This document shows positions 1 through 64,000 of a DNA stretch of 64,000 nucleotides, in pieces; positions within the stretch are counted from its first letter, which is position 1, and each line of letters starts with the position of its first letter. The position numbers were made by a program, and so were the translations under genes. The notes under the pieces were generated by a model, which saw nothing but the letters and a program-made list of their open reading frames with translations, was not told where the DNA came from and did no database searches. Where the stretch lies: contig CAWEPZ010000011.1 in the NCBI GenBank assembly GCA_963811105.1, forward strand, positions 1,152,001-1,216,000, written 5' to 3'. Source of the stretch: Candidatus Bathyarchaeota archaeon (GTDB lineage: Archaea > Thermoproteota > Bathyarchaeia > Bathyarchaeales > Bathycorpusculaceae).

Positions 1-361
1 TGATCGGCATATAAACGTCTTTTGACCAACCAAACCTCTCCGCCTCTTCAGCCGTGATTCCGCCACCCACATGTCGCTTAATAATGTTAACCACTTGAAT
101 GGACAGACCTTCTGAATCAGCAATTTTGGCACCTTCAACGCCATGGTCAACTTTGTTGGTTTTTGAACGCCCAAGGTCGTGTAATAAAGCACCGACTTCA
201 ACGAGTTGCAAGTTGATTTTTAAGTCTTTATTTTTTAATTTACGTGCGATTTCTAATGCAAGATCTGCAACCAGTTCACAGTGACCAATAACTGAAGAAG
301 AGCAATTGTTTTTGCGTAGAAGCTCGATTGCTTGCTCCCTTGAAGGAAGCCGGTTACTCAC
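1..361 (-). CDS. HD/HDIG-domain metal-dependent phosphohydrolase (TIGR00295-like), runs off the window edge
   Basis: Manual translation from GTG at 361: MSNRLPSREQAIELLRK...GHCELVA...GALLHDLGRSKT..DHGVEGA...RHVGGGI. HD motif present; overlaps the tfe stop. Confidence 0.85.
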   Translation of the reverse strand, partial: MSNRLPSREQAIELLRKNNCSSSVIGHCELVADLALEIARKLKNKDLKINLQLVEVGALLHDLGRSKTNKVDHGVEGAKIADSEGLSIQVVNIIKRHVGGGITAEEAERFGWSKDVYMPI

Positions 362-866
362 CGAGTTCCTTCCTTAATACGTCAACTTTGTCAGATAATT
401 TACTTATCATTTTCTCATTTGCAAAATGTACAAGAGGTTTACTACAACCTGAACAATGAAAAACTAGTTCAACAGCCTCTTCAAAAGGAACACGCTTGCA
501 TTCTGGACTACCGCAATAATAGAAGTCATGGTTCTTTTCATACTCCAACCTGACATTAAGTTTCTCTAGAACTCGGCGTTTTTGGCTTAAAATAAAACCT
601 TCCAACTGATCTGGTTGAAGCTTCCAATGAAAGATAAACCATCCTGTTTTTGGATCTCTTGTTCTTCTCAAGCTTACAAGCGAATGATCGTAGAGTTTGT
701 AGAGGATTTTGCGTACAGTATTAAGCCTAATAGCAGTTTTGTTAGCTATTTCATCATCAGTTATTTCATCTACACCTTTTAGGTGTTCAATAAGTACTAC
801 AGCTTCTTGATCACCTAGCGCCACAGCAACTTTCAATAAGGTTGCATCATCAATAGTCGATAACAT
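354..866 (-). CDS. tfe: Transcription factor E alpha subunit
   Basis: Winged helix (ITDDEIA...LNTVRKILYKLY...TGWFIFHW) plus Zn ribbon (FYYC...FEEAVELVFHCSGC). Confidence 0.95.
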   Translation of the reverse strand: MLSTIDDATLLKVAVALGDQEAVVLIEHLKGVDEITDDEIANKTAIRLNTVRKILYKLYDHSLVSLRRTRDPKTGWFIFHWKLQPDQLEGFILSQKRRVLEKLNVRLEYEKNHDFYYCGSPECKRVPFEEAVELVFHCSGCSKPLVHFANEKMISKLSDKVDVLRKELGE

Positions 867-932
867 ATTCTAATATTCCTTTTAATAATACCTATTATTG
901 GAACATGGTTCCATAAAACCCTTCTTACATCT

Positions 933-1523
933 TTATGAAAAATCAACATCAGTGTTGACTTCTTTGCCCCGTTCCTTAGGAACAATTTTGATTTTGGCTT
1001 TCTCAAAATCTTTAGCTAACTCTTCCCCTTCAAAATACCGATCTAAGAAAATTGCAAGCGCCGAACACTCCGAATGCGGCTGGTTCCCAACAGACACATT
1101 AAAATTAGATACATTGCTTGAATAGAATTCACCTGGAACCTTCTGGCTACCAATTAAAAGCAAAATGTCCTTCCTTAAACCTTTAATTCGAGGCAAAACG
1201 TCGCTTGTTTGTATGTTTTCTCCGTAAGCCGTTAAATGAACAACAATACCGCCTTTAGCTCGCCATTCATGAACTGTTTTTTTCCACGAGGTGCCCATTT
1301 CAAACTGGAAGGTTCCGCCCCAACGCACAACTATCTTTCTTATTGTTTCAGCTATGTTGGGGTCTTCAACATCTGAGAGTATAAAGCCTGAAGCACATAA
1401 TGCTCGGGCAGTTAAAGCGACGTGAGTAGTTAACCGCACATCCCGCTGTGGCCTATGCCCCCACCGCAAGATCACAATTCTCTGCTGGTCATTTGGTTTT
1501 TGGGGAAGCTTCGAATTTTCCAT
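933..1523 (-). CDS. trm56: tRNA (cytidine(56)-2'-O)-methyltransferase
   Basis: LRWGHRPQRDVRLTTHVALTARA, VHLTAYG and VGNQPHSE motifs; typical neighbour of tfe. Confidence 0.95.
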   Translation of the reverse strand: MENSKLPQKPNDQQRIVILRWGHRPQRDVRLTTHVALTARALCASGFILSDVEDPNIAETIRKIVVRWGGTFQFEMGTSWKKTVHEWRAKGGIVVHLTAYGENIQTSDVLPRIKGLRKDILLLIGSQKVPGEFYSSNVSNFNVSVGNQPHSECSALAIFLDRYFEGEELAKDFEKAKIKIVPKERGKEVNTDVDFS

Positions 1524-2760
1524 TTAAGTCTTCAACTTTTCTTTTCACTTGCTCATATAACTCCAACGGCGCACCAAACACAACCTCAATGGAATCATTG
1601 GTATAGTTTTCTTTCAAAATATCAGTCTTTTCGTGAAGCCACGAGATAAAAGGCATACTCTTACCCGTCAACGGAACAGAAAACTGCGCTTCAACGTAGT
1701 TCTCAAGAATTCTCAGGATTTCCTTCTTAAGCAAATCAAGGTTTGTTTGGCATTTAGCGGATATCAAGATGGGATTTCTCGCTTTATCTTTGAGAAATTC
1801 CAATTTCTGTTCTCGTTCACCATCATTTATCAAGTCAATCTTGTTTAGCGCAGTTATAGTTGGGATGCCTGATGCGCCTAGGCGGTCGATTGTTTCTAAA
1901 CAAACGTTGTGTTTCATCTCGATTTTTTCCACAGGCTCGCTTAAATCTAACATCAGTATTATCAAGTCCGAAAAAATAGTTTCTTCAAGGGTCGAATGAA
2001 ACGCTTCAATCAAAGCGAGCGGCAAACGATCAATAAACCCGACAGTATCCGTTAAAAGAAACTTGCGGTTCGAAAATTCCACCATCCGCGTTGTAGTAGA
2101 AAGGGTGGTGAATAATGCTTTGTCCACTTTGACAGTTTCTTCAGTTAAAGCATTAAACAAAGAGCTTTTGCCAGATTTCGTATAACCAGCTAGCGAAATC
2201 GTCAAAAAACCAAGCTCTGTTCGCCTCTCCCTATGAAGAACTCTTTTTTCCCTGATCTTTGTTAGTTTTTTAAGGATCGTTTGGACTTGCCGTTTAATTG
2301 CGTCACGGTAAACATCTGCTTCATAAGCTCCTAGACCCATAAAACCAGGTTGCTCGCTTCCCTTAGCTAACTTAACTTTTTCCTTAGCATGTTTAAGTTC
2401 ATTTCGCACCGTTGCCAACTGAATCTGGAGCTGAGCTTCGGTTGTAGTGGCCCTATTAGTAAATATTTCAAGAATAAGCTGGAAGCGATCGATAACTTCT
2501 ACATGCGTTGCTTTTGCCAGATTGTAGGTTTGACGAGTTTTTAGGTTGTTATCAAAAATTACTTTTCCGGCGCCAGTTTCCTCAACCAACTGAGTGAGTT
2601 CTTCAACTTTTCCAGCACCTATCTGATAGCGTGCATCAGGCGGACGGGTTTGCTCCAAAGTTCCGACAACTAAGTAACCAGCAGCTTCAGCTAATCGCTT
2701 AAGCTCATCCAAACTTGACTCTTCACGATTCAACCTACGCTGAACTATAACGGCTTTCGT
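1489..2760 (-). CDS. hflX: GTPase HflX (track start 2733; homology suggests start at ACG 2760)
   Basis: IGAGKVEEL, LILEIF, GYTKSGKSSLFNAL, LFTTLSTT, DTVGFI, NKID motifs. Confidence 0.93.
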   Translation of the reverse strand, partial: TKAVIVQRRLNREESSLDELKRLAEAAGYLVVGTLEQTRPPDARYQIGAGKVEELTQLVEETGAGKVIFDNNLKTRQTYNLAKATHVEVIDRFQLILEIFTNRATTTEAQLQIQLATVRNELKHAKEKVKLAKGSEQPGFMGLGAYEADVYRDAIKRQVQTILKKLTKIREKRVLHRERRTELGFLTISLAGYTKSGKSSLFNALTEETVKVDKALFTTLSTTTRMVEFSNRKFLLTDTVGFIDRLPLALIEAFHSTLEETIFSDLIILMLDLSEPVEKIEMKHNVCLETIDRLGASGIPTITALNKIDLINDGEREQKLEFLKDKARNPILISAKCQTNLDLLKKEILRILENYVEAQFSVPLTGKSMPFISWLHEKTDILKENYTNDSIEVVFGAPLELYEQVKRKVEDLNGKFEASPKTK

Positions 2761-3281
2761 TTAGTAGCCGCCTCGCCCTCGTTCTTTTCTATTTCAACCA
2801 GATCTCCTAAAGTCATTTCTTGGTTGGCGGATTTTGAAGTTGGAGGAGGAACTTTTTCTTCTGAAATTGGAACAAGCAGCTTGATTTTTAACATATGCTC
2901 GAGCTTTGACGCTAACTGGTTGTTTGGTGCCATTTTTCCAGATTCAAGATTTCTTAAAACAGAAGCTTTCTCGTTTATTTTTTTGCCCAGTTCTTCATGG
3001 CTAAGCGCCAGCTTTTCCCGAGCCACTTTAATCTTGATTGCGTAGTCTTCAGTGATTTCTTGGGTGATATTCACTGAAGGTATCATGGTTTTTTTCTGAA
3101 CCATGGTAATAGGCGCCTGCGGTTTTTTGAGGAGGGCTGCTTGCCTGGGTAAAACCATTTCTGATTCATGGATGACTTTTCCATGTTTTGAGCATTCAAT
3201 GCAGACGGTTAGCTTTGCCCCTTCGATAACTGCCGTTATTGGGTCATCATGAATTTTGTGTCCGCAAACTTCGCATCTCAA
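2745..3281 (-). CDS. mbf1: Archaeal multiprotein bridging factor aMBF1
   Basis: Zn ribbon CEVCG...VCIECSKHG, HTH (AREKLALSHEELGKKINEK) and TLGD motif. Likely TTG start at 3281; the track's N-terminal extension is antisense to the PUA gene. Confidence 0.9.
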   Translation of the reverse strand: MRCEVCGHKIHDDPITAVIEGAKLTVCIECSKHGKVIHESEMVLPRQAALLKKPQAPITMVQKKTMIPSVNITQEITEDYAIKIKVAREKLALSHEELGKKINEKASVLRNLESGKMAPNNQLASKLEHMLKIKLLVPISEEKVPPPTSKSANQEMTLGDLVEIEKNEGEAATKRKPL

Positions 3282-3363
3282 ATAAATGTTCCCTTTTATT
3301 GTCTTTATTATAATGTTATGTTTATACTTGTCGAAAACAAAAAATCTTATCGACGGTGAAAAT

Positions 3364-3831
3364 GTGGAGAACATTCTGGGGAAAGTAAGGAGCATTGCTG
3401 ACTTCCAATTCGGGAGAGGCGTCGGTGCAATGCTGTTTCCTGAAAATATTGAGGTGCAGCTTTCTCCACGAACAGGAAGAATCCGCTTTATCAACTTAAA
3501 CGGTGAAAGGTTAGCTACGTTACGCCCCACCGACGGTTTACTCTCTCTGAGCATTAAGGCCGCAAAATTTATTGCTGAAAATCTTCCCTTCGCAAAATGC
3601 TTTGTTTCGGTCCAAAGTGATGTGTCAAAATATATCGCCGCCGGCGGAGATGTTTTTGCAGTTCACGTAGTCAAGGTTGATAATGAAATTCGGGCTAAGG
3701 ATGAAGTTATCGTTTTGGATGAAGTGGGAAATGTTTTGGGGGTTGGTAGAGCTACGCTTTCAAGCGTAGAGATGACAGCTTTTAAAACGGGCGTAGCTGT
3801 CAAGGTAAGGCACGGCGCAAAGAAAAGCTAA
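3364..3831 (+). CDS. PUA-domain protein resembling the C-terminal domains of archaeosine tRNA-guanine transglycosylase
   Basis: IADFQFGRG...SPRTGRIR...LATLRPTDG and C-terminal PUA (GGDVFAVHV...GVAVKVRHG); GGTGA SD before GTG 3364. Confidence 0.8.
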   Translation: MENILGKVRSIADFQFGRGVGAMLFPENIEVQLSPRTGRIRFINLNGERLATLRPTDGLLSLSIKAAKFIAENLPFAKCFVSVQSDVSKYIAAGGDVFAVHVVKVDNEIRAKDEVIVLDEVGNVLGVGRATLSSVEMTAFKTGVAVKVRHGAKKS

Positions 3832-3959
3832 GTTTATCAAACTTTTTCGTCGAGTTATTGTTTTATGTTTTTTTCCTTTCGCTGTTTAGTTTTTTTAAGC
3901 GATGGTTTTTCGGTACCTATACAAAGCCAAGAAAAAGATGCACTTGAGCCACAATGTTA

Positions 3960-4181
3960 CTATTTTCCCATGACTTTTCTAACAGCGATTTCAATATCTT
4001 CCGTCTTAATGGTCTTTCTTCCTGCATATTTAGCATAATCGAGTGCTTCTTTAGCAATCTTCATGCCAATCTCCTCAAGAACTTTTGCAAGTTCCTTCGC
4101 TGCTGCTTCACTTACCCTGTCTGCGCCAGCTTTCTCGCACAGTCGACGCATTGGAGCTAAAGCTATTTCTAATTCTTTCAT
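3960..4181 (-). CDS. Archaeal histone (HMf family)
   Basis: LAPMRRLCEKAGADRVSEAA...AGRKTIKTEDI histone fold. Confidence 0.93.
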   Translation of the reverse strand: MKELEIALAPMRRLCEKAGADRVSEAAAKELAKVLEEIGMKIAKEALDYAKYAGRKTIKTEDIEIAVRKVMGK

Positions 4182-4309
4182 ATAGACTTTCTCCACTGTC
4201 TCTTCTTATTTTTAAGGCAGTATTAAGCTTTGTTATCTTTTTCAGCCATTTTCTTTAGCAAATTATAAATACAAATTCCTGTAATACATTAATTCCCGAG
4301 GTTGTTTTA

Positions 4310-4366
4310 ATGGCAAAGAAACCAGTTAAAAAAGAAGTAAAGAAAGCCCCGGCAAAGAAAAAGTAA
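4310..4366 (+). CDS. Unannotated 18-aa lysine-rich peptide MAKKPVKKEVKKAPAKKK
   Basis: TATA-like TTATAAAT at ~4263, GAGGT SD at 4298, ATG 4310, TAA 4366, T-rich terminator-like tract at ~4388-4408. Confidence 0.65.
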   Translation: MAKKPVKKEVKKAPAKKK

Positions 4367-4535
4367 AACCTCGGCATAACCTACACTTATTTCTCTTTTT
4401 TCTTTTCTAAAGAATAGAACTAAAAAGAACAAAATAAATGGAGTTGGCGCCAGCTAAATCTTAGTGAGATGATTACTTTGAAAAAGTTAAGTTTATATCA
4501 AGTTCTAATGCAGAATAATGAGTGAAGTGAAGTTT

Positions 4536-4901
4536 ATGCATAAACGTATGAATCCTCGAGAGCAAAAACGCATGATGCAACGTATGGGCATGAACATGGA
4601 CTCCGTCCCAGACGTTCAACAAGTCATTATTAGAACAAGCGGCAAAGACATTGTAATCGATGAGCCTGAAGTGGCAATTCTTGAAGTGCAGGGACAAAAA
4701 ATGTACCAAGTTATTGGCGGTCAGGTATCAGAGCAAGCGCCTTCTCAACGCCAAACAGCAAATGCGGCACAGCCAGTATTCTCAGAAGAAGACGTGAGGC
4801 TGGTGGCGGACCAAACAGGTAAAAGCTTGGAGAAAGCAAAGGAAGCTCTTGAGGACTGCCAAGGCGATTTGGCGAAAGCCATACTGCTTCTTCAATCTTA
4901 G
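4536..4901 (+). CDS. nac: Nascent polypeptide-associated complex protein
   Basis: MNPREQKRMMQRMGM N-terminus, NAC domain and UBA-like C-terminus (EEDVRLVADQTG...GDLAKAIL). Confidence 0.93.
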   Translation: MHKRMNPREQKRMMQRMGMNMDSVPDVQQVIIRTSGKDIVIDEPEVAILEVQGQKMYQVIGGQVSEQAPSQRQTANAAQPVFSEEDVRLVADQTGKSLEKAKEALEDCQGDLAKAILLLQS

Positions 4902-4957
4902 TTTTTTAATGGTTATATCTTGGTTGAAGTATTAATGATTCTGAAGGAGTTTGGGCA

Positions 4958-5881
4958 ATGCTTCAAAACGTAGATGTAGCGGTAATTGGACATTTCTCAA
5001 TTGACACTATTTTATTGCCCAGTAGAACTGCCCCGTTTGTGGTTTTAGGCGGTGCTGCAACCTACACTTCGTTTGCCACCAAACGCTTAGGCGCAACCAC
5101 TTCTGTGATTTCCAAAGTAGGTGGCAATTTTCCTGAAGCTTATCTGTGGTGGGTAAAGCAGGAAGGAATTGACATTTCAGGCGTAACCAAACATGCAAAC
5201 GAGCCAACGACACAGTTTGAGTTGCAGTATAATGTAGATTTATCTGAAAGAACCCTAAAGTTGAAAAGTAAAGGAACGCCCATTAGCTTAGATGATTTGC
5301 CTGCAGGTTTTAAAGCTAAAGCTGTTCATATTGCGCCCATTGCCAACGAAGTATCATTCGAAGTGATTGAGCATTTGAAACATTGTGCAGATGTAGTGTC
5401 ACTTGACCCTCAGGGGTTACTTCGAAGCTTCGACCAAGCAGGAAACGTAACAGAAAACACTTCTTTAGATGCACGAATATTTAGCCTAATCAACATTTGC
5501 AAGTCATCGCAGAACGAAATCTTCAGACTGACTGGCGAGTCAGAGCTTAAGCCGGCAATAAGAGCGATTCACGACGTTGGTGTGGAAACTGTCATCGTCA
5601 CCATGGGGACAAAAGGTTCAGTGCTCTCAGTTGAAGGCGCACAATACAATATTGCGGCTTGCCCATCACAGGTTCTGGTTGACCCAACAGGGGCAGGAGA
5701 CGTTTTCATAGGCGGCTTCTTAACAGAATTCCTACGCCAAAAAGAATCAACATGGTGTGCCTGCGTCGGTTCAGCAGCTGCTTCGTTGGTTGTCGAAGGT
5801 CTTGGCCCGACTTATTTTGGCAAAAAAGAAGAAATTTATCAGAGAGCCAAGGTCTTATATGAAAAGGAACTTAAGCATTAG
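4958..5881 (+). CDS. PfkB-family carbohydrate/nucleoside kinase
   Basis: LGGAATY and DPTGAGDVFIGGF signatures. Confidence 0.9.
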   Translation: MLQNVDVAVIGHFSIDTILLPSRTAPFVVLGGAATYTSFATKRLGATTSVISKVGGNFPEAYLWWVKQEGIDISGVTKHANEPTTQFELQYNVDLSERTLKLKSKGTPISLDDLPAGFKAKAVHIAPIANEVSFEVIEHLKHCADVVSLDPQGLLRSFDQAGNVTENTSLDARIFSLINICKSSQNEIFRLTGESELKPAIRAIHDVGVETVIVTMGTKGSVLSVEGAQYNIAACPSQVLVDPTGAGDVFIGGFLTEFLRQKESTWCACVGSAAASLVVEGLGPTYFGKKEEIYQRAKVLYEKELKH

Positions 5882-5914
5882 CGTAAATGTAAATCAACAC
5901 AATGAGGCTAGATT

Positions 5915-6124
5915 ATGGGACGCATAGACAAAGGACAAAAATGCAGTGTTTCGGGCTGCGGCAGAGAAGCTGTACGTTCATTATCTTCTGATAAAGTCAA
6001 GGCTGCTGGTCTAAATGTTAGCAGCGGCGAAAAACGCGCTTATATTTGCAAAGAACACTACAAAGAATACAAGAAGAAAACCAAGAAAGATAAAACCATT
6101 GATAAGTGGCGTTACGGTCACTGA
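5915..6124 (+). CDS. Small basic Zn-finger protein upstream of thrS
   Basis: CSVSGC...YICKEHY (C3H ligands); GAGG SD; closely spaced with thrS. Confidence 0.7.
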   Translation: MGRIDKGQKCSVSGCGREAVRSLSSDKVKAAGLNVSSGEKRAYICKEHYKEYKKKTKKDKTIDKWRYGH

Positions 6125-6139
6125 GAAGAGTGAAGCATC

Positions 6140-8044
6140 GTGCGAATTTTACAGTTGCATTCTAACTTTATAGTTTTCAAACCAGTCCAAAAAGAAATCG
6201 CCATTGCTGAGGAAGCGGAACAAAAAGAAAACCGCTTAGAAGAGGTTGTAGTTTTATTTACCGCCATTGAAGAAGGCGACAATATTGCGGTTGGGCACAA
6301 AGCCATTGATGATGTCCGCAGCTTTCTAGGAAAACAGAAAGCCAATCGCATCCTAATTTACCCGTTCGCTCACCTAAGCAGCAACCTCTCAAAACCCATC
6401 GAAGCCTTAAACCTCATTAAAGACATGGAAGCCTACGCAAAAGAGAAAGGAATCGAAACTTATAGGGCTCCATTCGGCTGGAACAAACAATTCACCATTT
6501 CCATTAAAGGGCACCCATTGGCCGAGCAGGCACGCTCTTATGCTCCGACACCAGTTGCGGTTGAAGCAAAAGCTGAAGGCATATGTGAACCCAAAAAGGA
6601 AGAAGAACCTGTTTCAGCAGCACTTAAAGCCGAAGACAAGATGCAGTCATTCTGGCATGTCATCTTACCTGACGGCTCATTAGTCCCAATTGAAGAGTTT
6701 AAATTTAAAGGCCACGTTAACCTGCAAAAGTTTTCTCAATATGAAATCAAAAAGGCAAGAGCCGTCACTCAGATGCCTCCGCACGTTCCGCTGATGAAAA
6801 GGCTTGAAATTGCTGATTATGAACCTGGAAGTGACCCTGGAAACCTCCGCTGGTATCCTAAAGGACGTATGATTAAGTCTTTGCTAGAGCAATATGTTAC
6901 TGCGCGTATAGCTGCCTACGGCGGCATGGAAGTAGAAACCCCAATCATGTATGACTTTAACCACCCCAGCCTCAAAAGTTACTTAAACCGTTTTCCAGCA
7001 CGCCAATACGTCCTCAAATCGGAAGATAAGGAACTTTTCCTGCGTTTCGCAGCATGTTTTGGCCAATTCCTAATGGCACATGATGCACAATTCAGTTACA
7101 AACAACTACCCATCAAACTTTACGAATTGACCCGATACAGTTTCAGGCGAGAAAAAAGCGGCGAAGTCGTCGGCTTAAAACGTCTGCGAGCCTTCACAAT
7201 GCCAGATTGCCACGCATTCTGCACTGACCTTGACCAAGCCAAAAAAGAGTTTATGATTCGCTTTAACCTCTGCATCGACGTCTTAAGTAACATTGGATTG
7301 GCAAAGGACGACTACGAAATAGCTATGCGCTTCACCAAGGAATTCTACGAAGAGCACAAAGATTTCATCGCTGAGTTCGCCAAGACTTTTGGCAAGCCCA
7401 TGCTAGCTGAAGTATGGAACGAACGCTTCTTCTACTTCGCGCTCAAATGGGACCTAAACTTCATTGACAACCAAGACAAAGCCGCAGCACTCAGCACAGA
7501 CCAAATTGACGTGGAAAATGCCAAACGCTACGAAATTACTTTCGTAGACGAAAAAGGCGAAAAGCAGTACCCACTGATTCTACACTGTTCGCCAAGCGGC
7601 GCCATCGAACGAGATATCTACGCACTCTTAGAGAAGGCATACAGCGAACAGATGGCTGGAAAAGCGCCCATGCTTCCATTGTGGCTTTCACCGACTCAAG
7701 TAAGGCTTATTCCAATATCAGATAAATATATGGACAAGATTGAGGATCTTGCAGAACAAATTGCTAAGCACTGCATCCGCGTAGACATCGATGATAGCGC
7801 TTCAACTTTGCAGAAGAAGATACGTGAAGCTGAGCAAGAATGGGTCCCCTACATCATAGTGGTCGGCGAAAAAGAGGTTGAATCTGGAACCCTCTCCGTT
7901 CGAGACCGCGAGCTCAAAGGTCAACAACAGACCATGACATCTGAGCAGTTGATTGCGAAAGTGTCGGAGAAGATTGCAGGTAAACCTTTCAAAGCTTTGC
8001 CGTTGCCAGTTAACATTTCCAAGAGACCGCATTTTCACGGATGA
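6140..8044 (+). CDS. thrS: Threonyl-tRNA synthetase, archaeal type with N-terminal editing domain
   Basis: MRILQLHS, IYPFAHLSS and APFGWNK editing domain; LRFAACFG, FRRE, FTMPDCH, LHCSPSGAIER. Confidence 0.97.
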   Translation: MRILQLHSNFIVFKPVQKEIAIAEEAEQKENRLEEVVVLFTAIEEGDNIAVGHKAIDDVRSFLGKQKANRILIYPFAHLSSNLSKPIEALNLIKDMEAYAKEKGIETYRAPFGWNKQFTISIKGHPLAEQARSYAPTPVAVEAKAEGICEPKKEEEPVSAALKAEDKMQSFWHVILPDGSLVPIEEFKFKGHVNLQKFSQYEIKKARAVTQMPPHVPLMKRLEIADYEPGSDPGNLRWYPKGRMIKSLLEQYVTARIAAYGGMEVETPIMYDFNHPSLKSYLNRFPARQYVLKSEDKELFLRFAACFGQFLMAHDAQFSYKQLPIKLYELTRYSFRREKSGEVVGLKRLRAFTMPDCHAFCTDLDQAKKEFMIRFNLCIDVLSNIGLAKDDYEIAMRFTKEFYEEHKDFIAEFAKTFGKPMLAEVWNERFFYFALKWDLNFIDNQDKAAALSTDQIDVENAKRYEITFVDEKGEKQYPLILHCSPSGAIERDIYALLEKAYSEQMAGKAPMLPLWLSPTQVRLIPISDKYMDKIEDLAEQIAKHCIRVDIDDSASTLQKKIREAEQEWVPYIIVVGEKEVESGTLSVRDRELKGQQQTMTSEQLIAKVSEKIAGKPFKALPLPVNISKRPHFHG

Positions 8045-8121
8045 TAAATGAAACATATGTATCACTGACACAAAATATATCAAACAATTAAACAGTTGAA
8101 ACACTGTAAGAGTGAAAAATA

Positions 8122-9006
8122 ATGAACAGCGAATTGGCAGTTTACATTGACGGAGAGTATTATCCTAAATCACAGGCTAAGATATCCGTATATGATCATG
8201 GATTCCTATATGGAGACGGAGTCTTTGAAGGAATACGCGAATACAATGGTGTTGTATTCAAGCTCATAGAGCATGTTGATCGCCTATATCGTTCAGCACA
8301 TGCGACAACGCTCAATATTCCTATAACTAAAGAGGAAATGATCAACGCTGTCCTTGAAACCCTGCGCAAGAATAAGATGAAAGACTCATACATTCGCTTA
8401 ATAGTCACAAGAGGCTTAGGCGACCTTGGCTTAGACCCACGCAAATGCCCCAAACCCACAATAATAGTTATCACCGACACAATTAACATTCGAGCAGGCA
8501 ATGCAAAAGAAACAGGTATCACAACCATGTTCTCGTGGGTTCGCAGAAACCCGGTCGACTCAACAACACACGAGATAAAATCGCTCAACTACCTAAACAG
8601 CGTCCTGGCGAAAATAGAAGCCAATGCATGCGGTGTTGACGAAGCCATCTGCTTAGAAAGTAATGGGCACATAGCTGAAGGAGTAGGCGAAAACGTTTTC
8701 ATAGTGAAAAACAGCGTACTTCTAACGCCACCAACCTCCACAGGCGCACTTGCAGGCATCACCGCCGAAGTCGTAGAGAAACTTGCAGCTAAACTGGAAA
8801 TAAAACTTACAGTAACTAATCTTACGCCCTTCATGATGTTCACTGCAGACGAAGCTTTCTTCACCGGAACAGCCATGGAAATGGTGCCCATTCGGGAAGT
8901 GAACAAACGCCAAATCGGCTCAGGTAAACCAGGACCCATTACAAAGAAATTGATGACTGAATTCCAGAAAGTAATTGAAAACCCTGCAAACGGCGTTAAG
9001 GTCTAA
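8122..9006 (+). CDS. ilvE: Branched-chain amino acid aminotransferase (class IV)
   Basis: DHGFLYGDGVFEGIR, KSLNYLNS, EGVGENVF, FFTGTA. Confidence 0.95.
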   Translation: MNSELAVYIDGEYYPKSQAKISVYDHGFLYGDGVFEGIREYNGVVFKLIEHVDRLYRSAHATTLNIPITKEEMINAVLETLRKNKMKDSYIRLIVTRGLGDLGLDPRKCPKPTIIVITDTINIRAGNAKETGITTMFSWVRRNPVDSTTHEIKSLNYLNSVLAKIEANACGVDEAICLESNGHIAEGVGENVFIVKNSVLLTPPTSTGALAGITAEVVEKLAAKLEIKLTVTNLTPFMMFTADEAFFTGTAMEMVPIREVNKRQIGSGKPGPITKKLMTEFQKVIENPANGVKV

Positions 9007-9227
9007 CCTCTTTCTACATTTGTTCTAGTAGTTTTTACCCTCACCTCTTAAATAAAAGCTCAATTTTCACAATTGAATGATCCCGCAAAAATTAACGCAG
9101 AAGCTGATTTCTCTAACCAAATGATGCTTCAGATAGGAAAAATAAAAAATCAATATATGCTACAATCAAGTTACTTCTAATTGTCAAACTGCAAAGGTAG
9201 GCAGATTGTTCACGGAGAGTTTAGCTT

Positions 9228-9878
9228 ATGGGTTTGATTCCTGACGATAAAAAAGAGCTACTTAGAAATGATTTCAAAGAAAAACTGGTTGACCCAGTCA
9301 AGATTGTAATGTTTACTCAAGAGATAGAATGCCGATTCTGCTCCGACACCCGACAGCTAGTGCAGGACATAGCTACTATAAATGATAAGATAACTATTCA
9401 AGTTTACGATTTCATTAAAGACGCAGACAAAGCCAAGGAATATGGCATCACCAAGATTCCAGCCTTAGCCATAGTCGGAGCAAAAGATTATTGCGTGCGA
9501 ATTTACGGGATACCTTATGGGTATGAACTTCAAACCTTGATTGAAGCAATAGTCAATGTTTCAAGAGGCAGAGGCAAAACTGACTTATCCGACAAAACAA
9601 AGCAGATTCTGTCGGAAATTAAAACGCCCGTTCACATTCAAGTCTTCGTCACTCTTACCTGTCCTCATTGTCCTGCAGCTGCGGCTGTTGCCCACAAATT
9701 AGCTATTGAAAGTGACATGGTCAAAGCGGATGTAATAGAAACGAGTGAGTTTCCAGATTTAGCCATGAAGTACAACGTTATTGGTGTTCCGAAAATAGTT
9801 GTCAATGAAAAAGTGGAGTTTGTTGGAGCATTTAACGAGGATTTATTCGCTGAGAATGTGTTGTTGGGCGCATTTTAA
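9228..9878 (+). CDS. Protein disulfide oxidoreductase (two thioredoxin folds)
   Basis: CRFC and CPHC motifs; YGIPYGYE; GVPKIVVN. Confidence 0.9.
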   Translation: MGLIPDDKKELLRNDFKEKLVDPVKIVMFTQEIECRFCSDTRQLVQDIATINDKITIQVYDFIKDADKAKEYGITKIPALAIVGAKDYCVRIYGIPYGYELQTLIEAIVNVSRGRGKTDLSDKTKQILSEIKTPVHIQVFVTLTCPHCPAAAAVAHKLAIESDMVKADVIETSEFPDLAMKYNVIGVPKIVVNEKVEFVGAFNEDLFAENVLLGAF

Positions 9879-9938
9879 GAAAACGGGGCAATTGACGAGT
9901 CAAAAAAGAAGAGAACATTAATTCTAAACCTTAAAGGT

Positions 9939-10130
9939 TTAGCAGTGCCCTCCGCAACCGCAGCTATGAGTACCTGGTTTAGCAGAACCTCCAACATATT
10001 TTGCTGGATCTTTGTCAAAGGTTGTTTTGCAGGAGGGAGCACAGAAATAGAAGGTTTTACCGTTATAGTCGGATTTTAGCTTACCTTTTTTCTCGTCAAC
10101 CATCATGCCACAAACTGGATCTTTAGCCAT
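9939..10130 (-). CDS. YHS/TRASH-domain copper chaperone
   Basis: KDPVCGM...FYFCAPSC with a His/Cys tail; directly downstream of the P1B ATPase. Confidence 0.88.
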   Translation of the reverse strand: MAKDPVCGMMVDEKKGKLKSDYNGKTFYFCAPSCKTTFDKDPAKYVGGSAKPGTHSCGCGGHC

Positions 10131-10157
10131 AATTTTTTCACCTCACATTACGATATT

Positions 10158-12278
10158 TTACTGTTTTAATTTGGATGATTTAAACTTAGCCAACTTCAAC
10201 AGTGCAGAGTTACTGACGACGGTTAGGCTGCTTATCGCCATTGCCCCAGCCGCATACATGGGATTCAGCAAACCTGCAGCCGCTATTGGAATCATGATAA
10301 CGTTGTAGGCAAAAGCCCAAAACAGGTTAGTGTCAATTTTACGCATGGTTTTCTTGCTAAGTTCAACGCCTAAGGCTACATCTCGTAAGTCATCTCGTAT
10401 AAGTACTATGCCCCCTGTCTCTTTCGCAATGTCGGTTCCGCTGCCAATAGCAATGCCGATGTCGGCTTGAGCCAACGCTGGCGCATCATTGATTCCGTCA
10501 CCAACCATCGCAACTATTTTTCCTTCACTCTGCATTTTCTTTATGACATCTGATTTCTGCCATGGCAACACGTTTGCAATGACCTTGGGTATGCGTAGTT
10601 GCTGGGCGATGGCGTTTGCTGTTCTTTCATTGTCGCCTGTGAGCATGGCAACCTCCAAATTCATCTCTTTTAGGAGCTCAACTGCTTCTGCGGCGCTTTC
10701 TTTCACTGTATCCATAACTGCAACTAATCCGACAGCCACTGCCTCGACAGCCAATATCATAACAGTTTTGCCTTGTGACTCCAGCGATGTTAAATCAGCC
10801 TCAATTTCGCTTATAGAAACGTTTTGTTCCGACATTAACTTGCGATTTCCAAACAGCACTTCTTTGTCTCCGACAATGCATTGGACGCCTCTGCCAGGCA
10901 AAGCCTCAAAACTGTCGGCTTCTAGAATCTTTACTTTATCAACTTGAGCTTTGTTGAGGATTGCCTCTGCCAAGGGATGCTCTGAGCCTTTCTCAGCGGC
11001 ACCTGCAAACAGCAACACGCTTTGCTGAGTGTAGGCTTTGTAGGTTTTGATGTCGGTTACACTTGGCTCTCCCTTTGTCAAGGTGCCTGTTTTGTCAAAT
11101 ACGACAGTTGTGAGTTTTCTTGCTTTTTCAACGTATTCGCCGCTTCGTAGGAGTACGCCGTATTCTGCGCCTTTGCCGACACCTGCAAGAATAGCTGTCG
11201 GAGTAGCTATGCCCAGCGCGCATGGGCAAGAGATTAAAATAACGGCTAACAAGGATAGAAATGCTTTTGTAAAGTCGCCGCTCGCTATGAACCAGTAACT
11301 AAATGAAACTGCCGCGACTGTCAAGATGATTGGAACAAACCATTTGACTATGCGATCAGCAAATCTCTGAACTGGAGCGCTTGAAGCTTGAGCCTCTTCA
11401 ACGAGGTGAACGATTTGTGATAGGGCGGTTTCGCTGCTGAGTTTCGTGACTTTAATTGTCAGGAGTCCGGTTTTGTTGATTGTGGCGCCGATGACTTCGC
11501 TTCCGATAGTTTTCTCGACAGGAATGCTTTCTCCAGTGAGCAGTTTCTCGTCGACAGACGAGTGTCCCGCGGTTACTGTTCCGTCGATTGGGATTTTTTC
11601 GCCTGGCTTGACAAAGACTATGTCGTCTACTTTGACCTCATCAATCGGCATGTCGATTTCCTTTCCATCTTTGACGACGCGAGCCATTGTCGGTTGCATT
11701 TCGAGCAGTTTGCGTATTGATGCTGCCGAGCGCCGTCGGATTAATTCTTCTATGTATCTGCCCAGCAAAACGAACGCCAGGATGCCGATGGCTACTTCCA
11801 TGTAACCTGTGCCGGGTTGTGTGTTGGTGGTGGCAGAAGGCAGGAAGAAGACAGTTATGACTCCGTATACCCAACCCGCAACAACTCCGACTGTTACCAG
11901 AACATCCATGTTGATATTGCGGTTTCTTAAGGAGCGGTATGCACCTTTGTATATCTTGTAGCCAGCTATCCAGACAATTGGTGTCGAGACAACGAAAATA
12001 ATTATGTCATAAATTCTTAGTCCACCGACGACATCAAGATACATTATTGCGGTGATGAGACCAAACAATGTTAGCACTTTCAAAACAAGTGCCGCTATTG
12101 CCCCAGTTAAAGTGAATGTAACTCGGCGCTGCATCGCTTTTAGTTCACGTTCTGGCGCTGTGTAGACGTCGAGGCATTGTTGGCTGCAAAAGTAGTAGGT
12201 TCGGTCGCCTATCTTGGCGCTGAGGGCTGTTTCTGTGTCTACATCCATGCCGCATACGGGATCTCGTATTGTTACCAT
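10158..12278 (-). CDS. copA: Cu(+)-exporting P1B-type ATPase with N-terminal YHS/TRASH domain
   Basis: DPVCGM N-terminus, [32 protein letters not shown] and MAISS motifs. Confidence 0.93.
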
Positions 12279-12409
12279 AAACTTTCCTTCGCTATGTTAG
12301 ATTAACTGGCGCTTTAATACTTATAAATGTGTCTGAAAAAGATATATCTTTTAGCCATGTCAGAGAAGCGTATACAAAAGCATCGCCCAAACCCAACAAC
12401 CTGAAGCAA

Positions 12410-13138
12410 TTAAGTAAACAAACTACGGGCCGCAATCAAAACTGCAACTACCACGGAAACAACGAAAAGCGGCAAAGAAATCATTCTAAAATTATCCGAT
12501 TCAAACTTGCCATTATCTTTCAGTAGCTTGAATATCAAAATCGCCAGACTCAACCAGAAAACGCCAAGCAAACCTGCTCCAAGAACATCGCTAAACCAAT
12601 GAACATTTAAGTACACCCGGCTAAAACCCACTGCAGAGGTTACAGTGACAGCTCCAATGCCAATTGACGTTTGAGACCTCGCAGTTTTCCAATGTTGCAA
12701 AGCAAGATAAGTAATTGAACCACAAAAAACCAGACTTCCAGCAGTATGACCGCTCGGAAAAGAAAAACCAGAGGCAAACTCTAACCCGTTCAATGGTCTG
12801 GAAGATTCAATCAAGTTCTTAAACACCGAAACAAGCAAAGCGTCGCCCCCCATCGCCCCTAGCAGAAGTAAGCTTTCGCTTCTGCGATTTTTGAGGAAGA
12901 GGTAGGAAGCAATAACTAAGGACAATAACAACAGAAAAGAGGTGTCAAAAACAACCGCAAACCCTTTTGCTATGTAGGTTAATGGGCTTGACTGAATTGA
13001 AGGAATCCAGATGCTGACTAATACGTCAAATGAGCGGAAACTTGGCCTAAGAATCGTAATAAGGAGGAAACCTACGAGAAAAACTAAGCAAATAAATGTT
13101 AGTAGCTTTTCGTTTCGAGAAAATTTTAGATTCGTCAC
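12410..13138 (-). CDS. PAP2-family membrane phosphatase
   Basis: K..IESSRP, SFPSGH and SRVYLNVHWFSDV motifs; multiple TM segments. Confidence 0.9.
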   Translation of the reverse strand: MTNLKFSRNEKLLTFICLVFLVGFLLITILRPSFRSFDVLVSIWIPSIQSSPLTYIAKGFAVVFDTSFLLLLSLVIASYLFLKNRRSESLLLLGAMGGDALLVSVFKNLIESSRPLNGLEFASGFSFPSGHTAGSLVFCGSITYLALQHWKTARSQTSIGIGAVTVTSAVGFSRVYLNVHWFSDVLGAGLLGVFWLSLAILIFKLLKDNGKFESDNFRMISLPLFVVSVVVAVLIAARSLFT

Positions 13139-13234
13139 TTTTGATTCAACTTATTCTAATCTAATATTGGCTGGGCAACTCTATTGCAAACGATGACGCG
13201 ATGTAAAGTGTCAACTGACTATGCGAACAATAGA

Positions 13235-13510
13235 TTATTCTACCCGCTTAATTATGTGGTACCCAAACTGCGTCTTAACAGGACCAGAAATTTGGCCTTT
13301 TTCAAGCTCAAAGGCGGCTCTTTCAAACTCTTTAACCATCTTGCCCCTTGTAAAAGTCCCAAGGTCTCCACCATTTTTTGCGGATGGGCAGAGTGAAGCG
13401 TTTTTGGCTATTGCACCGAATTTTTCGCCTTTTTCTATTCGAGCTTTTATGTTTTTAGCTTCAGTCTCTGTTTTGACGAGTATGTGTGCACAGTGAATTT
13501 TATCCGGCAT
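13235..13510 (-). CDS. ppiC: Parvulin-type peptidyl-prolyl isomerase
   Basis: CAHILVK...SLCPSAKNGGDLGTF...GPVKTQFGYHII; likely ATG start at 13510. Confidence 0.92.
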   Translation of the reverse strand: MPDKIHCAHILVKTETEAKNIKARIEKGEKFGAIAKNASLCPSAKNGGDLGTFTRGKMVKEFERAAFELEKGQISGPVKTQFGYHIIKRVE

Positions 13511-13712
13511 AAAAAGGACTAAGCATAACGTTGACATATAACTGTTACCCGCAAAATAAACCAAATTTTCGCCGAAAACACGATTTATCACTCAAGAACA
13601 ATTTTTCCTAGAATATTACCCATTAAACCATAAACTAAGCTATGTAAGTTAGGTCTAACAAGCGCCAATAAAATACATAAAAATGTTAAAACGTTAAGCC
13701 ATAGTTTCCCAG

Positions 13713-13757
13713 TTACTTCGAACTTCGAAGTAATCGCCAACATAATTGTTATAACAA
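13713..13757. promoter_or_regulatory. Two palindromes: TTACTTCGAA-C-TTCGAAGTAA (13713-13733) and TTGTTATAACAA (13746-13757)
   Basis: Perfect inverted repeats read directly, in the intergenic region upstream of a 36-codon ORF. Confidence 0.55.
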
Positions 13758-13778
13758 AAGCAGCCATTTAGGTTGTCT

Positions 13779-13889
13779 ATGGTAACCTCTATTCAACTTA
13801 GGAACATAGAAGAAGTGCAAATCATTGATCGGACTACAGTAGAGCAAATTGCAAAAATAATTCGGTTTCTAAAAAACATAGAAGACTGA
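13779..13889 (+). CDS. Small unannotated ORF MVTSIQLRNIEEVQIIDRTTVEQIAKIIRFLKNIED
   Basis: AGGTTG SD-like element, TTATAA about 25 nt upstream, amphipathic-looking sequence. Confidence 0.4.
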   Translation: MVTSIQLRNIEEVQIIDRTTVEQIAKIIRFLKNIED

Positions 13890-14008
13890 CACTGAAAAAA
13901 CAAAAGTTTTCAATCATTTAAAATTAAGTTCAATTAAAATAATAAAGAAGGAAATAATCTCTCAATTATCGATGAGAGATAACGCATAACTTATCGTTAG
14001 CTGCAGAT

Positions 14009-14188
14009 TTATTCAATTACTTGAATTGCGCCTTCAGGGCACTGAGCTTCACATGCTCTACAAACCAAGCACTCACTGACATTCTTCGGTGTTGATTTGC
14101 CGTCTTTAATTTCATAGACGCCGACAGGGCAAGTATTTACGCATGTTTCGCATCCAGTGCATTTAGGGTCAACAACTATTTTTACCAT
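14009..14188 (-). CDS. 2[4Fe-4S] ferredoxin (59 aa, below the ORF-track cutoff)
   Basis: Manual translation: MVKIVVDPKCTGCETCVNTCPVGVYEIKDGKSTPKNVSECLVCRACEAQCPEGAIQVIE; GAGGT SD. Confidence 0.95.
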   Translation of the reverse strand: MVKIVVDPKCTGCETCVNTCPVGVYEIKDGKSTPKNVSECLVCRACEAQCPEGAIQVIE

Positions 14189-14247
14189 TTATATTACCTC
14201 TGATTTTCTTGAAAAGCTAGTGTGTAAAATAAAAGGGTTTAGGTATT

Positions 14248-16077
14248 TCAGCGAGTTTTTTCACGTAATCTTAGCAAGATTCCGTTTATAGTTGATTCAG
14301 CTTTCTCTTTGCGTTTCTGGTATCCATTAATGCTTTCCTTGTAAGTTTCCAATGAAATTTCACCTGTTTTTTGGCGTGATTCAAGGCTCTTTATGTTTTC
14401 GTCAGCTTCAGTCAAGTCTTCTTCGGCAGAATCAAGCTGCTTAGCGATATCCGAGTAGAGGCTCCCTGAGTTTCGGAATACATCTTTAAGCTTATCAGTA
14501 CTCCTGTTGATTGTTTCTAGGCGAATCTCCATGGCTTTTCGCTGAGCCTTATATTGGCTTCTTGGAATCTTTCCTTTCTGGGCTCTTGATTCAAGCGATT
14601 TTAATTCTATTTTTAATTGTTTTTTCTCTTCGTAGGCGTCAGTGAAATCTCGAATGTTCTCAGTAGTTAATCTCTGGCCAGCCATGAGTTTAACCTCCGC
14701 AGTCTGCTTGATGGATGTTGCCTGTGTCGGCTCCTGGGAGGCAGTTTTTTGCATTTTAGGTATGGTTATTTCCTTTGTCTTGCGCTTTCTAAATATAACG
14801 GCACCTACACAACCGATCACTGCAAGAAGTGAGAGCCAAAAAGTAGGTCTGAAAGAAGCCCAAACCGGGTTATAATTATATGCGATCTGCACAGTAATAT
14901 TTTCTGGAGTGCTGTAATCCAAGTAGCTTATTCCATTTCTCATTAATGTAAGAGTTTCTTGGAAAGAATTCCTTGTTAATGTAGAAGAGGAATCAAGAGC
15001 TGACAGTTTTGGGCTTACGATTGAGGCACCTTCAGGTGGAACAAAAGTGAATGTTGCATGCTCAACAAAATAATAGAAATCTGGGAAAAGATAGAACTTT
15101 CCTATACTGTATTGGGTACCTTGAAACGTTGCACTTGGCAAATTATAGTCAGCGGTGAGAATTGTTGATTGACCACTTGATAAGAACGTAACCAAAGTAG
15201 CGTTAATAAGTTCTGCGTTATGAGTTACGTCACTACTGCCATAACTAATTGTTCCAGCTACTTCCGTTTTTAATGCTCTGTCAAATGAATCTCTGATAAC
15301 ATTGTTGGAAGAGGTAGTAGGAACACCTAAAATAAATGTTGTCATCGTAGATGGGGAGTTGTTAGTAAGGTGATACTTATCTGAAACAGCCACTACACCT
15401 GATGGCTCAATCGTAATTGTGCGATCTAAGGAACTAATTGTCGTTAACTGTAAAGTTCCTATTGATATTTGGAAAGAAGCTAATCCCACAATATTAGTAT
15501 AGGGAGCTAAGTTTTGAGCTGCATAATTGTTTCCTTTAACTTCTCCATCAGTTTTACTGATGTTTAAATTCGCGGGAGAGCTTGGAAAATTTATAGTCAC
15601 ATTACAATTTCCAATTCTTTGTGTGAGACTTGGATAAGCTGGATAATCAAGAGTATAAATCGAATCAAATGGGTTAAAACTAATAACATCAGAAGATAAG
15701 ACAAATGCGACAGTAAAAACGCTAGGTGTTTTTCCATTAAAACTTACTTGAGTTCCATAAAATTCGCTTTGGCTACCTAGTTGGACACCTAAAGTCACTG
15801 GGTAAGAATTGTTGTCATCAAATGCTACAACTCTTAGGATGCTATCACTGTACTTTGAGGGCAAACCAATCATGAAATCATCGGTAACCTGACCAGAAAC
15901 ATGAATTGTATCTCGAATGAGTACTTGCCCAGAATACATTACTTCAACCTCATGATCTATCTGAGTGACGCTATAACCTGCGCTTTGAGCGGAAACCGTT
16001 CCATTAAGCAAAACGATTGGCAAGAAAACTATTAAAAGGAAAAATGTTACCATGAAGATCGCTAAGGCTCGTTTCAC
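14248..16077 (-). CDS. Ribophorin I (OST1/RPN1)-like single-pass membrane protein
   Basis: Signal peptide, beta-rich ectodomain (ISSLDRTITIEPSGVVAVSDKYHL, FVPPEGAS), one TM, helical/coiled cytosolic C-terminus. Confidence 0.65.
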   Translation of the reverse strand: MKRALAIFMVTFFLLIVFLPIVLLNGTVSAQSAGYSVTQIDHEVEVMYSGQVLIRDTIHVSGQVTDDFMIGLPSKYSDSILRVVAFDDNNSYPVTLGVQLGSQSEFYGTQVSFNGKTPSVFTVAFVLSSDVISFNPFDSIYTLDYPAYPSLTQRIGNCNVTINFPSSPANLNISKTDGEVKGNNYAAQNLAPYTNIVGLASFQISIGTLQLTTISSLDRTITIEPSGVVAVSDKYHLTNNSPSTMTTFILGVPTTSSNNVIRDSFDRALKTEVAGTISYGSSDVTHNAELINATLVTFLSSGQSTILTADYNLPSATFQGTQYSIGKFYLFPDFYYFVEHATFTFVPPEGASIVSPKLSALDSSSTLTRNSFQETLTLMRNGISYLDYSTPENITVQIAYNYNPVWASFRPTFWLSLLAVIGCVGAVIFRKRKTKEITIPKMQKTASQEPTQATSIKQTAEVKLMAGQRLTTENIRDFTDAYEEKKQLKIELKSLESRAQKGKIPRSQYKAQRKAMEIRLETINRSTDKLKDVFRNSGSLYSDIAKQLDSAEEDLTEADENIKSLESRQKTGEISLETYKESINGYQKRKEKAESTINGILLRLREKTR

Positions 16078-16122
16078 TCGTATTCACCAATTAAGTTTCT
16101 TTAATCTTGTGTTCGCCTATTT

Positions 16123-16137
16123 ATTACTTTGCAGTAA
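16123..16137. repeat. Left direct repeat (attL/TSD-like)
   Basis: ATTACTTTGCAGTAA; TTAC/GTAA arms around a 6-bp TTTGCA spacer. Confidence 0.8.
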
Positions 16138-16603
16138 GATGCGCAAATTATTTATTTTTATTTTTTTTTTTATAATTTTATAGAAATAGATTAGATTGAA
16201 ATTTGAATAAGAAGCGTGGATCTTTGACTTATTAGTATTTTGCTTTTTTTTTAAAATATTTAGGGTTTGCAGTTAAGACAAAACCTGGACAACCACATTC
16301 TTCAAAAAACGAAAGTCAGTCTTTTTTTTGCTTCTATAAAGTTAAAGTGGCGAAATCATATTCTTTTTTATCGAAAAGCAGCGAGGATTTTTATTCGAGT
16401 ATATAGTAGTGTTGTAGATATAGATATTAATTATATTGTGTTTTGTGTTTTTTTTTTAATTTATATTTTAAAAAAAAGATGAGATAGAAAAAAGTTTGTT
16501 ATTTATAAGTTTTGTAAGAAATGGATAAGGAAAAATGTTAAATGTAGATTGATTGAGTGGGAGTTTATGTTAGGTTAAAGTTTAACAAAATGAAGGAAAA
16601 AAA

Positions 16604-18936
16604 ATGAATAGAAAAACAAAATTGATCGCATACTAATTGTATTTTAATGATAGCTTTTTAACTTTGTAGCAATTACAGTTAAAGCTGCTCAATACACAAA
16701 TTTGTAAGATAGCGGTGGAATATGATTGCGTAGGTGTTATGCATATCAGATAGTTCAAATAATAGCTTAAATGAGCTTCACATTAACTATAGGAATTGGT
16801 TAATAGCTTCTTAGTGAATGTATGGTTTCACTATACTTCAGGTATTCGATATATGAAGGATGCGCTTCAAGTGATTTTACAAGATTGACGGTACATAAGA
16901 TATAGTTGGTCTGTTTATATAAAGGTGATATATCAGCTTGGTTTGATTACACGCTAATCAGGTTGGCATATGGATAATCAAGTTTGATTTTTGGTGTTAT
17001 TTCAGCGGGAAACTATAGCGTAGAGATTGGAATATGTGGTGGTTCAGTGTTCAACGCTCTCTCTCAGTTACTATGCATATTCTGACGGATTTACACTTAA
17101 CTGTTCACAATATGGTAGCTTCTTGTATGCTATGCTAACTGATTACTGGATAAGATTAATATGCTGAGAATCGAGAATGGTGGTCAATGCGGAATATTGC
17201 ACTGGTATAATAGGAGGAGGACTATGGATAGCAGATATAAACACATATATGAGCAACTATAAGTTCACGCTACGTTCAAGCGCTAAGCACGCTCACATGC
17301 ATGGAGAAGGTAGATGCTCTACGGACTGTTGGAGGCATATGGGGATAACAATTATGTACAATGTACTTTTCGCAAATATACAAGTGGTCAAACATAGTTA
17401 TGACGGCAGATGCTACAAACTCTCACAAAACCAATGACAACTTTAGTGAACGGTACATGCGAACGTTCCACACCGTTGGGAAGCAATGATTGCGAACTGG
17501 CGAAGTATACTGGCATTGACAGACGTAGTTCGCTAACAATGATTTTCTATGAATATTAATGTGCTGGCACGATCCAAATCCTGGGGAGTTACAGCATCAT
17601 TGGTAGCAGTAGTGATGGAAGAATGATTAAATACGATCATTACGGAGCTGTGACAGTAACGTTCGCATATGATAACAGGTACCTTTACATGGGATAATAC
17701 TTCTTAAGCGTACAGAACTTGGCAGTGCAGGTTACGCTTAATCAACTGGACAGTGCAGGGCGATGTATCAGGTTTGGCTTTCACAACTACAGGCTAATGG
17801 TAATGAACATATAACTGGTATTCAGCAGTTTAGGCACGTAGACTACGATAGCGGCATACTGTTAACACTCAGTAGTACTTCTCTGCACGGGGTTGCAGTG
17901 ACGTGTATATACAAATTAGTTAACAACTGGATATATGCTGTGGAACGTTCAGCGGGTGGTTTTGTACTTTTCAGTGGTAGCACTCAGTGCTGATATGGAA
18001 TATACGCGTTCGCTTCGATGATGGATACTGGTACGCTGGGATTGAATTCAGGTATAAACTATGGATAGGTGAATTGACAAGCTGGATGGGGAGCTTTGGG
18101 GATTACGGCGTTGATCATACGGCGGATGATAATCTCATATCAATATGACGGCGTGCAGCTACACTGGACCAACGGATAATAGTTTGTCTACCAGATAAAC
18201 TATACTCACGAACTCCCAGAGGGGTATTATGGTTCTCAATGGGTTACAGCATCATCGCTGATGGGAAGCTTTTCACATACAACAGTGAGCACACGCAGTC
18301 AATATACAAGAGGCTGGAGATTATGCATAAACATAAACAGGCGAAGGCATTGGAACATACAGGCTCTATGGCTCAACGCAGTGGCTGATGGATACCTATA
18401 GCAGGCAACGCATATGACGGCTACATGTATGTTTCGGGAAGGGCAGAGCGCACAACAGTTTCTGCTCAGACACGGTGACTTGGACTCAGTGTTGATTAAG
18501 GTACAGTTCTGGATCAGTTCCTGCTCAGCAGGTACTCCTGTGTTCGGCAGGTCATGGCACATACATGGAGTACTTGCATATGCAGAAGCGATCCCCAGCA
18601 CTTCACTGTGACTGGTGTCTGTCAGCTACTTGCTATTGACCGAACGGAACGCAGTTAACATTGGAACGGCAACAGTGAGTAGTGGCAACTCCAGTATGAA
18701 TTTACTCCGACAATCGACGGTGTTAAAGATTACAGCCACATTACAGGCGACGATGCTTATGGCATTCATGGGTAGATACAGGACTATCAGTCGGTGTAGT
18801 GCCTCAAGCATCCCAGACTGAACTGCATAGCAACGCAAACAGATTATACCATGACAATTATTGCTGCAGCTATTGGATTAGCATTGTTGTTGTTATCTCA
18901 GTTGCCATAGCTGTTATGATACTTGAGAAACGATAA
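16604..18936 (+). pseudogene. Shattered large secreted, C-terminally anchored PQQ-like beta-propeller surface protein (Bathyarchaeia type)
   Basis: Fragments recovered across many frameshifts: MNRKTKLIA signal peptide, AQYTNL, FLVNVW, SAWFDYT, IIADGKLFTY, AVADGYL, MEYLHMQK (18565), C-terminal hydrophobic segment and KR-stop. May be intact in vivo. Confidence 0.75.
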
Positions 18937-19559
18937 ATCAATCTGACAAAACCAAAACCCCATTTTCTTTTTTTCGTTAATCAAACTCCAAAAAGAGAAA
19001 AAACCCAGCCCAAACGGAGGTATATCCTTTCTCTCAAGAAAAGCTGAAAAGTTTTCATTACTTACCGCATTATGCAATGATATTTGTTGTTCAATGAAGG
19101 ATCAAACATTCCCTTAATCGTAAATAGGGTGCTTATTATGCTCTGAACCTAAGCCCATAGGTTGAAAAACTGTTTCGAATTTATTCCACCGCAATATTTG
19201 TTCTTGAGTCATAGAATAGAGTACCAGTATGTCGAAATCGAGAAGTCTATCTTTTTCTCTAAGAATCCCACCAAGGCATAAATAGCATTAACTTGAACTG
19301 GAAGATCTAACTATGCATGTTTTCAATTAATCGCTCAAGATTCCTAAGAAGGGTTGACCTTCGTAGGCTATTCTTATTGGGCATCGTTTAATTGATTAAT
19401 GTTGAAATTCTTTTTAAATTTAGGGCAGAGCAAGTGAGAAGTTTTTTATCTTTAAACGACTAAATATATCAATCGTTGTCTTGTTTTGTGTTGTCTTCAG
19501 AGTTAACTCTCTGTTTTGTTGTCTCCTTGATGTAAAGTGAAAAGTGATTCAAGCTTCCC

Positions 19560-20095
<536 letters not shown>

Positions 20096-20175
20096 TCTAC
20101 GGGACATTTAGACCTAAACTATAAAAACAGAAAAATCGTAAGTGTTATGCCCCTTTTTTTCAGCATTGAACAATT

Positions 20176-20418
20176 TCATTGGCGTATTGTGCAAAGCGTT
20201 CTTTCCGCTGTCGAAGCACTAAAAAGTAAATCGTCAATGGTGGCGGTAAAAGTGGCTAGTTTTACTTCACATTTTATCAGAGTTACAACTTTTTTCTTTT
20301 CTCTCATTGTTTTAACGACAAGTCCAATTGGAGTTTTGGAGTTGTCTGGGGAAACAGCATTGGACACTGCCTCAGCTGTTTTCTCGTCAGCGTACTCAAG
20401 TGTTATCGTTGCTTCCAA
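20176..20418 (-). CDS. pcc1: KEOPS complex subunit Pcc1
   Basis: AVSPDN motif, 80 aa, canonical position after the rps15 and DHH genes. Confidence 0.85.
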   Translation of the reverse strand: MEATITLEYADEKTAEAVSNAVSPDNSKTPIGLVVKTMREKKKVVTLIKCEVKLATFTATIDDLLFSASTAERTLCTIRQ

Positions 20419-21862
20419 GTTTCTCGCCTTTTAATTGTCTGCCAATTAGTTCATCCACTGTTTTAATGAAACTTTCAACCTTGTCGATTGGAGTTTGAGC
20501 TCCTGCTGCAATATTGTGTCCTCCACCTTTGCCTCCATTCGCTTCTGAAGCTAACCGCATAACTTCTCCCAGGTTTACGCCTTTGCGAATTGCAGCTTCT
20601 GTTGTTCGTGCTGAAAATTTGGCCGCCTGCTCTTTTTCAACGTTAGCAAATGCTATGAGTGGTTTTTCGTTATTGGCTAGTCCAGAGACGATTATAGACG
20701 AGATTGTTCCAATGATTTTTTCGTTTATGAAACTTTCTCCATAGATGACGTAGATATTTTGGAGCTCTCGCATACGTTCAGGTTTTTCATTGACCCAGCC
20801 CAAATACTTGTTAATGTTCTTGCGATAGTCTTCAAGAATCTTGTTAGCTTCTTCGAGAGCTACTTTGCGGTCACCCATACAGATGGCTATGCCAAGGCTC
20901 GGTCTATCCATTCTTCCAGTTGAGTTTAACACAACTGCGAATTCTCTGGCATCCCGCAACGCGGTGTTTGGCTCTTCTTTAGTTAAAACGTAGATGTACC
21001 CAATCAAACTCTCAACCGTCAAATGTAACCCCTTAGATAACAAATGGTCAGCCAAAGCAGAGCACAAACGACGTTTTTCGTCTTCGTTTAAGTCGCGCAG
21101 CGCCCTCCACTTTTCACCTTGCTTAATGGGTATGTCTAAGCTTGCTAGGAAAGCTAAGGCTTTGTCTTCTTCTCCACTTAAGCCTGGAATAAATGGGTTA
21201 GTTGTAGTAGCCAAAGTCCGATGAATTGGCCTGGTTTCTCTGCCGAAAAAGGTTAGGTCTTTTTCAACTTTGAGTATGCCAGCTGCAACGGCGTCGTCTA
21301 CTATTATCTCATTTAGGCAGCATAGTCTTCTCTGTTCATACTTATCCTGCATATCACCCAAAGCGCCAACCAATGCTACTGGGGCCAAATCCACATTTGC
21401 AGAGTTTACTGCTTTAGCTACAAAGTAAGCAACACCTGAGCCACTAACATCACTTGCCCCATCAATTCCGAATAAATGAGGGTTTACCTGAACAAAATTG
21501 GGGTTGCTCGAGGTCCCATTCATCTGATGGTGATCAAGGATAAGCAACTTAAAGTTTGGGATTTTCTCGTTTAATAGGTCAAGGTTGCCGCTTCCAAAAT
21601 CCGTAAAAATAACCAGCTGCGGTTTGTCGGCACCGATTTCGCCAACGATTTTCTCATCAAGCTGCTGAGTAATCCTTATCCGAAACTTTGCATCAAGGCG
21701 ATATAGTACTTTGCCCAATATACCTGCAGCTGCGATGCCGTCGGCATCTAAATGCGAAAAAACGAGTATAAAGCCATCTTTGTGAGCGGTTTCCAAAATT
21801 ACTTTTGACGCCTCTGATGCTTTAGCTAAGAAGCGTTCAATAGATGCTTGCTGTGCAGCCAT
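20396..21862 (-). CDS. RecJ-like DHH phosphoesterase
   Basis: SHLDADG, FTDFGSG, LDHH, GALGDMQ, GGGHNIAAG motifs. Confidence 0.92.
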   Translation of the reverse strand: MAAQQASIERFLAKASEASKVILETAHKDGFILVFSHLDADGIAAAGILGKVLYRLDAKFRIRITQQLDEKIVGEIGADKPQLVIFTDFGSGNLDLLNEKIPNFKLLILDHHQMNGTSSNPNFVQVNPHLFGIDGASDVSGSGVAYFVAKAVNSANVDLAPVALVGALGDMQDKYEQRRLCCLNEIIVDDAVAAGILKVEKDLTFFGRETRPIHRTLATTTNPFIPGLSGEEDKALAFLASLDIPIKQGEKWRALRDLNEDEKRRLCSALADHLLSKGLHLTVESLIGYIYVLTKEEPNTALRDAREFAVVLNSTGRMDRPSLGIAICMGDRKVALEEANKILEDYRKNINKYLGWVNEKPERMRELQNIYVIYGESFINEKIIGTISSIIVSGLANNEKPLIAFANVEKEQAAKFSARTTEAAIRKGVNLGEVMRLASEANGGKGGGHNIAAGAQTPIDKVESFIKTVDELIGRQLKGEKLGSNDNT

Positions 21863-21950
21863 GCTTACGTCACGCTTTGCGTAAAGGGGCTAATTAGATT
21901 TAAAGCTGGTGTATCAGCAAAAAAAAATAAACAAAACCAAGAAAGAACGT

Positions 21951-22391
21951 TTAGGTTACAGATGCTATTTTTGGTTCGTACTTCCAGTTCTTAGCGATGA
22001 CGCCTTCACGCTTGTAATACCTTGAGAGCTTGTGGATCCTTGCTTCAATGATTTGCATGTTGCGTTTGTTGTGCAAATCCTTCTTGTTTTTGTCCAAGTG
22101 AACGGCGAGGCTTTGGGCTTTCTTCATCAGGTTTGTAAGATCCTCAGGCATTGATGGAGCTAAGCCCGCGCTTTGGAGAACGTCGCTTATGCTTTTTCCA
22201 ACTAAGGGCTTTACCAGAGGAATAGCGTATTGATCTCTAAGAATGGTGCCTATGCTGCTGAGTGAATGGCCTTCTTTGGCCAATTTTATAATAAATGATT
22301 CTACTTCTTCAGGCTGATACTTGCACCAGCTTGGAGGGCGCCTGCTGACAGGTCGCATTGAATGTGATTTTCCTTTTTCCTGCTTTGGCAA
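21951..22391 (-). CDS. rps15: 30S ribosomal protein S15 (uS15)
   Basis: KGKSHSMRP, IGTILRDQYAIP, PEDL, HLDKNKKDLHNKR, IEARIHKLSRYYK. Confidence 0.97.
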   Translation of the reverse strand: MPKQEKGKSHSMRPVSRRPPSWCKYQPEEVESFIIKLAKEGHSLSSIGTILRDQYAIPLVKPLVGKSISDVLQSAGLAPSMPEDLTNLMKKAQSLAVHLDKNKKDLHNKRNMQIIEARIHKLSRYYKREGVIAKNWKYEPKIASVT

Positions 22392-22528
22392 ATGTTACAC
22401 CTTAAACTGCACCTAAACCATAGTCCACGAATATTTAAAAGTAGCTGGTTCCAGAAGGGTGAATATCTCCACTTTTAACCTTGAAACCTCAATTTTTAAC
22501 TCTTTCAGAAGTGATTCTCTTGTCTAAG

Positions 22529-22750
22529 ATGACCGATGCATTAACCGAGTGGATTCTTTCTTTTAATTCTGGAATGATGTGGTATAACAAACTAAGTTCC
22601 CAAGCCACTAAAGATACATACTTACCAAACCCCAAAAAATATTGCGTTAAGGTAGAAAAGAATCCTGATGAGTTGATAGAGCTAAAAATTCAAGGGCTAC
22701 AAGCCATAAACACGACTAAAGAATTTCAAGCTGAAAATTTATTTGAAATA
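22529..22750 (+). pseudogene. Probable N-terminal (core-binding) fragment of a tyrosine integrase
   Basis: WYNKLSSQATKDTYL...KKYC...NPDELIELK pattern typical of archaeal integrase N-termini; no catalytic domain follows. Confidence 0.5.
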
Positions 22751-22779
22751 AGGAATCCAACACAACCGCCTAAAGTTTT

Positions 22780-23037
22780 TCACTCTTCTAAATTATATTC
22801 TTGTTTTACATGTTCATCATGTCTTTTTCGTCCTTGCTTCGAAGACACTTTGCGCAAAAAGTCACGGAGTTGTTCAACACATTCGTTTTTAAATAGGTCT
22901 ACTTCTATTTTTGGCATTTCAAGATTTTGGCAAACCTGATTCCATAGAGTTTTAATTTTATACTCTGAGAGGACAACTACAACCCCTTCGCTATTAATTC
23001 TTTCTAATTCTCGGTCAGACTCCTCTTTCGAAAGCAT
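22780..23037 (-). CDS. Hypothetical protein
   Basis: 85-aa ORF with AGGCG SD-like element; no recognised motif. Confidence 0.45.
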   Translation of the reverse strand: MLSKEESDRELERINSEGVVVVLSEYKIKTLWNQVCQNLEMPKIEVDLFKNECVEQLRDFLRKVSSKQGRKRHDEHVKQEYNLEE

Positions 23038-23281
23038 ATAATCGCCTTTCTGGAAGTTTTATTTAAACCTTCAATGGATAATTTTTAGTCGATATGTAAT
23101 AAAAATTGAGTTAAAAATAGACGTTTAGCGCTAGAGGATTAATTATTTAATCTGTTATTCTTACTTCAGCACTATGCTTCTTAAGTTTAGCCATCGCTAA
23201 ATAGACTTAAATTTTTAACTGTTGGTAGTTTTTTTAAGTAGGTAAACATCATACTAATCATAGAAAAAAGCGGTAATTAGA

Positions 23282-24299
23282 TTGAATTGGAAACTACTAA
23301 CGGCAAGTATTATTGCTCTTGTATTAACAGTAATCGTAATATCAAGTTATTATTTTTCGGTTGTTTCTGCATATTTAGGTGCAATTTACTCATTATTGAC
23401 ATTAAGTACACCGTTTATAATATTTTTTCTAACTGAATACTTACTAAAAACCAGAATCCGTTTAGACATTAAAAATGTTCACCTAATAGCAAAAGGGTTC
23501 GGTCAGACATTCACAGGTTACCAAGTTACTGCTTTAATAACGAACAAAGGCAAGAAAATTTGTTTTAACTTGGATGACTTGAAAGTCAAGATAAATGATA
23601 GTAAAGGCAATGCCCCTAACTTACTTAAAGTAACGAAGAAATTATCAGGACACCAAAGGGAACTCACAATAGAGGAAGAGAATTTTAGAAGTATAGGTTA
23701 CACTTCAATAGATGAAAAAGGCAACAAAATAAATACCATTGAAAAACTAAGAAAAGACGATAAATACATCTTAATTTTTCCTTACGAAACTAAGACGGAT
23801 ATAAAAAATGGCAATAAAGAAACTGGATTTTCTTCACATACGGAATATTTGCTAGACCTTAACAAGGATGAGGAATACTCAGGAGAAATAATAGTCAAGG
23901 GTGAAGATTCCGAAAAAAATACTGTTTTAAAATCTGTGTCCTTCAAGATTAAAGTATTGCCAATTGAAATTACGACTACAAAAGACCTAGATGCCATTCT
24001 TTTAATGAATCAAATCGTAGGACTAGAAAAGCGAAGTAAACCAGAAAAATTCCAGAATTCAATTTCTTAACGATAGCATTACTTTACACCAAAAAAGAAT
24101 TAATGAATTAACCAGCGATGTTATTAAGAAAGACGTTGAGATCAAACAACTTAGCAGACAAATTAGTAGTATGTCAAGCCAAGTGGAACAGGCAAAGATG
24201 CAAATTGAAAAATTAACAAGGGAAGAAGGAGAACTTATTCGAATTAATGAAAAGTTAATGAAGGATTTGAAGGAAAATCCTAGAATTATTGTTAAATGA
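23282..24299 (+). CDS. Membrane-anchored hypothetical protein with C-terminal coiled coil, one frameshift near 24028
   Basis: Two N-terminal TM helices and a beta-rich middle. Removing one A at GAAAAGC continues the frame as EVNQKNSRIQFLNDSITLHQKRINEL... to TGA 24299. Confidence 0.6.
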
Positions 24300-24871
24300 C
24301 CTCATATTTTTGCCCTTGCTTTTTTGCCAACTTTAGAAGTGAGATGAGCGAAAAGGGAATCAAATTTGCTGACGGCATAAAGGACAAACTGCGGGGACAT
24401 TTATTGTAAGTCCAAACTTAGATGTCTCTACGGAATGAAAATTAAATGTGGATTGACATTTCGGACATTTGGAAGTAGAGCCTACAGAGAAAAAATTAAC
24501 CTTAGCAGATATGCAAGAACTTTATAGCCCAACTTCAAAAGCATCCAAAGACATGAGGAGTATAAGAAAAAAACCTTAGCTGAAAAGCATCTAGAAACTA
24601 GTGAAGAGAACTTAGACCAATCCGTTTATAGTGACGATAAAGAAGCACCACTCAAGAAAATACTGATTTAGAAGAGGATGAATCCTTTTTAGATGAAGAG
24701 GATATGGACTGGTAAATTTCAAAGTTTTTTGAATAGTAAGTTAGTAGAATATAGAAGGAAGCCAAAAAAAAATGAGAAACAAACAAGAAACCGAAAATAA
24801 AGGAAGAGTACCTCTCTGAGTTGGATTAAAAGTAATCCTTAATAATGAAAAAAGCAAGATTTGGAAAATAT

Positions 24872-25489
24872 TTAGGTCCTCTTCTTTTTATTCCACTCAG
24901 CAAATTTCCGAATAGCCATTGCCCGATGCGAGAAACCGTTCTTCTCCTTGATTGTCATTTCTGCAAACGTTTTGCTGCTTCCAGTTGGCTGAAAAACAGG
25001 GTCAAAACCGAAACATGCTTTCCCTTTTTGTTTGCGTTCGGCTAGGGTTATTTCGCCTACGGATTCGCCGCTAAAACACATCGGCTCGCATAAGGTTTCG
25101 TCTACATAAGCTATAACTGACTCGAACTTCGCCCGTCTGTCTGCCATTCCTTCCATGAGTTTGAGCATACCGCTATTGTGGATAGTCTTGTAAACGTAAG
25201 CCGCATATGGCCCTGGAAAACCAGTGAGCGTATCAATAAATAAGCCTGCGTCTTCTACAAAAATCGGAAGCTTTGTGTTTTTGTATGCATTTATTACGCT
25301 TTTTTGGGCGATTTCTTTTAGGCTATCGCTTTGAACTTCATCTCCCTTAACACGCAGCAGCGCCACTGTTAAGCCGTATGGGCTAAGAATGCTTCGGGCT
25401 TCATTAAATTTGTTGATGTTGCCCGTTGCAAAGAAGACAACCTTGTTTGATAAACCGAAGGTTCGATTATTGTTTTCTTTCTTCGACAT
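24872..25489 (-). CDS. rdgB: Non-canonical purine NTP pyrophosphatase (RdgB/HAM1)
   Basis: FATGNINKF, VEDAGL, GFPGPY, FGFDPVF, SHR motifs. Confidence 0.95.
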   Translation of the reverse strand: MSKKENNNRTFGLSNKVVFFATGNINKFNEARSILSPYGLTVALLRVKGDEVQSDSLKEIAQKSVINAYKNTKLPIFVEDAGLFIDTLTGFPGPYAAYVYKTIHNSGMLKLMEGMADRRAKFESVIAYVDETLCEPMCFSGESVGEITLAERKQKGKACFGFDPVFQPTGSSKTFAEMTIKEKNGFSHRAMAIRKFAEWNKKKRT

Positions 25490-26126
25490 AGCGGCCACGC
25501 TTCTCTATCTCCCTGATTTTCGCATAAACGTTTTCAGCCTCCTCAACTCCCAAAACCGACGAATAGCCAGATAAGACTTTCTTGAAGCATGATTCCCAAA
25601 CCAAATAATGCGTACTCTGAAGCGCTCGCTTCATTAAATGCAAATCCACACCTTTCGCCTCCACTTCGCAGTTTTTTTCACCTAAACCGAAGTCAATAAA
25701 AAATATTTTGCCTTCAGGATTAAGAATCATGTTCGAAGTTGTTAAATCGCCGTGGATTAAGCTGTGTCTGTGAAGTTTCCCGATTAATTCGCCGATTTTG
25801 AAACATAATTCATTTCGCCTTTCTTCTGAAGCTTCATTGAGCAATTGTTTGATTTGCTCTCCCTCCACATACTCCATTATAATGGAAGCTTGGGGCACGT
25901 TAACCATATAAATCAGCGGAGTCGGCACCCCTGCTGTTTTAGCTTCATGAATCAATTGCGGTTCATGAACGGTACGATAACTCCGAATTTGCTCATCTAA
26001 TGCAAGGGGACGATATCTTTTTGGGATTCGCACCTTAATAACAACTTTCTTGCCATGCCACTCGGCAAGATAAAGACTGGCTTCTGCCCCTTTTTTAAAC
26101 AGCGTTAACTCGACTACTGTATCCAT
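25467..26126 (-). CDS. bud32: KEOPS kinase Bud32
   Basis: KGAEA, HGDLTTSN, IDFGL and RGRY motifs. Confidence 0.95.
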   Translation of the reverse strand: MDTVVELTLFKKGAEASLYLAEWHGKKVVIKVRIPKRYRPLALDEQIRSYRTVHEPQLIHEAKTAGVPTPLIYMVNVPQASIIMEYVEGEQIKQLLNEASEERRNELCFKIGELIGKLHRHSLIHGDLTTSNMILNPEGKIFFIDFGLGEKNCEVEAKGVDLHLMKRALQSTHYLVWESCFKKVLSGYSSVLGVEEAENVYAKIREIEKRGRYVEERKQ

Positions 26127-27148
26127 GGTACATCTACCTTATCCACACGCCAGCGAAGCTTAACATAACTCTCATTCAAAGGAGTAACCAACCCATGACT
26201 GTAAGCCAAAACGCCCGTCCATGCAATCATTGCACCGTTGTCTGTTGCAAACTGAAGCGGAACTACTCTAAACCGTGCACTATGCTCCTGTGAAATAACT
26301 TCAAGCATAGACTGTAACCGTTTGTTAGCTGCTACCCCACCAGTTAACAAAACCTCTTTCTTTTCGGTGTGTGCCAATGCTCGCTCTGTGACTTCGGTAA
26401 CCATTGAGAAAGCATATTCCTGAAGGCTATAACACAAATCTTCCAGGCACCATTTGCCCTCATGCAGCCGGGCCGTCGCCGCCGTCAGCAAACCGCTAAG
26501 AGACAAATCCATACCTTTAACAAGATAGGGCAAAGAAACCAAATTTTCACCTTTAGCAGCCAACTGTTCTACCGCAGCTCCAAGCGGTAACCCCTTCTTG
26601 TGCTTAAGACCCGCTTCTCTTGCAAAAACGTCCAAGCAGTTTCCTAAGGCTATATCTAGAGTTTCACCAAAAACTCTGTAGCGTCCAGATTCAAAAGCCG
26701 TAACCATCGTGTTACCGCCTGAAACATAAAGAGTTACGGGGTCCTTAGCGCTGGTTTCCAGCTTCCCAATTTCAATATGCGCCACAGAATGGTTAACCCC
26801 TACAAGCGGAATGTTAAGGTAAGAAGCTAAAGCCCGAGCGACAGTTGCTCCTGTACGCAAAGAGGGTCCTAACCCTGGTCCTTGAGAGAACGCGATAACC
26901 GTTAAGTCACTTGGTTTCAAGCTTGCGGCGGTTAAGGCTTCCTTCAAGACTTTGTCAGCTACTTCAGAGTGGTGTCTTGCGGCTTCTCTAGGGTGGATTC
27001 CGCCTTCTGCAGGAATGTAGCTGTCTGATTTGTTGGCTAGTATTTTGCCTTCGAATGTCGCTATACCAACGCCAAAATCGTCTGCCGAAGATTCTATCCC
27101 TAAACTGTAAGCTCTTTCATTGTTCTGCTGTTTTTGCGTGTTCTTCAT
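26114..27148 (-). CDS. kae1: tRNA N6-adenosine threonylcarbamoyltransferase Kae1
   Basis: GGIHPREAARHH, GPGLGPSL, VNHSVAHIEIG, VSGGNT, DNGAMIAW. Confidence 0.97.
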   Translation of the reverse strand: MKNTQKQQNNERAYSLGIESSADDFGVGIATFEGKILANKSDSYIPAEGGIHPREAARHHSEVADKVLKEALTAASLKPSDLTVIAFSQGPGLGPSLRTGATVARALASYLNIPLVGVNHSVAHIEIGKLETSAKDPVTLYVSGGNTMVTAFESGRYRVFGETLDIALGNCLDVFAREAGLKHKKGLPLGAAVEQLAAKGENLVSLPYLVKGMDLSLSGLLTAATARLHEGKWCLEDLCYSLQEYAFSMVTEVTERALAHTEKKEVLLTGGVAANKRLQSMLEVISQEHSARFRVVPLQFATDNGAMIAWTGVLAYSHGLVTPLNESYVKLRWRVDKVDVPWIQ

Positions 27149-27233
27149 GGTATTCCACGTTTCTTAGGGGATACATATTTTTATTTGGATTCAACGCTTA
27201 TATTCTAATTGCATTATTTGGAATTGATATTAG

Positions 27234-27695
27234 ATGCCTAAGCGTAATGACCTTGAACAGAAAGCACTCCATTATGTGGTAAATACAGGTTATCAAGGAG
27301 TACTTCAATCAGATTTATGGCGTGAATTAGGTGCAAGTAGCCGAGAAGGTTCACGCGTCTCGATTAAACTGGAAGAAAAAGGGTTAATCCGCAGAGAGAA
27401 AGAACTGCAAGAAGGCAGATGGACTTATCGGCTTTACCCTAAAAGGCTTCCGGCATCCATAGAAACTATCATTGACTGTCCCTGTTTACTTTGTCCAGAC
27501 AACGCACGTTGCGACCCAACAACTGCACTTTCACCTAAAACCTGTCCAAAACTTACTGATTGGATACTCAACTTAGGAAGAGACCCCGTCGCTGTGCCCG
27601 TTACTTCTCCAACTGAACTAGACCCGCCAAGAGATCCAAGCATGGAAAGCACAGAAGAGGACGAATCAGATGCCCAAAGCTTGGATCCAAGATAG
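27234..27695 (+). CDS. TFE beta subunit (RPC34/C39-like winged helix plus Fe-S domain)
   Basis: GVLQSDLWREL winged helix followed by PCLLCPDNARC...SPKTCPKLTDW four-Cys cluster. Confidence 0.75.
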   Translation: MPKRNDLEQKALHYVVNTGYQGVLQSDLWRELGASSREGSRVSIKLEEKGLIRREKELQEGRWTYRLYPKRLPASIETIIDCPCLLCPDNARCDPTTALSPKTCPKLTDWILNLGRDPVAVPVTSPTELDPPRDPSMESTEEDESDAQSLDPR

Positions 27696-28284
27696 AAAAC
27701 GCGAATACTACTATAAAAAAGCCAAAGAAGAAAACTACCGCTCCAGAGCCACATACAAGCTATCTCAAGCTAACGAGAAATACGGTTTTATTCGAAGGGG
27801 CGACATAGTTGTTGATTTAGGCGCGGCACCAGGTGGCTGGATTCAAGCAGCAAGAAAAATGACTGGAAAAAACGGTTTCGTTTTAGGCGTTGACTTAAAA
27901 CCAATTGACCCTTTCACTCAGGAATATATTCGAACCATAATTGCAGACTTCACGGAACCAGATATCTGTGAGCAGATAAATTCTTTTCTTCCTCGAAAAG
28001 CAGACGTCGTAATTTCTGATGCTGCACCAAACATTACTGGCGTTTGGGAAGTTGACCACGCAAAACAAATCGACTTAGCAACTAAAGCATTAGAAATAGC
28101 TCAATGCATACTACGACCAGAAGGCAATTTTTTTGTCAAACTCTTCGAAGGCGAAATGTTTAACGACTTTATTCTTACAGTAAAGGAACTTTTCGAGACA
28201 GTTAAGATTGTGAAGCCTCAAGCTAGCCGGCAAAAAAGCTCTGAAATGTACCTTTTGGCTTTAGGCTTGAAAGCCAAGGGATAA
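27670..28284 (+). CDS. rlmE: 23S rRNA 2'-O-methyltransferase RlmE/FtsJ
   Basis: YRSRATYKL, DLGAAPGGW, SDAAP, ASRQKSSEMY. Confidence 0.95.
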   Translation: MPKAWIQDRKREYYYKKAKEENYRSRATYKLSQANEKYGFIRRGDIVVDLGAAPGGWIQAARKMTGKNGFVLGVDLKPIDPFTQEYIRTIIADFTEPDICEQINSFLPRKADVVISDAAPNITGVWEVDHAKQIDLATKALEIAQCILRPEGNFFVKLFEGEMFNDFILTVKELFETVKIVKPQASRQKSSEMYLLALGLKAKG

Positions 28285-28553
28285 TGCGAAGAAGAAAGCT
28301 AATTTCTTCTCATAGCTTCGCTTTCAGTGCTGGCTAACCCATCATACACTGAGTCGTCTTTTGGTTGATAAACCCAGTTCTGAGGAGGGCTAAAAGATAC
28401 TTTAATACAAACTTCATAGTTTGGCACATAGTTTTGCATTGAGCGCCGAAAAGTGCTAACAAAGGTTAAATTGTTAGAAACGATAAACCATTGTGCGCGA
28501 GAATTTCATGCACCAAGAATTCGATCCGTGAACCAAAAGAAGGCTTACCTAAC

Positions 28554-29104
28554 ATGAAACTTGACTTGGCCTTTTGGAAAAACGCCTCATCTAAACGTAA
28601 GAGAATCTACTTCACTATCTTCATTTTTCTAGTTGCGCTTATCGTCACAGTTGTCGGGAAGTTATATACCGCTCAGTCATCAAGACGCAAAGACATTAAG
28701 TGACCAGGTAAATGCAACATTAAATACTCATAGATCAGACAATACCTTAACCCAATACATTTTTCTAAATAACTTTGAAATTTGCTTGGTAATGTTTGTT
28801 CCATTTATCGGGCCTGTAATAGGATTATTTATACTATTTGATACTGGCGTGGCGCTTGGCGCAATAGCATCTGTACAAGGCTACCCTGTATGGTTTGGTT
28901 TGCTAAACCTAATACTTACGCCTGTGTTTGGCTTGAATTTACTGCCTATTCCACTGCAATAGCAGAAAGCATCTGGCTACTCCGCAGACTAATTCAGGGG
29001 CGTTGGCGAGAACTGAAAAACACAGGGATACTAATCGGCATCTGTGCAGCATACTAATCATAGGAGCAATAGTGGAAGTTTGGCTGATAAGTATTGCTGG
29101 CTAA
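28554..29104 (+). CDS. SpoIIM-like (DUF95) membrane protein, frameshifted in this sequence
   Basis: TM segments with IFLNN...PFIGP spread over several frames; breaks near 28657 and 28930. Confidence 0.6.
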
Positions 29105-29129
29105 CCCTGAAGTGTCAAACAAGCTTTTT

Positions 29130-29986
29130 TTAGTCTTTTACTATTTCCAAGCTTATGTCCAGTGCCTCTACACTATGAGTAAGCGCTCCCAAACTGATAA
29201 CGTCAACTTTTGCAGTTGCATACTCCAAAAAGTTTTCGCTCGTGATTCTTCCACTCACTTCCAACAATACGTCGCCGAACCCAGACTTTCCTTAACATTT
29301 CCTCAGTATCATTCGCCTGCTGTGGAGAAAAATTATCCAGCATAACAATGTCAGCTCCTGCTTTTGCTGCTTTAAGTGCATTGTCGGCTCGTCTGACCTC
29401 AACTTCAATTTTTTTGGTGAACGAAGCAATCGCTTTTGCCTTCTTAACCACACTTTCCACGCTTCCAGCAATGGCCAAGTGATTGTCTTTAATCAAAATC
29501 ATGTCGTCCAAATGTAGCCTATGTGGGTCGCCGCCGCCAATGAGAACCGCTTTCTTGTCAAAATACAACAGCCCCGGTGCTGACTTGCGGGTAGCGGCAA
29601 TCCGAGCTTTCGAACCTGACAACTTCAGTTTCTTGGCCAACGCTCTTGTTGTTGTGGCAATGCCGCTCATTCTTGAAAGGAGATTCAGCAGTGTTCTCTC
29701 AACTTGATAAAATGGTCTGAGCATCACCAAAAACCTCGATTAAAACCTGTTTGTTTTGAATTTCGTCGCCGTCAGCAACTTTAGCTTTAACTTTCAACCC
29801 CAAATATTCAGCAAGAACAACGGCCTCTTCTATCCCGGCTACCACACCTCCCTCTTTAGCAATAACTAATGCCTTCACAATCAGTTCTGATGGAACAATT
29901 GCTCCAAATGTTACATCTCCTTGCCCAATGTCTTCCGAAAGTATTTGCTTAAGCTTCTCTTCCAGAATTTTCCGAGGAACAAACAT
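29130..29986 (-). CDS. nadC: Nicotinate-nucleotide pyrophosphorylase, two frameshifts (probably sequence errors)
   Basis: EDIGQGDVT, ERTLLNLL, MSGIAT, ATRKS, HRLHLDD, IKDNH, IEVEV, MLDNF, DVISLGALTHS; single extra bases near 29702 and 29289. Confidence 0.9.
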
Positions 29987-30082
29987 GACTTGTATTTTGC
30001 TGACTAAGCTTTTAAATTGCTTGCTTTTCAGGCAGAACATGGGATAATTAAAATAAACCCGCCGATCTATTCTGTAGGCGTC

Positions 30083-31222
30083 ATGCGATTATTGCTTAGC
30101 TGTTCAGAACTTGGTTTAGGCCATGTTTCCCGTATCATTCCTTTAGGAAAACGACTGCAAAAGCATGGCCATGAAATGTTCTTCTTTTCAGGAGGCAAAG
30201 CTCACGAAATACTCCAAAAGGAGTTTTCGCACGTTTACAAATGCACACCAATATCTTGGTACGAAAACGCATACGGCATTATCACTTCCGCGTCACTAAT
30301 CAACCTGTTCTTTCCTTTGCCTTTATTCAACACCGAGAAAAATAGGCTCGAGATAAAAAATTCCAACGCATGGGAAACAATACATCGCTATTACGATCTA
30401 AGAGAAAACATTCGTGACATCGCACCGGACCTGCTTATCGCTGATGGCGACATAAATGCACTTAGACTCGCTCAGAGATGGAGAATCCCTTCCGTCTATA
30501 TAGCTAACATTATAAGACCAAGTTACGGGTTCTCCGCTCTTCTTAGTCCAGGAGAACGCTTGGTTGAACGATATGTCAAAAACTGTTCAAAAATCATTAT
30601 ACCAGATAATCCGCCGCCGTACACTATTTCAGAATACAGCGTAGGAAACATGGCTGGGATGGGCTTAGATGGAAAAGTGGAGTTTACTGGAAGCTTTGTT
30701 GACACAACGTATGTAAAGGGGTCTAAAGAACACATTTTTGCACCTATAAGTGGACCGCCAGGTACAAGAGGAAAACTTCTAAAAACCCTTCTTCCAGTTC
30801 TTGAAAAACTCAAAAGCAAATGTGTCATAAGTTTAGGCACGCCAGGAAAAAAAGTGACAACAAGAATTGGAAATTGTGAACTTCATACATGGCTATCTCA
30901 AGAAGAACGAACAGCATATATGAAAAACGCTAAATTTGTCATTTTTAGCGGTGGACATGCAACATGCTTTGAAACCATCAAATATGGCAAACCAAGCATT
31001 TGTATTCCAACACAACCTGAACAATTGGGTAATGCAGCGAAACTTCAAGATTTAAACTGCTCAATTACTGCTAAAAATAAAAAAGAGTTGCAGAAGGCTG
31101 TTCAAAGAATAGAGAGTGAGCAGGAATCCTTCAATCGGAACATGTTAGCGCTCAACGAGTTCTCTAATAAGTTTAAGGGTTTAGACAGTGCGGTCTCAAT
31201 TATTGAAACCCTACTAGATTAA
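30083..31222 (+). CDS. GT-B glycosyltransferase (MurG/GT28-like)
   Basis: GLGHVSR, SGGHAT, IPTQPEQLGNA motifs. Confidence 0.85.
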   Translation: MRLLLSCSELGLGHVSRIIPLGKRLQKHGHEMFFFSGGKAHEILQKEFSHVYKCTPISWYENAYGIITSASLINLFFPLPLFNTEKNRLEIKNSNAWETIHRYYDLRENIRDIAPDLLIADGDINALRLAQRWRIPSVYIANIIRPSYGFSALLSPGERLVERYVKNCSKIIIPDNPPPYTISEYSVGNMAGMGLDGKVEFTGSFVDTTYVKGSKEHIFAPISGPPGTRGKLLKTLLPVLEKLKSKCVISLGTPGKKVTTRIGNCELHTWLSQEERTAYMKNAKFVIFSGGHATCFETIKYGKPSICIPTQPEQLGNAAKLQDLNCSITAKNKKELQKAVQRIESEQESFNRNMLALNEFSNKFKGLDSAVSIIETLLD

Positions 31223-31230
31223 AGCTATGG

Positions 31231-31854
31231 TTATTTACCAAGGTGTAATCGCTTAACTTCGCCCTTTGGAGATTCTTCCTCAAAAATAATCGCGTGAAAC
31301 TTGTAAATTTTGGCGCCTTTAACTAGCCAACTATCAGGTGGAAGCCCAGCTTTGACACAGCATTGACAAAGAAATTCTTCTTCACACCAACCCCATTCAA
31401 CAGGCACCTGAGGTAAAAGCAAACCCTTAGAGTAGCCTTTTTCAATGATTAAGCCGTCTTCGCCAACCTTAATTTTGTTTAAGTACTCTTTTGGATTGTC
31501 GACGTTCACGGGTTCCGGAGGCGTTAGTACGCTTACCTCAAAAACAACCTTGCTCAATTCAGACAAAGATAATGGCTCAAACCGTGGGTCCCGCGTTGCA
31601 GCATTAATTGCAGAATCAATTACCGCTTCTACAAGGGGACTTGTAGGGTAAGGGTAACCTATGCAGCCGCGAAGCTCCTTTTCCCCACCTCTAACACTGT
31701 TTATTGTTACGAAAACGCCGCAGTGCTCGAAGAGTTTCTTTGGGGTTTCTTTTGGCGGTTGAATTGCTTTGCCAGTTTCCAAGTATTGTTTTACTACAGT
31801 CCGAGCAAGTTGAATTAGGAATTTTCCTTCTTCCAAACTTAGTTCAAATACCAT
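31231..31854 (-). CDS. AMMECR1-domain protein
   Basis: GVFVT, LRGCIG, DPRF, EVSVLT, GLLLPQV. Confidence 0.93.
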   Translation of the reverse strand: MVFELSLEEGKFLIQLARTVVKQYLETGKAIQPPKETPKKLFEHCGVFVTINSVRGGEKELRGCIGYPYPTSPLVEAVIDSAINAATRDPRFEPLSLSELSKVVFEVSVLTPPEPVNVDNPKEYLNKIKVGEDGLIIEKGYSKGLLLPQVPVEWGWCEEEFLCQCCVKAGLPPDSWLVKGAKIYKFHAIIFEEESPKGEVKRLHLGK

Positions 31855-31933
31855 AATATTACCTCGATCTTGAATCATGCACAATTGCATGGCTGGTTGC
31901 TGTTTATTAAGAATGAAATTTGTAGGAAAGAGT

Positions 31934-32632
31934 TTAGAATTTTATGGATTCTTCGGCGATGCCTTCCTTAGTTATTATTAGGAAGTCTATGCCGTCGCCG
32001 CTCATTGAGTCTCTGCTTATGGCTGATTTTATTGACCTTGTGACGAGTTCTTTGGCTTCTTCCGCGGTCAATGTTTCTTTGTAGCCTTCTTCGATAACGC
32101 CTATCGCTAATTCTGTTCCTGAACCTACAGCAGCGTACTTGTCAGGTATTAATGAGCCTAGAACGTCAAGCACATAAAGTGATGGACCTTCTTCATCTAG
32201 ACCACCGACAATTGTCTGAGTGATTAATGGTGCGTACCTACGGTTAAACAGTACATTGGCCATTAGCTTAGCTGCTGAGCGCACATTAATTTGTCTACCG
32301 ACATCCATACTATAGAGGTTTGCTTGAGCTTCCATTTCTTTAGCGAGAATCTGCATGTCTCCAATAAGACCCGCACAGGCAACGCCAATTCGGTCAGTTA
32401 CTTTGAATACTTTTTTGCCGCCTTTGCTCATAACGAAATAACCATAAGTTACTCTTTTTTCAGCGGCTAATACTACTCCGTCTGAAAAGACAACGCCAAC
32501 CGTGGTGGCACCTGGAATCCATGCATAGCCGCCTTGCTGAGCTTGCTGTTGCTGACCCTGTTGACTTTGAGGCATATCTGGCATCTGTGGAATTTGAGGT
32601 AAATTAGGTAATTGTGGTCCATATCCTTCCAT
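31934..32632 (-). CDS. psmB: Proteasome beta subunit, probably non-catalytic paralog
   Basis: GATTVGV, AAEKR, AGLIGD, GSG, SRDSMSGDG; Ala at the Thr1 position. Confidence 0.92.
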   Translation of the reverse strand: MEGYGPQLPNLPQIPQMPDMPQSQQGQQQQAQQGGYAWIPGATTVGVVFSDGVVLAAEKRVTYGYFVMSKGGKKVFKVTDRIGVACAGLIGDMQILAKEMEAQANLYSMDVGRQINVRSAAKLMANVLFNRRYAPLITQTIVGGLDEEGPSLYVLDVLGSLIPDKYAAVGSGTELAIGVIEEGYKETLTAEEAKELVTRSIKSAISRDSMSGDGIDFLIITKEGIAEESIKF

Positions 32633-32920
32633 AATTTTCGCCTTTTCCCGTTCCTATACACAAAACAAATTATTAAGCTTACTTATAACCAATTCTAGAT
32701 AGAGATAATGGTAAGTTTCAAGTTACGCAAACTAAAATTCAAGGCTTTCTTCTTGCCCATATTTGATTTTCTAAATAACAGTCTTGGAAAAGGTTTAATG
32801 AAAACTCAGGAAGAGTTGAAAATGCAAAGATATGTCTTTATGGAATTCAAGCTTTTACCCCAGAAACTTTTTAACATAACCAAAGGTCTCTAATATGAAA
32901 ACAACTAAAAGGAAAAACAA

Positions 32921-33505
32921 ATGATAGAAATCTATACCCAAAACCTTGACGGTATTTGGTTTGGACTTGCCTGTTCTAAAAACCAAATTGCTGCAACATC
33001 CTTCGGTGCAAGCCAAATAGCGACATTAAGAAATATTTTGAGCAGTTTACCATTCGACGTTCCCTTTGAGGTTTTTCATGAACCATCAATTTTCGCAAAA
33101 ACGGCTCTTAGTTCATTGAAGAGTATTTATGAGGGACAAAGCGTTGAAGCAGAGTTCTCGTTAGCTTTAGCTCGCTTGCCGATCTATACACAAAAAGTGC
33201 TTAAAGCAACAAAGCAGGTTCCGCTTGGCTATGTGACTTCCTACGGGTCAGTCGCTGATGCGGTTGGTGGCGGTCCAAGAGCTGTTGGAAACATTATGGC
33301 ATCTAATCCCTTCGCTCCTATTGTTCCCTGCCACAGGGTTGTAAAATCCGATTTTACTCTTGGCGGATATGGTGGAGGCCTCAAAGTGAAGATTGAACTC
33401 TTGGGCAGAGAGAAAAGAGGTTTTTTGACCCCGAAAGAAATAGAAATAAACGGACGCCAACTTGAGGTTTTCCCAGTTGAGTACGTTCTAAGAAATCTGT
33501 CTTAA
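32921..33505 (+). CDS. ogt: Methylated-DNA--protein-cysteine methyltransferase
   Basis: PRAVG...NP...VPCHRVV active site. Confidence 0.93.
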   Translation: MIEIYTQNLDGIWFGLACSKNQIAATSFGASQIATLRNILSSLPFDVPFEVFHEPSIFAKTALSSLKSIYEGQSVEAEFSLALARLPIYTQKVLKATKQVPLGYVTSYGSVADAVGGGPRAVGNIMASNPFAPIVPCHRVVKSDFTLGGYGGGLKVKIELLGREKRGFLTPKEIEINGRQLEVFPVEYVLRNLS

Positions 33506-33575
33506 GGTTCAAATTCTTGAGCTAACGCAAATCATAAAAGCTTGCGAGCTTAACCTCAAAGACGAGGAAGACGCA

Positions 33576-34103
33576 TTGGTTAATCGAGGACTCTATGTTG
33601 GCCGATTCCAACCTTTTCATTTAGGTCATCTAGGCGCCATCAAGACAGCGCTAAAGGAAATTGATGAACTCGTCATAGTTATCGGCAGCGCCCAGTATAG
33701 CCATAAAATGAACAACCCATTCACAGCGGGCGAAAGATTAGTAATGATTCGCCATGCTTTAGTGGAGGCCAAACTGAATTCTTCTAGGTTGTGGATTGTT
33801 CCTGTTCCAGACGTCCATTTGCATATGCTTTGGGTCAGCGCACTTGAAGGATACACGCCGAAGTTCAATGTTGTTTTTTCTAACGAACCCTTGACACGCA
33901 GGCTTTTCATGGAGTCAGGTTATGAGGTCAAAAACATTGAATTCTATGATAGGAAAGTTTACATGTCAACCCTCATTAGAGAAAAAATGCTTCAAGGTAA
34001 CAGTTGGATGGAGTTTGTTCCTAAAAGCGTGGCTGATTTCATTAACGAAATTGATGGCGTAAACAGACTAAGAGATCTAGCGACAACAGATAGGATTTGT
34101 TAA
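33576..34103 (+). CDS. nadM: Nicotinamide-nucleotide adenylyltransferase
   Basis: GRFQPFHLGH, GSAQ, NPFTAGER. Confidence 0.95.
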   Translation: MVNRGLYVGRFQPFHLGHLGAIKTALKEIDELVIVIGSAQYSHKMNNPFTAGERLVMIRHALVEAKLNSSRLWIVPVPDVHLHMLWVSALEGYTPKFNVVFSNEPLTRRLFMESGYEVKNIEFYDRKVYMSTLIREKMLQGNSWMEFVPKSVADFINEIDGVNRLRDLATTDRIC

Positions 34104-34657
34104 ACGACTATTTTTTCTTTAGAAGCCTTATGATAAAATTGCCAAGCGATCAGATAAACAGCTATTAAAATCACCAATTGCGCAAAAACACTGAAAGGGT
34201 TAGCTACTAAATCAAAAAAGTTGGTGAGTGCGTGAAGCCCGATAGCAATTAAAAAGAAAGGTAAGGGGTTTTTCTTGGCTATGCCATAAGAGGTAATGGT
34301 TGCGCTCGAAGCATGAAAGATAATATGCGGTAAGCTTCCAATAATAGGTGCACCGGCAAGGAAAACATACTCGAAAAATTCTGCGATACCGAAACCTAAG
34401 CCTGTTAAAAGGCCTAATCTTACCAATGAAAGTTCAGTTTCGCCGTGCCTGTAGAACAGGGGGAAAACTTTCGCCATCTCTTCTACAAATGGGGCTACAA
34501 CTACTAATAATACAGCAAATGAAACTGGAATTAAATAATTAAAAAAAGCGGCAAACGGAATACTTACCAATATGCCGGATGCCAAAAAGAAGGCGTACTC
34601 TTTTAGGCTAGGTTTATGAAGTGGTATAACGCAGTATTTCTGTTTTTTATCTTCCAT
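34100..34657 (-). CDS. PrsW-family intramembrane metalloprotease
   Basis: APFVEEMAK, GLGFGIAE, HIIFH, HALTN. Confidence 0.85.
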   Translation of the reverse strand: MEDKKQKYCVIPLHKPSLKEYAFFLASGILVSIPFAAFFNYLIPVSFAVLLVVVAPFVEEMAKVFPLFYRHGETELSLVRLGLLTGLGFGIAEFFEYVFLAGAPIIGSLPHIIFHASSATITSYGIAKKNPLPFFLIAIGLHALTNFFDLVANPFSVFAQLVILIAVYLIAWQFYHKASKEKIVV

Positions 34658-34767
34658 AAAAAACACGTTTCCTAAAAATAGTGAATTTACCGCTTCCTTA
34701 TCAAGGTTATCACTGACCATATCGCTAAATACAAGTCTCTAATATTAAGCAAGCAAGGCATAAGAAA

Positions 34768-35232
34768 ATGAGCGCTCTTGTTATTCTTTTTTCTTATCAT
34801 CACAAGAACACCGAGAAAATAGCAAAAGTTATCGCTAGTAGTCTTGGTGCACAAATAAAAACCCCAGACCAAATTGACCCAAACAGTCTTACAAATTATG
34901 ACTTAGTCGGTTTCGGTTCCGGGATTTATTTTGGGAAACACCATAAAGTTCTTCTTGACTTTGTCGATAAGCTTGCCCAAAGTACTAACAAAAAAGGATT
35001 CATCTTCTCTACGAGCGGTCGAACAGGTGATGTTTCTCCTAAATTTCACAAACAGCTTAGAGAAAAACTTCAGTCCAAGGGGTTTGAAATTATTGGAGAG
35101 TTCAATTGTGGGGCTTTTGACACGTATGGACTAATGAAAATAGTCGGAGGCATAAATAAGGGAAGACCCAATGAAGATGACCTCAAGCAAGCTGACGCAT
35201 TCGCCAAAGGCTTAAAGAAAAATGTTTCTTAA
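34768..35232 (+). CDS. Flavodoxin-family protein
   Basis: SYHHKNTEKIA, GFGSGIY, FSTSG. Confidence 0.88.
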   Translation: MSALVILFSYHHKNTEKIAKVIASSLGAQIKTPDQIDPNSLTNYDLVGFGSGIYFGKHHKVLLDFVDKLAQSTNKKGFIFSTSGRTGDVSPKFHKQLREKLQSKGFEIIGEFNCGAFDTYGLMKIVGGINKGRPNEDDLKQADAFAKGLKKNVS

Positions 35233-35262
35233 GTCTAAAGCAACTGAAAAGTATCTGAAGTT

Positions 35263-36636
35263 TTAGAAGCCAGCCGTTATCGGTTCATCTGGCTTAATTA
35301 TTTCTCTTAGAAGCACTGTTGCGTAGCAACCCCTAAGCAACGTGAAACTTAATTGCACTTGGTTGTCTCCGCGGCTTGAATTGGTTAAAACCTTTTGTAG
35401 CTTAAATTCTCTGATAGGAGTAATAGCTGTTCGCAAGCCGCCCTTGCCTGCAACTCTTGTTAACTCGTTGATTCGCAAACTCTCCAATTTCACTTCTTCT
35501 TGCATAAGAACCTCTTCTTCAATTTGCCCCATAACCCCTTGTGAAAGCTTCTGCCTTATCCCAAAGATGGGAAGGGCGACACGCATTTTTCCCGTCCCGA
35601 TTTGTTCGTTAGTCTGACCCATGGTTTCTTTTGTTACTGTTTTTACCAAAGTGTTCAAGGGTAATCCTGAACGCTCAACAGCCACAACGTAATCTCCAAC
35701 TTCAGCTTTGCTCAAAGAGTAGCCATGCTTAATGCGTTCGCTTAGAAAACGGTTAAACAGGAAAGACTGATGTGCTTGAACAAAAAGCTGCCGAAGCTTC
35801 AAGGGCAACTGCTGGAAAGCGCCAATAAAATCAGTCTGATTATTAACCAAGTGATTCAGCATTAATCTTTCAAAACGAAGCTGACGAGGAAAAATTTCCA
35901 GAGCCTGCTTGAAATCCTTTGTTGATTTAAGTTCTTGACGTGCTTGACTTGACGATGGGTGTTCATGAATGCTGGATTTAGCTAGAAAAAGCATCGCTGC
36001 CTCCTCAAAATCGCCTTTTACAAGTGCCCTTCCCACCAAATGTGTAATTGGACGGGTTGTCCCGAAGCGCTGATGACCAAAAAAGTTTGGCATCCCTCCT
36101 AACGCTTCCAACTGCATCAATACTTCAGATATTCTTTTTTGAACAGTTGACTCCCTGTGTTTTATCGATTTGATTTTTATTGTAAAATTGTTGCCAAGCA
36201 AATAATAAGTTGACAGTGCTTCTCGAACATAGCCAACAGGGCTAAGTTCAATATCTTTAGCGTTAACTTTAGAAACATCCTCCATCAAACCACCCTCAAT
36301 CGTCAAGTATTGGGCGGTAACGGCTTTAGCATCTTTAATACCAGCAATCTGGACACATCCTTGATCTATTCCAAGCTGTTGTGCGATGTTTCTAACTGCT
36401 ATTAGTGTGTCCCAGTTCCGCTTAATCAAAATACAGAGCAAAAATTTCTGCCTTTTAAGAGAAGACCCTAAAACTCTTGCTGGAATAGCGCCTTCAAAGC
36501 ATGCTTTTGAGCCGTCAACAAGCACTTCTTCAACCCTGAAGTCATCAATTGCTTGACGTATGGCGCCGCCAACACCCAAACCCTTGGTAGCGTAAACTTC
36601 CATGCCAAGCTGTTTATCAAGCGATGAAACAGGCAC
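35263..36636 (-). CDS. truD: tRNA pseudouridine(13) synthase TruD
   Basis: DFRVEE, AGIKDAKAVTAQ, GNNF, PNFFGHQRFG, GCYATVLLRE. Confidence 0.95.
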   Translation of the reverse strand: MPVSSLDKQLGMEVYATKGLGVGGAIRQAIDDFRVEEVLVDGSKACFEGAIPARVLGSSLKRQKFLLCILIKRNWDTLIAVRNIAQQLGIDQGCVQIAGIKDAKAVTAQYLTIEGGLMEDVSKVNAKDIELSPVGYVREALSTYYLLGNNFTIKIKSIKHRESTVQKRISEVLMQLEALGGMPNFFGHQRFGTTRPITHLVGRALVKGDFEEAAMLFLAKSSIHEHPSSSQARQELKSTKDFKQALEIFPRQLRFERLMLNHLVNNQTDFIGAFQQLPLKLRQLFVQAHQSFLFNRFLSERIKHGYSLSKAEVGDYVVAVERSGLPLNTLVKTVTKETMGQTNEQIGTGKMRVALPIFGIRQKLSQGVMGQIEEEVLMQEEVKLESLRINELTRVAGKGGLRTAITPIREFKLQKVLTNSSRGDNQVQLSFTLLRGCYATVLLREIIKPDEPITAGF

Positions 36637-36647
36637 TCTTAATCGCC

Positions 36648-37010
36648 TTACAACAACTTTAGCTTGCCAGTTAATCTATCAATCAATCCTGCTGGAGCAG
36701 GACCAATCCCCAAGCATGTAACAGTGCCTTCAGGAACTTGTGTCAAACCCCGATCAACAATCAAAGCGTGAGGCAACCCCAAATCGTCCGCAGCCTCTTC
36801 TAACGCGCTAAGCTCTTTCTCGTCAGCAACCTTAACTGCAATCTTGCGTTGACCCTCGTACATCCAAGCTTCCCACCATTTCTTATGCTGCTGATTGGCC
36901 GCCTGAGCGGCCGAAACAGCTGCGTGCCCCGCTTGAGCTGCAATTTTTCCTTTTCCCATCTGCAAATCAGTACGGAAAACGAGGACCTGCTTGTATTCAA
37001 ATTCACCCAT
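36648..37010 (-). CDS. pth2: Peptidyl-tRNA hydrolase Pth2
   Basis: RTDLQMGKGKIAAQAGHA, DRGLTQV, GIGP. Confidence 0.96.
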   Translation of the reverse strand: MGEFEYKQVLVFRTDLQMGKGKIAAQAGHAAVSAAQAANQQHKKWWEAWMYEGQRKIAVKVADEKELSALEEAADDLGLPHALIVDRGLTQVPEGTVTCLGIGPAPAGLIDRLTGKLKLL

Positions 37011-37046
37011 TCATTGTTCCCGCCTATAGGTTGGCACTCGAAGACT

Positions 37047-38297
37047 TTAAGGGTTTGCGGACAAGTAAAGCAGAGCAAAGTACCCCATTGCCGCCAGCAT
37101 TGAAGGTTTCCCGAGAACTTTAAGCATAAGTTTTCCTTGAAAATCGATTTCATCCACATCACTTAATGCCTTGTCGACACCTAACTTACCGCAGAAACGC
37201 AGCAGATCATCAATTTTTTGGTCAGAGAGAGAATCAAGAAACCGCCTGAGCCTAAGCATAACAAGAAAATCAAAATGCAACTGGTCAGAACAACGCTTTT
37301 GGTATGCCCGCAAAAACCTAGCCGAAAAATCGTTCTTCTCTATCGCTAGCTTAGCGGTCTCTGCTGCGATTTTTGCGCATGTTAACCCGAAAATTACTCC
37401 CCCGCCAGTGGTTGGTTTAACTTGAGAAGCGCAGTCACCTATGGCAAGAAAACCGTTTGAAAATGATCTTTTGATTGGTCCACCCAACGTGATTGCGTGG
37501 TAACTGATTTGGGTTATTTTTGCTTTAGCAAGCTGCTTAGAGGCAACTGGATGCTTCTTTATGAGCGACTGCAGAAAGTCTCGAGGGTTTCCTCTGTTAG
37601 TCGCTAAACCAACTTTCGCTGTTCCATCTAGTTTTGGAATGAGCCATCCGTAAAAACCTGGAGCATAAGCTTTGCCGACATAAACCTCAACCGCGTCGCG
37701 CTCAATGTCTCGGACATTTTCTACTTCGGCTTCAACTGCATAAACGAGTCTTTTTGGTTTAAGCATCTCTAAACCTGCTTGATTAAGAAGCCGTGAAGAG
37801 ATGCCTTCCGCATCTAAGACAATTTTACAATTAACATGGTCTTCGGCTATGACGCTCGATTGGATATTTATTCCTTTGACAAAGCCATTGGCATTTATCA
37901 GCGAATGGACACGAGAGGACATAGCGAATTGTGCACCAGTCGTTTTAGCTTTATTAGCTAAATACTGGTCAAAACGCGCTCTGTTCAACGCAACTGTCAC
38001 CGGACGCGAAAGGTGAAGCGAAAACTTGGTTCCAGCGGGCGAATAGAAGTTTGCAATACTGAAAGTGTTTTCAATGATCCCGTTTGGAAGCGGATAAAAA
38101 CCTAGGTTTTTTAGGCTTCGAATACTGATGTGCCCAGCGCAGTGAGAAGGGTACCCAATCTGGGGGTGCTCTTCAAAAACTGAGACTTTAACGCCTAGTT
38201 TAGCTAAATTTAGCGCTGCACAAGAACCAACAGGTCCCCCTCCGACAATTACGACATCGGGAGAGCTGTCTGTTGGCCGCAGTATATTCGTAATCAT
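37047..38297 (-). CDS. Geranylgeranyl reductase family FAD oxidoreductase
   Basis: VGGGPVG, APGFYGWLIP, GDCASQVKPTTGGG. Confidence 0.9.
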   Translation of the reverse strand: MITNILRPTDSSPDVVIVGGGPVGSCAALNLAKLGVKVSVFEEHPQIGYPSHCAGHISIRSLKNLGFYPLPNGIIENTFSIANFYSPAGTKFSLHLSRPVTVALNRARFDQYLANKAKTTGAQFAMSSRVHSLINANGFVKGINIQSSVIAEDHVNCKIVLDAEGISSRLLNQAGLEMLKPKRLVYAVEAEVENVRDIERDAVEVYVGKAYAPGFYGWLIPKLDGTAKVGLATNRGNPRDFLQSLIKKHPVASKQLAKAKITQISYHAITLGGPIKRSFSNGFLAIGDCASQVKPTTGGGVIFGLTCAKIAAETAKLAIEKNDFSARFLRAYQKRCSDQLHFDFLVMLRLRRFLDSLSDQKIDDLLRFCGKLGVDKALSDVDEIDFQGKLMLKVLGKPSMLAAMGYFALLYLSANP

Positions 38298-38304
38298 CGT
38301 TACT

Positions 38305-38535
38305 TTACTGGACTAACTCAACTCGGCGTTTTCCACGTGCCATAGAAGAAGTACGGACTTTGCCGCTGACTTCGAGTTTTAGCAGTAAGTCGTTGAAGTC
38401 TTTATAACCTAAGTCTTCGAATTCACTTTTTATTTGATTAAACAGATCATCATCGGACATGTCGCCTTTTTTTTGGAGAATTTCCAATGCAACAAAGTAA
38501 GCGGGGCGTGTTTTCCAAACTTTCATCTGCGGCAT
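38305..38535 (-). CDS. Small winged-helix protein downstream of cdc48
   Basis: 76 aa from ATG 38535; EILQKKG.MSDDDLF...LLKLEVSGKV winged-helix pattern. Confidence 0.7.
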   Translation of the reverse strand: MPQMKVWKTRPAYFVALEILQKKGDMSDDDLFNQIKSEFEDLGYKDFNDLLLKLEVSGKVRTSSMARGKRRVELVQ

Positions 38536-38546
38536 AAATGTTCCTT

Positions 38547-40754
38547 CTAAGCAACTGGTGTTTGTGGCTTTTGTACTTGTCGGATTTGCTGCATGAAACT
38601 CTTGTACCACTTCTCCATATCAGCCGATATCGATGGACCCATTTCTTTTAAGGCGTCCAGAAAGTCTTTCATAGTTACTTCCGAGGAGTTAACGTCCCGT
38701 CTTAATGCATGCATTGCGGCTTCTCTGCAGAGGGATTCTATGTCGGCGCCTGAATAGTACTTAGTCATAGATGTTATCTGGTTTAAGTCGATGTCTTTAC
38801 AAATTGGCATGCCGTTGGTGTAGATTTTGAGTATTTTTAAACGGCTCTTTTCATCTGGTTCAGGGACATAAATTAGTCTGTCGAATCTTCCGGGGCGTAG
38901 CACCGCGGGATCCACCATGTCAGGGCGGTTGGTTGCAGCGATAACTACGATGTCTTGTAATGTAGTTATTCCATCCATTTCTGTTAAGAGTTGGCTTATG
39001 ACTCGTTCTGAGACACCGCTATCAGACATACCCATACCACGTCTAGGCGTAAGCGAATCTATCTCATCTAAGAATATGACTGCAGGCGCTGCCATGCGGG
39101 CTTTGCGGAAAACCTCGCGTATTGCTTTTTCTGACTCTCCAACCCATTTAGAGAACACTTCAGGACCCTTAATAGATATGAAATTAGCTTCGCTTTCAGT
39201 TGCTACCGCTCGGGCTAGCATGGTTTTGCCACAACCTGGGGGACCATATAGCAGTATACCTTTTGGTGGTCTAATACCAAGTCTGGTAAAGATTTCAGGG
39301 TTCTTAATTGGCCACTCGACAGATTCTTTGAGATGCTCTTTTACGTCTTCAAGTCCACCAACGTCATCCCAATGAACAGTTGAAACTTCTATGTAGACTT
39401 CACGCATAGCGGTAGGTGTGACTTCTTTGTAAGCGCCAAGAAAATCGCTCATTAAAACCTCCATCTTCTCCAACACCGCTGGAGGAATGCGTTCTTCTTC
39501 AAGATTTATTTGAGGCAGGTATCTGCGTAGGGCTTTCATGGCTGTTTCTCTGCCCAGTGCCGATAAGTCTGCACCTGTGTAGCCATGGGTCATATCAGCA
39601 AGTTTTTTGAGGTCAACATCATCTGGGGACTTTTCTGTTGTTCCAGTTTTCTCAATTCCATGCAAAGGCATACCTCTAGTGTGGATTTGGAGAACTTCAT
39701 ATCGTCCTTTCTTGTCCGGTACGCCAATTTCTATTTCCCTGTCAAATCTTCCAGGTCTACGCAATGCAGGGTCAAGTGCTCCAGGGCGGTTAGTTGCGCC
39801 AATAACTATTACGTTTCCTCTTCCGCCTAACCCATCCATCAAGGCTAAGAGCTGCGCAACAACACGCCTTTCAACTTCGCCTGTAACTTCTTCCCGTTTA
39901 GGCGCTATCGCATCGAGTTCATCCACGAAAATAATGCTTGGTGCATTCTGCTGTGCCTGTTGGAAAATTTCACGTAAACGAGCTTCAGACTCACCATAAA
40001 ATTTGCTCATGATTTCCGGGCCATTAATAGAGTAAAAGTTGGCTTCAGATTCGTTGGCAACTGCCCTAGCTAGCAGAGTTTTGCCGCAGCCTGGTGGACC
40101 ATGAAGCAAGACACCTTTTGGAGGCTCAATTCCTAAGCGTTGGAATAATTCCGGGTGACGAAGAGGCAGCTCAACCATTTCGCGGACACGCTGAATTTCT
40201 TCATGTAAGCCCCCGATGTCTTCGTATGTGGTTCTTGGTAAGCCTTTGCCTTCTGGCGCTGGTTCGTTTAATATGGTTAAACGTGTTTCAGCTGTAACTT
40301 TTATGATTCCGTGAGGTCTGGTTTTTGAGACTGTGAAGGGTATGGCGTGTCCCAACATCATTACTAGGGTTGTGTCGCCTTCCACTAATGTACGTTCCAT
40401 TAAGCGGTTTTTAACAAAATTAGTGAAGTCTTCATCAACGTTTAGTCGCATATCTACTGGCGCAAGTGTTATGCTTAGGGCTGTTTTGACTTTTGCCGGT
40501 CGCACAACAACATACTCGTTTATGGCTACGCCTGTGTTTTTGCGAGTATAACCGTCGATACGAATGATATCTCGGTTTTGGTCTTCACTGTAAGCTGGCC
40601 AAGCAATGGCGGAAGTTGTACGTTTATTTATTATTTCTATTACGTCTCCAGCGCTTATGCCTAGTTTCTGCATTGTTCGTTGGTCTATGCGGGCGATTCC
40701 TCTGCCCACATCTCTTTGCCTTGCGTCTCCAACACGTAATTGAACTTCGCTCAT
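38547..40754 (-). CDS. cdc48: CDC48/VAT AAA+ ATPase
   Basis: N-domain plus two AAA modules (GPPGCGKT twice, DELD/DEID, RPGRFDR twice). Confidence 0.98.
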
Positions 40755-40904
40755 TCAGAATCCTCCAAATAATATGGTGCTAAAGGTTACGTTTGAAATG
40801 AACCTTTATTACTATATAAACTTTAGAGATCAATGATTAATATTTTCAGATGTTTGTGAGCAATAGGACTGATGGAGTCTTGTGTCTAAAAACAAGAATT
40901 AAAG

Positions 40905-41183
40905 CTAATCTCTGCTGCTTCTGCGGACAAACATGCATTGTGCTTGGCTGACGCCCGATATTTTTCCGAGTTTTTCCTCGAATTCATCAACAATACCACT
41001 TTTGTCTTCCGGGAACTTGAGTTGAACAAGAAGCGCAATTAATCCAAAAGCTATAGGTTCCTCACCATATCCCTCAATCGAAGCGAATTCGGGCTTAATG
41101 TTGTCAATTTGTTTCTTGAGGGCATCAAAGTTTTCCACAATGTCTTCTGGGAAAACCTTGTATGTTACAATAACGCTTCCCAT
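40905..41183 (-). CDS. ef1b: Translation elongation factor 1-beta
   Basis: KVFPED and EEPIAFGL signature. Confidence 0.93.
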   Translation of the reverse strand: MGSVIVTYKVFPEDIVENFDALKKQIDNIKPEFASIEGYGEEPIAFGLIALLVQLKFPEDKSGIVDEFEEKLGKISGVSQAQCMFVRRSSRD

Positions 41184-41194
41184 GTCCTATCGCC

Positions 41195-41383
41195 TTATGG
41201 TCCTGTAAATCCGCATTTTGGACATTTGTACAAACGGCCGAATTTGCGGCATTTTCCATCTCTTTTAATTTGGATGTCGCCGCAGTTTGGGCATAGGAAT
41301 TTTGTAGATTCGCTGCCAGGTGGGATTGGCTTGCCGCAGCTTGTACATGTAACCATGGATAGTGATGTTGCTCTTTCTGACAT
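41195..41383 (-). CDS. Zn-ribbon protein (DUF1610/HVO_2753-like)
   Basis: CTSCG...FLCPNCG...YKCPKCGFTGP; canonical position upstream of EF-1beta. Confidence 0.9.
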   Translation of the reverse strand: MSERATSLSMVTCTSCGKPIPPGSESTKFLCPNCGDIQIKRDGKCRKFGRLYKCPKCGFTGP

Positions 41384-41650
41384 AACTTACATCTCTTGCC
41401 GTTTTAATTGTGAGTCCTCCTTATATCTGCTATGCTTGCTAACTTGTCATAATCTTTGTTTAACATAGCGTTAAACGCGTTTACGACAGACGCAAAACAT
41501 GTGGCTAATCAACCATTCAAACAAGTTTTTGGTGTAGACATTGATAGGGGCATAGACCTGATTTATTGAAAAGAAACTTATTTTTCTTATGAAAAAAGTA
41601 TTCGCAAGTTTATTAAGAAGGTTTCTTGCCTACTTATTTCGTGGTAAGTT

Positions 41651-42685
41651 TTGGGCGTAGACTTTAAGGATCTCGTTCCGAAAATCCCTGTTAAGTTAGA
41701 GGATTTAGGCGGCAAAATCATAGCCATAGACGCTTACAACGCGATTTATCAGTTCCTCTCCATCATCCGTCAGCCTGATGGCACTCCGCTGAAAGATAGC
41801 ACAGGAAAAATCACGTCTCACCTGAGCGGCTTATTGTACCGCACTAGTAATCTTGTTGAAATGGGGATAAAACCAATCTATGTTTTTGACGGCATTCCTC
41901 CTACCTTGAAAGCGGTTGAGATCGAACGGCGCAGGCAAGTCAAAGTTCAAGCGATAGCAAGCTATGAAAAAGCTGCAGTGCAAGGCGATACAAATAAGAT
42001 GCGGATGTTTGCTCAGGCATCAACCAGCATGAAAGACTATATGCAAGAAGATAGCCGAAATCTATTGGAGCTTATGGGTTTGCCTTGGATTCAAGCGCCA
42101 AGCGAAGGCGAAGCTCAAGCAGCGCATATGACTAAACGGGGTGACTCGGACTATTGTGCTAGCCAAGATTATGACAGCATACTTTTTGGAGCACCCAAAC
42201 TACTCAGAAACGTGACTATTTCAGGCAGGCGTAAGCTTCCCAGCAAAGGCATCTACATTGACGTTGTTCCTGAAGTAATTGAGCTTTCAAAAGCGCTAGA
42301 TCAGACTGGCCTAACTTACGAACAGTTAATCGATGTGGGCATTTTAATCGGCACAGACTTCAATCCAGACGGAATAAAAGGGCTGGGGCCAAAAACCGCT
42401 TTAAAACTCATCAAGCAATACGGCAGTTTGGAGAATGCCCTTCCAAGCATAAAAAACGCTAGTTTTCCTGTTGAACCAAACTGTATTCGAGAAGTTTTTT
42501 TGCATCCTGAAGTTACAAATAAATATAAGCTTGAATGGAAAGAGCCGAACCTTGAAGGCATCATAGACTTCATGTGCAGACAAAAAGAGTTCTCTGAAGA
42601 CAGGGTTAGAAAATCAGTGGAAAAAATGCTTGAAGGCAGCAGAAAACAAAAGGGAAAGATGACACTGGAAAAATGGTTTGGCTAA
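41651..42685 (+). CDS. fen: Flap endonuclease 1
   Basis: AIDAYN, TSHLSGL, APSEGEAQ, SQDYD, GTDFN and a C-terminal PIP-like motif (TLEKWF). Confidence 0.97.
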   Translation: MGVDFKDLVPKIPVKLEDLGGKIIAIDAYNAIYQFLSIIRQPDGTPLKDSTGKITSHLSGLLYRTSNLVEMGIKPIYVFDGIPPTLKAVEIERRRQVKVQAIASYEKAAVQGDTNKMRMFAQASTSMKDYMQEDSRNLLELMGLPWIQAPSEGEAQAAHMTKRGDSDYCASQDYDSILFGAPKLLRNVTISGRRKLPSKGIYIDVVPEVIELSKALDQTGLTYEQLIDVGILIGTDFNPDGIKGLGPKTALKLIKQYGSLENALPSIKNASFPVEPNCIREVFLHPEVTNKYKLEWKEPNLEGIIDFMCRQKEFSEDRVRKSVEKMLEGSRKQKGKMTLEKWFG

Positions 42686-42697
42686 AAAAGAGAAAGG

Positions 42698-44527
42698 TTA
42701 CTTCACAGTAACACACTTTGCCAAGTTCCGTGGCATATCAGGGTCGTACCCCTTCTCAAGCGCAACATAGTACGCCAAGAGTTGTAGGGGCAAAGCAAAA
42801 GGAATCGGCGACAGGACACCCGGAATACCTTTCGGGACCTCTATGTAATCATCAGCCAACGATTTGATGTCCTCGTCTCCTTGCTCGACAATAGCAATTA
42901 TGTGAGCGCCTCTGGCTTTCATCTCCATAATGTTACCTATCAGCGTCTTGTGACAATCGTCTTTGGGACAAACGAAAACTACCGGGAAACCATTTTCAAT
43001 AAGGCTAATTGGGCCATGTTTGCTTTCGCCCGCTGGAAACGCTATTGATGGAATATATGCGATTTCCATCAATTTGAGTCTGCCTTCGTAAGCAGTAGCA
43101 GTGCTTATCCCTCTGCCTAAGAAAAAGAATACTTTAGAATTCTTGTATTTCTTCGCTATTTGCTTAACTTTTTCCTCCTGCGTCTTAACTATTGTTTCAG
43201 CAATATCAGGCAATTTAGCTAAGTTTTCTTCGAGACTGTCCATTTCATCTTGAGAAATTTTGCCTCGCTTTTTCGCTAATTTAAGCGCAAGTTGCGCCAA
43301 AACCGAAAGTTGAGACGTAAAAGTTTTGGTAGCGGCAACTCCAATCTCTGGACCAGCCTGGGTGCCAATATAGACTCGTGAAATACGTGTTAAAGTTGAG
43401 CCGATAACATTAGTTAAGCTTAGAATTGTGGCTGCACGCTGTTGGGCACATGTTACGGCTGCTATTGTGTCGGCTGTTTCGCCTGATTGACTAACCGCTA
43501 AAATGGTGCTGTCTATATTTACTGATTTGCCATGTTGCTCTATGAATTCTGAAGCGTAAACAGGGTACGTAGCCAAGAAAGCAAGTTTAGAAAACATGTA
43601 TGAAGCCGCCAAACAAGCATGATAGCTTGTTCCGCAAGCCACGAGATAAACCTCGTTTGCGCGATCCAAAAAAGTTGTGAGTAAATCCAGATAATGCTCC
43701 TGCATACGCAAAGTATTGCGCAGAGTCTCAGGCTGTTCATGGATCTCTTTGATCATGAAGTGTGGGTAACCGTGTTTAACGGCCATTTCAGCTGTCCACT
43801 CAATAGTAACTGGCTCACGTGTAACCGTGCTTGAATCTTGAAGTCTTATTATTTCATAGCCGTCAGATGAGAGAATAACAAGTTCACCATTATTTATCAT
43901 AACTGCTTTGTTTGTCACAGCTAGAAATGCTGGAATATCTGAAGCGCAAAAAACACCTTTGCCGTTGATACCTAAAACTAGTGGACTTTCATTTCTGGCG
44001 CAGATAACTTTGTTTGGTTCTTTTGTAGAGATTATAGCAAGGGCATAGGAACCTTCGAGTCTTTTGAGGCTTGCTTTAACTGCATCAACAAAAGAGAGTT
44101 TCGGGTTCTCCTTTAGCGTTTGCTCAATCAGATGCGGGATTACTTCGGTGTCTGTTTTAGAAACAAACGTATGATCCAGATTTTGCAGTTCACTTTTCAG
44201 CTCCATAAAATTTTCAATAATTCCGTTGTGAACAACCATTATTTCACCCGTGCAATCCGAATGCGGATGAGAGTTAACCCTTAATGGGGCACCATGTGTT
44301 GCCCAACGAGTATGACCAATTCCTATACTGCCTGGCAAATCATCAAGATTCAAAATTTTGTTAACTTCATCGATTTTACCCTGATCTTTTTTGAGAAAAA
44401 TTTTGCCATCTGACAGTGTTGCTATCCCCACTGAATCGTAGCCTCTGTATTCAAGACGTTTAAGTGATGACCGAATTAGGGGCGCAGCATTTCCTTCATT
44501 TAAAACACAACCAAAGATTCCGCACAT
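42698..44527 (-). CDS. glmS: Glutamine--fructose-6-phosphate aminotransferase
   Basis: MCGIFG, EYRGYDS, GHTRWATHG, SQSGETADT, PRNLAKCVTV. Confidence 0.98.
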   Translation of the reverse strand: MCGIFGCVLNEGNAAPLIRSSLKRLEYRGYDSVGIATLSDGKIFLKKDQGKIDEVNKILNLDDLPGSIGIGHTRWATHGAPLRVNSHPHSDCTGEIMVVHNGIIENFMELKSELQNLDHTFVSKTDTEVIPHLIEQTLKENPKLSFVDAVKASLKRLEGSYALAIISTKEPNKVICARNESPLVLGINGKGVFCASDIPAFLAVTNKAVMINNGELVILSSDGYEIIRLQDSSTVTREPVTIEWTAEMAVKHGYPHFMIKEIHEQPETLRNTLRMQEHYLDLLTTFLDRANEVYLVACGTSYHACLAASYMFSKLAFLATYPVYASEFIEQHGKSVNIDSTILAVSQSGETADTIAAVTCAQQRAATILSLTNVIGSTLTRISRVYIGTQAGPEIGVAATKTFTSQLSVLAQLALKLAKKRGKISQDEMDSLEENLAKLPDIAETIVKTQEEKVKQIAKKYKNSKVFFFLGRGISTATAYEGRLKLMEIAYIPSIAFPAGESKHGPISLIENGFPVVFVCPKDDCHKTLIGNIMEMKARGAHIIAIVEQGDEDIKSLADDYIEVPKGIPGVLSPIPFALPLQLLAYYVALEKGYDPDMPRNLAKCVTVK

Positions 44528-44600
44528 TTTTGTAGTCTCGCATTGTTAATGTATGCTATGGAAGATTGCGTTTTGTTAATAAGGATTTTTAGAATAAAGT

Positions 44601-44717
44601 TTTGACCACTAAAAATTTTCTTTTAGCAGTTTTCGCTGGTTCCTTGGAACAAGACTAACTTGTGAAGCAAGTATTGCCTAAAATCTTTGAACCACTAACA
44701 AATTTTTTATAGCACTT
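44601..44717. promoter_or_regulatory. Two ~31-bp imperfect direct repeats, each with a CTA-N12-TAG dyad, between glmS and the divergent regulator
   Basis: TTTGACCACTAAAAATTTTCTTTTAGCAGTT (from 44601) vs TTTGAACCACTAACAAATTTTTTATAGCACTT (from 44686). Confidence 0.6.
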
Positions 44718-44742
44718 CAAGCTTTAACCCTCGTGACTACCT

Positions 44743-45705
44743 ATGGACAAGAAAATGCTGCTACAAGATAGCGACAATATTCAGGAAGTGAAAGAAATCA
44801 GCATAATCGACGACTCACAAAAACTAAAAATGATACTTGGTAGCTTGACTTGGAAAATCCTGACACTCTTATCAAAAAAGGAAATGTACCCCATGGAAAT
44901 CGCAAAGCAGTTAGGTATGCAGGAACAAAAAGTCTATTACCACATCAGAAAACTCGCCAAAGTAGGAGCCATAGTAGTAACTCGAGAAGAAAAAAAGAAA
45001 GGGGCAACAGCAAAATACTATAAAACCGTGTCACCCGCCTTCGGAATAGAGTTTCCTTATGGCTACAAATCCATCCAGAGCCTTTGTCTTTTGGGAATTG
45101 ATAAGCAACTTCAAGGGTTTTTTAAAGAATTTATTAAAGAAGGCACCTTTGATGGAAAAATAGTTGTAGGCAGCCCCCAGCCGCATGGACCGTTCAAAAC
45201 CAGCGCTCGAGATGGGCACTATGCAGCTCATTTGGCACTTTTCCTTGGGCAATTTGCTAAAATGCCTACTGAATTTGCCGTGAAACTTGACGTTGATGTA
45301 AAGGTAGAGAAAGAGGAAAAAAACAATTTAATCCTTGTTGGTGGTCCGGGAACTAACCTTCTTACTCAGGAAATTAATTATTATCTACCCATCAAATTTA
45401 TCATGCAATCATCCGAGCAAGGATTCTTGCTAGGTGGCTTATCATCTCAAAAAACCTCACAAGTGTACACTTCAGACGTTTCAGGGGTGATAGCTAAAAT
45501 AGTGAATCCTTGGGACAAAACCAAACGCATTGTAGTTTTAGCAGGAAACAAAGCAGTAGGAACAAAAGCATGTGTCTTAGCGTTGACTAATTTTTGGAGG
45601 AAAACATTGGAAAAATACAGGGGCGAAGACACGTTTGCAGTTGTGATTCACGGGTTTGATTTGGATGGGGATGGAAAAGTAGATTCTATTGAGGTTAACG
45701 AATAA
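44743..45705 (+). CDS. ArsR-like HTH regulator fused to an uncharacterised C-terminal alpha/beta domain
   Basis: MYPMEIAKQL..QKVYYHIRKL HTH; NLILVGGPGTN and VLAG motifs; terminal DLDGDGKVD. Confidence 0.75.
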   Translation: MDKKMLLQDSDNIQEVKEISIIDDSQKLKMILGSLTWKILTLLSKKEMYPMEIAKQLGMQEQKVYYHIRKLAKVGAIVVTREEKKKGATAKYYKTVSPAFGIEFPYGYKSIQSLCLLGIDKQLQGFFKEFIKEGTFDGKIVVGSPQPHGPFKTSARDGHYAAHLALFLGQFAKMPTEFAVKLDVDVKVEKEEKNNLILVGGPGTNLLTQEINYYLPIKFIMQSSEQGFLLGGLSSQKTSQVYTSDVSGVIAKIVNPWDKTKRIVVLAGNKAVGTKACVLALTNFWRKTLEKYRGEDTFAVVIHGFDLDGDGKVDSIEVNE

Positions 45706-46137
45706 TTGAACCAAGAGTTAAGAGAAGTTATCGTTGCATTTGGGCATGAAAATATTCACGCCGTCCACCCCTCAACCCTAATGTTCACAAAAGAAAAACA
45801 TCTCTCCAAAACTGGGGACTGTATCATCGCTGTTGCAGCAGATAAATCAGCAGGAGAATTAAGCCAGGCATTCAAATATAAGCTCAATAAACCAAACGCT
45901 AAACTAACCATCATCATTGAGGCGGATGGTATATTTGAGAAAATCAATGCTTATGGTTCTCCTAAACTGATCTTAACTCACCCAACTGACATAGTGATTA
46001 GAAAAAGCGATTACATATCAGACCGAACCTTGGCAGTCCACGCTGACAAATCTTCAAACGATTTGTCAAGAGAACTTTTGGAAAAGCTGAAAAATCCAAA
46101 ACAGAAAATTACAATTACACTCATCATAAATGGCTAA
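45706..46137 (+). CDS. DUF371 family protein
   Basis: GHENIHAVHPSTLMFTKE...GDCII...IVIRKSDY. Confidence 0.88.
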   Translation: MNQELREVIVAFGHENIHAVHPSTLMFTKEKHLSKTGDCIIAVAADKSAGELSQAFKYKLNKPNAKLTIIIEADGIFEKINAYGSPKLILTHPTDIVIRKSDYISDRTLAVHADKSSNDLSRELLEKLKNPKQKITITLIING

Positions 46138-47204
46138 GCGATTTTGGCATCTAAAACAACCTGCGACTCAAACGGTGCAGTCTCCCTAATGCTTCTCGCA
46201 TAAAGAAATAGTTCTACTTTCCGCCCGGTTTCCTCTACTGCTTGGCAAAACCGCTGTTTTTGGTTTTCTATGGAGTCGGGGGAACGTATGAAAGCGTAAA
46301 AATGGATTATTCCTCCTTTAGGCTTGATGGTTTTGCAAGCGGCGTCAACGAATTCAATAGCTGTTTCGGGCAAATTCATTATGACACGATCAGCTATGCC
46401 CTTTAGTTTTACTGAGGCTATTTCCCTTGCATCTGCAAGAATTGGGAAAACGCGGTTTTCAACCCGGTTAACCCGAGTGTTTACATTAAGCAAATCAATG
46501 GCTTTTGGATTAATGTCGACAGCGTAAACTTCTACAGTTGGATTTTTTTTGGCGATTAAGATTGAAAAGGGACCGACGCCTGAAAACAGGTCTACCACAT
46601 CTTCGCCCGGTTGCACAAGCGACGCCACCCTTTCATGCTCATGCGAAAGGCGTGGAGAAAAATAGGCTTTAGCTAAATCAACATGGAGCTGACAGCCATA
46701 TTCCCTGTGGATTGTTTGGGTTTTTTGTTCTCCAGCGATAAAATTGAAGTTGCGGATTCGGTAGGTGCCACTTATTGCTCCTTCTTTGGCAAGCACGGTT
46801 TTGAGGTTTCGATGAGTTTTTAGAATTGCTTCTCCAATGAGGTTTTCATAGGGTTCCAGGTCAGTAGGAACTTCGATGACAGCTATATCCCCTATAGTAT
46901 CTAATGCTTGAGGCAAAATATTCAGCAAATCAGAAGGCAAGTTGTCCTTAAGCACTTGGCTAAGTGATTCTGCAGCCACATTTTTTTCCTCAAAAGCTTT
47001 GGTTCTCAACTGGGAATCTGGAACTTCTGCTTTCAACATTGCAAACTTGTTGGCGTCCGGTTGCTTTACTAAGGGAATGTAAAGGCTGCTTTCATCCCTC
47101 TCAATTTCCAGAGATTTATCGAAAAGACCCAGCTTGTTAGCCAATGTTAAGGTTTTTTGTCCTTGTTTTTTTTGGACTTTTATGCAGAGGGTTGTCTTAG
47201 GCAT
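46134..47204 (-). CDS. trm5: Trm5-family tRNA (guanine-37) methyltransferase
   Basis: IGDIAV, YFSPRL, DLFSGVGPF, DINP, IMNLP. Confidence 0.88.
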   Translation of the reverse strand: MPKTTLCIKVQKKQGQKTLTLANKLGLFDKSLEIERDESSLYIPLVKQPDANKFAMLKAEVPDSQLRTKAFEEKNVAAESLSQVLKDNLPSDLLNILPQALDTIGDIAVIEVPTDLEPYENLIGEAILKTHRNLKTVLAKEGAISGTYRIRNFNFIAGEQKTQTIHREYGCQLHVDLAKAYFSPRLSHEHERVASLVQPGEDVVDLFSGVGPFSILIAKKNPTVEVYAVDINPKAIDLLNVNTRVNRVENRVFPILADAREIASVKLKGIADRVIMNLPETAIEFVDAACKTIKPKGGIIHFYAFIRSPDSIENQKQRFCQAVEETGRKVELFLYARSIRETAPFESQVVLDAKIA

Positions 47205-48246
47205 GGAAATCAGCCGTTTTTTCTATTCGATAGAGACTATCTTCTTTTTTAATGGTGAATTGGACCTTTAACATTTTTTCCATTAACCAAATGTTTGATT
47301 CAATATGCTCACTTATTGCAGTGGCTAAGAAAGCTGATTTGCCCTTTGCCAATGCCATGTAGGGAATAAGCATATCTGCCAAGTGAATATCAACTGTTGG
47401 CTTAAACGATAATTCCTTGACGAGTTCTTGGGCGGCTTCTTCCCCAACGGCTTCACTCATTTTACGCAGCTCGCCTATTGCATCAGAACCTATGATGACG
47501 TTTGCGTTTGTTTCAGCCCACAGAACAATGGAGCTACCTTTTTGATACGGGTTCGACTTGTCATTTACGATTTGAACGACGGCGTTGAAGCCGTTTTTAG
47601 AAAGGTAATCTTGAGCTGCTTTCGCTTGCCGCTCTGCCACATGCCTATCCGCTAAAAAAGTGCAAACGGAAACCCCTTCTATCACCTTTAATGTGCCAAA
47701 GTTCTCAAGAAAGAGTGGTTTTAGATTGACGTTAGGGTTAACAGTCATTGTTACTTCGCCCATACCTTTGGGATAGTAACCATATCTTTTTACACTTATG
47801 GAGGCGTCAACTCCCATTTGTTTTAGCACTTGCAAAAATACGTTTCGAAGGTAGTTGATGGTTGGTGCATGAGTTGTGTCTGTTCCTCCTTTTGCCACAT
47901 GCAAAGACACAGGATTACTAGCGAACAAGCAAACGGGCAGTGTTGCCAAAAGGAGCATGGGGATACTTCCAGCGGTTTGAATTTCTGCTTCGATATTGCC
48001 CCCTTTTATTTGCTGGGGTGTAAACCAGAGCTCGCTTGAACCTAAGGCAGCACCTTGCAATTTGGCGTCACACAGTTTGGCGGCCGTAAGCACGGCTTCT
48101 AGATGCTGGTGCTTTAAACCTGGTTGCGGGCGGTTTTGTCTTATATTAAAAATGTGCAGTGACTGTTTAGTTATGGCTGCCATGGCTATAGAGAGGCGAA
48201 GAATTGTGCCGCTGCCGCTTTTTTGACTTCCATCAATTTCAATCAT
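47197..48246 (-). CDS. rtcA: RNA 3'-terminal phosphate cyclase
   Basis: IEIDGS, RPQPGL, AGSI, GGTD, GYYPKG, DIHLADML. Confidence 0.93.
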   Translation of the reverse strand: MIEIDGSQKSGSGTILRLSIAMAAITKQSLHIFNIRQNRPQPGLKHQHLEAVLTAAKLCDAKLQGAALGSSELWFTPQQIKGGNIEAEIQTAGSIPMLLLATLPVCLFASNPVSLHVAKGGTDTTHAPTINYLRNVFLQVLKQMGVDASISVKRYGYYPKGMGEVTMTVNPNVNLKPLFLENFGTLKVIEGVSVCTFLADRHVAERQAKAAQDYLSKNGFNAVVQIVNDKSNPYQKGSSIVLWAETNANVIIGSDAIGELRKMSEAVGEEAAQELVKELSFKPTVDIHLADMLIPYMALAKGKSAFLATAISEHIESNIWLMEKMLKVQFTIKKEDSLYRIEKTADFHA

Positions 48247-48336
48247 ACCTTTCCGTCCGAGTTTGGGTTTTGGAGGGATTTATGAAATAATTAATAAGCG
48301 TGTTGGGTTATTTAGGAGTTTGATGGAGCGTTCGGG

Positions 48337-48744
48337 ATGAGTACTGACAAAGAAAAGTTGAATCAGTTGTTAACAAAGGTTGACGACCTTGTTGTAACCT
48401 TAAATAAAGTTTCTGAAGAGCTACGTTCTGTTTCTGCTTCCATGAAGTCTTTGGCAGTAGGTCAAATTACTCAGCCCCCAACCGCCTTCCAAGCGCAAGC
48501 AACCCAGTCACGAGAGGTTGGCTCTAAGCAGAGGTCGCTTGATGACATTCGCATGTCATTCCCAGAAGAATTGGAAGCCAGATTAAGTTTTGAAGAAAAA
48601 GATGATTACATAATCATTAAACCTAAGCAATTTTTGGGTTCAGAAAACTTTGCCAAAATAGCATCTGCAGTCCGGGGGATGAGTGGGGAATACATAAGCG
48701 CAGGCAAAGATTCTCACTTCAGGGTACCTAAGAAAAAAGCATAG
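48337..48744 (+). CDS. Hypothetical protein (N-terminal coiled coil, small C-terminal globular domain)
   Basis: 135-aa ORF with GGAG SD; ordinary protein composition. Confidence 0.7.
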   Translation: MSTDKEKLNQLLTKVDDLVVTLNKVSEELRSVSASMKSLAVGQITQPPTAFQAQATQSREVGSKQRSLDDIRMSFPEELEARLSFEEKDDYIIIKPKQFLGSENFAKIASAVRGMSGEYISAGKDSHFRVPKKKA

Positions 48745-48748
48745 CTCA

Positions 48749-49024
48749 TTATTTCGCTTCAAAATCGCTAAATTCGCCAAGATAATTCTCCCATGCAACA
48801 TCTATGCCCGTTACTTTGGCAGAAGAAGGGCCGTGACGGCAATATTCTACAAGCTTTTTAACTGCTTTATCTTCACCTTCAAAAACAGCTTCCACTCTGC
48901 CATCAGATAAATTGCGAATCAAACCGTTAACACCAAAACTTTCAGCTTGCTGTTTGGTTTTTTGCCTAAAAAAGACACCTTGAACTCTACCGTTTATAAA
49001 TACGTGAGCTCTAGCTTTAACCAT
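48749..49024 (-). CDS. acyP: Acylphosphatase
   Basis: GRVQGVFFR, RNLSDGRVE, GPSSAKV. Confidence 0.95.
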   Translation of the reverse strand: MVKARAHVFINGRVQGVFFRQKTKQQAESFGVNGLIRNLSDGRVEAVFEGEDKAVKKLVEYCRHGPSSAKVTGIDVAWENYLGEFSDFEAK

Positions 49025-49099
49025 TGTCTCTCTCAAGCTAACTTAAGTGGTCAAACTAAAAAATCTAATTTTACTGAAAAAAAAAGAAAAATGTTTTTC

Positions 49100-49558
49100 T
49101 TAATCCCAAACGCTGATTCTTTCTCCAACAGTGTACAGGAAAAGGCTTGCTGAAGGTGGCCCTAACCACTTGAATTTATTGACTAAGTCTGAAACCACTT
49201 TTGCGTAGTTGTTCGAATGATCCAAGCTGTCCAAGTATTTCTGGAATGATCCGTATTGTTTCTCTATCATTTTGAAGTTTTGCGCATTTTGTATGATTGC
49301 TAAAATTTTTCCTTTATTTCTGATAATTTCGGCGTCGTTCATTAGCCTTTCAACGTCAACGTTGGTGAAACATACAATTTTGTTGACGTTAAAATTCGCA
49401 AATGCTTTCTTTATCGCTAACCATTTATTATCGATGACACGCCAGTTTAATCCCGCTTGAAAAATCACTCGACACATATTCTCAAAGTAACCTTCATCAT
49501 TGTTAGGTCTCTTTTCTCGGTACCACCATTCGGGCATTTGCCAGTGTTCGTCTTGCAT
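49100..49558 (-). CDS. DNA-3-methyladenine glycosylase I-like protein (short form)
   Basis: FQAGLNW, IIRNKGKI and FKWLGP motifs; lacks the N-terminal Zn-binding segment of E. coli Tag. Confidence 0.8.
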   Translation of the reverse strand: MQDEHWQMPEWWYREKRPNNDEGYFENMCRVIFQAGLNWRVIDNKWLAIKKAFANFNVNKIVCFTNVDVERLMNDAEIIRNKGKILAIIQNAQNFKMIEKQYGSFQKYLDSLDHSNNYAKVVSDLVNKFKWLGPPSASLFLYTVGERISVWD

Positions 49559-49576
49559 TCAAACCAGTCCTGATAA

Positions 49577-50002
49577 TTACTTCCATTCCCAAATTGTAAC
49601 GTTTAACTCCATCCACATTGGGTCTAGCGCTTCAAAAGTGACAACAGCAATCGTTTCATTTAGCCAACCTATTTTCTCTGACATCGTCATAAAGGTCCAC
49701 AACGCCACACTTGTTGGGTTCTTACCCATTACCATCTTCATCAGGCTATATCCTTTCACAACGCCCATATCCCCAGTCATCGTCATAAGCATTCCTTGAT
49801 CTTTCGATGTTGCAATGCCTTTAGGAGGAGTCATACTCATACCAGTCACATTGAGGTTGCAGTCAACACCTTTCGCTTTTCCCATTCCTTTCATTTGAGC
49901 CGTCCACGTATACATTGAAGTAACTCCTTCCATTCCGACTGATTTTATGAAACTTGCTCCACTTTTGCCCTTGCCTTCCCAAAGTTTTTCGCCAATCGCC
50001 AT
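49577..50002 (-). CDS. Hypothetical Gly/Met-rich beta protein
   Basis: 141-aa ORF with strong GAGGTGA SD. Confidence 0.7.
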   Translation of the reverse strand: MAIGEKLWEGKGKSGASFIKSVGMEGVTSMYTWTAQMKGMGKAKGVDCNLNVTGMSMTPPKGIATSKDQGMLMTMTGDMGVVKGYSLMKMVMGKNPTSVALWTFMTMSEKIGWLNETIAVVTFEALDPMWMELNVTIWEWK

Positions 50003-50187
50003 TTTTTTTTCACCTCACAATAAGATTTGATTTTTTCTTAAGGATTTAAGCAGTTGTGGTTGCCCTTACGCAACAACAATCTTTGGTTTTTACATTCACT
50101 TTCAGTCATCCCTCCCCTGTTCGAAAAGGTCGTTTCTGAGCTTGTTTTAAAAGCGTTATTGGCAGAGTAACCATTTGCTGGTATGTT

Positions 50188-50526
50188 ATGTTTAAGTCGA
50201 ATTATGGGAAACTGATGGTTTACGCATCAACTGGAGTTCCACATAGGAAACGGTTGGATTCAGTTAGAACTGCCACGCAGGAAACGGCTAAACGGTTAAA
50301 ATTGGATTTTGAAATGGTGAAGCTGGACAGGGCTGGCTCGCCAATTTATGTTTACTATGAAGAAAGCTGCGATGAAGAACCTATTCCGCTTTATTGCGAT
50401 GAAGGTAAAATGTCAAATTTAGAACAGATATGTTCTGCGTTGAGAAGTATGATGTTTGTTTTGTCGTTCCATCCTAAACATTCAGCTTTGAGACAAATGA
50501 GAAAAGAAATTCTCAGACTTTCCTGA
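50188..50526 (+). CDS. Hypothetical protein
   Basis: 112-aa ORF converging on and overlapping the arcadin-1 gene. Confidence 0.65.
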   Translation: MFKSNYGKLMVYASTGVPHRKRLDSVRTATQETAKRLKLDFEMVKLDRAGSPIYVYYEESCDEEPIPLYCDEGKMSNLEQICSALRSMMFVLSFHPKHSALRQMRKEILRLS

Positions 50527-50845
50527 AACGGATTGCTTGGTTTTCCAGTGTTACTTCGTAAACTTGGTTTACGTCAAAATTTATGCCAAAACTGTCGTAT
50601 TCTTGCTCTGTTAAGAACAGTATTATTTTTGGTGTTGCCATTTGAGTTTTTTGCGGTAGGAAAGGCATTTGCTGCTGCAATGCTTGCATTATGTCTTGTG
50701 CCATTTTGGCTTCGTCCGATTGTGGTCTCACGATGTATGGGTTGACTTCTCGCTCTTCAAGCAATTCAATTCTTTTTCCAAGGTTACCGTCTAAATCTCG
50801 GGTTGACTCAATTTTGTTTACTCTAACGCGGAACATCAGATTCAC
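50513..50845 (-). CDS. Arcadin-1-like protein
   Basis: D..G...KRIELLEE...Q.DEA...PKIILFLTEQEY...VNQVYEVTLEN pattern as in Pyrobaculum arcadin-1. Confidence 0.75.
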   Translation of the reverse strand: MNLMFRVRVNKIESTRDLDGNLGKRIELLEEREVNPYIVRPQSDEAKMAQDIMQALQQQMPFLPQKTQMATPKIILFLTEQEYDSFGINFDVNQVYEVTLENQAIRFRKV

Positions 50846-51116
50846 TTCTTAATTAGGAAATACATATGTCAGACATTTAATTCTTTACACTATAATTTCT
50901 TACAGTTTCCTCAATCAAGGTATCCTACAACTAAGAAAACCTTGGAGACCGAGAAACCTGGAAACTTTCTCTTTAGAATTAATATTTGGAATTTCAGTAG
51001 AATTTTTGAATCTTACTTGATTTATCGTTGCCACACACCAAAGAACTTTTTTTATTAAGTAAAAAGTTGCATCTATCGATGCCAATAACAGTTTCTCAAT
51101 GTTCCTATATTAACGC

Positions 51117-51695
51117 TTAAGAAAACTCGCTGGTCGCCTGTTTCTTGATTTCTTTAATTCTCTCATCTATTTCTTTTAGCTGGTCCTTCATCATTTTGAC
51201 CGTTTCATAGGCATGTTTTCGATCGTGTTCCAGTTGTTTGAGGTTTTCTTCGCTGCTTGTTTTCTCTTCAAGAAAAGGGGTAAAGAGAGAAGGCATCTTC
51301 GGCATAGACGAGTCATTTTCGATGTTGAGAACGTCTCGGGCGAATTCTCGGAAAAGGTTGCCTATGTTATTTGAGATTTCGGCTTGTTTAATGATGGCTC
51401 GTCGGAGAATGAGTTCTCCTGATTCGGTTATTTTGTATACTTTGAGTTTGCGGTTTTTCTGAACTTGCCATTCCCCTTGGATATATCCACATTTTTCTAA
51501 GTCCCGCAAGATGGGGTAAACGCCTCCTGCAGTGGGTTTCCAGAAACCCTTGGTTCGGCTTTTGATTTCTTTCATGATCTCATAGCCATGTGAAGGTTTC
51601 TTGTTGAGAAGGATAAGAATTCCCATACGTATGTAGCCTTTTTGGGCTTCTTTGAGCCAACTTGATGTTGTCTTTTCTTCTTTTTCTGCTGCCAT
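51117..51695 (-). CDS. PadR-family transcriptional regulator
   Basis: HGYEIM...W.P.AGGVYP.L..LE...YKITESG. Confidence 0.92.
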   Translation of the reverse strand: MAAEKEEKTTSSWLKEAQKGYIRMGILILLNKKPSHGYEIMKEIKSRTKGFWKPTAGGVYPILRDLEKCGYIQGEWQVQKNRKLKVYKITESGELILRRAIIKQAEISNNIGNLFREFARDVLNIENDSSMPKMPSLFTPFLEEKTSSEENLKQLEHDRKHAYETVKMMKDQLKEIDERIKEIKKQATSEFS

Positions 51696-51736
51696 CGTGC
51701 TTCAAATCTATAATTGCATATAGGGAATACTTATAT

Positions 51737-51760
51737 TTTACCGCAATATATTGCAGTAAA
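51737..51760. promoter_or_regulatory. 24-bp near-perfect palindrome, probable PadR operator
   Basis: TTTACCGCAATA|TATTGCAGTAAA (one mismatch) between divergent padR and ABC genes. Confidence 0.7.
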
Positions 51761-51788
51761 TACTATTGCAAAATCAAAGTGGTTCAGA

Positions 51789-52805
51789 ATGGCGATCGAG
51801 TCAATTATTGAGGTCAAGAATCTCACGAAAATGTTCAATAAATTCACAGCGGTAGATGACATTTCATTTGATGTTAAGAAAGGCGAAATCTTCGGTTTAC
51901 TTGGTCCTAACGGAGCTGGTAAAAGCACAACTTTGCGTATGCTTTCCACCTTAGCCAGACCAACTAAGGGGACGGCGACTATTGGCGGCTGCGACATTGT
52001 TAAGGATGATACAGATGTACGCAAACTAATTGGTATAGTTTCTGAGAAAATGATAATGTATAATCGTTTAACTGCTAAAGAGAACCTGTGGTTTTTCGGC
52101 AGCCTCTTCAACATTCCCAAAGAAATCTTAAGCAAACGCATCGATGAACTTTTGGAGCTGGTCCAGCTGACTCAATGGAAGAATGCTCAAGTAGGCACTT
52201 TTTCAACAGGCATGCGCCAAAGAATGAATGTAATTAGGGCGTTGCTAAACACTCCAGAAGTACTATTCTTAGATGAACCAACTTTAGGTTTAGATCCTCA
52301 ATCTTCGGTTGAAATCAGAGAGTTTATACGTAAATTGAATCGGGAGAACGGCACAACTGTTGTCATAACCACTCACATGATGGTAGATGCTGACTTGTTG
52401 TGTGACCGCATAGCAATTGTTGATCATGGAAAAATCGTGGCCTTAGATACTTCAGCCAACTTGAAAAAAATAATTTCAGGGGCGGATACATCTATAATAA
52501 GACTTAACATACCTAATCTCTCGTCTGTCTTAGTAGAAAAACTTCAAGCGCTCAAATGCGCAGACGCAGTAACTCAAGAAAACCAAACTGAACTTAAGAT
52601 TTTAGCCCATGGCAACGAAGCGTTTAACAATATTATAGATTCCATTCGAGAAAACGGTGGAAACATAAGCTCTATGGAAAACCTTCAGCCAACCCTTGAA
52701 GATGTGTTTCTCCACATTACAGGCCATCAAGTACGTGATAGCGCAGATCAAAGAATTCCTTCTGAGCATAAGCGTTTTGGTGCTCCACAAAGGAGAATAA
52801 GGTGA
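51789..52805 (+). CDS. DrrA-like ABC exporter ATP-binding subunit
   Basis: GPNGAGKST, FSTGMRQR, FLDEPT, TTH, PTLEDVF. Confidence 0.93.
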   Translation: MAIESIIEVKNLTKMFNKFTAVDDISFDVKKGEIFGLLGPNGAGKSTTLRMLSTLARPTKGTATIGGCDIVKDDTDVRKLIGIVSEKMIMYNRLTAKENLWFFGSLFNIPKEILSKRIDELLELVQLTQWKNAQVGTFSTGMRQRMNVIRALLNTPEVLFLDEPTLGLDPQSSVEIREFIRKLNRENGTTVVITTHMMVDADLLCDRIAIVDHGKIVALDTSANLKKIISGADTSIIRLNIPNLSSVLVEKLQALKCADAVTQENQTELKILAHGNEAFNNIIDSIRENGGNISSMENLQPTLEDVFLHITGHQVRDSADQRIPSEHKRFGAPQRRIR

Positions 52806-53995
52806 GTAACATGACTGCAAAAACTCTGGTTTCACATACTATGCGAATTGCCTGGAAAGACCTAACTGAACTATTCAGAAACAGGCTTGGCCTAGTTCTG
52901 CTCATAGTAATGCCGCTGTTCATGATGGTTATGGTTGGTTTCATCTATCCGTCCAACGGAACGGTAACTAACCTACAAGTTGGCTTGGTTAATGACGATT
53001 TAGGTTTCCATAATTCAACCGCTCCAAGTCAAAGCTTCATCATGGGTTTGCAAGCGTTTAACAGCCAAACTCACCTGCTAGATCTCTCCAACATATCCAG
53101 CGCAGCGGAAATCAAAGATATGGTTCAGAGAGGAAACATTGAAGGGGGCATAATAATACCAAGCAATTTCTCTCAGAGTATGATGACGGGGCAGCAGGCT
53201 ACTCTAATTATCGTTAGTGACGAATCAAACCCACAAATCTCAGCAACTATTAATGGAGCCCTTAAAGGAGTGTTTGACGCAATGGGAACCACCCTCGCTC
53301 AACACAATGTGGAACCTTTGAACGCGACAAACACTTTAGCAATTGTAAAACCATTTAACGTGCAAACGCAAGGCGTTGTCTCAGGCAATCCAAGTTACTT
53401 TGATTTTATCGCTCCAGGAATAATGGCCATGACCGTTATGATGAGTGTCATGACTGGATTGCCAGTTGCTATCTCGCAAGAGAAAGAAATTGGAACAATG
53501 GATGGCATGATGGTGGCGCCAATCAATAGGCTGTCAATTATTCTCGGTAAAACTCTTGGGCAAACTGCCAGAGGCTTGATTCAAGGAGTCATCATACTAT
53601 TGTTGGCTGTTGGCATATTTGGAGTAGCAATCCAAGGGAGCATAATCCTCGTATTCGCTTTACTTCTACTGGGAGTATTCGCCTTCGTTGGCTTAGGCAT
53701 AGTGATAACATCATTTACAAAAGATCAAGAGACCGCACAGATGCTTATGATGACACTGATGTTTCCAATGATGTTCCTCAGCGGAGTCTTCTTCCCCATC
53801 CAACAGATGCCATGGTATATGCAAGATATCTCAAAGGTCCTACCCCTAACCTACGCTTCACAAGCACTCCGAAAAGTCATGGTATTAGGCGCTGGAATCC
53901 CTGCGATATCCACTGAACTCATAGTGTTGATTGTATTCGGAGCCGTAATGATAGCAATTGCAGTACCTGTATTCAGAAGAATGATGACACGATAG
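52802..53995 (+). CDS. ABC-2 type permease
   Basis: YFDFIAPGI, EKEIGT, FLSGVFFP, PLTY; six TM segments. Confidence 0.92.
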   Translation: MSNMTAKTLVSHTMRIAWKDLTELFRNRLGLVLLIVMPLFMMVMVGFIYPSNGTVTNLQVGLVNDDLGFHNSTAPSQSFIMGLQAFNSQTHLLDLSNISSAAEIKDMVQRGNIEGGIIIPSNFSQSMMTGQQATLIIVSDESNPQISATINGALKGVFDAMGTTLAQHNVEPLNATNTLAIVKPFNVQTQGVVSGNPSYFDFIAPGIMAMTVMMSVMTGLPVAISQEKEIGTMDGMMVAPINRLSIILGKTLGQTARGLIQGVIILLLAVGIFGVAIQGSIILVFALLLLGVFAFVGLGIVITSFTKDQETAQMLMMTLMFPMMFLSGVFFPIQQMPWYMQDISKVLPLTYASQALRKVMVLGAGIPAISTELIVLIVFGAVMIAIAVPVFRRMMTR

Positions 53996-54013
53996 AACCC
54001 AGGAGAAAGAATC

Positions 54014-54169
54014 TTGAGTACGCTTTGCTCCAAATGCCCCTTTTTTCAACTCGCTCCCCTGATAAGGCGTAAGAATGCGCGCAAAAGATGCCGAATTGAA
54101 CCACAAAGGCAACTCCGAATCTACGAATGCAAAGACTATCCTGAAAAAAAGGGACTTTTCAGACGGTAA
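54014..54169 (+). CDS. Unannotated 51-aa four-Cys basic protein
   Basis: AGGAG SD at 54001, TTG start, MSTLCSKCPFF...KRC...YECKDY..., then TAA and a T-rich tract. Confidence 0.5.
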   Translation: MSTLCSKCPFFQLAPLIRRKNARKRCRIEPQRQLRIYECKDYPEKKGLFRR

Positions 54170-54268
54170 TTTTTCATTTTCCTTAACTGTTTTTAGACCT
54201 TTTTGTCATTATCCCCGTCATGGTTTTATATTCTGCACGCATAGAACTCCAAAGAAGAGAAAATAGCT

Positions 54269-55711
54269 ATGTCAGATACCGGAGTAACCGTAAAGAAAAA
54301 TCAAGACTTCTCCGAATGGTATGTAGAGGTAGTTTTGAAAGCGGGACTTGCGGATTACGCGCCTGTCAAAGGCTGCATGATTATCCGTGAAGATGCTTAC
54401 GCTGTGTGGGAGAAAATTCAAGAAATTCTAAACCAAAAAATCAAGGCTACGGGGCATCGAAATGTGTACTTTCCAATGTTTATTCCAGAAGCTTTCTTAA
54501 AAAAGGAGGCTGAGCATTTTGCTGGTTTCACGCCTGAAGTTGCGTGGATTACCATGGGCGGTGACACGATGCTTGAGGAAAGACTGGCGGTTAGACCAAC
54601 TAGTGAAACAATAATATATGACACGTTCAACAAGTGGATACGCAGCTGGCGTGACTTACCAATTAAAATTAATCAGTGGTGCAACATTGTAAGGTGGGAA
54701 ACAAAAGCCACTAAATTGTTTTTACGTACAAGGGAATTTCTCTGGCAAGAAGGACATACAGCACACGCATCAAGTGAAGAAGCAGAGGCGGAAGTCCTGT
54801 ATGCCCTAAACGAGTACAAAGATATAATTGAGAATTACCTTGCTATCCCAGTGCTGGTTGGTACTAAGAGTGACAGCGAAAAATTTGCTGGAGCCCTATA
54901 TACCACCGCGTTGGAGTCGATTATGCCTGATGGTAAAGCGCTGCAGATGGGAACTAGCCATAACTTGGGGCAGCATTTTGCCAAAGTGTTTGATATCAAA
55001 TACATTGGCGAAGACAAAGTTGACCATTATGTTTGGCAAACTAGCTGGGGCATAACTACACGGCTAATTGGCGCTATGATTATGGTTCACGGTGACGACA
55101 AGGGTTTAATTATGCCGCCAAAAGTTGCGCCTTTCCAAGTTGTTATTGTTCCAATACTTTTCAAGGGTGCCGAGCCAGAGGCAATCAAGGCTAAAGCCAA
55201 GGAAATCTCTGAACACCTAAAAGCCCAAGGCTTTAATGTTATTTTAGATTCACGGGATGAGTATACGCCAGGCTGGAAGTTTAACCAATGGGAACTCAAA
55301 GGCGTGCCTATCCGCATTGAAATTGGTCCACGTGATCTCAAACAAGGGCAAGTTGTAATAGTTAGACGGGACACAGGCCAAAAAACACCAGTTAAAGAAG
55401 CAGACATACCAGTCACCGTCGAAAAGCTTCTGCAGGAAATTCAGGATAACCTATTTGCCAAAGCCAAAGCTATAATGCAAGAAAAAACCACCAGTGTACA
55501 AAGTTATGAGGAGTTCAAAGCAGTCATTTGTGACAAAGGCGGCTTTGTGAAGGCAGCGTGGTGTGGAAACGCTGATGATGAAGCAAAGATTAAGGATGAA
55601 ACAGGCGCAACCATCAGAGTTCGTCCTTTCCAACCAGAAGAGCCAAAAACAAATTGTATTTACTGTGGACAGAAAGCTAAAGAAACGGTGTATTTTGCTC
55701 GATCATATTGA
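54269..55711 (+). CDS. proS: Prolyl-tRNA synthetase (archaeal/eukaryotic type)
   Basis: FSEWY, RPTSET, FLRTREFLWQEGH, SWGITTR, C-terminal FARSY. Confidence 0.98.
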   Translation: MSDTGVTVKKNQDFSEWYVEVVLKAGLADYAPVKGCMIIREDAYAVWEKIQEILNQKIKATGHRNVYFPMFIPEAFLKKEAEHFAGFTPEVAWITMGGDTMLEERLAVRPTSETIIYDTFNKWIRSWRDLPIKINQWCNIVRWETKATKLFLRTREFLWQEGHTAHASSEEAEAEVLYALNEYKDIIENYLAIPVLVGTKSDSEKFAGALYTTALESIMPDGKALQMGTSHNLGQHFAKVFDIKYIGEDKVDHYVWQTSWGITTRLIGAMIMVHGDDKGLIMPPKVAPFQVVIVPILFKGAEPEAIKAKAKEISEHLKAQGFNVILDSRDEYTPGWKFNQWELKGVPIRIEIGPRDLKQGQVVIVRRDTGQKTPVKEADIPVTVEKLLQEIQDNLFAKAKAIMQEKTTSVQSYEEFKAVICDKGGFVKAAWCGNADDEAKIKDETGATIRVRPFQPEEPKTNCIYCGQKAKETVYFARSY

Positions 55712-55718
55712 CAAGAGG

Positions 55719-57554
55719 TTATTCTTCTAAATTAACGTAAGTATTCAGCTGTTTAGCTTCCTGGGCTAAACCTAACTGATTTAAAGTGGCTTTCGTAGGT
55801 ACTCCACGTTCATCCCATCTCCTCTTCTGATAATAGCTACTTAACATACTGTTGTACTTCTCCATACTAAGCAACGAGCCTTTTAATGCGCCTTCAGTCA
55901 AGGGTTCTTTAAACCACCTCATAGGCGGCACATCCAAGTTCCGACTCCATTTTTCCCTGTATTCCCGCACCCAAAAAGCCCGCATCAAAGTTAGGATTCT
56001 ATCGCTGATTTGATTTAGCTGCTCCAAAGAAAAATCTATTCCAGTTGAAGCTTTGAGGTATTTCTGATACCATTCAAGTTCGAAGCCAAGTGAGTTGTAA
56101 GGGAAACGGCAGACAGTTAATGCTTCAAAGAGTCCACCACGGATAAGCTGGGTTTTAATCAGGAAATCAACTTTGGCTGAATCGTAATTCTCTCGACCAG
56201 CTTTAATCTCCCACGTTATAAGCCAAGCATCTTTGTGGTGCGCACCGATGGAGTTTGTGCCATAAGCTAAAGCCATACCTGGTGCTGCATGGCAATCGTA
56301 GGCCGAGATTTCTAAGCCTTTAACGTGCATTGCCCAATCGCTTGACCCCTTACCAATTACGTCGGAAGCTGAACGGACGCCTTCAGATAGGATTAAACCT
56401 AAACCCCGCCTGTAAGCAATATCATTAATGAGTACCTTAATTTTTTCAAACTCCCCCCAGCCTATTTTATCCGTTATCAATCCTTTCTCGGAGGCTTCCA
56501 TGGCGAATCCTATTGAATTCCCAAGAGAGATAGCGTCTATCCCAAGCTGGTCAGCCATGCGGTTCAAATTGGAGACCTGTGCAAGATTGCCCAGGCCAAT
56601 GTTGGAACCCAACATAACAACATTCTCATAATCCAATTCAGAATCTTTCTCTTCATTATCCTTTACAACGTTTCCGCAAGTCATGTTGCATTGTGGACAA
56701 CCACGGTTTGAAATCTTAATTTTTTCCATAGCAAACCCGCTGATCGCCTCAGCGTTATCAAAAACAGCTTGCCTATAATTGAAAGTTGGAAGGGCACCAT
56801 TTTCCTGTGACCACTCTACTGTTGACATGGTTCCTTGCCTCTTCCAAAACTGGTAGAGCGGTTTAGTTAGGATTTCTTTGTAGCCGTCTGCTGCCAACTT
56901 TTTCATCTCACCTGGGTCAGCGATGGGGATTTGACCAGTGCCTTCGATTACGATCGCTTTCAGGTTTTTGGAGCCCATGACAGCACCCATTCCAGGTCGT
57001 CCACCAGAGCGTCCGTTTTGGGAAACAACGGTTGCAAACTTTACTAAGTTTTCTCCAGCCGGACCTATTGATACTATGCCTGCGGTGGGGGAGAACATTC
57101 TTCTCAACTGCTCGTCTGTTTCGAAGCAGTTTAAGCCCCAGAAATCTTGAGCGTCAAGGAACTCACAGGATGCATCAACAACGTGAACGATAATGTGCTT
57201 AGGTGCTTTGCCCTCAACAACCAGTGCGTCGTAACCAGCCTTGCGCATGTTTACAGCTGCCAGTGTTCCCATGTTTCCATCGCCGTAACCGCCAGTCAAG
57301 GGACTTTTTGAGGCAACAACAAGTTTGCCGCTATTAGGTAAACCAATGGCTGTTAACGGACCAGTGGCGAAAATTAGCTTGTTCTCAGGTGACAATGGAT
57401 CTATTCCCTGTTTTAGGGTGTCCCAGAGGATCTTGACGGCAAAGCCTCTGCCTCCTAGAAAATTCAATGCTAAGCTTTCGCTGTATTGTTGGGATAAAGC
57501 TTTGCGTTTGGTTAAATCAATATTTAGAAAATTACCAGTCCATCCAAACATCAT
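55719..57554 (-). CDS. aor: Tungsten-dependent aldehyde:ferredoxin oxidoreductase family
   Basis: KSPLTGG, GRPGMGAVMGSKNLKA, CPQCNMTC, DQLGIDAIS, VCRF. Confidence 0.92.
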   Translation of the reverse strand: MMFGWTGNFLNIDLTKRKALSQQYSESLALNFLGGRGFAVKILWDTLKQGIDPLSPENKLIFATGPLTAIGLPNSGKLVVASKSPLTGGYGDGNMGTLAAVNMRKAGYDALVVEGKAPKHIIVHVVDASCEFLDAQDFWGLNCFETDEQLRRMFSPTAGIVSIGPAGENLVKFATVVSQNGRSGGRPGMGAVMGSKNLKAIVIEGTGQIPIADPGEMKKLAADGYKEILTKPLYQFWKRQGTMSTVEWSQENGALPTFNYRQAVFDNAEAISGFAMEKIKISNRGCPQCNMTCGNVVKDNEEKDSELDYENVVMLGSNIGLGNLAQVSNLNRMADQLGIDAISLGNSIGFAMEASEKGLITDKIGWGEFEKIKVLINDIAYRRGLGLILSEGVRSASDVIGKGSSDWAMHVKGLEISAYDCHAAPGMALAYGTNSIGAHHKDAWLITWEIKAGRENYDSAKVDFLIKTQLIRGGLFEALTVCRFPYNSLGFELEWYQKYLKASTGIDFSLEQLNQISDRILTLMRAFWVREYREKWSRNLDVPPMRWFKEPLTEGALKGSLLSMEKYNSMLSSYYQKRRWDERGVPTKATLNQLGLAQEAKQLNTYVNLEE

Positions 57555-57716
57555 TACTCACCAAAACTCAGGCTACATCAGAAAGAAAATCGAAAATAAA
57601 AATATGCCGAGAAATAAAAGACATCCTTTCTTAGTTGCCTTAAGACTGTTGATTCTGTGATCTTAGGAAGATTTATTTTTTCGGTTAGCAAGTGTTCTGG
57701 TTACAGGTAACATAAA

Positions 57717-58931
57717 TTGGGCATCAAAGTGACAAGCAGAGCATCGAATATAGAGTATGCGATTCGGGATGTAATAGTACATACAAAACAACTAATAGAA
57801 AACGGCAAAAAAATTTATTACCTAAACATCGGTGATCCCGCCGCATTTGATTTTAAAACTCCAAAAAGTCTTAAAGATGCTTTATGTCAGGCAATTGCGA
57901 AAGAGGATAATTATTATTCACCTTCAGAAGGACTGCTTGAACTTAGAATAGCCGTGGCAAAAAAAGAGAAAAAAATTAATAATGTTGACATTTCAGCGGA
58001 TGATGTACTGGTAACTGAGGGCATTTCAGAAGGGATTCAAATGCTGATGGGTGCCCTCGTTGAGAAAGGCGACGAAATCCTTTTTCCTGGTCCAACTTAT
58101 CCACCTTACATTTCATATACTAAATTTTTCGATGGAAAACCAGTTGCTTACGAGACAATCGAAAATGAAGGTTGGCAGCCAAACATCGACGACTTAAGAA
58201 GCAAAATAACCAAAAAAACAAGGGCAATAGTCATAATTAACCCCAATAATCCTACAGGAGCGGTCTATAGTGAGAAAACAGTTAAGGAAATCCTTGACAT
58301 AGCAGGCGAACACAACTTACCTGTATTATCTGACGAAATTTACGATCAATTAACATATGAAAAGGAATTCGTTAGCACTGCTTACCTTTCAAAAGATGTG
58401 CCCGTTGTCGGGTTAAACGGCTTCTCGAAAGTCTACCAGATGACAGGCTGGCGTTTGGGCTACATATACTTTAAAGGCGAGGGTAAAAAACTAGATCAAT
58501 TAAGAGAGGGAGTGGAGAAAGAGTGCCGAATTCGAATTTGTGCCAACACACCCGTACAGATTGCGGCGACAGCCGCGCTTAATGGACCACAGGATTTCGT
58601 GCAGGATATAGTTGATAGGCTAAGACAAAGAAGAGACTTCGCTTGGAAACGACTAAACGAAATTCAAGGAATAAGTACAACCAAGCCTGAAGGAGCATTC
58701 TACATTTTCCCAAAGATTCATGATGTTGGCTCTATTTGGAAGACTGACATGGAATTTGTCGTTGACTTGCTGAAGCAAACCGGTGTCCTCATTGTTAATG
58801 GTTCAGGTTTTGACCCATTTTACGGCAAAGGACATGCCCGTGCAGTTTTTCTGCCGCCCATTGAAGAGTTGGATGAAGCTTTCAACGCTCTGGAAGGATT
58901 CATGAAGAAAAGAAAAAACAACAAACCGTAG
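57717..58931 (+). CDS. Class I/II PLP aminotransferase (alanine aminotransferase-like)
   Basis: YAIRD, LNIGDP, NPNNPTG, DEIYD, SKVYQMTGWRLG. Confidence 0.92.
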   Translation: MGIKVTSRASNIEYAIRDVIVHTKQLIENGKKIYYLNIGDPAAFDFKTPKSLKDALCQAIAKEDNYYSPSEGLLELRIAVAKKEKKINNVDISADDVLVTEGISEGIQMLMGALVEKGDEILFPGPTYPPYISYTKFFDGKPVAYETIENEGWQPNIDDLRSKITKKTRAIVIINPNNPTGAVYSEKTVKEILDIAGEHNLPVLSDEIYDQLTYEKEFVSTAYLSKDVPVVGLNGFSKVYQMTGWRLGYIYFKGEGKKLDQLREGVEKECRIRICANTPVQIAATAALNGPQDFVQDIVDRLRQRRDFAWKRLNEIQGISTTKPEGAFYIFPKIHDVGSIWKTDMEFVVDLLKQTGVLIVNGSGFDPFYGKGHARAVFLPPIEELDEAFNALEGFMKKRKNNKP

Positions 58932-59162
58932 CATCATACTTCCTGCTCTTCTTTTGTCCACATTCAGCCTCCAAAAAAGTGGACCCACTTTCCCCACCGT
59001 AATAGATAGAGGGATTACCAACTGTTGAAGTGTACTCCTTCTAATCTCGAATTAAACGATGACCATAGGTGCTCGAAAAATTATCGAAAACACAATGCAT
59101 ATTAACGCATACAACAATCAAAACTTAATTTTTACAGCCTCAAATTTGGAGTGGACAAAAGT

Positions 59163-60350
59163 ATGGTTAATGTTATTTTAAAGGATGGCGTTAACTGGGT
59201 TGGCGCTGTTGACTGGAACTTAAGAGACTTCCATGGGTACAATACCAACAGGGGAAGCTCATACAACGCCTACTTAATAAGAGATGAGAAAACAGCGCTT
59301 GTTGACACAGTTAAGAGCCAATTTTGTGACGACCTAATATCGCATGTTACTGAATTAACAAGTTTTGAAAAAATCGATTACATCATAGTTAACCATGTAG
59401 AAATGGATCATTCCAGCAGCCTACCTAGAATTGCGAAGCTTGCAAAAAACGCCAAAATTCTGGCTTCGGCGAGGGGCAAAGATGAGTTAATCAAACATTA
59501 CGGTCATGACTTTGATATGGTTGAAACTGTGAAAACTGGCGATGAACTAAAGCTAGGGAGGAAAACGCTGCGGTTTTTGGAGGCTCCTATGCTTCATTGG
59601 CCTGACAGCATGTTTACTTATGATGTTGAAGATAAAATCTTGTTGCCCAACGACGCTTTTGGACAACACCTTGCCAGTTCAGGGAGGTACGACGACGAGG
59701 TTGACGACCATGTCCTTATGGAAGAAGCGGCTATGTACTATGCTAATATCCTGATGCCGTTTGCCCCTTTGATAACGCGCAAGATTCAGGAGGTTATCGG
59801 TATGAAACTTGAAATTGACATGATTGCTCCAAGCCATGGAATAATCTGGCGAAAAGACCCAATGAAAATCGTCAACGCGTATCTCAAGTGGAGTTCAATG
59901 GAGAGCAAAAATAAGGTTGTTATAGTTTTTGACACCATGTGGCATAGCACAGATACGATGGCAAGAGCCATTGCCGACGGCGTAATTAGCCAGGGCGTAG
60001 AAGCTAGACTCTACAAGCTACGCTCTTACAGCATTTCAGAAGCCATGACCGAAATCCTTGATGCAAAAGCGGTTCTTGTTGGTTCACCAACACTTAACAA
60101 TGGAATGTTCCCAACCCTTGGCCAATTTCTAACATACGCGACAGGATTGAAGCCTAAAGACAAACTCTGGGCTTTCTTCGGCTCCTACGGATGGGGAGGC
60201 GGCGCAGTGAAAAGCATGGTTGACATGGCGAAAAAGGCAGGCTTTGATGTACAAGAACCAGGCGTTGAAGTGAAGTTTGTTCCTGACAAAGAGGATTTGA
60301 AAAAGTGCTTTGAGTTTGGGCTGCAAATAGCCCAAAAAATCAAAGCATAA
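59163..60350 (+). CDS. fprA: Flavodiiron protein FprA (O2/NO reductase)
   Basis: HVEMDH, HWPDSM, DAFGQH, PSHG and flavodoxin domain (GSPT, FGSYGW). Confidence 0.95.
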   Translation: MVNVILKDGVNWVGAVDWNLRDFHGYNTNRGSSYNAYLIRDEKTALVDTVKSQFCDDLISHVTELTSFEKIDYIIVNHVEMDHSSSLPRIAKLAKNAKILASARGKDELIKHYGHDFDMVETVKTGDELKLGRKTLRFLEAPMLHWPDSMFTYDVEDKILLPNDAFGQHLASSGRYDDEVDDHVLMEEAAMYYANILMPFAPLITRKIQEVIGMKLEIDMIAPSHGIIWRKDPMKIVNAYLKWSSMESKNKVVIVFDTMWHSTDTMARAIADGVISQGVEARLYKLRSYSISEAMTEILDAKAVLVGSPTLNNGMFPTLGQFLTYATGLKPKDKLWAFFGSYGWGGGAVKSMVDMAKKAGFDVQEPGVEVKFVPDKEDLKKCFEFGLQIAQKIKA

Positions 60351-60353
60351 TTT

Positions 60354-60857
60354 TTATGTTATTTTCATAAATTTCTCTTTGGCCGTTGCACAGATAGGGC
60401 AATTATCGGGTGTTGAGCCTTCAAAAGTGTTTCCGCAAACTGGGCACACATAGTAATCCGCATGTGAAGGGCGCATCTTGTTTTTCAATGCGTCAAGAGC
60501 TTTCTGATAAAGAGTTGCATGGATTTGCTCCACCCTATTTGCGTAGTCAAAGCTCAATTGGGCAGGTTTATTTGCCTCTTTTTTGGCTTCCTCAATAAAT
60601 TCAGGGTACATTTCTTTGAATTCATAGGTTTCGCCAGATACAGCTGTACCAAGGTTGTCAATAGTTGATTTCACCTGCTTCATAACTCTGAGATGGTTGA
60701 GGGCATGAACAGTTTCTGCTTCAGCTGCGGCTTTAAACAACTGAGCAATTTGAGGGAAGCCTTCTTCTTCAGCCTTCTTAGCGAAAGCCAAATACAGTCT
60801 ATTGGCTTGGGATTCGCCTGCGAAAGCAGCTTTAAGATTCTCATCTGTTTTGGTCAT
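60354..60857 (-). CDS. rbr: Rubrerythrin
   Basis: AFAGESQA, E..HA, GETYE...MYP, VEQIH and rubredoxin-like CPVCG/CPICA. Confidence 0.95.
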   Translation of the reverse strand: MTKTDENLKAAFAGESQANRLYLAFAKKAEEEGFPQIAQLFKAAAEAETVHALNHLRVMKQVKSTIDNLGTAVSGETYEFKEMYPEFIEEAKKEANKPAQLSFDYANRVEQIHATLYQKALDALKNKMRPSHADYYVCPVCGNTFEGSTPDNCPICATAKEKFMKIT

Positions 60858-60968
60858 AAAAATCAATAAAGTAGTAATTTGCCGGAGGGTAATAAGCTAT
60901 ACTAACCCAGCACGAAACAAAGTTTTGCAGCAAGAAGATTTGATCTGGCTTTAAGCGACTGTTTTTTG

Positions 60969-62228
60969 CTATGGACTCGTTTTTTGGAAGCTTTCGTCTG
61001 AATTGCAAAAGAAATAACCGGCAATTATCGAAGCAAAAACTGAGGTTAAGAGTACCAGCCAAGGATTTGTTAAAAGATACATATCAAGTGAAGCTTTGAT
61101 TACAACTACATTCATAGCCATTGGCGCCATAACTGAAAAAATAACCAAAGCTTGATTTCTTTTTCTAAACGCCATTAAGCTGCCAACGATTCCAAAAGCG
61201 AATGTTACCATACCTAGCAGTGAAAGTGGAAGCCAATCAAACGTGTGCAAAATGCCCTCTAAACCAACCAGTCCCCAATACAGGCTTATGAGTGAAGTAA
61301 CTATCAACAAGACCCCTCCGAAAAAGGGAAAACTCGAATGATTAATCACACCCGAATTGTTTGCTTTCCTGGATTTAGAAAAGTGAATCATTACTGCGAC
61401 AAAAGTAAACACTGAACCTAATCCCACTGCGTATAGCCATATTTGCTGGTTTGCATTTTGCGCAAAGCTAAACCCATTGTTTGTGGTGGTCCAGCCTTCT
61501 TTTGACACCTTAACGTTGACGTATGCGGTTGGGAAAAATGTTGAGCTGTTTGAGTAGTAAATACCTTGTGTTTGTGATTTTTGGGCTTTCACACCGTTAA
61601 TAGTTACATTTACACCTTGAACGGTTTTTGGCAGCAAAGTTTGGTTATTATATGTGGCCCATGCAGGCAAGGTTAATCCTTCCTCAGGAAGCAACAGATA
61701 GGTAACATTCACTGAGCTACCAATGTTTCCTAAGTTGCCAGTTTCAGAGCTTACTAAAGCTACTTTGAAAGTATCCCACCAAATAACTGCCGATTTAGAT
61801 AGCAAGCCGAAAACATTTTTTGCTGAATCAACAAGCCCGGCTTTCCATTCTTTGCCATCTGAAGTAGTCAATTTTGTTGGCGTGAAAGTCAAAATGTCAG
61901 CGGTTGATGAGGAATAGTTGAAAATGAAAGTTCCGATAGTAGTATTAAACGATAAAGTCTCTAATAGTTGGTTTTCGCCATTATAGACTTGAATTGTTGC
62001 TGTAGCATTAGAAATGTTCTTTCCATCATCTGCACCGTAACTCCAAAGGGATTCAAACGAAACTGTCCAGGTTCTGCCTACTGCTGTATACATTGGTGAA
62101 TCGGGGGTTGTAGGTTTAATTGTTATGTAATAGTTGGATTGCGTTTGAGCAGTAACATTACTGATGAAAAGCGGAAGAACTAAGAAAATGCCTATCAAAA
62201 TTATCCATGCCAAACGCTTGTATTTCAA
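60969..62228 (-). CDS. Membrane protein: signal peptide, Ser/Thr-rich Ig-like ectodomain, about five C-terminal TM helices
   Basis: Hydropathy pattern and several N-x-S/T sequons. Confidence 0.75.
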   Translation of the reverse strand: MKYKRLAWIILIGIFLVLPLFISNVTAQTQSNYYITIKPTTPDSPMYTAVGRTWTVSFESLWSYGADDGKNISNATATIQVYNGENQLLETLSFNTTIGTFIFNYSSSTADILTFTPTKLTTSDGKEWKAGLVDSAKNVFGLLSKSAVIWWDTFKVALVSSETGNLGNIGSSVNVTYLLLPEEGLTLPAWATYNNQTLLPKTVQGVNVTINGVKAQKSQTQGIYYSNSSTFFPTAYVNVKVSKEGWTTTNNGFSFAQNANQQIWLYAVGLGSVFTFVAVMIHFSKSRKANNSGVINHSSFPFFGGVLLIVTSLISLYWGLVGLEGILHTFDWLPLSLLGMVTFAFGIVGSLMAFRKRNQALVIFSVMAPMAMNVVVIKASLDMYLLTNPWLVLLTSVFASIIAGYFFCNSDESFQKTSP

Positions 62229-62409
62229 ACGTAATCTTCCCCCTCAATAGTTCTGTTATGGTGGGTTTTGCTCAATATACTTTTGGGATTTATATTAATC
62301 GTTTGGGGAGTCCAACTATTGAAAAACCATGGTATAGGCTATTTTTGGGTTAAGGTAAAGTATATTAGTTGTTTTTAGCATTGGTTTGGTTGATTTTTAG
62401 GTGAATTTT

Positions 62410-63024
62410 ATGGAGAAAATAAAATCGTTTAGTCTACCTAAACTACCCTATGATTATAATGCTCTTGAACCATACATTTCAGAGCAGCAACTTAAACTTC
62501 ATCACGACAAGCACCACCAAGCCTACGTGAACGGGGCAAACACGGCTTTTGAAAAACTAGACAAAGCACACAGTGAAAACGCTGATTTAGATATGAAAGC
62601 TACACTAAAAGAATTATCCTTCAACATCGGCGGGCATCTTTTACACTCAATTTTCTGGGAAAACATGGCTCCCGCAGGCAAAGGTGGAGGAGGACAACCA
62701 AGTGGAGCAGTGGCTGAAATGATTAACATGGGATTTGGAAGTTTCGAGCGGTTTAAAAAAGAGTTTACAATGGCCGCGACAAGCGTCGAGGGTTCGGGAT
62801 GGGCTGCACTGGCAGTTCACCCATGCATCAGCAGGCCTTTGATAATGCAGATTGAAAAGCACAACGTGAACATTTTCCCCACATTCAACATATTGATGGT
62901 TTTAGATGTTTGGGAACATGCTTACTACATTGACTACAAGAACGAGCGGCCCAAGTTCATTGAAGCCTTCTGGAACGTTGTCAACTGGGGCAGAGTAAAT
63001 AAAAACCTAAGCCTCGTAAAGTAA
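62410..63024 (+). CDS. sod: Fe/Mn superoxide dismutase
   Basis: [24 protein letters not shown]. Confidence 0.97.
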
Positions 63025-63118
63025 GCCAGACGCTTACCTTTTTTTTACTCTTTTTTATGTTTAGTTTATAAAAATAGGAGCGCCAAAGCAAAAGCGCTGG
63101 TTTGATATTGGTTTTCTC

Positions 63119-63448
63119 TTATGGGGGAGGTGTAATTTTAATAGCTGCAGCGGGACACTGCATCTCGCAAGCTAGGCATTGTATGCAGTCTTTTTCGCGT
63201 GCTGGATCAGATTTCCTCTCAGAAAGTGGATGCCCAGGGGAGTCAGCCCAATCATATAGTGAAACCGGGCAGACGTCTATGCACACACCATCTCCAATGC
63301 AGGAGTCCCAGTCTACAGCGCTGGATGTTCCATGAATCCCAAGTTTCTGTGGAGCTTCAACTGGGCCCCAAACTTTATGTCCATTATGTTCACTGACGAT
63401 TTGGCGTTTTGTTTGAAAATCAGGGTCGATTGGCAAAAAATTCACCAT
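63119..63448 (-). CDS. Zinc-containing 7Fe ferredoxin (Sulfolobus/Thermoplasma type)
   Basis: N-terminal extension IDPDF...HNGHKVWGP...LGIHG; CIGDGVC...CP and CIQCLAC...CP. Confidence 0.9.
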   Translation of the reverse strand: MVNFLPIDPDFQTKRQIVSEHNGHKVWGPVEAPQKLGIHGTSSAVDWDSCIGDGVCIDVCPVSLYDWADSPGHPLSERKSDPAREKDCIQCLACEMQCPAAAIKITPPP

Positions 63449-63541
63449 AATAAATTCAGAAACCCCTGAATATTAGGCTTTCTCATTACGATTTTCCGCA
63501 AAGCATTTTGGGACAACTATACTATTTATAGATGATTCCAA

Positions 63542-64000
63542 ATGCCTCAATATAACCTGCCTGTCGGTATGAGATACGCCACTCTTGGGGAAAGAAACCA
63601 ATTTTACAGCTCTGAGTTTAACCTCCAAAATGTATCTGAATGGTTCAAAGGCGAGCTTGGTAAAACCAAGTTTGCAGTAATAATAGGAAGGCACACAAAG
63701 ATTTACCCCCAAAAATACAAAGATGACGCTTCAACAACAATAATAATTGATGAGTATTCAAACTTAGAAGACGTGAAAGGGCAAATAATTGATTTTTTGC
63801 CTGAAGCTGTCTACTATGACCGAAATGTCTACGACGAAGGCGACGTAAGAATTGGTCAAGAGCTCGCTTTTGACCTGGATCCAGAAAACATTACTTGCCC
63901 AGTTCACGGAAGCTTGGCAGATAAGATAAAGCGTCGTCAGGGTTTAAGCTTTTGCGAGTTAGAGTTGGAAATGGTTAAGAAGGAAGCCTTAGACTTGTAT
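63542..64000 (+). CDS. Archaeo-eukaryotic primase (PriS-like) protein, runs off the window edge
   Basis: Manual translation, open to the edge: MPQYNLPVGMRYATLGERNQFY...PEAVYYDR...GQELAFDLDPENITCPVHG; DxD catalytic motif. Confidence 0.75.
   Translation, partial: MPQYNLPVGMRYATLGERNQFYSSEFNLQNVSEWFKGELGKTKFAVIIGRHTKIYPQKYKDDASTTIIIDEYSNLEDVKGQIIDFLPEAVYYDRNVYDEGDVRIGQELAFDLDPENITCPVHGSLADKIKRRQGLSFCELELEMVKKEALDLY

Follow-up and report, generated by a model that had tools for sequence, protein, structure and literature searches.

A conserved lysine-rich micro-gene paired with a divergent histone paralogue in one genus of Bathyarchaeia

Results

In the 64,000-nucleotide stretch of a Candidatus Bathyarchaeota genome analysed here (the window), an open reading frame of 18 codons on the plus strand (4310..4366; ATG at 4310, codons to 4363, TAA at 4364-4366) lies between a histone gene of 73 amino acids on the minus strand (3960..4181; PF00808, E 6.5e-13) and a NAC gene (4518-4901; PF01849 match). 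Its product, MAKKPVKKEVKKAPAKKK, contains nine Lys and one Glu, has a net charge of about +8 and carries a KK pair every four residues. Upstream on the same strand is a BRE-like AGCAAA followed by the TATA box TTATAAATA (4257..4271), a block in which most positions are invariant across 39 units and which recurs as TTAGCAAATTTTAAATA among aligned units from other genera; we assign it as the putative promoter from its match to the archaeal BRE/TATA consensus. The motif CCCGAGG (4295..4301, +) provides a GAGG Shine-Dalgarno sequence 8 nt before the ATG, and its CCGAGG portion forms the 5' arm of an inverted repeat whose complementary 3' arm, CCTCGG (4369..4374, +), begins 2 nt past the stop codon. 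Further downstream lies the T-rich tract TTTCTCTTTTTTCTTTTCT (4390..4408, +), which is probably a transcription terminator, oligo-T termination being well established in archaea; a run of at least five T follows the ORF in 40/40 histone-type units and in 33 of 35 others. On the minus strand, the block GTATTAAGCTTTGTTATCTTTTT (4220..4243) is kept in the histone-adjacent loci of the alignment and, as judged from its position, is probably the TATA-like promoter of the histone, back-to-back with that of the micro-gene. These features agree with an earlier note on this DNA, which had described a complete unannotated unit within 4260-4410 (TATA-like box, Shine-Dalgarno sequence, ATG, 18 codons, TAA and T-tract) divergent from the histone across about 130 bp; the two start codons are 128 nt apart. 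The usual size cut-off of gene callers is about 30 codons, and the micro-gene goes unreported because it falls below this limit, so that what the note had suspected of being missed by annotation is a complete, conserved gene that annotation in its usual form cannot pick up.

Other analyses of the window unit returned little. The best match in Rfam 15 was snoZ152 (18.9 bits versus a gathering score of 50; E 1.6), so a described RNA family was set aside, and the single-sequence fold of the unit was no better than that of shuffled sequences (z 0.26). A bacterial-type promoter and terminator scan, which is not designed for archaea, found nothing relevant in the window. Contigs from one run labelled metatranscriptomic, but probably derived from DNA, covered 3900-4187 (the histone, in relatives' sequence) and nothing over the micro-gene, which speaks neither for nor against its expression. 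Elsewhere in the window, an ORF of 69 amino acids (5915-6124, +) with CxxC and C..H motifs, a Lys-rich C-terminal part and no Pfam match may encode a small zinc-binding protein.

A genome-wide scan for short Lys-rich ORFs (12-31 codons, Lys content of 40% or more) preceded by a Shine-Dalgarno sequence gave two in the real genome, one of them the window ORF, and two in the reversed genome, and the purine-rich core of the micro-gene is stop-free in every frame. The openness of the ORF is therefore not significant, and its significance rests on conservation instead. A 161-nt query (window 4250-4410) searched against 101 genomes of the genus matched 56 at E<=0.01 and 38 at E<1e-20, most of the matches spanning the whole query, with 76-99% identity. 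An exact pattern for the 3' end of the ORF occurred at 40 loci in the species collection, 34 in MAGs titled Bathyarchaeota or Bathyarchaeia and six in bacteria, the latter presumably by chance. Starting from 90 loci, we obtained 70 matches and, from these, 40 distinct units, in all of which the ORF is intact, with 18 codons in 32 units, 17 in six and 19 in two, so that every length difference amounts to whole codons. Start codons vary between ATG (18 units) and GTG (22 units) at a fixed distance from GAGG, and the TAA stop is invariant in the 39 aligned units.

The substitution pattern was analysed in 27 distinct 57-nt ORFs. Minimum changes at the first, second and third codon positions numbered 5/7/19 overall and 0/0/4 within the nine Lys codons, the third position of codon 2 is four-fold saturated (GCA6/GCC6/GCG7/GCT6), and all four CCN codons are in use at codon 14; such a pattern is that of a translated gene and not of an RNA element. 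Pairwise codon differences comprised 1082 synonymous versus 752 non-synonymous. As the non-Lys residues Pro5 and Ala13-Pro14 are also retained through synonymous change, selection appears to act on the peptide itself. By these measures of sequence evolution the micro-ORF is a protein-coding gene under purifying selection, and the earlier note's expectation of a conserved short ORF with synonymous variation was borne out within the genus. A chance ORF in an A-rich spacer, which the equal counts in the real and reversed genomes would allow, is refuted by the conservation across the genus, the intact frames and the codon-position pattern, and we give it practically no weight. In the same 27 ORFs, the second Lys codon of the KK pairs (codons 4, 8, 12 and 17) is AAA throughout, while AAA and AAG alternate at the first (codons 3, 7 and 11).

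The earlier note had named frame-breaking indels among close homologues as evidence against the gene; there are none in the 40 distinct units, but two relatives carry them. The second unit of the window's own genome (contig C13:66073-66224 (-), L138), of the type found beside dihydroorotate dehydrogenase (DHODH) genes, has a one-base deletion in an A-run that gives VAKAPKKEEKNGKRRNKLF in place of the ...KKKK end, converting the C-terminal KKK to RRNKLF; this may be genuine or may be an error made in assembling the homopolymer. In L116, two bases are deleted and the stop comes earlier. Although both changes shift the frame near the 3' end, both ORFs still encode basic peptides.

The TATA block is conserved, and the untranslated flanks (CCCGAGG, CCTCGG and ACATTTACYTCTCT ahead of the T-run) are as conserved as the ORF; RNA-level constraints therefore exist besides the coding ones. 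This conservation, together with the A/G-rich sequence open in every frame and the frame-shifting indels of the two relatives, is what speaks for a small non-coding RNA or cis element in which the ORF would be incidental to purine-rich sequence. Such an element would not be expected to change mainly at third codon positions, to vary its Lys codons at the third position only, to saturate two four-fold sites, to confine its indels to whole codons in 40 units or to exchange ATG for GTG at a fixed distance from GAGG, and the Rfam and folding results given above lend it nothing; we consider it improbable. CCGAGG and CCTCGG are paired in 132/132 cells across 22 sequences, with two one-sided changes that both leave G-U pairs and no compensatory changes. 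Pairing is compatible with these data and might, as one possibility, enclose the ORF within the folded mRNA and so hide the Shine-Dalgarno sequence. Separately, the 12 nt ahead of the first run of at least five T contain CCTC in 12/40 histone-type and 11/33 other units (the region at 4380-4408 in the window), with a background of 17/525 long ORFs in the same genome; the motif is complementary to the GAGG Shine-Dalgarno sequence, and CCTC is also present in the terminator of the housekeeping histone (L203). One clade has about 290 nt of conserved non-coding sequence inserted between the histone and micro-gene promoters (L089:1416-1776, and the corresponding position in L086, L065 and L048); the insert contains no conserved ORF, and the L089 copy has no Rfam match.

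A histone gene lies directly upstream of the micro-gene in 34 of the 40 units, 31 times divergent and three times co-directional. Four of the six remaining units have less than 300 nt of upstream sequence, leaving 34/36 assessable loci with the histone; the other two, L026 and L057, have no histone within 1.4-3.9 kb upstream. Beyond the pair, the neighbours change: the left flanks fall into 24 tblastx groups among 32 and the right flanks into 32 groups among 39. As the outer flanks differ in most loci, the histone/micro-gene junction has outlived many rearrangements of both neighbours, which upholds the co-inheritance of the micro-gene with a tail-less histone. One named MAG contains three such pairs (L058, L062 and L067). 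The histone-NAC spacer, which the note had proposed to search across Bathyarchaeia, is not a conserved setting: NAC is common to only 2/39 right flanks and lies within the fetched sequence in 3/40 loci. It comes close behind the unit only in the window and in a relative 99% identical to it, with one more locus having it 1.8 kb away. Persistence of the pair could have another ground, since closeness alone, with two promoters fitted into 128 nt, could preserve it without shared function.

The linked histones differ from the other histones of the genus. We compared 34 linked histones with those of 20 genus histone loci without a unit and with six histones from other families; the unit models gave no hit on the 20 unlinked loci apart from one weak match in L203, which was rejected as the histone's own 3' end and terminator. 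Mean pairwise identity is 0.785 among linked versus 0.964 among the 20 unlinked histones. In a maximum-likelihood tree, 31 of the 34 linked histones form one clade (UFboot/SH-aLRT 95/88), and a separate one holds the unlinked and other-family histones and three linked ones (L090, L081 and L060). The window histone aligns to HMfB (1a7w; E 6.9e-18, offset 3) with Tyr52 at the position of His49, which is His in 20 and Tyr in 14 linked histones, His in 20/20 unlinked and His in 6/6 other-family histones. The G51 position is R or K in 15/34 linked histones and G in 20/20 unlinked ones, while G16, RKT, D59 and the residue at position 62 are retained in the linked group. Henneman et al. 2018 (PMC6136690) assign L46, H49, D59 and L62 to the HMfB dimer-dimer interface and describe H49 substitutions as probably weakening it. 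Judged against PF00808 and these residues, the window copy keeps the archaeal histone fold and matches the interface only in part, because its H49 counterpart is Tyr. The "tail-less, atypical histone" of the earlier note is therefore atypical in its clade and not in its fold, which is ordinary: from alignment and phylogeny, the window histone is a member of a fast-evolving paralogue clade and not the housekeeping copy. The latter hardly varies across the genus, and no micro-gene unit lies near it.

None of the 20 histone loci inspected for a covalently attached tail of similar Lys-rich composition had one. Eight of these are other-family loci lacking a Lys-rich ORF or extension, and 12 are histones of the class with long open frames upstream, again without a Lys-rich tail; these frames were rejected as tails, since the start codon is at the fold and the open frame ahead of it is read-through that does not code. 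Thus, no fusion joins peptide and histone in the loci inspected. With the micro-ORF a separate gene on the opposite strand, we ruled out a covalent histone tail as an explanation for the peptide itself.

To describe related units beyond the genus we used two models, R1, built from 39 units, and R2, built from 24 diverse units. At E<=0.01, R1 matched 50/151 genomes of the order, 26 of the 35 in the same family among them, and R2 matched 55/151 genomes of the class, in 39/79 genera, at E<=0.001; as the model is A/G-rich, low-scoring matches are candidates only. We define the Bathyarchaeia family of Lys-rich stand-alone micro-genes by a BRE/TATA element of their own, a Shine-Dalgarno sequence 6-9 nt before ATG, GTG or TTG, an ORF of 13-26 codons of which 40% or more are for Lys, and a T-rich tract no further than about 60 nt past the stop. 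The window unit has all of these, and its scores are 134 bits (R1) and 78.9 bits (R2). In 35 of the 48 fetched sequences (one place being included twice), an SD-like motif precedes a start codon and a Lys-rich ORF of 13-26 codons, usually with a T5+ run after it; the encoded peptides include VAKAAKGKKKKGGKKK, VAKAAKKETKKAKKKK, MAKKKSGKKGKKGKKK and MAKKKAAKKTTKKKTTKKKK. Copy number ranges from zero to four or more matches per genome, with many genomes having none.

Linkage to a histone is not shared by this wider family: no histone was found within the fetched 3 kb in any of 28 non-histone-type loci. In ten loci from other genera of the family (L102-L106, L109, L111, L113, L115 and L116) the gene that the unit precedes is a tandem ferritin-like one, and in four loci of the present genus (L108, L112, L114 and L118) a second subfamily lies upstream of DHODH. 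Histones were found in 187/201 class genomes and sit elsewhere in the genome than these micro-genes. As related micro-genes in other genera are not beside histones, the linkage is a genus-level and not a family property and, on the gene orders compared, a derived trait confined to a single subfamily of this genus.

The ferritin-type and DHODH-type units are co-directional with the gene that follows about 100-150 nt downstream, an arrangement that might suit a regulatory mini-cistron, in which translation and not its product would matter, for example by sensing Lys-tRNA, aIF5A or polyamine status or by tuning read-through or transcription of a neighbour. AAA or AAG making up half of the codons, the pairing that would mask the Shine-Dalgarno sequence, and the back-to-back promoters shared with the histone would all fit. 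This reading is nonetheless opposed by the unit's own T-rich terminator, by the separate TATA boxes of the downstream ferritin and DHODH genes, by the diversity of genes downstream of the histone-type unit (the 32 groups among 39 loci noted above), by the lack of lysine-pathway genes among the neighbours and by the synonymous retention of Pro5 and Ala13-Pro14, which points to selection on the peptide, and we think it unlikely. A leader peptide or attenuator in the strict sense, which would lie in the leader of a controlled operon related to its over-represented amino acid, with no independent terminator followed by a separate promoter, was rejected on the same terminator, neighbour and promoter evidence.

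Several observations were made on other Lys-rich micro-ORFs. Some family members (L123, L128, L141, L152, L157, L142, L154 and others) have a Cys beside the Lys run; it occupies the N-terminal end in VSCKKK, MPACKSKKK and MSCGCRSKKK and the extreme C-terminus in …KKKC and …KKKKKAC. A 15-codon ORF from another class of the phylum encodes an identical peptide, MKKEKKEEKKEEKKK, in 4/4 genomes (L173:1555-1602, L175:1499-1546, L180:1561-1608 (-) and L187:1549-1596); its seven variable sites are all third codon positions, and 43-48 nt downstream of it is a gene, probably for ribosomal protein L14e, whose Pfam match falls below the cut-off. Further classes contain MAAKKKAKKKAKKKK-like and MSCTEKKEEKKEEKKKKKK-like ORFs, and similar micro-genes may therefore occur in other classes of the phylum.

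Discussion

Several known systems resemble the peptide in part. Like histone tails, whether the eukaryotic core and H1 C-terminal tails or the N-terminal tails of Heimdallarchaeota and Bathyarchaeota B23, the peptide is short, disordered and composed of Lys with the small residues A, P and V. Such N-terminal Lys-rich tails are described in PMC6136690 and PMC10919886 for some Heimdallarchaeota histones and for one Bathyarchaeota (B23) histone, and according to PMC6136690 the tailed archaeal histones mostly carry interface changes too, as does the histone beside the micro-gene. Unlike these tails, the peptide has a gene to itself, on the strand opposite the histone and with a putative promoter, Shine-Dalgarno sequence and terminator of its own, and it has relatives without a histone neighbour; the likeness is one of composition over 18 residues. 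A 2024 review from the Warnecke group argues that Lys-rich sequence arises easily from AT-rich spacers (PMC10919886). The linked histones likewise resemble paralogues predicted, by criteria given in PMC6136690, to alter hypernucleosome growth, in that they evolve fast and have H49 changed to Tyr in 14/34 and G51 to R or K in 15/34, but they keep G16, D59 and position 62. Searches of openly available full-text articles turned up no description of such a micro-gene, nor of a dedicated micropeptide partner of archaeal histone paralogues.

Two further comparisons with eukaryotic chromatin proteins were rejected. Linker histones H1/H5 consist of a winged-helix globular domain flanked by Lys-rich tails, and 18 residues cannot hold such a domain, leaving tail-like composition as the only common feature. 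SPKK-type minor-groove motifs are (S/T)-P-K/R-K/R turns, and the peptide has neither Ser nor Thr and reads AKKP, VKKE, VKKA and PAKKK. Protamines and the adenovirus core peptide mu are small polycationic DNA-condensing peptides. The H1-like K/A/P repeat tail at the C-terminus of the bacterial nucleoid protein HupB, mentioned in PMC10919886, is comparable to them, and all three share with our peptide a very high density of positive charge, low complexity, no fold of their own and, by analogy, presumed charge neutralisation of DNA. The peptide differs in being Lys-based and not Arg-based, archaeal, a putative DNA binder and a primary 18-codon translation product instead of a processed fragment or domain.

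The tiny basic ribosomal proteins eL41 (PF05162) and bacterial Thx share with the peptide a length of less than 30 residues, a strongly basic character and a tendency to escape gene callers. By this comparison the peptide might instead serve RNA or the ribosome, as a basic ribosome-associated or RNA-chaperoning factor, with the histone a matter of inherited synteny only. Size, charge, a consensus-like promoter and a strong Shine-Dalgarno sequence would all fit, as would the wider family without histone linkage and the Lys/Glu-rich micro-ORF upstream of a probable L14e gene in another class. The 25-position Arg/Lys-rich PF05162 profile has no match in the genome, but as it has none in any of 14 control genomes either, this speaks neither for nor against the idea. 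There is, however, no visible sequence likeness to eL41 or Thx. As a rule, ribosomal proteins are found almost everywhere, in a single copy of conserved sequence, while the peptide drifts in sequence, varies in copy number and is patchily distributed, and the variant-histone pair survives many rearrangements. A role of this kind seems unlikely to us, yet it ranks first among the rivals, ahead of the regulatory mini-cistron, which in turn precedes the non-coding RNA.

Our preferred reading, which we put forward tentatively and at somewhat less than an even chance, is that the micro-gene encodes a translated polycationic micropeptide that binds nucleic acid and that, in this genus of soil Bathyarchaeia, is coupled to a variant histone. 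From the gene structure, conservation, coding-type substitution, linkage to a distinct histone clade and spread of the family, we infer transcription, in vivo translation and a stable peptide that would bind DNA and affect chromatin. The strong BRE/TATA promoter would give high expression of an RNA of roughly 100 nt, and the GAGG Shine-Dalgarno sequence would drive its translation into an intrinsically disordered polycation of 18 residues. This peptide would most likely act by charge on polyanions, above all DNA, and DNA binding would be its most economical function. The gene appears fixed in the genus back-to-back with a fast-evolving histone paralogue whose dimer-dimer interface is often changed, and this fixation suggests that the peptide probably works with the variant histone, its most likely partner here. 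As a putative tail in trans, it would supply the lysine-rich segment that tail-less archaeal histones go without and might modulate compaction or bridging of DNA by the variant histone-DNA complex. The chromatin compaction, DNA binding, co-regulation and likeness to H1 and H2B tails proposed in the earlier note are likewise readings of composition and gene order. Against the preferred reading, family members outside this subfamily, with a histone neighbour in 0/28 loci, argue against an obligate histone partnership, other-family histones have no such ORF nearby, only 38/101 genus genomes have a histone-type unit, and an unprotected 18-mer may be short-lived in cells.

A more far-reaching version, which is attractive but which we consider doubtful, would make the pair a two-gene chromatin module in which a histone with a remodelled interface is served by a dedicated tail in trans that docks on or threads between the DNA gyres and sets compaction or bridging. 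Histone tails and linker histones would then have in such a peptide a free-standing precursor or analogue, and Lys-rich micro-genes would constitute an unannotated class of abundant polycationic nucleoid components in Bathyarchaeia and perhaps in further Thermoproteota.

Most archaeal histones have no tail, and how lysine-rich tails and linker histones came about is still to be explained. A Lys-rich peptide that is conserved, encoded on its own and co-inherited with a divergent histone paralogue could be put directly to the test. The micro-gene also belongs to a conserved family of genes of 13-26 codons, systematically overlooked by gene callers and absent from protein databases, in a class of globally abundant and mostly uncultured archaea.

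Follow-up and report, generated by a model that had tools for sequence, protein, structure and literature searches.

Does a 3.9-kb island in the genome of a Candidatus Bathyarchaeota archaeon, from parts of which cytosine has vanished on the top strand, record an attack on inserted DNA, or does it reflect the quality of the sequence record? We addressed this question in a window of 64 kb (the whole stretch of DNA that was analyzed; all positions are counted from its first letter). The initial annotation of the locus read the loss of C as processive, strand-specific deamination of an inserted element, and kept a polishing or basecalling artefact as a fallback. We know of no earlier DNA-editing attack on a mobile element in archaea, and a real erasure would be the first on an archaeal mobile element and a major finding. 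However, the evidence points otherwise and favors the fallback: the “erasure” is most probably a local sequence-quality artefact inside a genuine, ordinary integrated-element remnant.

The insertion itself is well delimited. The island spans approximately 16138–20080 and lies between the two copies of an exact 15-bp direct repeat, ATTACTTTGCAGTAA, whose left copy (16123–16137, + strand) forms an attL-like junction and whose right copy (20081–20095, + strand) forms an attR-like junction. In the closest relative (L001), the island is absent and an empty site with one copy of the repeat sits at the joined flanks, which bears out the earlier description of an inserted element. The core, TTACYTTRCAGTAA, is present in 16 of the 80 related loci, one of which (L002) has two copies 5.2 kb apart, and in two other relatives the site is occupied by different elements of the integrase type. 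The related elements here bring genes for an integrase and a primase-helicase. Scans of the window for an RNA-gene integration target, using tRNA and Rfam models, were empty. On the left, the island is flanked by an intact 609-aa ORF (14248–16077, − strand) that probably encodes a secreted or surface protein, judging from an N-terminal hydrophobic stretch; its product has no significant Pfam family. On the right lies pcc1, a KEOPS subunit gene (20176–20418, − strand; PF09341, E = 7.3e-5), then a DHH/RecJ-like gene with DHH domains (20396–21862, − strand), and this pcc1-side flank is conserved in most loci. The two flanks are 98% (16080–16137) and 92% identical to the closest relative, and the anomalies are confined inside the direct repeats. 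Judged by these sequence features, the island is an integrated mobile-element remnant at a conserved att-like site, between pcc1 and the left-flanking surface-protein gene. Integration beside pcc1 is recurrent in this Bathyarchaeia lineage, and is ordinary biology.

The island opens with an A+T-rich, C-poor leader (16138–16603, + strand; A166 C29 G81 T191 over 16138–16604). Its two C-free runs exist exactly as first described, at 16145–16214 (70 nt; A27 C0 G7 T36) and 16397–16585 (189 nt; A69 C0 G39 T81), and are the longest two of the window, followed by runs of 67 nt (a poly(A) at 20018–20084), 50 nt, and 46 nt. Three of the five Cs bordering them are in CpG (16142, 16215, and 16396), again as noted earlier. 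The statement that G is plentiful does not hold for the 70-nt run, which is 90% A+T with only seven Gs and by itself unremarkable. When 16138–16604 was shuffled 200,000 times, a C-free run of at least 189 nt arose at a frequency of 1.5e-5, and the ratio of C to G in the longer run (0:39) has a binomial p of 3.6e-12; T shows no excess over A in this tract (81 vs. 69, p = 0.37). Among the relatives (1.52 Mb in 80 loci), C-free runs of at least 128 nt number only two, a 128-nt tandem repeat in L015 and a 333-nt run of about 95% A+T in L013. Besides both C-free runs, the leader holds six A/T homopolymers of 8–11 nt. The leader and the left end of the L002 element share no homology beyond the att core, comparison with the 80 related loci showed no homology to any, and a three-letter alignment (C treated as T) against all loci returned low-complexity noise only. 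A paralogue of the adjacent surface gene, in L005, has an upstream region with ordinary C content.

The C anomaly extends beyond the two runs first described. CC is absent from 16293–17431 (1138 nt; 16.2 expected from shuffles) and from 17682–18169 (487 nt; 14.7 expected), intervals that contain 50 and 43 GG, respectively; for both, 0 of 5000 shuffles reached so low a CC count, and the longest CC- or GG-free interval among the relatives (1.52 Mb) is 428 nt. The loss is specific to C on the top strand, as had been proposed, with CC absent and GG normal. An earlier remark on a widespread collapse of doubled bases fits CC, which is the main loss, and fails for GG, which is not collapsed; in the run statistics, CC runs are lost, A/T runs are reduced, and G runs are not. 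CA occurs at 62–101 per 1000 dinucleotides vs. 75–88 in controls, i.e., there is no selective loss of CpA. The same asymmetry is seen in the encoded protein. Where at least 90% of the homologues agree on the residue, Pro was kept at 2 of 23 columns and Gly at 37 of 43 (Fisher p = 6e-10), vs. 15 of 23 and 27 of 43 in the intact L005 paralogue used as control, so the lost Pro codons reported before are real in the record. Other invariant residues were mostly retained (His 3/3, Gln 6/7, Arg 5/5, Leu 8/10). By a same-base-neighbour score, all of the eight lowest 500-nt windows of the 64 kb fall within 16751–19000. The middle of the island (18937–19880) looks clean, with normal CC content. It includes a spacer without a recognizable gene (18937–19609, no strand assigned; six-frame fragments of at most 57 aa, two of which were checked and have no Pfam family), where homopolymer and CC statistics are both normal.

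Most of the affected sequence belongs to a gene for a PQQ-like beta-propeller surface protein (16604–18936, + strand), recognized by alignment with protein P0001, by the PF13360 family, and by the family consensus. The family consists of PF13360 proteins of 820–900 aa, and the intact product, approximately 850 aa long, carries an Ig-like domain and, at its C terminus, a membrane anchor. In the record, the gene has many deletions and frameshifts and six in-frame stops; for example, TTG TAA GAT stands at 16702–16710 where homologues have L/M-Q-D, as the initial annotation had seen. The 3′ half could be compared with P0001, a near-identical intact protein, in an alignment that covers 17935–18933 of the window. 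Relative to it, there are 56 one-base, three two-base, and ten codon deletions and two insertions, and 90 of 1089 nt are missing, yet the in-frame codons give the same residue in 276 of 292 cases. A ratio of 71 indel events to at most 16 residue changes over 363 codons is beyond natural decay or deamination. Posterior estimates of the missing bases in this half are C 32, T 24, A 21, and G 13. One-base deletions were readable as run contraction in 45 of 56 cases vs. 35 of 52 in a random-deletion control, which supports “homopolymer collapse” as a general rule only weakly.

The 5′ half was compared with the family consensus only, at about 60% identity, because a word-based search with 17168–17434 found no near-identical N-terminal homologue. 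HMMER with 17742–17990 against a representative library returned only the ORF of the window itself (P0002) and two repetitive proteins that are distant. P0001 itself begins at an internal Met, and its contig may be broken or truncated upstream. In the 5′ part, the missing bases are estimated (posterior) as C 29, A 10, G 7, and T 4, and the one-base deletions that could be called without ambiguity number C 10, G 3, A 1, and T 1. C>T and G>A each account for four of the inferred single-step substitutions there. The claim that mainly T-to-C reversions would restore the protein therefore finds no support. The 51 single-step substitutions inferred in all include C>T 10, A>G 8, G>A 6, A>T 6, and T>C 3. 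For the surface gene as a whole, about 8% of bases are missing; C was dropped most, CC almost always, and G least. Searches of the island against the window (blastn and tblastn) gave self-matches only, with no paralogue and no second copy, and tblastx of 16140–19620 against the 80 loci matched nothing. A search of the loci with family proteins found one distant paralogue only, that in L005, which served as composition and aligner control. In the organism, the surface gene is probably intact.

Toward its right end, the island carries the 3′ remnant of a tyrosine-recombinase (integrase) gene (19610–19992, + strand), in two frames that correspond to residues 298–428 of the 449-aa integrase that occupies this site in L080 (tblastn, 58% over 109 aa and 60% over 35 aa). 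The L080 integrase is intact and matches PF00589; a 61-aa fragment of the remnant had no Pfam match. The remnant comprises approximately 130 codons, and no replication gene is present in the island, which is a remnant and not an active element. Because the first ~297 integrase codons are gone, the island is clearly old in part. Beyond 19880, the sequence degenerates into an A-rich right end (19881–20081, + strand; delimited by DNA alignment with L080 and L002), which drifts to A and finishes in an uninterrupted A54 (20028–20081), replacing the integrase 3′ end and spacer found in both elements. Over 19701–19880, the window is identical at 136 of 145 positions where L080 and L002 agree; over 19881–20081, positions where they agree show G>A 20, C>A 16, and T>A 7. 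The alignment runs to the same att core with a gap of five columns only. The longest A/T run in the relatives (1.52 Mb) is 11 nt. Retroposition (a poly(A) tail with a target-site duplication) was considered and rejected, since the A-rich tract is colinear with the normal sequence that L080 and L002 have there, the end of the integrase gene and the spacer after it.

Three biological explanations were weighed against an artefact. In the deamination reading, top-strand C would have been converted to U in vivo and fixed as T by an APOBEC- or RIP-like activity, and a C-specific, one-strand loss restricted to an inserted element would suit it. APOBEC3G prefers a CC context. In addition, TAA accounts for four of the six in-frame stops, the one at 16705 occupying a Gln position, and two of the 23 invariant Pro now read TTA, that is, CCA with both Cs changed. 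However, deamination keeps length, and the 3′ half has lost 90 of 1089 nt; A, T, and G were deleted as well, and the 23 invariant Pro positions show 16 indels vs. five substitutions, with two kept. The C-free tract lacks the T excess that C-to-T conversion should leave, C>T does not prevail among the substitutions (10, next to 8 A>G and 6 G>A), and His, Gln, Arg, and Leu were mostly kept even though their codons contain C (in Leu, often). The right end, moreover, shows C>A and T>A, a degradation unrelated in its chemistry. Of the window's 84 long ORFs, the 62 that were scanned (13 at E ≤ 1e-3 and 49 at E ≤ 1e-8; the other 22 overlap) matched no deaminase Pfam family. Since Cs were mostly deleted and not converted, we regard processive deamination as exceedingly improbable.

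Alternatively, cytosines may have been modified or damaged on the source molecules, for example if these were episomal or viral copies in which C was substituted, and a single-molecule basecaller would then have dropped or misread C on the strand it read. The bias is C-specific and strongest at adjacent Cs, with G on the same strand untouched, and the island is a remnant of a mobile element whose relatives at this location carry integrase and primase-helicase genes. On the other hand, a truncated integrase and the lack of a replication gene make an active episomal form unlikely, and placement in the chromosome, where host replication would not maintain modification in all contexts, needs flank-spanning reads. 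Nor does such modification explain the normal CC content of 18937–19880, the deletions of A, T, and G, or the poly(A) end, and we consider it very unlikely. The related proposal that cytosines on one strand were altered by element-specific hypermodification, or by host attack on single-stranded element DNA, and that single-molecule sequencing then skipped them, adjacent Cs above all, seems only marginally less remote; if true, it would suggest that Bathyarchaeia have a system of modification or defence directed at cytosine. Comparably small is the chance that the sequence is correct, and that an old pseudogene decayed by natural deletional bias beside a promoter region that is A+T-rich and skewed by nature and a poly(A) lengthened by slippage. 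The partial age of the island agrees with this, a frameshift also interrupts nadC, and relatives have G-free or C-free low-complexity runs of 60–128 nt. But the natural runs of the relatives consist of tandem repeats, Thr/Pro-type linkers, or sequence of about 95% A+T, and the window tract is none of these; its CC-free intervals exceed the maximum in relatives, its A54 far exceeds their 11-nt limit, and the region upstream of the L005 paralogue is ordinary in C. Neutral decay is also expected to give an indel-to-substitution ratio opposite to that in the surface gene.

The recorded island sequence is corrupted, in a deletion-dominated and strand-asymmetric manner. As an artefact, it could have arisen as follows. 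Because the island appears to be strain-variable, few reads may have covered it, perhaps one or a few from a single strand. The flanks would have been corrected by reads of all strains, and the island would have retained systematic errors, whether from noisy single-molecule reads or from a consensus model at very low depth. Strand-specific loss would be expected of such one-strand coverage, on which the excess of missing C over missing G (32 vs. 13 in the 3′ half and 29 vs. 7 in the 5′ part) bears only indirectly. Sparse reads over the island from end to end would not suffice as an explanation, because 18937–19880 looks clean. A complete loss of C over 189 nt, and a nearly complete loss of CC over 1.1 kb, are also more base-specific than generic long-read error is known to be. 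Elsewhere in the record, nadC is split by an additional A relative to all ten relatives listed, which makes at least one further isolated indel, and in the closest relative the neighbouring surface gene is split into three ORFs. PMC12313526 describes the closest relatives as Nanopore-only Flye assemblies with one round of Medaka polishing. Nanopore sequencing is reported to have systematic errors that give short deletions (PMC11927395), and the error rates of long reads are reported to pseudogenize genes through frameshifts and stops (PMC12007338). In searches of the literature on nanopore error modes we found no description of C-specific or strand-specific dropout, and a term search within PMC11927395 gave no passage on cytosine or strand bias. 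In practice, the 3.9-kb stretch is unfit for pseudogene counts, mutation spectra, codon statistics, and inference of methylation or defence.

Comparison with known systems places the island and its damage separately. Like archaeal tyrosine-recombinase integrative elements, the island has an exact 15-bp direct repeat as att sites and an integrase gene at one end, with an empty site in a close relative and other elements there in others. It differs in having only ~130 integrase codons (residues ~298–428 of 449, in two frames) in place of an intact integrase with its catalytic residues, in lacking a replication gene, and in its surface-protein cargo. With repeat-induced point mutation (RIP) of fungi, it shares an inserted sequence depleted of C. 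RIP depends on duplication of its target, alters both strands, and is directed at CpA; here the window holds no second copy, G and GG are retained, and CpA was not selectively lost. The likeness to APOBEC3G hypermutation of retroviral DNA is closer, with strand-coordinated loss of C in a foreign element, G spared, and the strongest effect at CC (0 vs. 16.2 expected in 1138 nt), though CC was lost here by deletion and not by editing. APOBEC editing, however, is a length-preserving C>T change on one strand (G>A on the opposite strand), whereas the Cs of the island were mostly deleted, other bases were deleted too, C>T is not dominant, and no deaminase was seen in the scanned ORFs of the window. 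Consensus errors of single-molecule long-read assemblies in poorly covered or strain-variable regions differ from the damage in that the island is base-specific (no C over 189 nt, no CC over 1.1 kb, G spared) and its ends collapse to low complexity (A54). Yet the island shares with them a gene broken by frameshifts and premature stops, damage limited to one region with clean flanks, and a dominance of deletions, 69 against two insertions, relative to an intact, near-identical protein that exists elsewhere.

The flanks of the island, 16080–16137 and 20082–20420, adjoin each other in the closest relative (locus L001), so about 16138–20080 is an insertion. The inserted element proposed by the initial annotation is thus real: besides this empty site, an exact 15-bp direct repeat, ATTACTTTGCAGTAA, lies on both sides (16123–16137 and 20081–20095) and in single copy in L001, and the last ~130 codons of an integrase remain at 19610–19992, in two frames and with 58–60% identity. 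An att-like core motif, TTACYTTRCAGTAA, occurs in 16 of the 80 related loci, twice in L002, 5.2 kb apart (11878–11891 and 17110–17123), and in L080 at 11795–11808. These two loci carry different elements at the same place, that of L002 being 5.2 kb long and that of L080 encoding a D5_N/DUF5906 primase-helicase and an intact 449-aa tyrosine recombinase (PF00589), to which the window's remnant is related. The island is an integrative element that has decayed, and its att-like site is one used repeatedly: elements of this Bathyarchaeia lineage recurrently integrate in the intergenic stretch downstream of pcc1 (20176–20418, minus strand), which has a 609-aa ORF on its other side (14248–16077, minus strand). 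The window itself comes from a Bathyarchaeia-like archaeon: all 80 retained loci belong to that group or its near neighbours, and the DHH-family protein at 20399–21889 is 97% identical to its L001 counterpart. Two further KEOPS-related genes lie near pcc1, a Bud32-like kinase (25470–26138) and Kae1/TsaD (26117–27163), whose ORFs overlap.

The initial annotation had described cytosine erasure on the top strand at 16145–17150. Both C-free runs are where it placed them, and they are the two longest in the window. The first (16145–16214; 70 nt, A27 C0 G7 T36) does lack C, but it is unremarkable alone, being 90% A+T. The second stands out (16397–16585; 189 nt, A69 C0 G39 T81): a C:G of 0:39 has a binomial p of 3.6e-12, and shuffling 16138–16604 200,000 times yielded a C-free run of at least 189 nt with a frequency of 1.5e-5. 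The 80 related loci (1.52 Mb) contain 17 runs of at least 60 nt that lack C or G, and the nine inspected are tandem repeats, low complexity of the Thr/Pro-linker type, or ~95% A+T; the 189-nt tract fits none of these. Natural runs of 60–128 nt (L015 5678–5805, L068 3143–3217 and 8760–8836, L005 4597–4670, L067 4006–4083) are tandem repeats or low complexity resembling Thr/Pro/Gln/Asn-rich linkers, so a stretch of up to ~130 nt made of three letters is not in itself abnormal in this lineage.

The anomaly extends beyond what had been described. The dinucleotide CC is absent from 16293–17431 (1138 nt) and 17682–18169 (487 nt), where composition-keeping shuffles predict 16.2 and 14.7 copies (none of 5000 as low as observed) and GG occurs 50 and 43 times; the window's third-longest CC-free interval is 245 nt, and the longest CC- or GG-free interval among the relatives is 428 nt. 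Same-base neighbours are also scarce, all eight of the lowest 500-nt windows in the 64 kb falling in 16751–19000.

These intervals lie largely in the surface gene (16604–18936). Its product is a PQQ-like beta-propeller protein that has an Ig-like domain and, at the C terminus, a membrane anchor; it belongs to a large family of 820–900-aa proteins (of 7999 candidates scored, 2265 match at E<=1e-10). In alignment columns where at least 90% of 53 homologues agree, only 2 of 23 invariant Pro (CCN) are kept, with 16 lost to indels and 5 to substitutions, whereas 37 of 43 invariant Gly (GGN) are kept (Fisher p = 6e-10), as are Asp (15/15), Trp (14/17), His (3/3), Gln (6/7) and Arg (5/5). As a control, the L005 paralogue, which is intact and more distantly related, keeps 15 of 23 Pro and 27 of 43 Gly. 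The damage therefore hits top-strand C runs and spares G runs.

The 3' half could be compared with a nearly identical intact protein (P0001, 363 aa), found by searching with a 79-aa fragment. A frameshift-aware alignment to 17935–18933 gives 292 in-frame codons, 276 with the same residue, and 56 one-base, 3 two-base and 10 whole-codon deletions with 2 insertions; 90 of 1089 nt are absent. Weighted by the window's codon usage, the lost bases are C 32, T 24, A 21 and G 13. In the 5' part, measured in the same way against the family consensus (~60% identity), they are C 29, A 10, G 7 and T 4; a word-based protein search found no closer homologue of this half. P0001, the sole near-identical intact homologue found, starts at a Met internal to the family, so its 9-kb contig may be broken or truncated, or the gene interrupted, upstream.

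Deamination leaves length unchanged and turns C to T. In the island, Cs are mostly deleted, and A, G and T are deleted too, which argues against the strand-specific, APOBEC- or RIP-like editing first proposed. Nor does C>T dominate the single-change mismatched in-frame codons (C>T 10, A>G 8, G>A 6, A>T 6, T>C 3), and the idea that repair of the 5' part needs mainly T-to-C reversions is not borne out, C>T and G>A being equally frequent there (4 and 4). The G count predicts 39 Cs for the 189-nt tract, yet its surplus of T over A is just 12 (81 vs 69, p = 0.37), and invariant residues whose codons hold isolated Cs (His, Gln, Arg, partly Leu) mostly survive. No deaminase family was found in the 62 of the window's 84 long ORFs that were scanned.

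The right end also speaks against editing. Across 19701–19880 the window matches 136 of 145 positions where L080 and L002 agree; across 19881–20081 it departs from them almost only to A (G>A 20, C>A 16, T>A 7), and an uninterrupted A54 closes the tract, abutting the right repeat. The A-rich tract is colinear with the relatives' spacer and ordinary 3' end of the integrase gene, and therefore degenerated in place and was not appended as a tail. Among the relatives (1.52 Mb), A/T runs reach 11 nt at most; the window has 16 such runs of at least 8 nt, and 8 of them lie in the island's two ends. A 333-nt, ~95% A+T stretch without C in L013 (3810–4142) partially matches the poly(A) tract, in composition only. 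A single chemical process cannot produce both C loss on the left and G, C and T to A on the right. Real in vivo deamination of the inserted element is accordingly the least credible reading, and it is highly improbable that C dropped out because the molecules sequenced carried modified or damaged cytosines. That the sequence is correct and decayed naturally is very unlikely, chiefly since the 363 codons show 71 indel events but no more than 16 residue changes, the opposite of the balance expected of neutral decay.

Taken jointly, the observations are best explained by corruption of the island's recorded sequence, and we consider such sequence-quality damage, rather than editing, probable. The pattern combines dominant deletions, few substitutions, strand-asymmetric loss, low-complexity ends, and damage confined within a strain-variable insertion whose flanks are clean. 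This would be expected if the island had been covered by only a handful of single-molecule reads, perhaps all of one strand, and the flanks had been corrected by reads of all strains. Several points count against an artefact. The base specificity exceeds generic long-read error as commonly known, the island's middle (18937–19880) appears clean, and run contraction accounts for only 45 of 56 one-base deletions, against 35 of 52 when deletions are placed at random as a control; the upstream break that P0001's contig may have also weighs on this side. In the literature searched on nanopore error modes, we found no account of a dropout specific to C or CC.

Three circumstances favour an artefact indirectly. 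The minus-strand nadC (quinolinate phosphoribosyltransferase) is split at 29702–29739 into two ORFs (29206–29739 and 29702–30088), one for the N-domain and one for the C-domain, by one extra A (TCAAGTT), with one base fewer in 10 of 10 relatives listed; the extra base is a true frameshift or else an isolated indel of the assembly. The L001 orthologue of the 609-aa surface-protein gene is broken into three ORFs of 121, 356 and 145 aa (11929–13692), which in a Nanopore-only assembly points to decay or to errors of the indel type. According to the Methods of PMC12313526, the closest relatives were assembled with Flye from Nanopore reads only and polished once with Medaka. Deletions in nanopore sequencing and gene-fragmenting errors of long reads are reported, in general terms, in PMC11927395 and PMC12007338, respectively.
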